32,000 bases of DNA from Candidatus Electrothrix sp. GW3-4 (GCF_037902255.1 NZ_CP147990.1:1980001-2012000), one strand, 5' to 3'; positions 1-32,000 are shown, counted from the stretch's first letter. Numbers and translations are program-made. The notes: generated from the sequence alone by a model not told the origin.

Positions 1-67
1 CGGGTATCGTTTTTAGATGAGTACGAAGAGCGCAACACGTGCCAAAGTCAGGCAATGATGGAGCAGC

Positions 68-580
68 TCAGTCGCGCAAATAACTGGCTATCTCTTCGGC
101 ACGCTCTAAACTTGTCTTTCCCTTGACCGATATTTCTATATCTGCCAGCTTACGGTACAGAGGCAGGCGCTCCCTAAAGAGTTTTTCAGCCTGTTTCAGA
201 TCCGTCAGGAGGGGGCGTTTTTTTATTTTCTTTTTTACATTTGGGTGATTACATATGGAATGATAGATATCTTCCACCGTGGAATGCAGGTAAATAACCC
301 TCCCTAATCTGTTCAAATTCCTGACCTTTAAAAAACCGCCACCAGTGGACACGATGGTTCCGCGGACATAATATTCCAACCAATCTGCCACCTTCTGTTC
401 CAGTTGACGGAACCCGGCCTCCCCCTGATTGGCAAAAATATTTCTTATCTTTTTATTGACCATGCTTTCAAGCAGGTCATCAGTATCCACAGCAAAACGA
501 CCGGTTTGGCTGGCAAGGGCCCGTGCTGTTCTCCCTTTGCCCACCCCCATGAAACCGATCAGGATAATATTATCAGCCAT
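68..580 (-). CDS. aroK: shikimate kinase
   Basis: ORF 68..637. An internal ATG at 578-580 gives MADNIILIGFMGVGKGRTARALA with the P-loop right at the N-terminus, as in AroK. The 637 start is a TTG adding 19 basic residues. About 170 aa, with DTDDLLE and STGGG blocks. Confidence 0.85.
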   Translation of the reverse strand: MADNIILIGFMGVGKGRTARALASQTGRFAVDTDDLLESMVNKKIRNIFANQGEAGFRQLEQKVADWLEYYVRGTIVSTGGGFLKVRNLNRLGRVIYLHSTVEDIYHSICNHPNVKKKIKKRPLLTDLKQAEKLFRERLPLYRKLADIEISVKGKTSLERAEEIASYLRD

Positions 581-767
581 ATTATTGTTCTTTCTGTTCC
601 GCTTCTCTTCACGAACCTGAACCGCAACATTGGGCAAGTACGATCAAGCGTAGGTTAGTGGTAATGGATCAGTCACGAGTATCCTACGATAGTTCTTAAA
701 AAAAGGATTGTAAAACGTAAAGCAGAATCTGTAAAATGAATTTTAGGACAAAAAATTGCCCCCTCTT

Positions 768-1919
768 TTAGTCCAGGGTTGAAGGGGGCGTCACCCTCCT
801 GAATTGCAGCCATTCCTGATAGTTCCCCCCAAGCACTGGCCAACTATACGCTTCTGTTAACCTCCTTGCCTCTACCTTGGTCAACGAGCAAGGTGCTGCC
901 AATAATTGACAGAGATGCCCTCCCAATTCACCTTCCGCATACCTGTATTCTTGTGGAAAAAGCTCTCTGTAAGAAAGACGATCCGGCACCACAGGACGGC
1001 AACCAGCCCGCACGCCCTCTAACACTGAGATCCCGAAAAACTCGTGGCGGGCCGTTGATACAATAAAATCACCCTGGATGAGCAGACGGGCATATTCCTC
1101 CCGGCTTTTCACATAGCCAAAGTGGAGTACCCTGTCCTGAAAAACTGTTCTGGCCAGGGCAAAGATCTTTGGTTGGGAGCGGAAATGCTGGCCAAGAACA
1201 ATAATCTTAAAAAAATAGTCTTCAGCCAGGGTAAACAGGGTATGGAAAAACGTCTCAGGGTCTTTATCATGTTCCCAACGATGATTCCAAACAATAACAG
1301 GCGCGCTCTTTTTTTCCTTCTGTTGCCTACGGGCTGCTGCCGGTATTTCCGTTTCCTCGAACAGGGCATCAATCTTCCCAAAATCAATGCCAGGATACAG
1401 GATAACGGACTTTGCCTGAATCTGTTCTTCAAGATGGCGCAGCTCCATGTCTGTTGACTTTTTCAGAAAGAGACGAACCCCTGCAAGAAAGGTCTCCTGA
1501 TTATAGCGGCTGTTAAAGGCAAGGCGATCCGCGCACAGGGCTGAGGTGAAATTAATGGCGATGAACTGCAATATGCCAGGATCATGCACCTGGCCAGGGT
1601 AACTGAACTGATTCTCATGAAAATATATCGCCAGCGGAAGACGTATTCCCTGGGCGGCCAAGAGACTGCGCAACACGGCAACATCGAGAAAGGTGGAGGT
1701 CAGGATGCCATCAAAGCAGATCCCCTGCGTAATCATCGTGAGAATCCGTTCAGCAAACCAGGGTGCAGCCAGCTGCATCCGCATCTTCCATTTTCTCGGA
1801 GAAAGCGAGAGCAGGGTGAAACGACAAGCAAGCTGCTGCTGTAACCCGACCAAAAAGGCCTTATGAGAGCCTCCATAATACGGTTCCAGCAGAAGGATAT
1901 GCTGTGACTCGTTATCCAT
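768..1919 (-). CDS. DUF3524 N-terminal domain + GT4 glycosyltransferase, homologue of eukaryotic GTDC1/QTMAN (tRNA-queuosine mannosyltransferase family)
   Basis: 383-aa ORF with ATG at 1917-1919. Blocks ILLLEPYYGGSHKAF, IYFHENQFSYP, VIVWNHRWEHDKDPETFF and STARHEFFGISVLEG match the conserved blocks I recall from human GTDC1 (FYGGSHKQL, YFHENQLIYP, VWPHRWEHDKDPESFF, STAKHEFFGVAMLEA). Confidence 0.8.
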   Translation of the reverse strand: MDNESQHILLLEPYYGGSHKAFLVGLQQQLACRFTLLSLSPRKWKMRMQLAAPWFAERILTMITQGICFDGILTSTFLDVAVLRSLLAAQGIRLPLAIYFHENQFSYPGQVHDPGILQFIAINFTSALCADRLAFNSRYNQETFLAGVRLFLKKSTDMELRHLEEQIQAKSVILYPGIDFGKIDALFEETEIPAAARRQQKEKKSAPVIVWNHRWEHDKDPETFFHTLFTLAEDYFFKIIVLGQHFRSQPKIFALARTVFQDRVLHFGYVKSREEYARLLIQGDFIVSTARHEFFGISVLEGVRAGCRPVVPDRLSYRELFPQEYRYAEGELGGHLCQLLAAPCSLTKVEARRLTEAYSWPVLGGNYQEWLQFRRVTPPSTLD

Positions 1920-2164
1920 AGTTATTTACCCGAAAGACTTCAATGTTTCCTCAAACAGTTATCCAGTTATACTCCAAAAGGCAAGCTTTTGCTACTTTTT
2001 GCTCCTCATAGATCCTGTTGATAAAAAAAGGAGAGGTTCTCTTTATCTTTTTTTCCTGCTATTGTTCAAACAAGATACGAGAACATTTCCCTAAAGGCTC
2101 TGAAGGTACAGGCATATCATCCAGGGCCAGGAAAACGGTCCCTACTTCACATAAAGGGAGAGCC

Positions 2165-5137
2165 ATGAACAGCGAAGAGCATGATCCCCATTTTAAGATC
2201 TTCCATGAACTCATGCAATTCAGGGTACAGGAGATCCTGCTGGTCTCCAGTCCTTATGATGCCTATATCCTGGAGGAGGATGGCTCGATGGCATCAAGGA
2301 TCATCAATGAATATCACGGATTAAACCTCTCCCGCCCACCCCGCATCACTCGTACTGCCAATGCAGAGCAGGCCTTGGAACTGTTAGCAAAACAGCATTT
2401 CGATCTGGTGGTCACCATGGCCCATCTCAATGGCATGGCGGGTTGTGAATTCGGGGTGAAAATCAAAAAACTGTATCCAGACATCCCGATTATCCTGCTC
2501 ACCCATTCAGTGCGGGATGCCGTGAATCAAGTCGGTTTTTTTACAGAACCCTGCTTTGACAACAGCTACACCTGGTGCTGCGACTCCTCCATCATGCTGG
2601 CCCTGGTCAAAAACGCCGAAGATCAGCGCAATGTGGATCATGATACCGAGAAGGCCATGGTTCGAGTGATCTTGCTGGTGGAAGACTCTCCCCTTCACCG
2701 CTCCATCCTCCTGCCCATGCTCTACGAGGAACTGGTCGAGCAAACCCTGGCAGTGTTGGACGAGGGACTCAACGAGCAACATCGTCTTCTCAAGATGCGA
2801 GCCCGGCCAAAGATTCTCACGGCAGCAAGCTACGAAGAGGCGCTCTTTCTCTTTAGCCGCTATCGTCCCTACATCTTCTCAGTGATGTCTGACGTTCGTT
2901 TCCCCAGAAATGGGGAAGAATCAGCATCAGCAGGCTACGAGCTGCTCAGTAAAATTCGTTCACAGATTTCTGATCTACCGCTGCTCATGCTCAGTTCAGA
3001 GGCAGAGAACAGAGAGCTGGCCTATCAAATTCCAGCCGTTTTTATTAAAAAGACACCTCATTCCATGGCTGAGGAACTGCATAATTTCTTTATCCACCAT
3101 CTCGGCTTTGGGGACTTCATCTTTCGTACCCCTGAAGGTATGGAGGTTGGCAGGGCATCCACTCTCTACGAATTTGAACAGCGGCTGGCCACTGTTCCCG
3201 CAGATTCCCTGCTCTATCATGCCCGCTATAATCATTTCTCCAACTGGGTCATGGCTCGGGCCGAGGTCTCGCTTGCTGCTCGTCTCCATAAAGACCAAAT
3301 CAGCGGCATAGAGGATTGCTCTGTCCTGCGTCAGAATCTTATAACCAAAGTTCGCGCCCTGCGAGAGGCGAGACAACAGGGGGTCATGACCCGTTTTTCA
3401 ATCCGAGACTATGACCCGGAAGTGACTGAATTTACCCGCATTGGCAGGGGGTCAGTGGGAGGAAAGGCCAGAGGGATAGCCTTTATGGCCTCGGAGTTGC
3501 ATCAGGCCCGGTACCAGCAGGCGCTGTTCAAAGAGAACAGGGTCAAGATTCCGCAGACCTGTGTCATTGCGGCCTCTGGCTTCAAAGATTTCATCCGTCT
3601 CAATAAGCTGCAACCGGATGAACAACTCCCTGATCATGAGATAGAACAGCAGTTCCTTGCCGGGAGTTTACCTGACTGGTTGTCGAACGACCTGAAGGCC
3701 TATATGAAAAATATTCATTACCCCCTCTCTGTCCGCTCCTCCAGCCTGTTGGAAGATGCCCGTTATCGCCCCTATGCCGGGCTCTACCACACCTGTATGC
3801 TGAAAAATCAGGCGCTCGATTTTGACGAGCGCTTGAAGCATGTTATCCGGGCTGTAAAACGGGTGTATGCCTCAACCTGGTTTGAAGGCCCAAGATCCTA
3901 TTCCCGTTCCATTGGCCAGACCAGAGCCGATGCAATGGCTGTTATCATCCAGCAGGCCGTGGGGAGACAATACGGCCTTTTTTTCTATCCCGCTCTATCC
4001 GGGGTGGCCCAATCCTATAACTATTATCCTGTGGATCCCATGCAGGCCGAGGACGGAATTGTCCATTTAGCGACCGGTTTTGGCAAGACCGTGGTTGAGG
4101 GGGAACAAAGCCTTCGCTTTTGCCCGGCCTATCCTCAGCACATGCCCCAGTTCTCCACGGTTGAGGATATGCTCAATAATGCCCAGCGGCATTTTTACTG
4201 CCTTGCCTGCGACGCAGGGGCAGAGCCGGTCGGCACCATAGCGCTTCGCCAGCTTGAGGAGGCAACAGATGAGGAGGCTATCCAATTTCTCTCTTCAACC
4301 TATATCCCAGAGGAGCACAGGATCCGTGACAGCCGGGTTCCTGGTCCCAAGGTCCTGACCTTTGCCCCCATCCTCAAGTACGATGTCTACCCCCTGGCCG
4401 CCTTACTCAAAGAGGTGTTGGCTCTGGGCCGTGCAGGCATGGGTTGTGAGATCGAGGTCGAATTTGCCGTTGATCTGGCAGAAAATCCAGCCGAGTCTGT
4501 TTTCTATTTCTTGCAGATCCGTCCTATTGTGGTCGGCAACGAGATGGAGCAGCTGCGAATTACAGAAGAGGAAAGAGAGAGGGCTTTTCTCTCTTCAAGC
4601 GATGCCCTTGGCTACGGATGTCATGATACCCTGCAGGACATTGTCTTTGTCCGGCCAGACATCTTTGATCGGGCAAAAACGCAAGACTATGCGCAGGTAA
4701 TTGGCAAAATCAACAGAACACTTCATCAGCGTGAGCGACCTTACCTGCTGATCGGACCGGGACGCTGGGGCACTGCTGACCCCTGGCTCGGGATTCCGGT
4801 ACAGTGGCGGGATATTTCCGGGGTGGGTGCCGTTGTGGAGCTGCAGGACGGGGCAGTGCGGGCCGAGGCCTCTCAAGGATCACATTTTTTCCAAAATATT
4901 ACATCATTGGGGATTCCATACCTCATGATCAGGAACCAAAATAATGATGATAGCATCGATTGGGACTGGCTCCTTGCTCAGGAAAGAGTAAGTGGACAGG
5001 GAGGGGTCTGCCATGTTCGACTTGCCCATCCCTTTACACTCAAGGTGGATGGAGAGAGGAATGAGGCGGTTGCTTTTGTTCAGGAGAACAAATTTCAGAA
5101 GAATAAATGCAGCAAGACAGCCAAGCCCTTCTCCTAA
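2165..5137 (+). CDS. two CheY-like receiver domains fused to a PEP synthase/PPDK-type ATP-grasp nucleotide-binding domain (PPDK_N-like)
   Basis: ORF 2018..5137. The likely start is the ATG at 2165, preceded by aaagggagag. Receiver 1 (QEILLVSSPYD...FDLVVTMAHLNGM) has no Asp at the acceptor position. Receiver 2 (ILLVEDSP...SVMSDVRFP) keeps it. The PPDK_N pattern is SVGGKARGIAF, SVRSSSLLEDA..YAGLYHT, VKRVYASTWF, MAVIIQ, GFGKTVVEG, EIEVEFAVD...FLQIRP. Confidence 0.8.
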   Translation: MNSEEHDPHFKIFHELMQFRVQEILLVSSPYDAYILEEDGSMASRIINEYHGLNLSRPPRITRTANAEQALELLAKQHFDLVVTMAHLNGMAGCEFGVKIKKLYPDIPIILLTHSVRDAVNQVGFFTEPCFDNSYTWCCDSSIMLALVKNAEDQRNVDHDTEKAMVRVILLVEDSPLHRSILLPMLYEELVEQTLAVLDEGLNEQHRLLKMRARPKILTAASYEEALFLFSRYRPYIFSVMSDVRFPRNGEESASAGYELLSKIRSQISDLPLLMLSSEAENRELAYQIPAVFIKKTPHSMAEELHNFFIHHLGFGDFIFRTPEGMEVGRASTLYEFEQRLATVPADSLLYHARYNHFSNWVMARAEVSLAARLHKDQISGIEDCSVLRQNLITKVRALREARQQGVMTRFSIRDYDPEVTEFTRIGRGSVGGKARGIAFMASELHQARYQQALFKENRVKIPQTCVIAASGFKDFIRLNKLQPDEQLPDHEIEQQFLAGSLPDWLSNDLKAYMKNIHYPLSVRSSSLLEDARYRPYAGLYHTCMLKNQALDFDERLKHVIRAVKRVYASTWFEGPRSYSRSIGQTRADAMAVIIQQAVGRQYGLFFYPALSGVAQSYNYYPVDPMQAEDGIVHLATGFGKTVVEGEQSLRFCPAYPQHMPQFSTVEDMLNNAQRHFYCLACDAGAEPVGTIALRQLEEATDEEAIQFLSSTYIPEEHRIRDSRVPGPKVLTFAPILKYDVYPLAALLKEVLALGRAGMGCEIEVEFAVDLAENPAESVFYFLQIRPIVVGNEMEQLRITEEERERAFLSSSDALGYGCHDTLQDIVFVRPDIFDRAKTQDYAQVIGKINRTLHQRERPYLLIGPGRWGTADPWLGIPVQWRDISGVGAVVELQDGAVRAEASQGSHFFQNITSLGIPYLMIRNQNNDDSIDWDWLLAQERVSGQGGVCHVRLAHPFTLKVDGERNEAVAFVQENKFQKNKCSKTAKPFS

Positions 5138-5146
5138 GAAAACCTT

Positions 5147-6532
5147 ATGCGCATCCTTCTTATCCGCCCTCCCCGTCCGCCCAGGGCCATTACCATTGGT
5201 GAATTCATGTTCTGTGAGCCCTTGGGGCTGGAAGCAGTCTATGGGGTATTACAGGAACAGAAAAAACACCAAGTCACTATCCTGGATATGATGGCAGAGC
5301 AGGTGGATATTAAGCAATACCTGAGGGACCAGCAACCAGAGGCGGTGGGGATCACGGCGCTCTGTATAGATGTGGAGAATGTGTTGGCACTGGCCCGAAC
5401 CGTTAAGGCTATTGAACAAAACATTCCTGTGGTGGTGGGTGGCACCCAGGCCCAGCTCATGCCCCAGGCCTTTGCTGAGCCTGCTGTTGATTACGTGATG
5501 CACCACACCACAGCAGAGGGACTGCATAACCTCTTTGAGGTCTTAGCAAGTTCGGCTGATCCAGAGAAGATCAGAAAAAAAATTCCCGGTGTGCTCACGA
5601 TGAAAGACGGTATTCCTGCAAACATCCGTCTCCAGAGAAACGAATACCTGGTGCCAGACCGCAGCTCTTGTGTACCGTACAGGGACCAATATAGTTATTT
5701 CGGCTATAGGCCCTGCGCCCTGCTCCAAACCTCCCAGGGATGCTGTCAATGCTGCACCTTTTGCCTGCGCTGGCGCCTTGAAGGCGGCAAAGAGACCCAC
5801 CAGGACATGGAGATCATCTTTGCCCAGATTCGAAAAATCCGCGAACCCAGCATCATGATCATTGATAATGATTTCCTCTGCCATGCTGAACGGCTGGAAG
5901 AGCTCTGTGCTTTTCTTGCTCAGGAAAAAATCGAAAAAAACTTTCTCTGCTACGGATCGGTACGGAGCATCCTGCATAATCGGGCAAGCGTGAGCCGCTT
6001 TGCTGGCCACGGCCTCAAGGCGGTGCTGGTGGGGTATGAGTCCTTTAGCCCCAGTGAACTGGCAAGCTATCAAAAAAAGGCCACGGTTGAAGAAAATCTG
6101 GAGGCAGCAGGTCTACTACGGCAATGGGGCGTGGATGCCTGGGCCTCGTTCATCATGCACCCAGATTGGGACCATGCGGACTTCAAGGCCTTTCGCCGTT
6201 ATATCCGCCAACTGCGGCCAGAGATCTCTTCGCTCTCGCCCCTGACCCCCTTTCCCGGCCTGCCTGCCTTTCGGAAATTCCAGGACCGACTCCTCTTTGA
6301 CGTGCAGGAGTATGAGCAGTGGAGCTTTGGCAATATCGCCATCCGTCCCAGCAAGATGAGTTTGCAGGCCTATTACGCCGAGGTGTTATTGACCAATCTT
6401 CAGGTTAATTTTTTCATGAATAATGCCTTTTACCTGGTGCGACGCTTTGGGTTGGCCACCCTGCTGCGCCTCAGTGTCGGTGGGACACGCCTGACCTGGC
6501 GCTATCTGGCTGCGATGTGGCGGGCTGGGTGA
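5147..6532 (+). CDS. B12-binding domain radical SAM protein (class B-like)
   Basis: 461-aa ORF starting 10 nt after the upstream stop. N-terminus MRILLIRPP...VGITALC...VVVGG resembles a cobalamin-binding domain. The CxxxCxxC cluster motif lies in SQGCCQCCTFC. Confidence 0.85.
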   Translation: MRILLIRPPRPPRAITIGEFMFCEPLGLEAVYGVLQEQKKHQVTILDMMAEQVDIKQYLRDQQPEAVGITALCIDVENVLALARTVKAIEQNIPVVVGGTQAQLMPQAFAEPAVDYVMHHTTAEGLHNLFEVLASSADPEKIRKKIPGVLTMKDGIPANIRLQRNEYLVPDRSSCVPYRDQYSYFGYRPCALLQTSQGCCQCCTFCLRWRLEGGKETHQDMEIIFAQIRKIREPSIMIIDNDFLCHAERLEELCAFLAQEKIEKNFLCYGSVRSILHNRASVSRFAGHGLKAVLVGYESFSPSELASYQKKATVEENLEAAGLLRQWGVDAWASFIMHPDWDHADFKAFRRYIRQLRPEISSLSPLTPFPGLPAFRKFQDRLLFDVQEYEQWSFGNIAIRPSKMSLQAYYAEVLLTNLQVNFFMNNAFYLVRRFGLATLLRLSVGGTRLTWRYLAAMWRAG

Positions 6533-6586
6533 TGAAGCAGAACGACCAGCAGCATCCATTGAGGATACTGCTGGCCGTTTGGAGAA

Positions 6587-7669
6587 TCAGTTGGATCCGT
6601 TGTTGGTTAACACCAGAGGATTCTTGCAGGAAGGATCTGCCTGTGAAGGCGTTGCATCAGGAAAGAAGGTACGGATTCCTTGAGCTCGGCGAACAAAGAC
6701 CGTCTTAAAACCAACATCACCGTCCTGTATGCCTAAAATGCAAGCTGTGCTGTTGTTACTGGAGGTAGGGTTCTCGGCAAAAGCGCGAGTGACGACTTTC
6801 AGCATATCCACAGCGCTTAAGGTAAATCCATATCCTTTGATGGAGGAGCTTGCCCAACCTCCATGAACCTGCTTCATTCGAACCCCCATCGAATAGATCC
6901 CCTTCTCCTTGTCAACTTCGTTCTTTTCAAAGTTGGGCAGACGACAGGCCTCACCGCTTGCCTGCAGCTGCTGATAACGTCCATGAAAATGCAATCCCCC
7001 TATTTCCCCCTCGGGTTGACCGCAAAAAATATGGTCAAAGGCAGCAAGGGCATACCATGCATCTGCAAGATCATCAAGATAAGCTATCTGATCTTCATAC
7101 GCAGCACGACCACCAAAGACCTTGCCACCCGTATACTCCATAAGATCGGCAAGGACCTCTGGATGTGCTAACAGCAGCTCCTTAAATTCTTCCTTTGTGG
7201 TTTCCTTGCCCGCAGGCCCACATACGGCATTAACAGCCTTGCCAAAGGATTCGATCAATGGAGCCACAGGCGTAATATCAACGTTGCCTCCAACGCCAAC
7301 AGTAACCTTGTTATCTACTTCATCAAAAAAGGGGAGGCAGCTGTCAGATCCTCCAGAACCCGTGCCGGAATTATCATATTCACCGCAAGAAAGACTTGCC
7401 CATTTCCTTTTTCCTGCAATCCCCAGATGAACGTGGCTGGCATTGTCTTTTTTATTTTCTCCGTAAGCCACATACACCTTACCCATCTCCAGATCAACAG
7501 CACCTCGGTCGTTGCGGATAGCCGTTGTTGCCTGACACGATTTTGTTATTTTGAAGCCCTTTGGTTCAGAGAAGTTTGCCTGTGCCCAAGCGGTCGCAGC
7601 AAAGGAAGCAAACAGCACCCCTGCTCCTAATGAACAAACCAATCCATTAACAACTCGTTTTTTTTCCAT
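6587..7669 (-). CDS. Sec-secreted EndoU/XendoU-like endoribonuclease domain protein
   Basis: ATG at 7667-7669 preceded by aaaggggggg. Signal peptide LVCSLGAGVLFASFAATAWAQA. The C-terminal half carries the EndoU pattern: DDLADAWYAL..AFDHIFCGQ (first His), GGLHFHGRY (second His), SSSIKGYGFTLSAVD (Lys/Ser block). Compare human ENDOU FEHVFSGE, GFHNWIRFY, KEVGSAFIGSSPEFE. Confidence 0.65.
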   Translation of the reverse strand: MEKKRVVNGLVCSLGAGVLFASFAATAWAQANFSEPKGFKITKSCQATTAIRNDRGAVDLEMGKVYVAYGENKKDNASHVHLGIAGKRKWASLSCGEYDNSGTGSGGSDSCLPFFDEVDNKVTVGVGGNVDITPVAPLIESFGKAVNAVCGPAGKETTKEEFKELLLAHPEVLADLMEYTGGKVFGGRAAYEDQIAYLDDLADAWYALAAFDHIFCGQPEGEIGGLHFHGRYQQLQASGEACRLPNFEKNEVDKEKGIYSMGVRMKQVHGGWASSSIKGYGFTLSAVDMLKVVTRAFAENPTSSNNSTACILGIQDGDVGFKTVFVRRAQGIRTFFPDATPSQADPSCKNPLVLTNNGSN

Positions 7670-7760
7670 ATCCCCCCCTTTTTCTGTTCAGTTCAAGACA
7701 ATAGTTCTCCAGTACATGTTTTACCACAAACTATTACCTAATATCAGCAGGAAGCTCAGG

Positions 7761-9158
7761 TTACGGCTGAACAGTCTCGCTTGCCCCCTCCTTGCCAAGG
7801 AGGAAGTTAATAATGATGGTCATAAAGCTCGCATCATTCTCTTCCACAATCTCCACGTAGCCCTCACCTCCAGCTTCGTTTCCTCCTGTCAGATCAAAGG
7901 CCGCACCGTCAGGATCAACATGGCGGCGCAGGTTGTTCAGGTATTCCTGGAGATCACTATAACCGTCCTGGTCATAATCGCTGGTGCTGCTGGCTGTGCT
8001 CAGGGTGCCGAAAAAGAGCTGTTCCCAGTGATCATCTATACCGTCCTCGTCTGTATCCGTGAACATGGCCGCTGCGGTCTCATTGATCAGTTTGACTGAG
8101 CTATTGCCATAGGCCCCCATATCCACAGCTTGACCGGCCAGAGTCAGGCCGGTGCCGATGCAGGGTGAATCCGAGGCGAGCAGGTAGCCATCCGTGAAGC
8201 GCGGATCAAGGGAGATACCGCCTTCTCCTGCTGCGATGCCCACATAGTCACCGCCTTTATTATTGTATACGTCGTTGCGGGCCAGCTTATCAATGGCCTT
8301 GCCCTTGCTGATAATACCGTCGCCCTTGTTACTGACCACGATATTATTGATGACCGTGGCCGGGCTGTTGCCGCCAGCTGCGATGCCGTCCCCTTTATTG
8401 TCAACAATGGTGTTGTTGATTACCAGAGGCATGACATTGCCTTGCAGGCGGATGCCGTGCCGATTATCCGTGATGATGTTGCGGGCGATCAGGGGCATCT
8501 GCTTGGCCCCGCTGATATTGATGGCAGCGGCATTGCCGTTCTTTTTGCTGTTGCGCAGGGTGAAGCCGATCACGCCGCCGACCCGCACGCCCTGGAAGGT
8601 GATGACATCGTCTTTGCCGTTGCCGTCAATGATCGTCTCTGCCGGGTCGTCGGACAGGGCGACAAGGTAGACACCGTCTTTGAGTTTCAGCTTGGATTCC
8701 ACATAGGTTCCGGGCTGGACGCAGACATTGCCGCCGAAATTGGTGATGGCGACGTAGTTGGCTGCGGCCTGGATGGTGGTGAAGTTGTCCGGTACTGTGG
8801 TGGCGCATTGGATGGGGATGGACGAGGCATCTGTTGGGTCGGAACCGGCCTCATATTCCTCAAGGTTGCTGTAGCCGTCGTTGTCCGCATCCTCAAAGAG
8901 TTCATGGGAGAAATTGCCGAAATACTGCTGCTCCCAGGCATCGGGCAGGCCGTCGCCGTCGCTGTCGTCGGGGGTGATGGTGCGGACGGCGGTTATGTTG
9001 CCGTTGGCATCGTACTCGTAGCGGATGGAGGTGTTGTCGCCGCTTGCGCTTGCGGTCAGCTGATTAAGGTCGTTATAGCTGAAGGTGCTTGCGGCGCAGA
9101 GAGGCGGGGTAAGGGTTGCTGTGAGCAGGGTTACTATAATACAGCCTTTATTTTTCAT
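7761..9158 (-). CDS. Sec-secreted right-handed beta-helix protein with one YD repeat and two thrombospondin-type-3-like Ca-binding modules
   Basis: ORF 7761..9314. The realistic start is the ATG at 9156-9158 (MKNKGCIIVTLLTATLTPPLCAAS signal peptide); upstream codons are translated REP sequence. YD repeat IRYEYDANGNITAV. Ca-binding modules DSDGDGLPDAWEQQYFG...DADNDGYSNLEEYEAGSDP and DTDEDGIDDHWEQLFFG...DYDQDGYSDLQEY. Parallel beta-helix repeats NIITDNRHGIRLQGN, NNTIVDNKGDGIAAGG, NNIVVSNKGDGIISKG. Confidence 0.75.
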   Translation of the reverse strand: MKNKGCIIVTLLTATLTPPLCAASTFSYNDLNQLTASASGDNTSIRYEYDANGNITAVRTITPDDSDGDGLPDAWEQQYFGNFSHELFEDADNDGYSNLEEYEAGSDPTDASSIPIQCATTVPDNFTTIQAAANYVAITNFGGNVCVQPGTYVESKLKLKDGVYLVALSDDPAETIIDGNGKDDVITFQGVRVGGVIGFTLRNSKKNGNAAAINISGAKQMPLIARNIITDNRHGIRLQGNVMPLVINNTIVDNKGDGIAAGGNSPATVINNIVVSNKGDGIISKGKAIDKLARNDVYNNKGGDYVGIAAGEGGISLDPRFTDGYLLASDSPCIGTGLTLAGQAVDMGAYGNSSVKLINETAAAMFTDTDEDGIDDHWEQLFFGTLSTASSTSDYDQDGYSDLQEYLNNLRRHVDPDGAAFDLTGGNEAGGEGYVEIVEENDASFMTIIINFLLGKEGASETVQP

Positions 9159-9182
9159 TGAAGCAGACCTTTTTGTTTTTAT

Positions 9183-9290
9183 GTAGGTTGGGGTGAGCTT
9201 TGCGAACCCCAACATCAACGGCTGTTCATTATTTTTGTTGGGGTTCGTTTCTCTCTTTTGTTGGGGTTCGTTCCTCTCACCCCAACCTAC
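9183..9290. repeat. REP doublet (REPIN-like), left of RAYT
   Basis: GTAG + hairpin GTTGGGG-N13-CCCCAAC (9183-9213) and the inverted partner GTTGGGG-N13-CCCCAAC + CTAC (9260-9290). An extra half copy begins with gttgggg at 9237-9243. The 15-nt ends gtaggttggggtgag / ctcaccccaacctac are exact reverse complements. Confidence 0.85.
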
Positions 9291-9294
9291 GTAT

Positions 9295-9825
9295 TCATTC
9301 ATATTTATTGGCATTCACCTGAAATATCGGTTCTTCGGACCAATCAGGCGGATATTGACCGTTTTTGACGGCCTGATGAAATGTTGAATACGGCCAATCC
9401 GCAACGCGGGCAACGTGACCGTGTTTGACCTGGTTGTAATGGATGTAGTTCACATGGTTCATGTAATCTTGCTCGTCCCGGATCAGGTGTTCCCAATACC
9501 TCCGTTGCCAGATGCCCCGTTCACCCTTGGCGATTCGGCTTTTGCTCCGTTGTTCATCAGCAGGGATACAGCGTGAAAATCCGGCCTTAATCAGGGACCA
9601 GCGCATGGGATAATTTGCATCGCCCTCCGGCAACGTCCAGATTGCATGGAGATGATCGGGCAGCACCACCATCACATCAATGCAAAAGGGATGTGATGTC
9701 AGCACGTTTTGCACGGCATCCCGTAAATCGTCAATGTGATCAACGAGCAGGGTTTGGCTCCGGTCCGCCAGATTGACCGTGAAGAAATATGTCCCTCCCG
9801 GCACATACACCCGTCGATATTGCAT
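9295..9825 (-). CDS. REP-associated tyrosine transposase (RAYT, IS200/IS605-like Y1 HUH family)
   Basis: 176 aa. Near-colinear with E. coli TnpA-REP/YafM as I recall it: YRRVYVPGGTYFFTVNL, HUH motif VVLPDHLHAIWTLPEGD, IWQRRYWEH, catalytic-Tyr block VNYIHYNQVKHGHV, DWPYSTFH. Confidence 0.92.
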   Translation of the reverse strand: MQYRRVYVPGGTYFFTVNLADRSQTLLVDHIDDLRDAVQNVLTSHPFCIDVMVVLPDHLHAIWTLPEGDANYPMRWSLIKAGFSRCIPADEQRSKSRIAKGERGIWQRRYWEHLIRDEQDYMNHVNYIHYNQVKHGHVARVADWPYSTFHQAVKNGQYPPDWSEEPIFQVNANKYE

Positions 9826-9855
9826 TCAATTATCCATATCCGTCATCCGTGATTC

Positions 9856-10032
9856 GTAGGTTGGGGTGAGCTTTGCGAACCCCAACATCAACGGCGACAA
9901 CATATCACGTCAAAATTCCGACACCGTTAATCGGGAGGACATTTCAACATGTTTGATAAAATACCGGTCGTTATTTTTGTTGAGATTGGTTTCTCTCTTT
10001 TGTTGGGGTTCGTTTCTCTCACTCCAACCTAC
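9856..10032. repeat. REP doublet (REPIN-like), right of RAYT
   Basis: GTAG + GTTGGGG-N13-CCCCAAC (9856-9886), identical to the left copy through ...atcaacgg. Inverted partner GTTGGGG-N13-CTCCAAC + CTAC (10002-10032). Degenerate half copy gttgagattggtttctctc at 9979-9997. The inner spacer is longer than in the left doublet. Confidence 0.85.
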
Positions 10033-10047
10033 GAAGACACAAAAGAA

Positions 10048-10443
10048 TCAGTCCGTAAAATATTTTCGTTCGATATGTATCACCTCTCCATACTTGTCAA
10101 ATACAATCGTCCGAAGCCAATAATTGCGGTCTACTCCCCCACTCGTGTATCTCCATATTTCCTTGGGGACACTACCTGTGTAGTACTCCTTATTTATTGG
10201 TTCCCCAAGAAGGCTAATTACTTGTTTTTGTTTCATACCGAGAGTCAGCGAGCCGAATGCTTTTTCTGAAAATTCGGTTGAGTATCTCGTTGTATCTTCG
10301 TACAGAAATATAGTATGCAATAAAGCGTCCGATAATCCATTATACTTAGTCCCATAGCGCAATATGCTACTTAATAAGACTAAAATAAACATACTGGTAA
10401 GAATAGCAAAACCCGTCAAGATACGGAGTACTGTGAGGTTCAT
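10048..10443 (-). CDS. putative Rhs-toxin immunity protein; N-terminal TM anchor + SmpA/OmlA (BamE)-like segment
   Basis: The ATG at 10441-10443 overlaps the rhs stop TGA (10440-10442) as ATGA. 131 aa: MNLTVLRILTGFAILTSMFILVLLSSIL (one TM helix), then ...LGMKQKQVISLLGEP...WRY...VFDKYGEV, which resembles the BamE-type motif. AT-rich like the toxin tip. Confidence 0.6.
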   Translation of the reverse strand: MNLTVLRILTGFAILTSMFILVLLSSILRYGTKYNGLSDALLHTIFLYEDTTRYSTEFSEKAFGSLTLGMKQKQVISLLGEPINKEYYTGSVPKEIWRYTSGGVDRNYWLRTIVFDKYGEVIHIERKYFTD

Positions 10444-13400
10444 TGTTTGATACACTTGTTACTATCGTACCTATAAACAGGACCTCCAAATTCCACTTCA
10501 GAATCATCAATAAGAGGATGAAATATTCCACCTATTCGAAGAATATCCCCCCAAAGACTATCATAGTCATTTGGTCGTATCCATTCTGGTAGATGAACCC
10601 AAGAGCCAAAAATACCTCTAAGCTTGATTGTTTGGTCGCCATAGTAAACGGCATCAATATCGTTGCTCGCAAATGGCGTATCGGGAAAAAGAGTCCAAGG
10701 TGGAACTTCATACTGAAGCTGACCTGTACCATAAGGATTGTTGCCGCTAACTATTACGCTTTCACTAGTCAGGTTTATAAGGTGTCCCGTATGAAAGAAT
10801 TGTGCAACGGAAGACTCGGCATCAAGTCCAAACGGATCAATCAACCTAATCGGATTACCCTCCACATAGGCAAACAAATTCTTATTCCAAATCGGATCTT
10901 CCCCAAGAAACCGCCGCAGCTCAGGCTGATAATACCTCGCCCGCATATAATACAACCCGTTCCCCTCATACATCACCCCGTACTGCCCCACATAACGGAA
11001 CGGATTAAACGCCTCCTCCTGCACCGCATTCACCGTGCCGTAGGCAGTATAGGCATACTGATGGGTGACATTGCCGACCTCATCGGTCATGGCCACAGTG
11101 CTGCCTCGGAAATCATAATGAAAACTCCGGTAGGCCCCGTTCTTCTCCTGCCCGATCAGGCCGATCCCATACACATAAAAAGTCTTTTCCCCGGCCTGAT
11201 CCTCCCGGACCAGCACCTGACTCAGTGGGGCATTGGGATTGACCACATAGCGGGTTGCGGCCCCGCCCTCTGTCACCGTAATGCGCTGATTCTCCGCATC
11301 ATAGGTATAGACGGTGCTACCGACCTGGCGCAGGCGGTTGCGGGAATCAAAGACAAAGGAGGCAGCCTTTCCGTTCAACGGCCCCTGCACCATATTGCCG
11401 TCCGCATCGTGCGAAACCGTCAGGCCGTTGTAGCTCGCCAGCTGATTGGCCGGGCCATAGGTCATCTTTGCCGGACTGATCGCCACCGGCTCAGGCGCGG
11501 GTGTGGCCTTTTCCTCGACAATATTGCCCACCTTGTCATAGCTGAAGTCATACTGGACAATACGCTCGCCGCCACCCTTGGCATCAATCTGGCGCAGGAG
11601 CTGTCCGGCCTCGTTGTACTCGCGGGTCACCGTGCTGTGGTTGGGTCGGGTGGTCAGGGTCAGCCGCCCTTCCTTGTCATAGGCATAGCTCGTGGTGCGG
11701 TTATTCCAGTCCGTGACGCTGACCAGCCGATCCGCTGCATCGTAGCCGTACTCCACCTGTTTGCCATCCGGGTAGGTCAGGCTGCTCAGATTGCCCACGG
11801 CATCGTATGCGTACTGCATGACATTGCCCCGGCTGTCCGTGTGCTTGATCACCCTGTCCAGGGCATCGTATTCCCGGGAGATGGTGCCGTCCACATCGCT
11901 GACCGTCAGCACATTGGAGTTGGCATCATAGGTATAACTGACTGTGCCGTCCGGGTCGCTCATTGCGGTCATCCGACCCAGGGCATCGTAGGTAAACTGC
12001 CGCTCCTGCCCCCTAGCGTTGGTCAGCTTGGCGAGCAGATCACGGGCAGTATAGCTGTACTTAACGGTGCTGCCTGCGGCTGAGGTCTCGCTGGTCCGGC
12101 GGTTATTGGCATCATAGCTGAAGCTCGTCCGGTTGCCCTTGGGATCAGTGATATCAAGGAGCTGACCCTCTTCATTAAAGGACTGGGCTGCTGTTCCGCC
12201 CAGCGGATCAACGGTTGACGACAGGCGATCAAGGGCATCGTAGTTCATCTGCACCACCCGGCCCAGCGGATCAGTGCTCTGCTTCAGCCGATTCAGCTCG
12301 TCGTATTGCAGGCCGGAGCTGTTGCCCAAGGCATCAATCATCCCGACCGGATTATCCCTGTTATCGTAGCTCAGAGCCTGTACAACCCTGCCGAAGGCAT
12401 CCTGCACAGCAAGCAGATTGCGGGTCTTGTCATAGCTCAGGGTTCGGGTATTGCCCAGGGGATCAGTCAACGCCACCATGCGACCCTTGGCATCATAACT
12501 CAGGGTGCTGCTGTTGCCTTTGGCATCAATAAGCCGGACAAGGCGGCTTTCACCGTCGTACTCGTATACTGTCTCCTGCCCCAGGGCATTGATCGCCCGG
12601 ACCATATTGCCGTTATTGTCGTACTCAAAACGGCTTTCATTCCCCTTGGCATCAACAAGCGAGAGCAGATTGCCCCTGCTGTCAGAGGTCATTTTGACGG
12701 TGTTGCCCAGCGGATCAGTGATGGAGGAGGCCCGGCAGGGGCTGGAAGTACCAGAACAAGGGAGGTCATGGTTGAACGTGGTCGTATTGCCCTCGCTGTC
12801 GAGCACAGCCGTTACACGACCGGCAGCATCATAGCGAATTGCTTCGCTGTTGCCTTCAGGACGAATCACCTTTGTCGGCAGCCCGTCTGTATATTCATAT
12901 TTGACAACCCTGCCCAGAGGCGAAGTCACAACGACCAGCTGGCCTTGCTCGTCATAGCTGAATTGCGCCGCCTTACCTAACGGATCAACAGCCCGGATCA
13001 GCCTGCCCTGATCGTCATACGCAAAGCTGCTGGTTTTCCCCAAGGCATCGGTCAGCCCGGTGAGAGAGTTGTTCGCATCATAGCTCATGGCCGTGACCTT
13101 GCCGTCCGCATCCGTGACCGAGGTCATGTTGCCTTGCTCATCATAGGCAAAGCTGCTGCCGTGCCCGTTTGCATCCACAGCAGAGGTACGGTTGCCCTTG
13201 GCATCATAGCTGTACACGGCACTGGGATTGCCGAGTTCGTCGATCTTTTCCAGCATCCGGTACTGGCCGTCAAAGGTATATTGGCTGACTGCTCCGTTCC
13301 GATCAGTGACTGTGGTGATGATCCGGTCAGGCTGGCTCTCGTCGTAGGTAAGAGTTATCTCGCTGTTGTCCGGCAGGCCGTCATCCTGAGCAATAACCCG

Positions 13401-15320
13401 GCCCTGAGCATCAAAGGTGTTGGCAAAAAGCTGATACCCCTCTGAGCTGGTCCCGGTGAGAATCTGATCCTGATCGTTCCAGGTAAAGCTGATGGTATGC
13501 TCATACGGGTCGGTGATGCTCGTCAGGCGGCGGTCGGTATCATAGCTCAGGCTCACCTGACGGCCTATGGGATCGGTTACGCTTGCCAGCAAGCCCGAAG
13601 CAGTATAGGCATATTCAAGAAAAACCCCGGACACCGGCTCGGTGATCCGTTGCAGCCGCTCAGAGCTGTCATAGCTGAACTGGAGGGCGCGGCTCTGTGC
13701 ATCGCTGAGTTCGACAAGCCGACCGGCAGCATCGAAGAGATAGACAGTCTTATCCTGCCGGGTCAGGGTGTAGCTGTTATCGCTGTTTTTGACCAGCTTA
13801 TCGTAAAGACAGGCTTCGTCCAAAGAGCTGTACACGCCGTTGCCGTCATGATTGAAACGGTTGGTCCTGTTTTCCGCCCACTCCACGTTTACGGCCTCGT
13901 TGTCGGCAGGCTGTATTCTGGCTGCAAAATCGTAATTCAGACTCCATGCCCTGCCAGCTATCCCCTCCTGATCAACAACCAACGAATTATAGGCCAGATT
14001 AAAGGAAATCGGCACAAGCCCCTGAACCGATAACAGACGGTACTCCAAAAACTGGGCACCGGTGGAGATGTCTATAGGATCAGCACAACTTTTCTCACAC
14101 TTGCGACAGTCGCTGCATGACGTGCTGTTGCTCCGGGAATAGGGAGTGCTCCAGTTGGATTCCCTTATTGACACCGAGGCAGAACGACCAGTACGCGGAT
14201 AAACATCACCGAAGACCGTATTGCCCGATCGATCCGAGGTGACGGTGGAAATAGTATCGCTGTCGAACTTATAGTATAATTTTGAACCGCTGATTGTGCC
14301 GCTCCAGCCGTGATCCACGTATTTTTCATAATATCCGTTGGCATCGCTGGTGACAGGGAACTCGCCTGAAAAAGAAACCGTAACCTCTGGAATACGCCGA
14401 CCGTTATACCGCTCGGTATAGCCTGAGATCTTGTGCTTGGATTGTCCGCAAATCAGATCAATACCGGATGTGTCAGCAGTTACATTGGAGACAGAAACAC
14501 AGGAGAAATCGCAGCCGCTCCTAGTCGCGCAGACCTCACCGCTCCAGCCGTTGGGCACGGTTTGGCTGTATTCACCGCCGCTGATGCTCTGCACCGAGGA
14601 AAGGCCGGTAAAAGTGACTGTGGCGTTGAGAATCGCAGTGCCGTCGGATTTTATTGTTCTGCCGGAGAGGGTGTAGCTGTCTGGGTCTGTTGATAAGGTG
14701 GTAGCGGTTTGGCAGGCGGTAAAATCAGAGCTGCCATCGTCATTATTTGCCCTCACCTTGTAGCTGTAGGTAGTCTCCGGGTTTAATCCCTTGACAAGAT
14801 AGGAAGTCTGGGTTGTGTTACCGATGAAACTACCGGCGCAGGTATAGACATCGTAACCCGTGGCATCGCTTACAAAGTTCCAAGAGAGGTCAATACCAGT
14901 GGAACTCTGGGGGGTCGCGGTGAATGAAGATGGTATTCTCGGTAATGTAGTGGACGGCCATGACAGAGTGAAATATACATCTTTACTTTTATAACTGTAA
15001 AGATCACCTACCCATACCTCAACAGCGTATTTATTGCCTTCGTTATACGTCATCGAAATAGTCCAGCTATATGAGCCGTTGTTCGGCGCATTTAATGCAA
15101 TGGGGCCTTGTTGCACACCATTTTTGTATAAATAAATGTTAACTGTGGAGCTTGTACTATCCGTATCCCACTGGATATTACGAGTCTCACCGGTGTACCA
15201 TACATCCCCTGCAACCGGACTGGTGATATTGATATACTCTGCTGCCCAAGTTGCCAGAGGAGTTAAAAAGGTGAGGAGGAAAAGGAAGAGCGGAAGGATG
15301 AATCGGCAAGAAGGTTTCAT
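10440..15320 (-). CDS. Rhs/YD-repeat polymorphic toxin with Sec signal peptide, FN3-containing N-terminal region and unassigned C-terminal toxin tip
   Basis: ORF 10440..15404. The likely start is the ATG at 15318-15320 (aaggaa SD; MKPSCRFILPLFLFLLTFLTPLATWAAEY). FN3-like IDLSWN..ATGYDVY..GLNPETTYSYKVRANN. Dozens of YD repeats (xYxYDxxGRL/N). Rhs core end GLYYMRARYYQPELRRFLGEDP...NPIRLIDPFGL, followed by a 127-aa tip. Confidence 0.92.
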   Translation of the reverse strand: MKPSCRFILPLFLFLLTFLTPLATWAAEYINITSPVAGDVWYTGETRNIQWDTDSTSSTVNIYLYKNGVQQGPIALNAPNNGSYSWTISMTYNEGNKYAVEVWVGDLYSYKSKDVYFTLSWPSTTLPRIPSSFTATPQSSTGIDLSWNFVSDATGYDVYTCAGSFIGNTTQTSYLVKGLNPETTYSYKVRANNDDGSSDFTACQTATTLSTDPDSYTLSGRTIKSDGTAILNATVTFTGLSSVQSISGGEYSQTVPNGWSGEVCATRSGCDFSCVSVSNVTADTSGIDLICGQSKHKISGYTERYNGRRIPEVTVSFSGEFPVTSDANGYYEKYVDHGWSGTISGSKLYYKFDSDTISTVTSDRSGNTVFGDVYPRTGRSASVSIRESNWSTPYSRSNSTSCSDCRKCEKSCADPIDISTGAQFLEYRLLSVQGLVPISFNLAYNSLVVDQEGIAGRAWSLNYDFAARIQPADNEAVNVEWAENRTNRFNHDGNGVYSSLDEACLYDKLVKNSDNSYTLTRQDKTVYLFDAAGRLVELSDAQSRALQFSYDSSERLQRITEPVSGVFLEYAYTASGLLASVTDPIGRQVSLSYDTDRRLTSITDPYEHTISFTWNDQDQILTGTSSEGYQLFANTFDAQGRVIAQDDGLPDNSEITLTYDESQPDRIITTVTDRNGAVSQYTFDGQYRMLEKIDELGNPSAVYSYDAKGNRTSAVDANGHGSSFAYDEQGNMTSVTDADGKVTAMSYDANNSLTGLTDALGKTSSFAYDDQGRLIRAVDPLGKAAQFSYDEQGQLVVVTSPLGRVVKYEYTDGLPTKVIRPEGNSEAIRYDAAGRVTAVLDSEGNTTTFNHDLPCSGTSSPCRASSITDPLGNTVKMTSDSRGNLLSLVDAKGNESRFEYDNNGNMVRAINALGQETVYEYDGESRLVRLIDAKGNSSTLSYDAKGRMVALTDPLGNTRTLSYDKTRNLLAVQDAFGRVVQALSYDNRDNPVGMIDALGNSSGLQYDELNRLKQSTDPLGRVVQMNYDALDRLSSTVDPLGGTAAQSFNEEGQLLDITDPKGNRTSFSYDANNRRTSETSAAGSTVKYSYTARDLLAKLTNARGQERQFTYDALGRMTAMSDPDGTVSYTYDANSNVLTVSDVDGTISREYDALDRVIKHTDSRGNVMQYAYDAVGNLSSLTYPDGKQVEYGYDAADRLVSVTDWNNRTTSYAYDKEGRLTLTTRPNHSTVTREYNEAGQLLRQIDAKGGGERIVQYDFSYDKVGNIVEEKATPAPEPVAISPAKMTYGPANQLASYNGLTVSHDADGNMVQGPLNGKAASFVFDSRNRLRQVGSTVYTYDAENQRITVTEGGAATRYVVNPNAPLSQVLVREDQAGEKTFYVYGIGLIGQEKNGAYRSFHYDFRGSTVAMTDEVGNVTHQYAYTAYGTVNAVQEEAFNPFRYVGQYGVMYEGNGLYYMRARYYQPELRRFLGEDPIWNKNLFAYVEGNPIRLIDPFGLDAESSVAQFFHTGHLINLTSESVIVSGNNPYGTGQLQYEVPPWTLFPDTPFASNDIDAVYYGDQTIKLRGIFGSWVHLPEWIRPNDYDSLWGDILRIGGIFHPLIDDSEVEFGGPVYRYDSNKCIKQ

Positions 15321-15345
15321 GACGGTTCCTTGATCGTTAGAAGCA

Positions 15346-15528
15346 AAAGCAGGCAACCCGGCGGTCTCCTCTCGGAGATCCGTGGCTTTCCGACACCGCC
15401 TCACGACGGCTGTGGCTTTATCAACTTTCCTGTTCCGACCGGAAAGTCAAGGCACCTGCTCAGTGGATAAGCATTGCCATTTGTTATGGTAAACGCAACA
15501 TAGCTTTGTTACTTCGTCTTTGTCAATT
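15346..15528 (-). promoter_or_regulatory. repeat copy 1: sigma70-like promoter + ~170-nt structured leader upstream of rhs
   Basis: Minus strand: TTGACA (15526-15521), N18, TATGTT (15502-15497). Closing helix GCAGGUG/UUGCCUGC spans 15459..15349. Three internal hairpins: 15446-15425; 15410-15395 with a GUGA loop; 15380-15363 with a GAGA loop. Roughly 90% identical by eye to 16935-17120. Confidence 0.5.
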
Positions 15529-15781
15529 GTTTTTTCAGAGGATTGCTTGAAGGGGGCGAAAACGGGAAGCAAAGCCGAAGCAATCAACTTTGATCACGCT
15601 TGATGTTTTAAACATAGCCCCCCCTTTCCGCGCAATATCCCCCCACCGCACAAACTGCCCCCGCAACCCCGGCTCATCTCTGAACGCCCTGAAATAAACA
15701 TACTCAGGAGCCAAATCAGCACCGTTGGGGCGCACTATCATCCTTCAGGTCTGAGCCTGTTTTGATATACAAAGGCATGAT

Positions 15782-16792
15782 TCACTCCAGCGACGCCTCG
15801 ACCTCGGCAAGATCATCCGTAACCTTTATGATGTGTTTAATCATATTCAGACGCTCAATATCCCTGATCCGCCGAATCTCCGGCAGCAGCCGTAGCCCTT
15901 TTGCGCCGAACTTGACCGACAAACCCATCTCAATCGCTTCGAGCGTACCTTCCAGCAGTCCTTCCAACATACCCTGCTGTCGCCCTTCGAGCATACCTTT
16001 CTGGCGTCCTTCCGAAACTCCACGCTTGAACCCGATCCTCTCCACGCTCGTCACATACCGCACCTTTTTTTCCTCCTCATATTCGCCGATCTCCTGCCAG
16101 AACTCTTCTCCCATGTATTCCGGCAGAGCCATCATCCAGTCGATAAAGTGAAAAAGCCGGATCACATCCTCTTTCTTATAATCGTGTTCATACAGCTTTC
16201 TCACCAGATACAGTTTCCATTTTTTCCTTCCGTCGGCATCATGACGTGTTTCCTGTGTTTTCAGATGGGCCGTCACGGCCAGCGCAAAGGGATTGGCGTT
16301 TTCTTCCGTAATATCCCGGCGGTCCGCATAATCAAGAATCTTCACGCTCGGAAAACGGATACCGACCCTGCATCCCCAGAGTTCATAGCCAAAATGGTCG
16401 GGCCGCCAGCCTTTCCGTTCGTCGGCCAATACGGCCAGACTGACCACCGGCCTGCGGAACCGATCAAAAATCCGGTAATTGTACACGAACATGCGCTCCT
16501 CGAAGCTTCTTTCCTCCTGCCCCTGCACTTCCACATGGACCAGCACCTATGCCTCGTCGCCGTTTTTTCGCCACAGCCGGACAAGCTTGTCCGCATACCG
16601 CCTGCCGAGTTCGGCGTCACGGGTTACCTGCTGAAATTCCTTGTCGAGAAAGAGATAGCCCCGTTCCCAGTCTGTTTCTTCGGTGATTTCAGGAAAGAAG
16701 AAGGTGATGAATTCCTGAAAATAACATTCCAGAATCTCCTTCCACGGGCTGTCGAAGTCCTGCCGCTCTGTTGCTCTGGGGCTGTCTGTCAT
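15782..16792 (-). pseudogene. Rpn-family PD-(D/E)XK nuclease / putative transposase with C-terminal DUF4351-like region, interrupted by an in-frame TAG
   Basis: ORFs 16547..16792 and 15782..16546 are contiguous in one frame: ...RLWRKNGDEA-TAG-VLVHVEVQGQEE. N-terminus DSPWKEILECYFQEFITFFFPEI and C-terminus EGRQKGMLEGRQQGMLEGLLEG...FGAKGL...IRRIRDIERL are typical of this family. The stop (16547-16549) separates the Asp-containing strand from the ExQ strand. Confidence 0.75.
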
Positions 16793-16934
16793 TGTTATTT
16801 TGACTGTATGGAATATTTCGGTAAACAGAAGCGATGGCAGGCGGAAATCAACCGGCCTGTACGACGGAAAAGTCTATCCTGAACAGAAATTTTCCGGGTG
16901 GAACTCATAACATACTTGCCGATCTTCAAAGGTT

Positions 16935-17120
16935 AAAGCAGGTAACCCGGCGATCTCTCATTTAGAGACCCGTGGCTTTCCGACACCGCCTCGCGACGGC
17001 TGTGGCTTTATCAACTTTCCTGTTCCGACCGGAAAGTCAAGGCACCTGCTCAGGAGATAAGCATTGCCATTTTGTTATGGTAAAACGCAACATAGCCTTG
17101 TTACTTCGTGCCTGTCGATT
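16935..17120 (-). promoter_or_regulatory. repeat copy 2: same promoter + structured leader element, upstream of the rpn-like gene
   Basis: Minus strand: TCGACA (17118-17113), N18, TATGTT (17094-17089). Structured core at 17049..16938. The GNRA loop is GCGA here. The third hairpin is GGUCUCU-AAAUG-AGAGAUC. Confidence 0.45.
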
Positions 17121-17190
17121 ATTATCCATAAAAAAATATTAACGTAACGAGGAGATGCAGAACGAAAATGCTTGTGGCGCAATAAAAAAA

Positions 17191-18744
17191 CTACCCCTTC
17201 TCCCACTCCACCCGACTGACATTCCGTTCAGCCCTGCTGAACTCAACCCCGATCAACCAGATTTCCTTCCCTTGCCCCTGATATTTCTCCGCATACTTTT
17301 TCTCTTTAATCTGCTCAAGAGCACAGCCGGGTTCGGTCAACTCATTGACCTTGAACTCAAAGATATACACCCGCTCCTCAAAGCAGACCGTCAGGTCAAT
17401 CCTCCCCTGATTGGTCACATCCTCCGGCCGGACATTCAGGCCCAGGGCCGCAAAATAGCAATACACCACCGAGCAATAATACCCCTCATAGCCTGCCAGC
17501 TCATTTTTTCTGTACCAATCATGGGGAATAGAAGCAAAAAAGGCGTGGAAGATATGCTCCAAGGCGGCAAAATTATTGGCCTGCAAGGCCCTGAAAAGAG
17601 CTACCTGATTTCTTTTCAAGGAAGTGAGTTCCTGGCTGTACCAGTGCAGGATGGAACCACTTAGGCTTTTGCGGACTTCATGATTGGGAAAGCCGAGATG
17701 ATAGATATATTCTTCATCAAAAAGCTGTTCTCTGCCGGTGATGGTTAGATAACCGGTCTGAAAAAGGAGCGACTCCGGTGCAATATAATCCACATCAAAA
17801 CTGCTGAGTAACTCCTCGTCCGCAGTCAGATTTTCCAGCTCTGGAATAAACATCTTCTTTTCCATGAGCATACGCACCAAGAAAGACGGGGTACCGGTCT
17901 CGAACCAATAGGGCCTGAATTCCCGGTTGCGAAAATAGAGGAGGATGTCAAAGGGATTATAAACCGAATCACCGAGGAAATTATAGCCGTTGTACCATTT
18001 TTTCACCTGGTCCAGATTAACCCCATCCAGGTAGTCCGCAAAACCTGTCTCCAGTTCTTCCTGGGTGTAGCCGCATATACTGCCGAAACGAGCATCCAGG
18101 GTAATATCTTCAAGATTGTTCAACCCGGAAAACAAAGAAACCTTGGAGAATTTGGATACCCCGGTGAGCAGGACAAAACGGAGGTGTGCTCCCTGGGCCT
18201 TGAGCACGGAATAGATATTTCGCAGGCCTTCCCGCAGTTCAGCCGCCTTAGCTGTATCGGTGATATTGTCGAGGATCGGTTTGTCATATTCATCCACCAG
18301 AACCACAACCTGCTGCCCGCTTTCCCGGTACAGCCTGACAATCATTTCCTCCAGGCAATGATCAGGAGAATCAGAAGCAAGAGACAGGTTATATTCTTCT
18401 GTCTGGAGATGCAGCATCCGCACCACACGTTGGTCCAACCTGCTCCGGCTTTCCATAATACCCTGGGCAAAATCAAGTTTGATGACCGGATATTTGGTCT
18501 TCCAATCCCAGTTATTTTCCAGGTACAGGCCCTGAAATAACGCCTTGTTTCCGGAAAAGGCCTGAGCAAGGGTGTCAACCAGCAGGCTTTTACCGAAACG
18601 ACGGGGCCGGGAAAGGAAATAATAGCGTCCCTGTTCCACCAAGCGGGCAATCAGCGGAGTTTTGTCGACGTAGCAGTAATTATCGGTTCTGATGTCGGCG
18701 AAGGTCTGGATGCCGATAGGAAGTTTTTGAGGATGTTTCTTCAT
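17191..18744 (-). CDS. AAA-ATPase-like (PF09820-type) + PD-(D/E)XK nuclease (PDDEXK_9-type) protein, paralogue A
   Basis: ORF 17191..18759. The ATG at 18742-18744 matches the paralogue's start (MKKHPQKLPIGIQTFADIR). Motifs YVDKTPLIARL, YFLSRPRRFGKSLLVDTL (P-loop), VVLVDEYDKP (Walker B); C-terminal GRIDL...IFEFK (D...ExK). Confidence 0.88.
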   Translation of the reverse strand: MKKHPQKLPIGIQTFADIRTDNYCYVDKTPLIARLVEQGRYYFLSRPRRFGKSLLVDTLAQAFSGNKALFQGLYLENNWDWKTKYPVIKLDFAQGIMESRSRLDQRVVRMLHLQTEEYNLSLASDSPDHCLEEMIVRLYRESGQQVVVLVDEYDKPILDNITDTAKAAELREGLRNIYSVLKAQGAHLRFVLLTGVSKFSKVSLFSGLNNLEDITLDARFGSICGYTQEELETGFADYLDGVNLDQVKKWYNGYNFLGDSVYNPFDILLYFRNREFRPYWFETGTPSFLVRMLMEKKMFIPELENLTADEELLSSFDVDYIAPESLLFQTGYLTITGREQLFDEEYIYHLGFPNHEVRKSLSGSILHWYSQELTSLKRNQVALFRALQANNFAALEHIFHAFFASIPHDWYRKNELAGYEGYYCSVVYCYFAALGLNVRPEDVTNQGRIDLTVCFEERVYIFEFKVNELTEPGCALEQIKEKKYAEKYQGQGKEIWLIGVEFSRAERNVSRVEWEKG

Positions 18745-18897
18745 ATTTTCTTCGCGCAATAGCTCATATCTTGCTTCGGTTGCGTAGTTATGTGGTTACG
18801 TAGATCTTGATTGAGTGCGATGAAATCAGACAAGTGAAACAATATTTGTCCGTTTTTGTTGCACTCAAATGGACCTACCAGATGCCTGTTGTAACGA

Positions 18898-20454
18898 CTA
18901 TCCCTTCTCCCACTCCACCCGACTGACATTTCGTTCAGCCCGGCTGAACTCAACCCCGATTAACCAGATCTCTTTCCCTTGCCCCTGATATTTCTCCGCA
19001 TACTTTTTCTCCTTAATCTGCTCAAGAGCACAACCGGGTTCGGTTAACTCATTGACCTTGAACTCAAAGATATACACCCTCTCCTCAAAGCAGACGGTCA
19101 GGTCAATCCTCCCCAGATTGGTCACATCCTCCGGCCGGACATGCAGACCCAGGGCCGCAAAATAGCAATACACCACCGAGCAATAATACCCCTCATAGCC
19201 TGCCAGCTCATTTTTTCTGTACCAATCATGGGGAATAGAAGCAAAAAAGGCGTGGAAGATATGCTCCAAGGCGGTAAAATTATTGGCCTGCAAGGCCCTG
19301 AAAAGAGCCACCTGATTTCTTTTCAAGGAAGTGAGTTCCTGGCTGTACCAGTGCAGAATGGAACCGCTTAGGCTCTTGCGGACTTCATGATTGGGAAAGC
19401 CGAGATGATAGATATATTCTTCATCAAAAAGCTGTTCTCTGCCGGTGATGGTCAGGTAACCGGTCTGAAAAAGGAGCGACTCCGGTGCAATATAATCCAC
19501 ATCAAAACTACTGAGTAACTCCTCGTCCGCAGTCAGATTTTCCAGCTCTGGAATAAACATCTTTTTGTCCATGAGCATACGCACCAGAAAAGACGGGGTG
19601 CCGGTCTCGAACCAATAGGGCCTGAATTCCCTACTGTCGAAATACAGGAGGATATCAAAGGGATTGTAGACCGAATCGCCGAGAAAATTATAACCGTTAT
19701 ACCATTTCTTTACTTGGTCCAGGTCAACTCCGTCCAGGTAGTCAGCAAAACCGTTCTCCAGTTCTTCCTGGGTGTAGCCGCATACACTGCTGAAACGTGA
19801 ATCCAAGGTAATGTCCCGAAGATTGTTCAGACCGGAAAAGAGAGAAACCTTAGAGAATTTAGACACCCCGGTGAGCAGGACAAAACGGAGGTGCGCTCCC
19901 TGGGCCTTGAGCACGGAATAGACATTTCGCAGGCCCTCCCGGAGTTCAGCAGCCTTGGCAGCATCGGTAATGTTGTCCAGGATGGGTTTGTCGTATTCAT
20001 CCACCAGGACCACGACCTGCTGCCCGCTTTCCCGGTATAGCCGGACAATCATTTCCTCCAGGCAATGATCAGGAGAGTCAGAAGCGAGAGACAGGTTATA
20101 CTCTTCCGCCTGTAGATGCAGCATCCGTACCACACGTTGGTCCAGCCTGCTTCGGCTTTCCAGAATCCCCTGGGCAAAATCAAGCTTGATGACCGGATAT
20201 TTGCTATTCCAGTCCCAGTTGTCCTCCAGGTACAGTCCCTGGAACAAATCTTTGTTCCCGGAAAAGGCCTGAGCAAGGGTATCAACCAACAGGCTTTTGC
20301 CGAAACGACGGGGCCGGGACAGGAAATAAAAGCGCCCCTGTTCTACCAGGCGAGCAATCAACGGAGTTTTATCGACGTAGCAGTAATTATCGGTTCTGAT
20401 ATCGGCAAAGGTCTGGATACCGATGGGAAGTTTTTTTCTGGGGTACTTTTTCAT
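18898..20454 (-). CDS. AAA-ATPase-like + PDDEXK_9 nuclease protein, paralogue B
   Basis: 518 aa with ATG at 20452-20454. Same motifs as paralogue A. By my manual alignment there are about 24 differences over ~518 positions, and only 3 fall in the last ~230 residues. Confidence 0.88.
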   Translation of the reverse strand: MKKYPRKKLPIGIQTFADIRTDNYCYVDKTPLIARLVEQGRFYFLSRPRRFGKSLLVDTLAQAFSGNKDLFQGLYLEDNWDWNSKYPVIKLDFAQGILESRSRLDQRVVRMLHLQAEEYNLSLASDSPDHCLEEMIVRLYRESGQQVVVLVDEYDKPILDNITDAAKAAELREGLRNVYSVLKAQGAHLRFVLLTGVSKFSKVSLFSGLNNLRDITLDSRFSSVCGYTQEELENGFADYLDGVDLDQVKKWYNGYNFLGDSVYNPFDILLYFDSREFRPYWFETGTPSFLVRMLMDKKMFIPELENLTADEELLSSFDVDYIAPESLLFQTGYLTITGREQLFDEEYIYHLGFPNHEVRKSLSGSILHWYSQELTSLKRNQVALFRALQANNFTALEHIFHAFFASIPHDWYRKNELAGYEGYYCSVVYCYFAALGLHVRPEDVTNLGRIDLTVCFEERVYIFEFKVNELTEPGCALEQIKEKKYAEKYQGQGKEIWLIGVEFSRAERNVSRVEWEKG

Positions 20455-20537
20455 GGAACAGGCTCAACAGCGCTTTGCGCTTCTCCTTTCTTAACCAACC
20501 TGAGTTTTTTAGGATAGGGGTAAAATATTTTTCTTTG

Positions 20538-20556
20538 CCAGCAGGTAAAATGCCAG
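20538..20556 (-). promoter_or_regulatory. sigma54-type (-24/-12) promoter candidate upstream of paralogue B
   Basis: The minus strand reads CTGGCATTTTACCTGCTGG. GG and GC are separated by exactly 10 nt, in TGGCA...TGC context (consensus TGGCACG-N4-TTGCW). It lies about 85-100 nt upstream of the ATG at 20454. Confidence 0.35.
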
Positions 20557-20783
20557 CCTCTGACAAAACCCCTCCCTGTTTTTCTCTTCTTGCAGAAGAA
20601 AAGAAACTCCATCCTTCCCTACAATAAAAAACATGCCTGAGAACGAGCAACTATTGCCAATTTTTCGATACTAAACCGCGCCGTTAAGATACGCAAGGAT
20701 TTCTTTGGCCGAAAACCGGCTCCTGATCACCCCTAAAAATTCTCCAAACCCGAGCCTGAGTCCCTCTTCCGTGAAAAAACTCT

Positions 20784-20811
20784 TTGAAAAAAAAGAAAAG
20801 AAACATATAGT
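20784..20811 (+). promoter_or_regulatory. sigma70-like promoter candidate for glgB
   Basis: TTGAAA (20784-20789), N16, TATAGT (20806-20811). This would give a ~210-nt leader. Confidence 0.3.
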
Positions 20812-21027
20812 GTAACCTCTATATAAGTCAACGCCGCCTCAAAAAAGACAATCTCTTGATTCTTGCTTGCAAACATGCTACCGACTCATCAAGAGACTGA
20901 CCTGTGCGGCTGAGACACAGCACGCATGCTGGCAGGAGCAGCAAAGAACAGGTGCTCTCCTGTTTTACTGATCGCAAACCACATAACTACGGCTATTCGT
21001 CGTTAGCTAACCAATACACAGAGCCCT

Positions 21028-22953
21028 ATGAAAGCAAATCATTATCAAGGAATCGCTGCCCCTCAAAGCTGGCTCGGAGATCTGGACAAATACCTGTTCG
21101 GTGAAGGCACCCATGAACGGGCCTATGAAAAACTTGGCGCCCATCTGGTCACCTTGAAGAAACAGGAGGGGGTAGCCTTTGCTGTTTGGGCACCCAATGC
21201 CCGCCAGGTCAGCGTGATAGGTGACTTTAATGAATGGGACGATGCGGCCTGTCCCATGCACCCCAGCGACGCAGGCATCTGGACGATCTTTATCCCAGGG
21301 TTAAAAGAACACGCTGTCTATAAATACAGAATCACCACACAGCAGAACGAGCAATTCGATAAATCCGATCCCTACGGTTTTGCCATGGAACTCCGCCCCC
21401 GCACCGGCTCGGTTGTGGCGAACCTGGACAACTATCAATGGCAGGATGAAGAGTGGATCAAGGAGCGAGCCCAGCGGCAGTCCCTGGACGGCCCTATCTC
21501 TATCTATGAGGTCCATATCGCCTCCTGGCGCAGGAAAGCGGACAAAAAATGGGGAAGCCGTTACCTCACCTATCGGGAGCTTGCTGACACGTTAATCCCC
21601 TATGTCCTGGAGATGGGCTATACCCATATCGAACTGCTGCCCATTGCTGAATACCCCTTTGACGGCTCCTGGGGATATCAGGTCCTGGGCTTTTTCGCGC
21701 CGACCAGTCGCTTCGGAACCCCACAGGACTTTATGTACTTTATCGATCAATGCCATCAACATAATATCGGCGTGATCCTGGATTGGGTTCCGGCCCATTT
21801 CCCCAAAGACGGCTCTGGACTCAACTATTTTGACGGCACCCATCTCTATGCCCACGAAGATCCCCGCCAGGGCGAGCATCAGGATTGGGGCACCATGATC
21901 TTTAACTACGGTCGCAATGAGGTCCGCTCCTTTTTAATCTCCAATGCCCTCTTCTGGATTGACAAATATCATATTGATGGTCTCAGGGTCGACGCGGTGG
22001 CCTCTATGCTTTACCTGGACTACTCCCGGGAAGAGGGGGAATGGCTGCCCAATGAACATGGTGGTCGGGAAAATCTGGCTGCAATCAGCTTTCTCCGCAA
22101 GACAAACGAGGTGGTCCACGGCGTATATCCGGGAGTGCTGACCATAGCCGAGGAATCCACCTCCTGGCCCATGGTCTCCCGCCCCACCTGGTTGGGCGGA
22201 CTCGGTTTCAGCCTGAAATGGAACATGGGCTGGATGCACGATACCCTCTGTTATATGCAGCACGACTCAATCCATCGCCGCTTTCATCATCATGAGATGA
22301 CCTTTGGCATGCTCTATGCCTTTCAGGAAAACTTTACCCTGCCCATTTCCCATGATGAGGTGGTGCATGGCAAGGGTTCCCTGCTCAACAAGATGTCTGG
22401 AGATGAATGGCAGAAATTCGCCAACCTGCGCGCCTATTTCGGCTTTATGTGGGGCTATTCTGGCAAGAAACTGCTCTTTATGGGCTGTGATTTCGGGCAA
22501 TGGCAGGAATGGAATCACGACAAGAGCCTGGAATGGGAGGCCCTGACAGCGGAGTCCCACCAAGGGGTGCAACGCTATGTCGCCGACCTGAATAGGGTTT
22601 ACAAGACAGAACCAGCCCTGTATGAAAACGACTATGAATGGTCTGGTTTTTCCTGGATTAATGCCAATGACTCAGACAACTCTGTTTTTTCATTCATCCG
22701 CAAGGCGAAAAAAACTGATGACTTTCTTGTTGTAATCTGTAATTTTACTCCGGTAATACGTGAAAAATACCGTATTGGTGTACCGGTGGGCGGTCGATAC
22801 AGAGAAATTATCAACAGCGACCTGGCAGTTTATCAAGGCAGCGGTGTGTGTAACAACGAGCTGCACACGATCTCCGAGCAATCCTATGGAATGGATCACT
22901 CTCTTATGCTTACCTTGCCCCCTCTGGCAACCCTGATTCTCAAACCGGTATAA
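21028..22953 (+). CDS. glgB: 1,4-alpha-glucan branching enzyme
   Basis: 641 aa. Motifs [44 protein letters not shown]-type [84 protein letters not shown]. Confidence 0.93.
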
Positions 22954-23010
22954 CGCTTAGTCAGACATTTTTCTCATCTTCAACCCATAAACGAACGTAT
23001 AGGCTCTGCT

Positions 23011-26000
23011 ATGAAACTCATGCAAAAAATAACACCGCGCACAGCGCTTTTTATCTCGCTCGGTATCCTGCTCTATATTGCTCTTGCAGGTTATCATGCT
23101 CAGAGCAAAAAAGAACATGAAGAGCAGATGGCTCAGGCCCGGCACAATGCTAAAATACCCGGCTTACAAAATCAGGCCATTGAATATAGGCAGGAGCTGA
23201 CCGATGCGCGGCAGGGGGAGAAACTTCTCCGTTCAGAGACAGGCAGAAGAGAGCAAGAGCAAGGCACAATAGCAGAGATTGAACAGAAGGTCTCTGCCCA
23301 GCAAAATGAGAAAAATGAGAACAGTATTTCAGCAGAACAGCTGCACAAGGCTGAGGCCCGCATCAAACAACTCCAGGAACAATTGGCTGCGGCCAATAAA
23401 AAGCTGAGCATTGAGACAGAAAAAGAAAACAGCGCCAGCAGACAACTCCTGAAAAAGCTCAAAGAGCGCGAACAAGAGCTCCAAGGACAGGAAGAACAGC
23501 TTGTTCAAATGGAGGAAGGACGCAGGGCAGACCAGCAAAAAATAGCCCAGCTCGAAAAAATACAGCAGAAGAAGGCTGAGCAGGTCAAGCAAACAGAGCA
23601 GCGGGTTGCTGAGCTGACAGGCCGCCTGGAACAGACCAAGGCCCAGCTGGCTGAGGCCACCACCACACTCTCTGTTGCCAATAATGCGGTGCAGAAGGCC
23701 CAGCTCAAGGCAGAGGCCATGCTCCATTACGGCAAAGAAAAAGATCGGATGCTGGCCCCGTCCGAGCAAAAAGCAGCCACCCTGGAACAGCAACTCGCCG
23801 AGCAACAGGCCCAGGTAGAGCAGCTCACTGCTGAGCTTGAAGCTGTTCGCAACGAGATTATAACTGCAGAGAAAAATAACCAGCAACTGGCAAAGCAGGT
23901 TACCTCCTTAAGTGCAACAGGAACAGCTCAACAGGAAGAGATTGCCACTCTGAAAGAACAGCTGCAACAAGCAGGCCGCGAACAACGGGAAAAGCAGGCT
24001 ACCTATAATAGCCAAGAAGCAGCATTAACAGATGCCCAGGCGCAGCTGGAAAAACTGTCTGAGGAAAAAGAACGCCTGACCGCACAAGTTGATGAACTCA
24101 CCGCAGTCATTGAGGCGAACAAGGCCCTTAAGCAGACCGAGCTTGAAAAGGTAAAACTGGGGCTCCATAATAATATTGCCCAGCTCACTGCCCAACTTGC
24201 AGAAAAAGAAAACGAGCTGAAGCAACAGAAAGCACTGCTTGCCGAAGCTGCCGCCCATATCACTGCCCTTCAGGATGCGGAAAAAAGGTCCCAGCTCAAA
24301 ATTGAGGCCCTCCTGAAGTACGGCAAGGAAAAAGAACGCCTGCTGGCCCCCTCCCAGGAGCAGATTACTGTTCTGCAAAAACAGCTTGCGAAAAAAGAGC
24401 AAGAGCTTGCAACCGCCCAGAAGGAGCTGGAAGAACGTGCTACGTATGGAAAAGAGCTGGTGAATCAGGTTGCCAGCCTGACAGAATCCGCCGTTGTTCG
24501 CAATAAGCAAGCAGAGACACTGGCTCAGGAACTTACTGAGGCAAAGGCCACCATCGACAAACTGACTGGCGAGCTTACTCAAACCAAGGCCAGCCTGGAG
24601 ACAGCAAAAACAAACCTGGCAGCTGCCCAGGAAGAGGAGCAGGCCCTGCAACAGGGTCTGGCTGGCAAAGATGAAGAGTTGATCGTCATCAGGGCTGAGG
24701 TCGAACGACTCACTGCAGAGCTTGCCCAGCAAAAGACCACCAATGATGAACTGGCACAAGAGCAGGAGAGGATAGCAGCTGAACTTGAAACAGCAAAGGC
24801 CAAAGAGACCGAGCTCAGTCAGCAATTGGAGACAAAGGCAGAGGAGCTGGCCGCTGCGACAACAGCTACTGACGAGGCAAAGGCCGCTGTTGCTACTGCC
24901 CAGGAAAAGGCCACGACCCTGGAAGTACAGCTTGCTGAAAAGGAAACAGCCCAAGCTGCTGCTGAGAAAAAGGCTGCTGCCCTGGAAGCACAGGTGGCAG
25001 ACCTCCTTCCTTTACAGGAACAGCTGCAGGCTGCGCAAGAGCAGGTTGCAACCCTGGAGGCTGCATATGCAAATACCCAAGGCCTGCAGAGCCAATTAAC
25101 AGCCAGCCAGGAAGAAATAACTACCCTGAAAAATCAACTTGCCGACCTGCCCACCACAGTTGAGGAATTTAACGCCATTCAGGAAAATATTGCCAACCTG
25201 GAGGCCCAGACGCAAACCCAGGCCGAACAGCTGGCAGCTGAGCAGGAACAGGCTGCGGCCTTAAAGGCGCAGGTTGCAGAACTTCAGCAGGCAGCAGCAG
25301 AGATGACTGCGACCCAGAAGCAGATTGCTGATCTGGAGAAGCAATTGGCTGAGGCAGACGCTCAGGCTGAGCAGCTGAGCACGGAGCAGAAAAAGACTGC
25401 TGCCCTGGAAGCCAAGCTCTCTGAGCTTCAGGCGATTGAGCAACAATCGGACGCTACAGAGAAAAAAATGGCCAGCTTAACAGAAGAGCTGGACAAGACC
25501 AAGGCCAAGCTCGCAGAGCTCAGTGCTGCTGGCGAAGATAAAGAAAAACTGGCAAGCGAGCTTGCTGATACCCAGAAAAAACTTGCTGAATTAACAGCAG
25601 CCCAGCAAAATGTTGGTGATAAGACCTCTGCGCTTGAAGAAAAGCTCACGTCGCTGAAGACGAGCCTGGAAGAAAAAGAACAGGCCTTGACCGCCCAGAA
25701 GAAGGCTCTGACCCAGGCCAAGGCAACCTTGGAGGAGCAAACAGCCGCCATTGCTCAAGCAGAAAAGAGCAAGAAAAATGCAGAGCAGTTGACGACAGAG
25801 CTGGCGAGCTCAAAAGAAGAACTCGCTGCCTTGCAGGCGCAGGTCAAAGAACTGAAAGAGGAAATTGCTCGCCTAAAGGAGCAGTTGAGCCAACAGGGCG
25901 CACAGCAGGCTGTGCAACAGACTGTAGCTGCTCAAGTCCCTGCCGAACAAGAAGCACCGGCAGAGGCCACTGCTGCCGCTGATACTGAACAGAAGCAGGT

Positions 26001-26415
26001 TGCCCCTGTTCAGCAGGAGACCCTGGAAACAGCAAACCTGGACCAGGACAATGATGGCACGGTTGATGCCACTATTATTCTTTCTGGCGTCAATTTCAAG
26101 GTGGGCACAGCGAGCCTGACTGACCAGGCAGCAGCCAGCCTGTTGACCACTGCCAAGCTCCTGCAAGAGCATGCCCCTGATCAACATTTTGAAGTAGCGG
26201 GCTATACCGACAGCATGGGGAGCCCGAAAAGAAATCAGCAGATATCCGAGCAACGGGCTGAGGCTGTGCGCAATTTTCTCATTGAACAGGGCATAACAGC
26301 AGATCTCCTGGTCAGCAAGGGCTATGGCCAGGACAATCCTATTGCTGATAATAATACCCCGGAGGGACGGGCCATGAACCGGCGAGTGGAGCTGCATCAG
26401 GTAACAGCAGAATAA
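23011..26415 (+). CDS. membrane-anchored giant coiled-coil protein with TSP3-like DxDxDG motif and C-terminal OmpA-like peptidoglycan-binding domain
   Basis: N-terminal TM helix ALFISLGILLYIALAGY. About 900 aa of A/E/Q/K/L-rich heptad-like sequence. LDQDNDGTVDA motif. OmpA-C block VNFKVGTASL...FEVAGYTDSMGSPKRNQQISEQRAEAVRNFL...GYGQDNPIADNNTPEGRAMNRRVEL. Confidence 0.88.
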   Translation: MKLMQKITPRTALFISLGILLYIALAGYHAQSKKEHEEQMAQARHNAKIPGLQNQAIEYRQELTDARQGEKLLRSETGRREQEQGTIAEIEQKVSAQQNEKNENSISAEQLHKAEARIKQLQEQLAAANKKLSIETEKENSASRQLLKKLKEREQELQGQEEQLVQMEEGRRADQQKIAQLEKIQQKKAEQVKQTEQRVAELTGRLEQTKAQLAEATTTLSVANNAVQKAQLKAEAMLHYGKEKDRMLAPSEQKAATLEQQLAEQQAQVEQLTAELEAVRNEIITAEKNNQQLAKQVTSLSATGTAQQEEIATLKEQLQQAGREQREKQATYNSQEAALTDAQAQLEKLSEEKERLTAQVDELTAVIEANKALKQTELEKVKLGLHNNIAQLTAQLAEKENELKQQKALLAEAAAHITALQDAEKRSQLKIEALLKYGKEKERLLAPSQEQITVLQKQLAKKEQELATAQKELEERATYGKELVNQVASLTESAVVRNKQAETLAQELTEAKATIDKLTGELTQTKASLETAKTNLAAAQEEEQALQQGLAGKDEELIVIRAEVERLTAELAQQKTTNDELAQEQERIAAELETAKAKETELSQQLETKAEELAAATTATDEAKAAVATAQEKATTLEVQLAEKETAQAAAEKKAAALEAQVADLLPLQEQLQAAQEQVATLEAAYANTQGLQSQLTASQEEITTLKNQLADLPTTVEEFNAIQENIANLEAQTQTQAEQLAAEQEQAAALKAQVAELQQAAAEMTATQKQIADLEKQLAEADAQAEQLSTEQKKTAALEAKLSELQAIEQQSDATEKKMASLTEELDKTKAKLAELSAAGEDKEKLASELADTQKKLAELTAAQQNVGDKTSALEEKLTSLKTSLEEKEQALTAQKKALTQAKATLEEQTAAIAQAEKSKKNAEQLTTELASSKEELAALQAQVKELKEEIARLKEQLSQQGAQQAVQQTVAAQVPAEQEAPAEATAAADTEQKQVAPVQQETLETANLDQDNDGTVDATIILSGVNFKVGTASLTDQAAASLLTTAKLLQEHAPDQHFEVAGYTDSMGSPKRNQQISEQRAEAVRNFLIEQGITADLLVSKGYGQDNPIADNNTPEGRAMNRRVELHQVTAE

Positions 26416-26466
26416 GTTTCAAGTATTCATTCCGGGAATACGCACTTCGTACTTCTCTTCTCTCTT

Positions 26467-26509
26467 CATGAAAAAGGCCCGGTGCTTGTTGCATTGGGCC
26501 TTTTTCATG
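26467..26509. terminator. bidirectional rho-independent terminator-like hairpin
   Basis: CATGAAAAAGGCCC (26467-26480), 15-nt loop, GGGCCTTTTTCATG (26496-26509). The GC core is flanked by an A-run and a T-run. It lies about 50 nt after the OmpA-like gene's stop. Confidence 0.7.
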
Positions 26510-26646
26510 ACCCCCTGCCATTCACCTTGATAATCTCTTTTCGCATCATGCATAAAAATATTGCGTACCTCTTAATAATACTATAAAAGCATGCCAGATA
26601 AATAACAGCAGATCAAAATTTCTTCAACTCACCTGTATTCTTTATT

Positions 26647-29600
26647 ATGAGCGTCTCCCAAAAAACTTCCTCTGACCTGGAAGCTCCCTACTTGGCTCTG
26701 GAGCCAATCCAAAAAACTATCATCCGTATCCTGGCTGTTAATGTTGAGCCTTGTGCTGCAAAGCGGGTGCTCGACTGCCTCAAGAAGTTGGGCTTTACCT
26801 GCCCAGAAACCGATGCACCGTATCGAGCGCAGGATCTTCAACCCCTTCAAAAGGAATTGATTGCCAAGGGCCTGTTGGACAAATCCAATAAAGGGCTTGC
26901 ATGCCCTGAATCCATCGGCCAGACTGTAGTACGGAATTGCTTAGCTGATGGTGAGTTCTCTCGTATTGCTGAGGCGGTTCAAACCCACATGTTGGCTGGG
27001 CTGTTTCCCTTTCAGGTACAGCTGAACAGCTATAAACAGTACGCCCGGAGCATGCAAATGGCTCTGTTTAATGGCAGCTCCATAGAAGAAGTCTATTCCG
27101 TTCTTGGTAATGTTAATAAATATTTTCACGACACCCCGCCTGAAGAGAGCATCTTTCTCCACCTGCTGGCCCGACCTTTTTCTCCCCAGGTTATTGAAGC
27201 AATCAAGCCTGCAATGCGCCTTTCAGTGCTGGGCCTCCTGCTCAATGCAGCAAAGGACCGCCTGGAGCCAGCAGAAAAAATTGTTGACTATATGCTGACC
27301 TCTTTCAGCGACTCGCTTTGTAATAATCCGGAGTCCATTAGTCTTATTGCTTACTTTATACTCTGCGGGAAGGTCGAAAATGCTCTCTCATTAATCAAGA
27401 AACTCCCACAAGAACGGGAGCTGGAACCGCTCAGCCGGACAGGCTGGCTGAGTTTTCTCAGCGGAAAGTATGAAGAGGCCCGGACATATTTTGAGCAGAA
27501 CCTGCAACTGTTCAAAAAAATGAGCCGAAGGAAAAAGGTCTTTTTCCAAAATGAAATCGGCCTGATTCATCTGCTCACCCTCTTAGAGGGTAACGACAGT
27601 ACCCTGCTCCATCAGGGCCTTGACTATATTGAGATCGTCAAAAAACACAATTACTCCTATGCCGCCTTAGCAGAGGCGATGAAATCGGTATTTCAGCAGC
27701 AACTTGGGCTGGATGATATTGAAACATACCGAGGTGCCCTGAATACCTTTGATAACGACCCGCTTCAATTCCTCATTTTCATGCTTATTCTCTTCTGGAC
27801 AGACAAGGCAAAGGTGAAAAGCGAAAACGCATATATTGCGGATCTCAGGGATAAGGCAAAGAAAAATGGCTATCTCTGGCTGGCAGCTGAATTCTCTTCT
27901 CTCCTGGCAGGACTGAATATCAACAAGAACAGCAATACGATCCAGGCCAAGGAACTGCACGATTCCTGTGGCACGGTAACCTGTATCGGATTGGTCAAAA
28001 AGGTGCCGAAATGGGAAAAAACTCTGAACGGATTACTTGCTCTTACCGACTCAGCCGGGCCACAGCATGTTGCAGCAGAACAACGGCTGATTTGGTTATT
28101 TGAGTATCGCCCCCACTCTCAAAGCTGCTTCCTGACCCCTAAGCTGCAAAAAATAACCAAAAAGGGAACCTGGACCAAAGGACGTCAAGTAGGACTGAAA
28201 AACCTGCATAATAATTATCAGACCATGGAGGGGCTGACAGCTCAGGACCGCCAAGTCTGCCAGGCAATTCACCAGGAATACTATTCCGGCTGGTACGGAT
28301 ATTCCAGTGAATATGAAATCGATTATGATCAGGCCCTGCCAGCTTTAGTCGGACATCCCCTGCTTTTCCTTGAAGACAGGCCTGATATCCAGGTGGAGCT
28401 GATTCTGTCTGAACCAAAATTAGAAATCAGAGAGGAAGATGGGAAATTGCGCCTTGCTCTTTCTCCGCGCCCCCCTTCTGCGCAGGACGAGACGACAAAG
28501 GTGGCCAAGGACACGCCTACCCGTTTCAAAATCTACCGCTTTACCGAACAACACCGGGAGATTGGGAAATACCTTGGTAAGGGCATGAGTATTCCCAAGG
28601 CTGGAGCCAAGAAGGCCCAACAGGTGGTGGAATCACTCTCTTCCGTGGTCACAGTTCTCTCTGATCTTGACGGCTCAAGCAAAGCAGAAACCCGCGAGGC
28701 TGATTCCCGGCCCCATGCCCATATCCTGCCCTGCCATGACGGGGTGCAGGTAGAATTTCTGGTCAAGCCCTGCGGTGATAGCGGGTCCAGCTTCAGGGCT
28801 GGCCGGGGCAGCAAGAATGTGCTGACCGAGATTGACGGCATAAAGATCCAGACCGTACGTAATTTTCCAGAGGAAGAAAAGCTGCTTGATGGCGTCATTG
28901 CAGCCTGCCCTACCCTGACCCGCATTAACCCGGTGGATGACCAATGGCTGGTTGAAGACCCGGAATATGCCCTGGAGCTCCTCCTGGAGCTGAAAAACTG
29001 CGACGATGCCCTGGTTCTGGAATGGCCCCAGGGCGAGAAGTTCTCTGTTCGCAAAGAGACACCTTCCACGGCCTTTTCCCTGCATATTAAAAAAGAACGG
29101 GACTGGTTCAAGGCCACCGGCTCTCTGGAGATTAACGACGAACTTTCCCTGGACCTGCAAAAGCTCCTCAGCATGCTTGACCAAGGAACAGGTCGCTTTA
29201 TTCAGCTGGATGACGGCACCTTTCTCAGTATTACCAAGGCCCTGCGTAAGCGACTGGAAGAGCTGGCTGCCTTTTCGGAGAAACACGGCAAAGGGGTCCG
29301 CTTTGCCCCACTTGCGGCCCTGGCCTTAGATGATCTCACCGAGGAAGCAGGTCAGGTCAAATCTGATAAGGCATGGAAACAGCATTGCAAAAATCTACAG
29401 GAGGTTGTTCAACCCGAGGTACCTGGCACCTTACAGGCCTCCTTGCGGGACTATCAGCAGACAGGCTTTCACTGGCTGGCCCAGCTCTCCCATTGGGAGG
29501 TGGGCGGCTGTCTTGCCGATGACATGGGCCTGGGCAAGACCGTGCAGGCCCTGGCTGCAATCCTGCTCCGGGCAGCACAAGGACCGACCCTGGTGGTTGC

Positions 29601-30822
29601 GCCCTTATCTGTCACCTCCAACTGGGTGGATGAGGCCCGCCGTTTTGCCCCTACCCTGAATGTGCTTCTGTTCAGATCTGGAAACCGCCAGGAAATGATT
29701 GATAATTTGCAGCCCTTTGACCTGGTGATTGTCAGCTATGGCCTGCTCCCTCTTGAAGCGGAACTGCTGACTGCTCCTGACTGGCAGACCGTGGTCCTGG
29801 ATGAGGCCCAGGCCATTAAGAACATGCAGACCAAACGCTCCAAGGCAGCCATGCAGCTCAAGGCAAAATTTCGTCTGATTACCACGGGTACGCCTGTGGA
29901 AAATCATCTCGGCGAACTCTGGACCCTGTTTCATTTCCTCAATCCAGGACTGCTCGGCTCCTTTAAGCGCTTTAATGAAAAATTTGCCAGCCCCATAGAA
30001 CGCGACCAGGACACAGAAGCCCGCAGCCGACTCCGCAAGCTGATCCGCCCCTTTATTCTCCGCCGCCTGAAAAGTGATGTTCTCCAGGAACTGCCGCCCA
30101 AGACCGAGATCAATCTTGAGGTGGAGATGAGCAAGGATGAGTTGGTGCTCTACGAGGCCCAGCGGATCAAGGCTCTGGAAACCATCAGCAACCATGCCGA
30201 TGAGGAGGGAGCTGGTCAACAGCATCTCCGTATCCTGGCCGAGATCATGAAGCTCCGCCGTCTCTGCTGTAATCCTTCCCTGGTCCTGCCAGACTGCGGG
30301 ATCAGCAGCTCCAAGCTCAAGGTCTTTGCTGACACCCTGGAAGAACTGCTCACCAATAAGCACAAGGCACTGATCTTTAGCCAGTTTGTTGATCATCTCC
30401 AGATCATCAGAGAATTCCTTGAGACAAAGGGGATCAGCTATCAGTATCTTGATGGCTCCACCCCGGTGAAAAAGAGAAAGGAGAGGATTACCCGTTTTCA
30501 GAACGGTGAAGGGGATGTCTTCCTGATCAGCCTCAAGGCTGGCGGGGCTGGCCTCAACCTGACAGCAGCAGATTATGTTATCCATATGGATCCCTGGTGG
30601 AACCCGGCCGTGGAGGATCAGGCCTCAGACCGCGCCCATAGGATTGGACAGGAACGGCCCGTCACGGTCTATCGGCTGGTGGTCAAGGATTCCATTGAGG
30701 AACAAATTGTGACCCTGCATAAGGAGAAACGGGATCTGGCAGACAGCCTGCTGGAGGGCACGGATTCCGCAGGCAAGATTTCTGCCAAGGAATTGTTGGG
30801 TTTGTTGCAGGGGGAGAAGTAG
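26647..30822 (+). CDS. SNF2-family helicase (DEAD-like + HELICc) with ~900-aa N-terminal extension (bacterial SNF2-associated-type region)
   Basis: LRDYQQTGFHWL, motif I LADDMGLGKTVQ, motif II VVLDEAQAIKN, TGTPVENHLGELW, LIFSQF, GGAGLNLTAADYVIHMDPWWNP, motif VI QASDRAHRIGQERPVTVYRL. Confidence 0.92.
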   Translation: MSVSQKTSSDLEAPYLALEPIQKTIIRILAVNVEPCAAKRVLDCLKKLGFTCPETDAPYRAQDLQPLQKELIAKGLLDKSNKGLACPESIGQTVVRNCLADGEFSRIAEAVQTHMLAGLFPFQVQLNSYKQYARSMQMALFNGSSIEEVYSVLGNVNKYFHDTPPEESIFLHLLARPFSPQVIEAIKPAMRLSVLGLLLNAAKDRLEPAEKIVDYMLTSFSDSLCNNPESISLIAYFILCGKVENALSLIKKLPQERELEPLSRTGWLSFLSGKYEEARTYFEQNLQLFKKMSRRKKVFFQNEIGLIHLLTLLEGNDSTLLHQGLDYIEIVKKHNYSYAALAEAMKSVFQQQLGLDDIETYRGALNTFDNDPLQFLIFMLILFWTDKAKVKSENAYIADLRDKAKKNGYLWLAAEFSSLLAGLNINKNSNTIQAKELHDSCGTVTCIGLVKKVPKWEKTLNGLLALTDSAGPQHVAAEQRLIWLFEYRPHSQSCFLTPKLQKITKKGTWTKGRQVGLKNLHNNYQTMEGLTAQDRQVCQAIHQEYYSGWYGYSSEYEIDYDQALPALVGHPLLFLEDRPDIQVELILSEPKLEIREEDGKLRLALSPRPPSAQDETTKVAKDTPTRFKIYRFTEQHREIGKYLGKGMSIPKAGAKKAQQVVESLSSVVTVLSDLDGSSKAETREADSRPHAHILPCHDGVQVEFLVKPCGDSGSSFRAGRGSKNVLTEIDGIKIQTVRNFPEEEKLLDGVIAACPTLTRINPVDDQWLVEDPEYALELLLELKNCDDALVLEWPQGEKFSVRKETPSTAFSLHIKKERDWFKATGSLEINDELSLDLQKLLSMLDQGTGRFIQLDDGTFLSITKALRKRLEELAAFSEKHGKGVRFAPLAALALDDLTEEAGQVKSDKAWKQHCKNLQEVVQPEVPGTLQASLRDYQQTGFHWLAQLSHWEVGGCLADDMGLGKTVQALAAILLRAAQGPTLVVAPLSVTSNWVDEARRFAPTLNVLLFRSGNRQEMIDNLQPFDLVIVSYGLLPLEAELLTAPDWQTVVLDEAQAIKNMQTKRSKAAMQLKAKFRLITTGTPVENHLGELWTLFHFLNPGLLGSFKRFNEKFASPIERDQDTEARSRLRKLIRPFILRRLKSDVLQELPPKTEINLEVEMSKDELVLYEAQRIKALETISNHADEEGAGQQHLRILAEIMKLRRLCCNPSLVLPDCGISSSKLKVFADTLEELLTNKHKALIFSQFVDHLQIIREFLETKGISYQYLDGSTPVKKRKERITRFQNGEGDVFLISLKAGGAGLNLTAADYVIHMDPWWNPAVEDQASDRAHRIGQERPVTVYRLVVKDSIEEQIVTLHKEKRDLADSLLEGTDSAGKISAKELLGLLQGEK

Positions 30823-30863
30823 GCAGCGGTTATGCTTGCTCCTTATACAAGCCAGATATCCAT

Positions 30864-30888
30864 GCCCGGTGTTGTGAAACCACCGGGC
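30864..30888 (+). terminator. terminator-like hairpin after the SNF2 gene
   Basis: GCCCGGTG (30864-30871), 9-nt loop, CACCGGGC (30881-30888), followed by tattctc. Confidence 0.5.
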
Positions 30889-30912
30889 TATTCTCGGCTG
30901 TCCCTCCAAACA

Positions 30913-30934
30913 AGCAGGAGCTAATCCTCCTGTT
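30913..30934 (-). terminator. terminator-like hairpin after the minus-strand hypothetical gene
   Basis: CAGGAG (30915-30920), ctaatc loop, CTCCTG (30927-30932), extendable by A-T and G-T pairs. On the minus strand it is followed by tgtttgg. About 25 nt downstream of the stop at 30959. Confidence 0.35.
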
Positions 30935-30958
30935 GTATTGCATATCACGTTTCATACC

Positions 30959-31738
30959 TCAACGATTTGCAAACCAAATCGCATAATCTTTCACCGGCTG
31001 ATAGTTGAACGAGGATTTATCCAGCACTTTCAAGTCACAGAAAGGAAATACATACTCACTGCGCCCATGACGTAGCGACGCCAATATCCCTTGGGGATCT
31101 ACAATCTCATCCATACTCGTTACTTTTACCTTATCTCCTTCTCGTAACGGTCCTCTTTCCTGCCACTCAAGGACCTCTGCCTTAAAGGGAAATTCCAGCA
31201 CCTCCTGAAAATGTTTCTGCCAGGCCTTGTAGGCCGCCCATTCACTTTCGTCTTCAGCCTTGTCCAGGACAGCCTGTATCCTCCTGCCTTCTTCACATAA
31301 ACAAGCCCATTTATGCTTACTTGTAAGCACATCAATTGCTTCCTGGACATCATCTTCGCTATCTCTGGGCGTTGTTTGTTCAACGTCTTGCAGAAGAAGA
31401 AACATCTTGGTCCAGTCAAGCCCTTCTTCTTCACTCTGGACAATCGTTTCAGCAGGCATCTGCTGGAGTGTCAGGCTATCCCAATCTATTAAGATCAAGT
31501 TGTCTTCTTCATCAACTTCAGCGATCCGCCCTTGCCACCCGCCGATGACAATATCCCAATCAGGGTCTCGCACATCCGGTTTAACAACGACAGAATCAGC
31601 CAATTGGAGTTTGTTTCCTTCCATAATGAACCTCACCAGATCAAAAGTTATTTCCCAAGATATTATCCTGTTTTCACTTGGCGTCAAGAAAGAGTATAGG
31701 ATTTTATCTGATAAAACAGCACAGACAATCTCGATCAT
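30959..31738 (-). CDS. acidic hypothetical protein with two similar small modules
   Basis: 259-aa ORF. A more plausible start is the ATG at 31622-31624 (MEGNKLQLADSVVVKPD), which gives 221 aa. The first 38 codons are hydrophobic and low-information. No family can be named with confidence. Confidence 0.55.
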   Translation of the reverse strand: MIEIVCAVLSDKILYSFLTPSENRIISWEITFDLVRFIMEGNKLQLADSVVVKPDVRDPDWDIVIGGWQGRIAEVDEEDNLILIDWDSLTLQQMPAETIVQSEEEGLDWTKMFLLLQDVEQTTPRDSEDDVQEAIDVLTSKHKWACLCEEGRRIQAVLDKAEDESEWAAYKAWQKHFQEVLEFPFKAEVLEWQERGPLREGDKVKVTSMDEIVDPQGILASLRHGRSEYVFPFCDLKVLDKSSFNYQPVKDYAIWFANR

Positions 31739-32000
31739 ACGTATGAGGTTATCTTCTCAGCACATGCGAGCTGAACTGGAAAGCACGGTGACTTTTCCTG
31801 CATAGCGAAAGGGAGCATAAACGGCCTATGCCAAGCTCTGGCAGAGACCGCTAACATGCTCTTTTTGGGACAACTTAGGTGGGAAGGGGTTGGTGACGTA
31901 AGTCTGGAATCAGAGAAATGCTATTTGCTGCTCTTGCGATACCCATGACTAAAGCCCGCATCATAGAGTTTGGAAGCAGCTGTGGGATCATCGGATAAGG

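Follow-up and report, generated by a model that had tools for sequence, protein, structure and literature searches.

A duplicated c-di-GMP class I riboswitch leader in a cable bacterium, ahead of an RHS-repeat protein gene and with a proposed translational switch 5' of the aptamer

Which RNA is present twice within a 32,000-nt stretch of the Candidatus Electrothrix sp. GW3-4 genome (the window, by which we mean the whole stretch of DNA that was analysed), and what might it control? The duplicated blocks lie at ~15345-15531 and ~16935-17123, each with a promoter-like site inside it, and the two copies diverge downstream of the part that is identified below as an aptamer. A sequence-only reading had drawn copy 1 as a closing helix (GCAGGUG with UUGCCUGC) around three hairpins; both arms of the helix and all three hairpins are present in the minus-strand sequence where they had been placed (Table 1). 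It had also pointed to a second copy at 17049-16938 with differences that keep the structure, and each of the listed changes is confirmed. From copy 1 to copy 2 the loop of the second hairpin goes from GUGA to GCGA and the 3' arm of the closing helix from UUGCCUGC to UUACCUGC (a G to A change); in the third hairpin the innermost C-G pair becomes U-A, an A.C mismatch becomes G.U and the loop is altered. The core had been matched to no known riboswitch or tRNA, and it was suggested that it might regulate in cis as an RNA of a new kind, or be a small RNA that travels with a mobile cassette.

Scanning the whole 32,000-nt window against Rfam at the gathering threshold resulted in two matches only, both to RF01051 (c-di-GMP-I, cut-off 35 bits) and both on the minus strand: 53.9 bits for copy 1 and 54.7 bits for copy 2, at E ~3-5e-8 for the entire window. 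Besides these two, the Rfam scans found no extra copies in the window. Model positions 1-87 are covered in full by both copies, and in the model alignments the second of the three hairpins is P2 with its GNRA loop and the third is P3; the first hairpin and the closing helix fall outside the match because RF01051 does not model P1. Further characteristics of the class are found as well: P2 and P3 covary, P2 carries its tetraloop, the contact nucleotides are in place, and the aptamers are located in minus-strand 5' leaders, immediately ahead of a gene with the same orientation (a layout that is the same in all homologues). We are practically certain that both leader elements are c-di-GMP class I (GEMM-I) riboswitch aptamers. 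A structured cis-regulatory RNA in a 5' leader had been suspected with good reason, but its novelty is gone with the Rfam match: the element is an addition to a long-known riboswitch family and no new type of RNA. A tRNA can be ruled out, in agreement with the earlier reading, as ARAGORN finds none in the window. Thermodynamically the two 186-nt leaders are unremarkable, with z-scores of -0.96 (copy 1) and -1.79 (copy 2) for the unconstrained minimum free energy (MFE) structure against shuffled sequences.

Table 1. Position of the features in both leaders and of the genes and open reading frames that follow them (ligand contacts in Vc2 numbering; SD, Shine-Dalgarno).
Feature	Position (nt)	Strand	Remarks
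Copy 1 promoter-like site TTGACA-18 nt-TATGTT	15497..15526	-	10/12 matches
Copy 1 upstream hairpin P0, GGCA-UGCUUA-loop-UGAGCA-GG-UGCC	15451..15479	-	predicted folds
Copy 1 closing helix, 5' arm GCAGGUG	15459-15453	-	partner UUGCCUGC at 15356-15349
Copy 1 5' hairpin (first hairpin of the earlier drawing)	15425..15446	-	CUUUCC-N10-GGAAAG
Copy 1 proposed anti-SD, 5' arm of the 5' hairpin, CUUUCCGG	15446-15439	-	complementary to SD region
Copy 1 3' arm of the 5' hairpin, ending in GGAAAG	15432-15425	-	SD-like; common to P1
Copy 1 P1, 5' strand GAAAGUUG	15422..15429	-	canonical position, 6 nt before G20
Copy 1 aptamer (RF01051)	15349..15426	-	53.9 bits
Copy 1 P2	15415-15390	-	GUGA tetraloop 15404-15401
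Copy 1 second hairpin of the earlier drawing, GCCGUC-GUGA-GGCGGU	15410-15395	-	
Copy 1 P3	15387-15355	-	GAGA loop 15373-15370
Copy 1 third hairpin of the earlier drawing, AUCUCC-GAGA-GGAGAC	15379-15364	-	
Copy 1 ligand-contact equivalents	G20 = 15416, A47 = 15389, C92 = 15353	-	model alignments
Copy 1 P1, 3' strand CUGCUUUU	15345..15352	-	directly after C92; can pair with 15429-15422
Copy 1 Shine-Dalgarno AAGGAA	15331-15326	-	RHS gene
Copy 1 RHS gene ATG	15320-15318	-	28 nt past the aptamer
Copy 1 gene, 1626-aa secreted RHS/YD-repeat protein	10440..15320	-	Pfam and NCBIfam
Copy 2 promoter-like site TCGACA-18 nt-TATGTT	17089..17118	-	9/12 matches
Copy 2 closing helix, 5' arm	17049-17043	-	identical to copy 1
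Copy 2 5' hairpin	17036-17015	-	identical to copy 1
Copy 2 aptamer (RF01051), GCGA tetraloop	16938..17016	-	54.7 bits
Copy 2 ligand-contact equivalents	G20 = 17006, A47 = 16979, C92 = 16942	-	model alignments
Copy 2 degenerate SD CGGCAAG	16921-16915	-	
Copy 2 37-codon ORF, MSSTRK...	16908-16795	-	

Relatives of the leader were collected from two sources. In a genome collection we searched for a 23-nt word that runs from the 3' arm of the 5' hairpin through J1/2 into the beginning of P2; it occurs at 20 loci, all of them in cable bacteria or close relatives and with up to four copies per genome; hosts are Ca. Electrothrix marina, laxa, aarhusensis, gigas and YB6, Ca. Electronema aureum and halotolerans, and one Desulfobulbaceae MAG. 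In metagenomes an 18-nt anchor inside the aptamer gave 84 loci, ~70 of which belong to the same leader family. Combined, these yield 75 distinct family leaders, of which 72 to 75 enter each test depending on the completeness of the sequence; the anchors themselves fix parts of the alignment, namely the 5' strand of P1 in the genome sample and A47 in the metagenome sample. All complete genome-derived homologues (19/19) match the c-di-GMP-I clan (CL00126), and each copy is followed by an SD and a gene start 24-43 nt downstream of the aptamer. The closest named relative of the locus is found in Desulfobulbaceae bacterium S24.Bin023 (L005); across the leader plus a fragment next to it, the nucleotide identity is 86-92%. 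Our literature search returned no paper linking riboswitches to cable bacteria, and where cable bacteria and c-di-GMP were mentioned together in its results, this was in passing only.

The ligand can be predicted from the contact nucleotides. Both copies carry the canonical residues G20, A47 and C92 (we take position 47 to be a ligand contact too), and it is therefore c-di-GMP, rather than cGAMP, that we predict as the very probable ligand of both aptamers. In Vc2 the two guanines of c-di-GMP are each paired to one of these nucleotides, G-beta to C92 and the other to G20, and the GEMM-Ib cGAMP sensors, found in Geobacter, have an A at position 20 (PMC6140456). Within the family, position 20 is G in 71/75 leaders and A in 4/75; position 92 is C in 72/75 and U in 3/75. 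An aptamer for another cyclic dinucleotide, such as 3',3'-cGAMP in the manner of Geobacter GEMM-Ib, might be argued from the electrogenic nature of cable bacteria, from the cGAMP sensing of Geobacter GEMM-I relatives with A20 (PMC6140456) and from the few family members with A20 or U92, but is improbable here: G20 and C92, present in both window copies, are the c-di-GMP configuration, and GEMM-Ib is rejected for both, as neither has an A at position 20. The c-di-GMP-I-GGC variant (RF03167) is rejected as well, at 53.2 bits for copy 1 and 56.4 bits for copy 2 against a gathering score of 59; position 47 is A in both copies, not G, and the junction reads GG-AA-AGCC against the GC-GA-AGCC consensus of the GGC model. 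Four homologues (L006, L007, L013 and L019) score barely above the thresholds of the variant models, yet are G/A/C by sequence. We assume here that the variant names GGC and UAU denote the identities at the three contact positions (Weinberg et al. 2017). The minority copies with A20 or U92 might have other dinucleotides as ligand. The P2 tetraloop is GUGA in 46 family members, GCGA in 28 and AUGA in one; in GEMM-I aptamers the GNRA tetraloop of P2 docks on P3.

Helices were compared across the family. P2 has 99.8% of its cells paired and two columns changed on both sides, P3 93.8% and three such columns (74 leaders in either case), and sliding the partners of P2 and P3 lowers the pairing to 37-54%; both helices covary in this alignment. 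The first hairpin of the earlier drawing, from here on the 5' hairpin, is present in every family leader, with 93.7% of cells paired and variable loops. Several lineages have a whole extra stem-loop inserted in it. P1 can be formed at the canonical register in all leaders, by GAAAGUUG with CUGCUUUY directly after C92, and the register aligned by Rfam is this local one. Its cells are paired for 83.6%, or ~95% without a conserved U.U column. One P1 pair column reads U.G in 44 leaders, U-A in 17 and C-G in 5, with no two-sided change, and the comparison of cognate with non-cognate pairing gives no significant advantage (z = -1.0) for a helix in which both strands barely vary and the 5' strand is anchor-fixed in the genome sample.

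The closing helix shows a different pattern. Here 82.0% of cells are paired, two columns are changed on both sides (74 leaders), and cognate pairing is better than non-cognate pairing (z = -5.1); the helix is part of the MFE structure in every fold with the 5' hairpin held. Some leaders (L012, L015 and L016 among others) are unable to form it, and pairing at its two central G-C positions is lost in 17/73 and 24/72 leaders. The helix pairs position 91 and the C92-equivalent; in copy 1 the partner at 15356-15349 takes in both C92 and the 3' strand of P1. Because C92 is needed for the ligand, we propose that the closing helix is the ligand-free alternative pairing rather than a part of the sensing fold. 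The earlier reading was right that the arms can pair, but as part of the sensing fold the helix is not retained, given the pairing of C92 and the share of cells that are paired.

Control by these leaders would probably be translational, by means of a 5' anti-SD, and we lean towards OFF as its direction; both statements are inferred, and all structural states described here are thermodynamic predictions. Without ligand, the 5' hairpin would form (CUUUCCGG with an SD-like partner ending in GGAAAG) and the closing helix would tie up C92 and the 3' strand of P1, so leaving the SD free. On binding of c-di-GMP the canonical P1 (GAAAGUUG with CUGCUUUU) would form, pulling the GGAAAG strand from the hairpin, and the released CUUUCCGG arm with its flank would pair with the SD/start region, resulting in less translation. 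The expression platform would then lie mostly upstream of the aptamer. On the other side of it, the start codon with its strong SD follows within 24-43 nt, and no terminator-like site is found in between. Central to the model is the 3' arm of the hairpin (CGGAAAG), which is an SD mimic and the 5' strand of P1 at the same time (in copy 1 GAAAGUUG overlaps this arm); hairpin and P1 are therefore mutually exclusive.

Evidence for the anti-SD comes from pairing energies and from covariation. Together with its flanks, the CUUUCYGG arm on the 5' side of the hairpin can form a duplex of 9-12 bp with the SD region in 19/21 leaders, at a mean of -11.5 kcal/mol against -5.0 for shuffled SD segments, and the core pairs between anti-SD and SD are found in 64-70 of 73 leaders. 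Arms pair better with their own SD than with the SD of other leaders (-12.9 against -11.1 kcal/mol, z = -6.9, 0/2000 permutations as good), and the choice of C or U at arm position 5 follows that of CGG or AGG as SD context (Fisher p = 1.3e-5), the p-values of both tests being overstated because relatedness among the leaders is ignored. The cognate advantage is absent from two control segment pairs, and at arm position 5 the sole non-pairing combination is also the rarest (2/55).

The predicted ensembles change in the direction that the model asks for. With P1 forced, an average of 7.4 out of 10 SD nucleotides are paired with the arm, compared with 0.3 when the hairpin is formed. When P2 and P3 are held, the unpaired probability of the SD/start region decreases from 0.46 with the hairpin forced to 0.28 with P1 forced; it is lower with P1 forced in 65/73 leaders, and none shows the opposite by >0.2. 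For the window the corresponding values are 0.67 to 0.38 (copy 1) and 0.59 to 0.41 (copy 2). On average the ligand-free ensemble is the more stable one by 3.1 kcal/mol, a difference for which ligand binding could plausibly compensate. The anti-SD model fits copy 1 least well: the post-aptamer sequence of this copy departs from the family consensus, the arm-SD duplex in the family register (-4.1 kcal/mol) is not above shuffles, and in unconstrained full-length folds the SD is equally accessible in both states (0.41 vs 0.39). The unconstrained MFE of copy 1 misfolds the aptamer, and the accessibility effect is seen only with the aptamer helices held. Taken as a whole, we consider the explanation (GEMM-I, c-di-GMP, translational anti-SD, OFF) to be a probable one, a judgement that is a compromise across its steps.

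The same aptamer could also be part of an ON switch, with the fold of the earlier drawing as the ligand-bound state. P1 would then be the closing helix, either as a whole or with just its outer four pairs (GCAG with CUGC), and the 5' hairpin would be an insertion in J1/2, whereby c-di-GMP would lock the anti-SD in the hairpin and the SD would stay free. That the closing helix has both a cognate pairing advantage and two columns changed on both sides, whereas the local P1 has neither, speaks for such a switch, as does the fact that the fold is the predicted MFE for most leaders. We nonetheless regard it as unlikely: the full closing helix pairs position 91 and exactly the C92-equivalent that must pair with G-beta of the ligand, it is impossible in the three leaders named above and interrupted at its central G-C pairs in many others, and the P1 register aligned by Rfam is the local one. 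An ON switch moreover involves no ligand-dependent opening of the 5' hairpin, and therefore leaves the strongest signal, the covariation between anti-SD and SD, unexplained. Transcriptional control, in which the aptamer-closing helix and the UUUU at 15348-15345 would act as an intrinsic terminator, is very improbable. A U run does follow the 3' strand in most leaders (CUGCUUUU), but it counts 3-5 nt only, is replaced by UUCC or UUUA in some homologues and is itself part of P1, and the preceding helix encloses >90 nt instead of being a compact hairpin. The terminator scan was negative at this site, and in copy 1 it found no terminator-like site in the 28 nt between aptamer and ATG. The preferred reading remains the translational OFF switch with its anti-SD in the 5' hairpin.

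In the window copies ~70 nt lie between the promoter-like site and the aptamer, and the ATG comes 28-29 nt after the latter; the TTGACA recurs at a similar place in many homologous leaders. Between promoter and aptamer lies a further hairpin, P0, which is seen in predicted folds, shows compensatory stem changes that can be read from the homologue sequences, and includes the 5' arm of the closing helix. Inside P0 is the ORF AUGGCAAUGCUUAUCCACUGA (21 nt, 6 codons, 15480-15460), which the sequence-only reading had put forward as a small upstream ORF (uORF) kept in both copies. Both window copies do contain it, but about half of the homologous blocks do not have its start codon: the start triplet is AUG in 11, ACG in 3 and UUG in 3, the rest being AUU, AUA, GAG or AAG (11 non-AUG). 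Another 53 leaders are without the uORF block. The encoded peptides differ (MAMLIH, MAMLIS, MAILS), the H-to-S difference between the window copies falling within the P0 loop, and no SD is found ahead of the uORF. A leader-peptide attenuator is rejected on these grounds (neither start codon nor peptide is conserved, and the ORF has no SD before it), and the uORF is a by-product of the conserved hairpin.

Copy 1 would control a secreted protein of the RHS-repeat toxin type, as suggested by the domains encoded downstream: a signal peptide, an Ig-like Kre9_KNH domain, fn3, DUF6531, RHS/YD repeats and the Rhs-associated core, followed by a variable C-terminus of 127 aa that has no annotation. Neither this C-terminal domain nor the candidate immunity ORF belongs to a Pfam or NCBIfam family. 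One homologous locus (L079) has the same leader ahead of an RHS protein with 88% identity over residues 215-1498, and the two proteins diverge exactly after the core; divergence at this point is typical of polymorphic toxins. The only exact match of the RHS protein is on a 5.5-kb contig of metagenomic origin, which extends 83 nt upstream. Other family leaders precede lipoproteins and small secreted proteins, and for the small proteins downstream of homologous leaders no Pfam or NCBIfam family is found.

Copy 2 has a less complete gene below it. Its 37-codon ORF is followed by a 336-codon ORF (16792-15782) that is broken by an in-frame TAG, and the closest relative (L005) has the same arrangement, with 86% nucleotide identity over the leader and the 37-codon ORF. 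N-termini of the kind MNSTKK, MRSAKK and MSSTRK start longer riboswitch-led proteins in L079, L098 and L065; judged by this resemblance, the 37-codon ORF is presumably a truncated remnant of the N-terminus found on full-length riboswitch-led genes elsewhere. A remnant of the RHS N-terminus of L079 was not detected by tblastn between the copies or elsewhere in the window. The interrupted ORF 16792-15782 belongs to no Pfam or NCBIfam family; it gave us the impression of an Rpn or PD-(D/E)XK-type transposase, an assumption on which no claim is based. In view of the 37-codon ORF, the interrupted ORF and the parallel in L005, copy 2 is most readily understood as a leader that stayed intact ahead of a degraded paralogous gene, and not as a mobile RNA cassette.

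The original proposal of a functional 6-codon uORF and a new type of RNA, either cis-acting or small and borne by a mobile cassette, has become hardly credible. It could appeal to the multi-copy nature of the leader (two in the window, several per cable-bacterial genome) and to the presence nearby of an interrupted ORF of no known family and other repeat-associated genes, but a curated riboswitch family is matched far over threshold, an SD and gene start follow each copy at the short distance given above, and the uORF has neither a stable start nor a conserved peptide. For the cassette as such we found nothing in favour, the leaders preceding the SD and start of differing genes. The terminus of an IS or integrative element, which had been named as a possible outcome, is rejected too: no terminal inverted repeats were found that bound either copy, and the leaders are upstream of many unrelated genes with SD and start.

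Among known systems the closest functional analogue is Vc2 (the Vibrio cholerae tfoY leader, RF01051), which likewise has a three-helix junction, P2 capped by a GNRA loop, and G20/A47/C92. According to PMC11705072, and to the work of Inuzuka 2018 cited in it, Vc2 is a translational OFF switch in which ligand-dependent formation of P1 represses translation by masking a distant RBS. In contrast to Vc2, the proposed anti-SD is placed 5' of the aptamer and has a hairpin of its own, in which the opposite arm is the 5' strand of P1, and a further long-range helix is predicted to be able to sequester C92; the P2 loop is GYGA (GAAA in Vc2), the host is a cable bacterium, and the genes encode RHS and other secreted proteins. 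The GEMM-Ib RNAs of Geobacter (e.g. Gs1761) have the GEMM-I fold and many copies in common with the present family, occur in an electrogenic deltaproteobacterial lineage and are likewise located upstream of genes for extracellular or surface proteins; however, they have an A at the position of G20, where both window copies (and nearly all of the family) have G. The variants c-di-GMP-I-GGC (RF03167) and c-di-GMP-I-UAU (RF03168) belong to the same clan, CL00126, and give similar scores, but the window copies are G/A/C and not G/G/C or U/A/U. Bc1 of the Bacillus cereus group is of the same aptamer class; according to PMC11218506, Bc1-type GEMM-I riboswitches have rho-independent terminators in a long downstream platform, whereas here the aptamer is 28 nt from the start codon and no terminator was found.

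At somewhat less than even odds, these observations might indicate that cable bacteria have an expanded, lineage-specific GEMM-I module that consists of promoter, P0, 5' anti-SD hairpin, aptamer and SD. In this module the 5' strand of P1 would act as an SD mimic, a long-range helix pairing C92 would steady the ligand-free state, and a regulon of RHS toxins and uncharacterised secreted or surface proteins would be put under c-di-GMP. Cable bacteria form multicellular, electrically conductive filaments, and to our knowledge their genetic manipulation is not yet possible. The RNA that had seemed unmatched belongs to a textbook class of riboswitches and is picked up by an Rfam search at default settings, and by the same evidence c-di-GMP riboswitches are numerous in cable bacteria (Ca. 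Electrothrix and Ca. Electronema). The conserved platform of three parts, an anti-SD, an SD mimic that doubles as P1 strand and the SD, offers a clean, testable case of a riboswitch with its switching helix 5' of the aptamer. Located ahead of RHS polymorphic-toxin genes and of secreted families without a Pfam entry, these riboswitches would provide a handle on a second-messenger regulon of cable bacteria.

The start-codon context GUAUGUUAUG is common to many of the leaders at the homologous loci L002-L020 and is found also in the window (16906-16915), even though the genes downstream of these leaders are unrelated to one another. Given that it is kept despite unrelated downstream genes, the conserved leader module reaches through the Shine-Dalgarno sequence to the start codon. 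Two metagenome contigs, L086 (1044-2159) and L091 (311-1377), each carry two members of the leader family, spaced 1.05-1.1 kb apart with an ORF of its own after each, resembling the two riboswitch copies of the window (there spaced 1.59 kb). A leader in Ca. Electronema halotolerans (L021, 4372-4694) is reduced to its 5' half, consisting of the promoter region, the 5' hairpin and P2, after which unrelated sequence follows; a tRNA gene lies ~350 nt upstream of this partial leader.

For the RHS protein encoded under copy 1, the final ~127 residues beyond the Rhs-associated core gave no family match, and neither did the 135-aa ORF that comes next after the gene. The homologue that follows the leader at locus L079 starts to diverge from the RHS protein exactly where the core ends. 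Together, this divergence and the missing family matches suggest that region 10051-10820 encodes a putative polymorphic toxin domain (the RHS C-terminus) with its cognate immunity gene (the 135-aa ORF).

Further features of the window are collected in the table. No family in Pfam or NCBIfam was matched by the interrupted 336-codon ORF, of which a 91.5% identical fragment is carried by the syntenic locus of Desulfobulbaceae bacterium S24.Bin023 (L005). The tandem paralogues are 95% identical to each other over their 3' 300 nt. On either side of the ORF at 9295-9825 lie an exact direct repeat and a second repeat with 91% identical copies; by this arrangement, region 9183-10033 looks like a REP/RAYT-type element. 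The 1134-aa ORF holds six copies of a single family of 40-nt repeats, which suggests that its product is a repetitive protein, possibly a coiled-coil.

Coordinates and characteristics of features in the window
Feature	Position	Strand	Remarks
Exact direct repeat, 40 nt	9183-9222, 9856-9895		
Repeat, 66 nt	9226-9291, 9968-10033		
Repeat-flanked ORF	9295-9825	minus	weak IS200-like Y1 transposase match (E = 0.001)
135-aa ORF	10455-10051		next after RHS gene
336-codon ORF	15782-16792	minus	between riboswitch copies 1 and 2; in-frame TAG at 16549-16547
Tandem paralogous genes	17191-18759, 18898-20454	minus	AAA-ATPase_like and PDDEXK_9 domains in each
1134-aa ORF	23011-26415	plus	stretch of unusually high AT skew (0.39-0.42)

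Within the leader family, the ligand-contact positions of the aptamer (Vc2 numbering) vary: an A replaces G20 in four aptamers (L037, L053, L073 and L084) and a U replaces C92 in three (L046, L098 and L099). Judged from these substitutions, the A20 and U92 members might have a changed cyclic-dinucleotide specificity.
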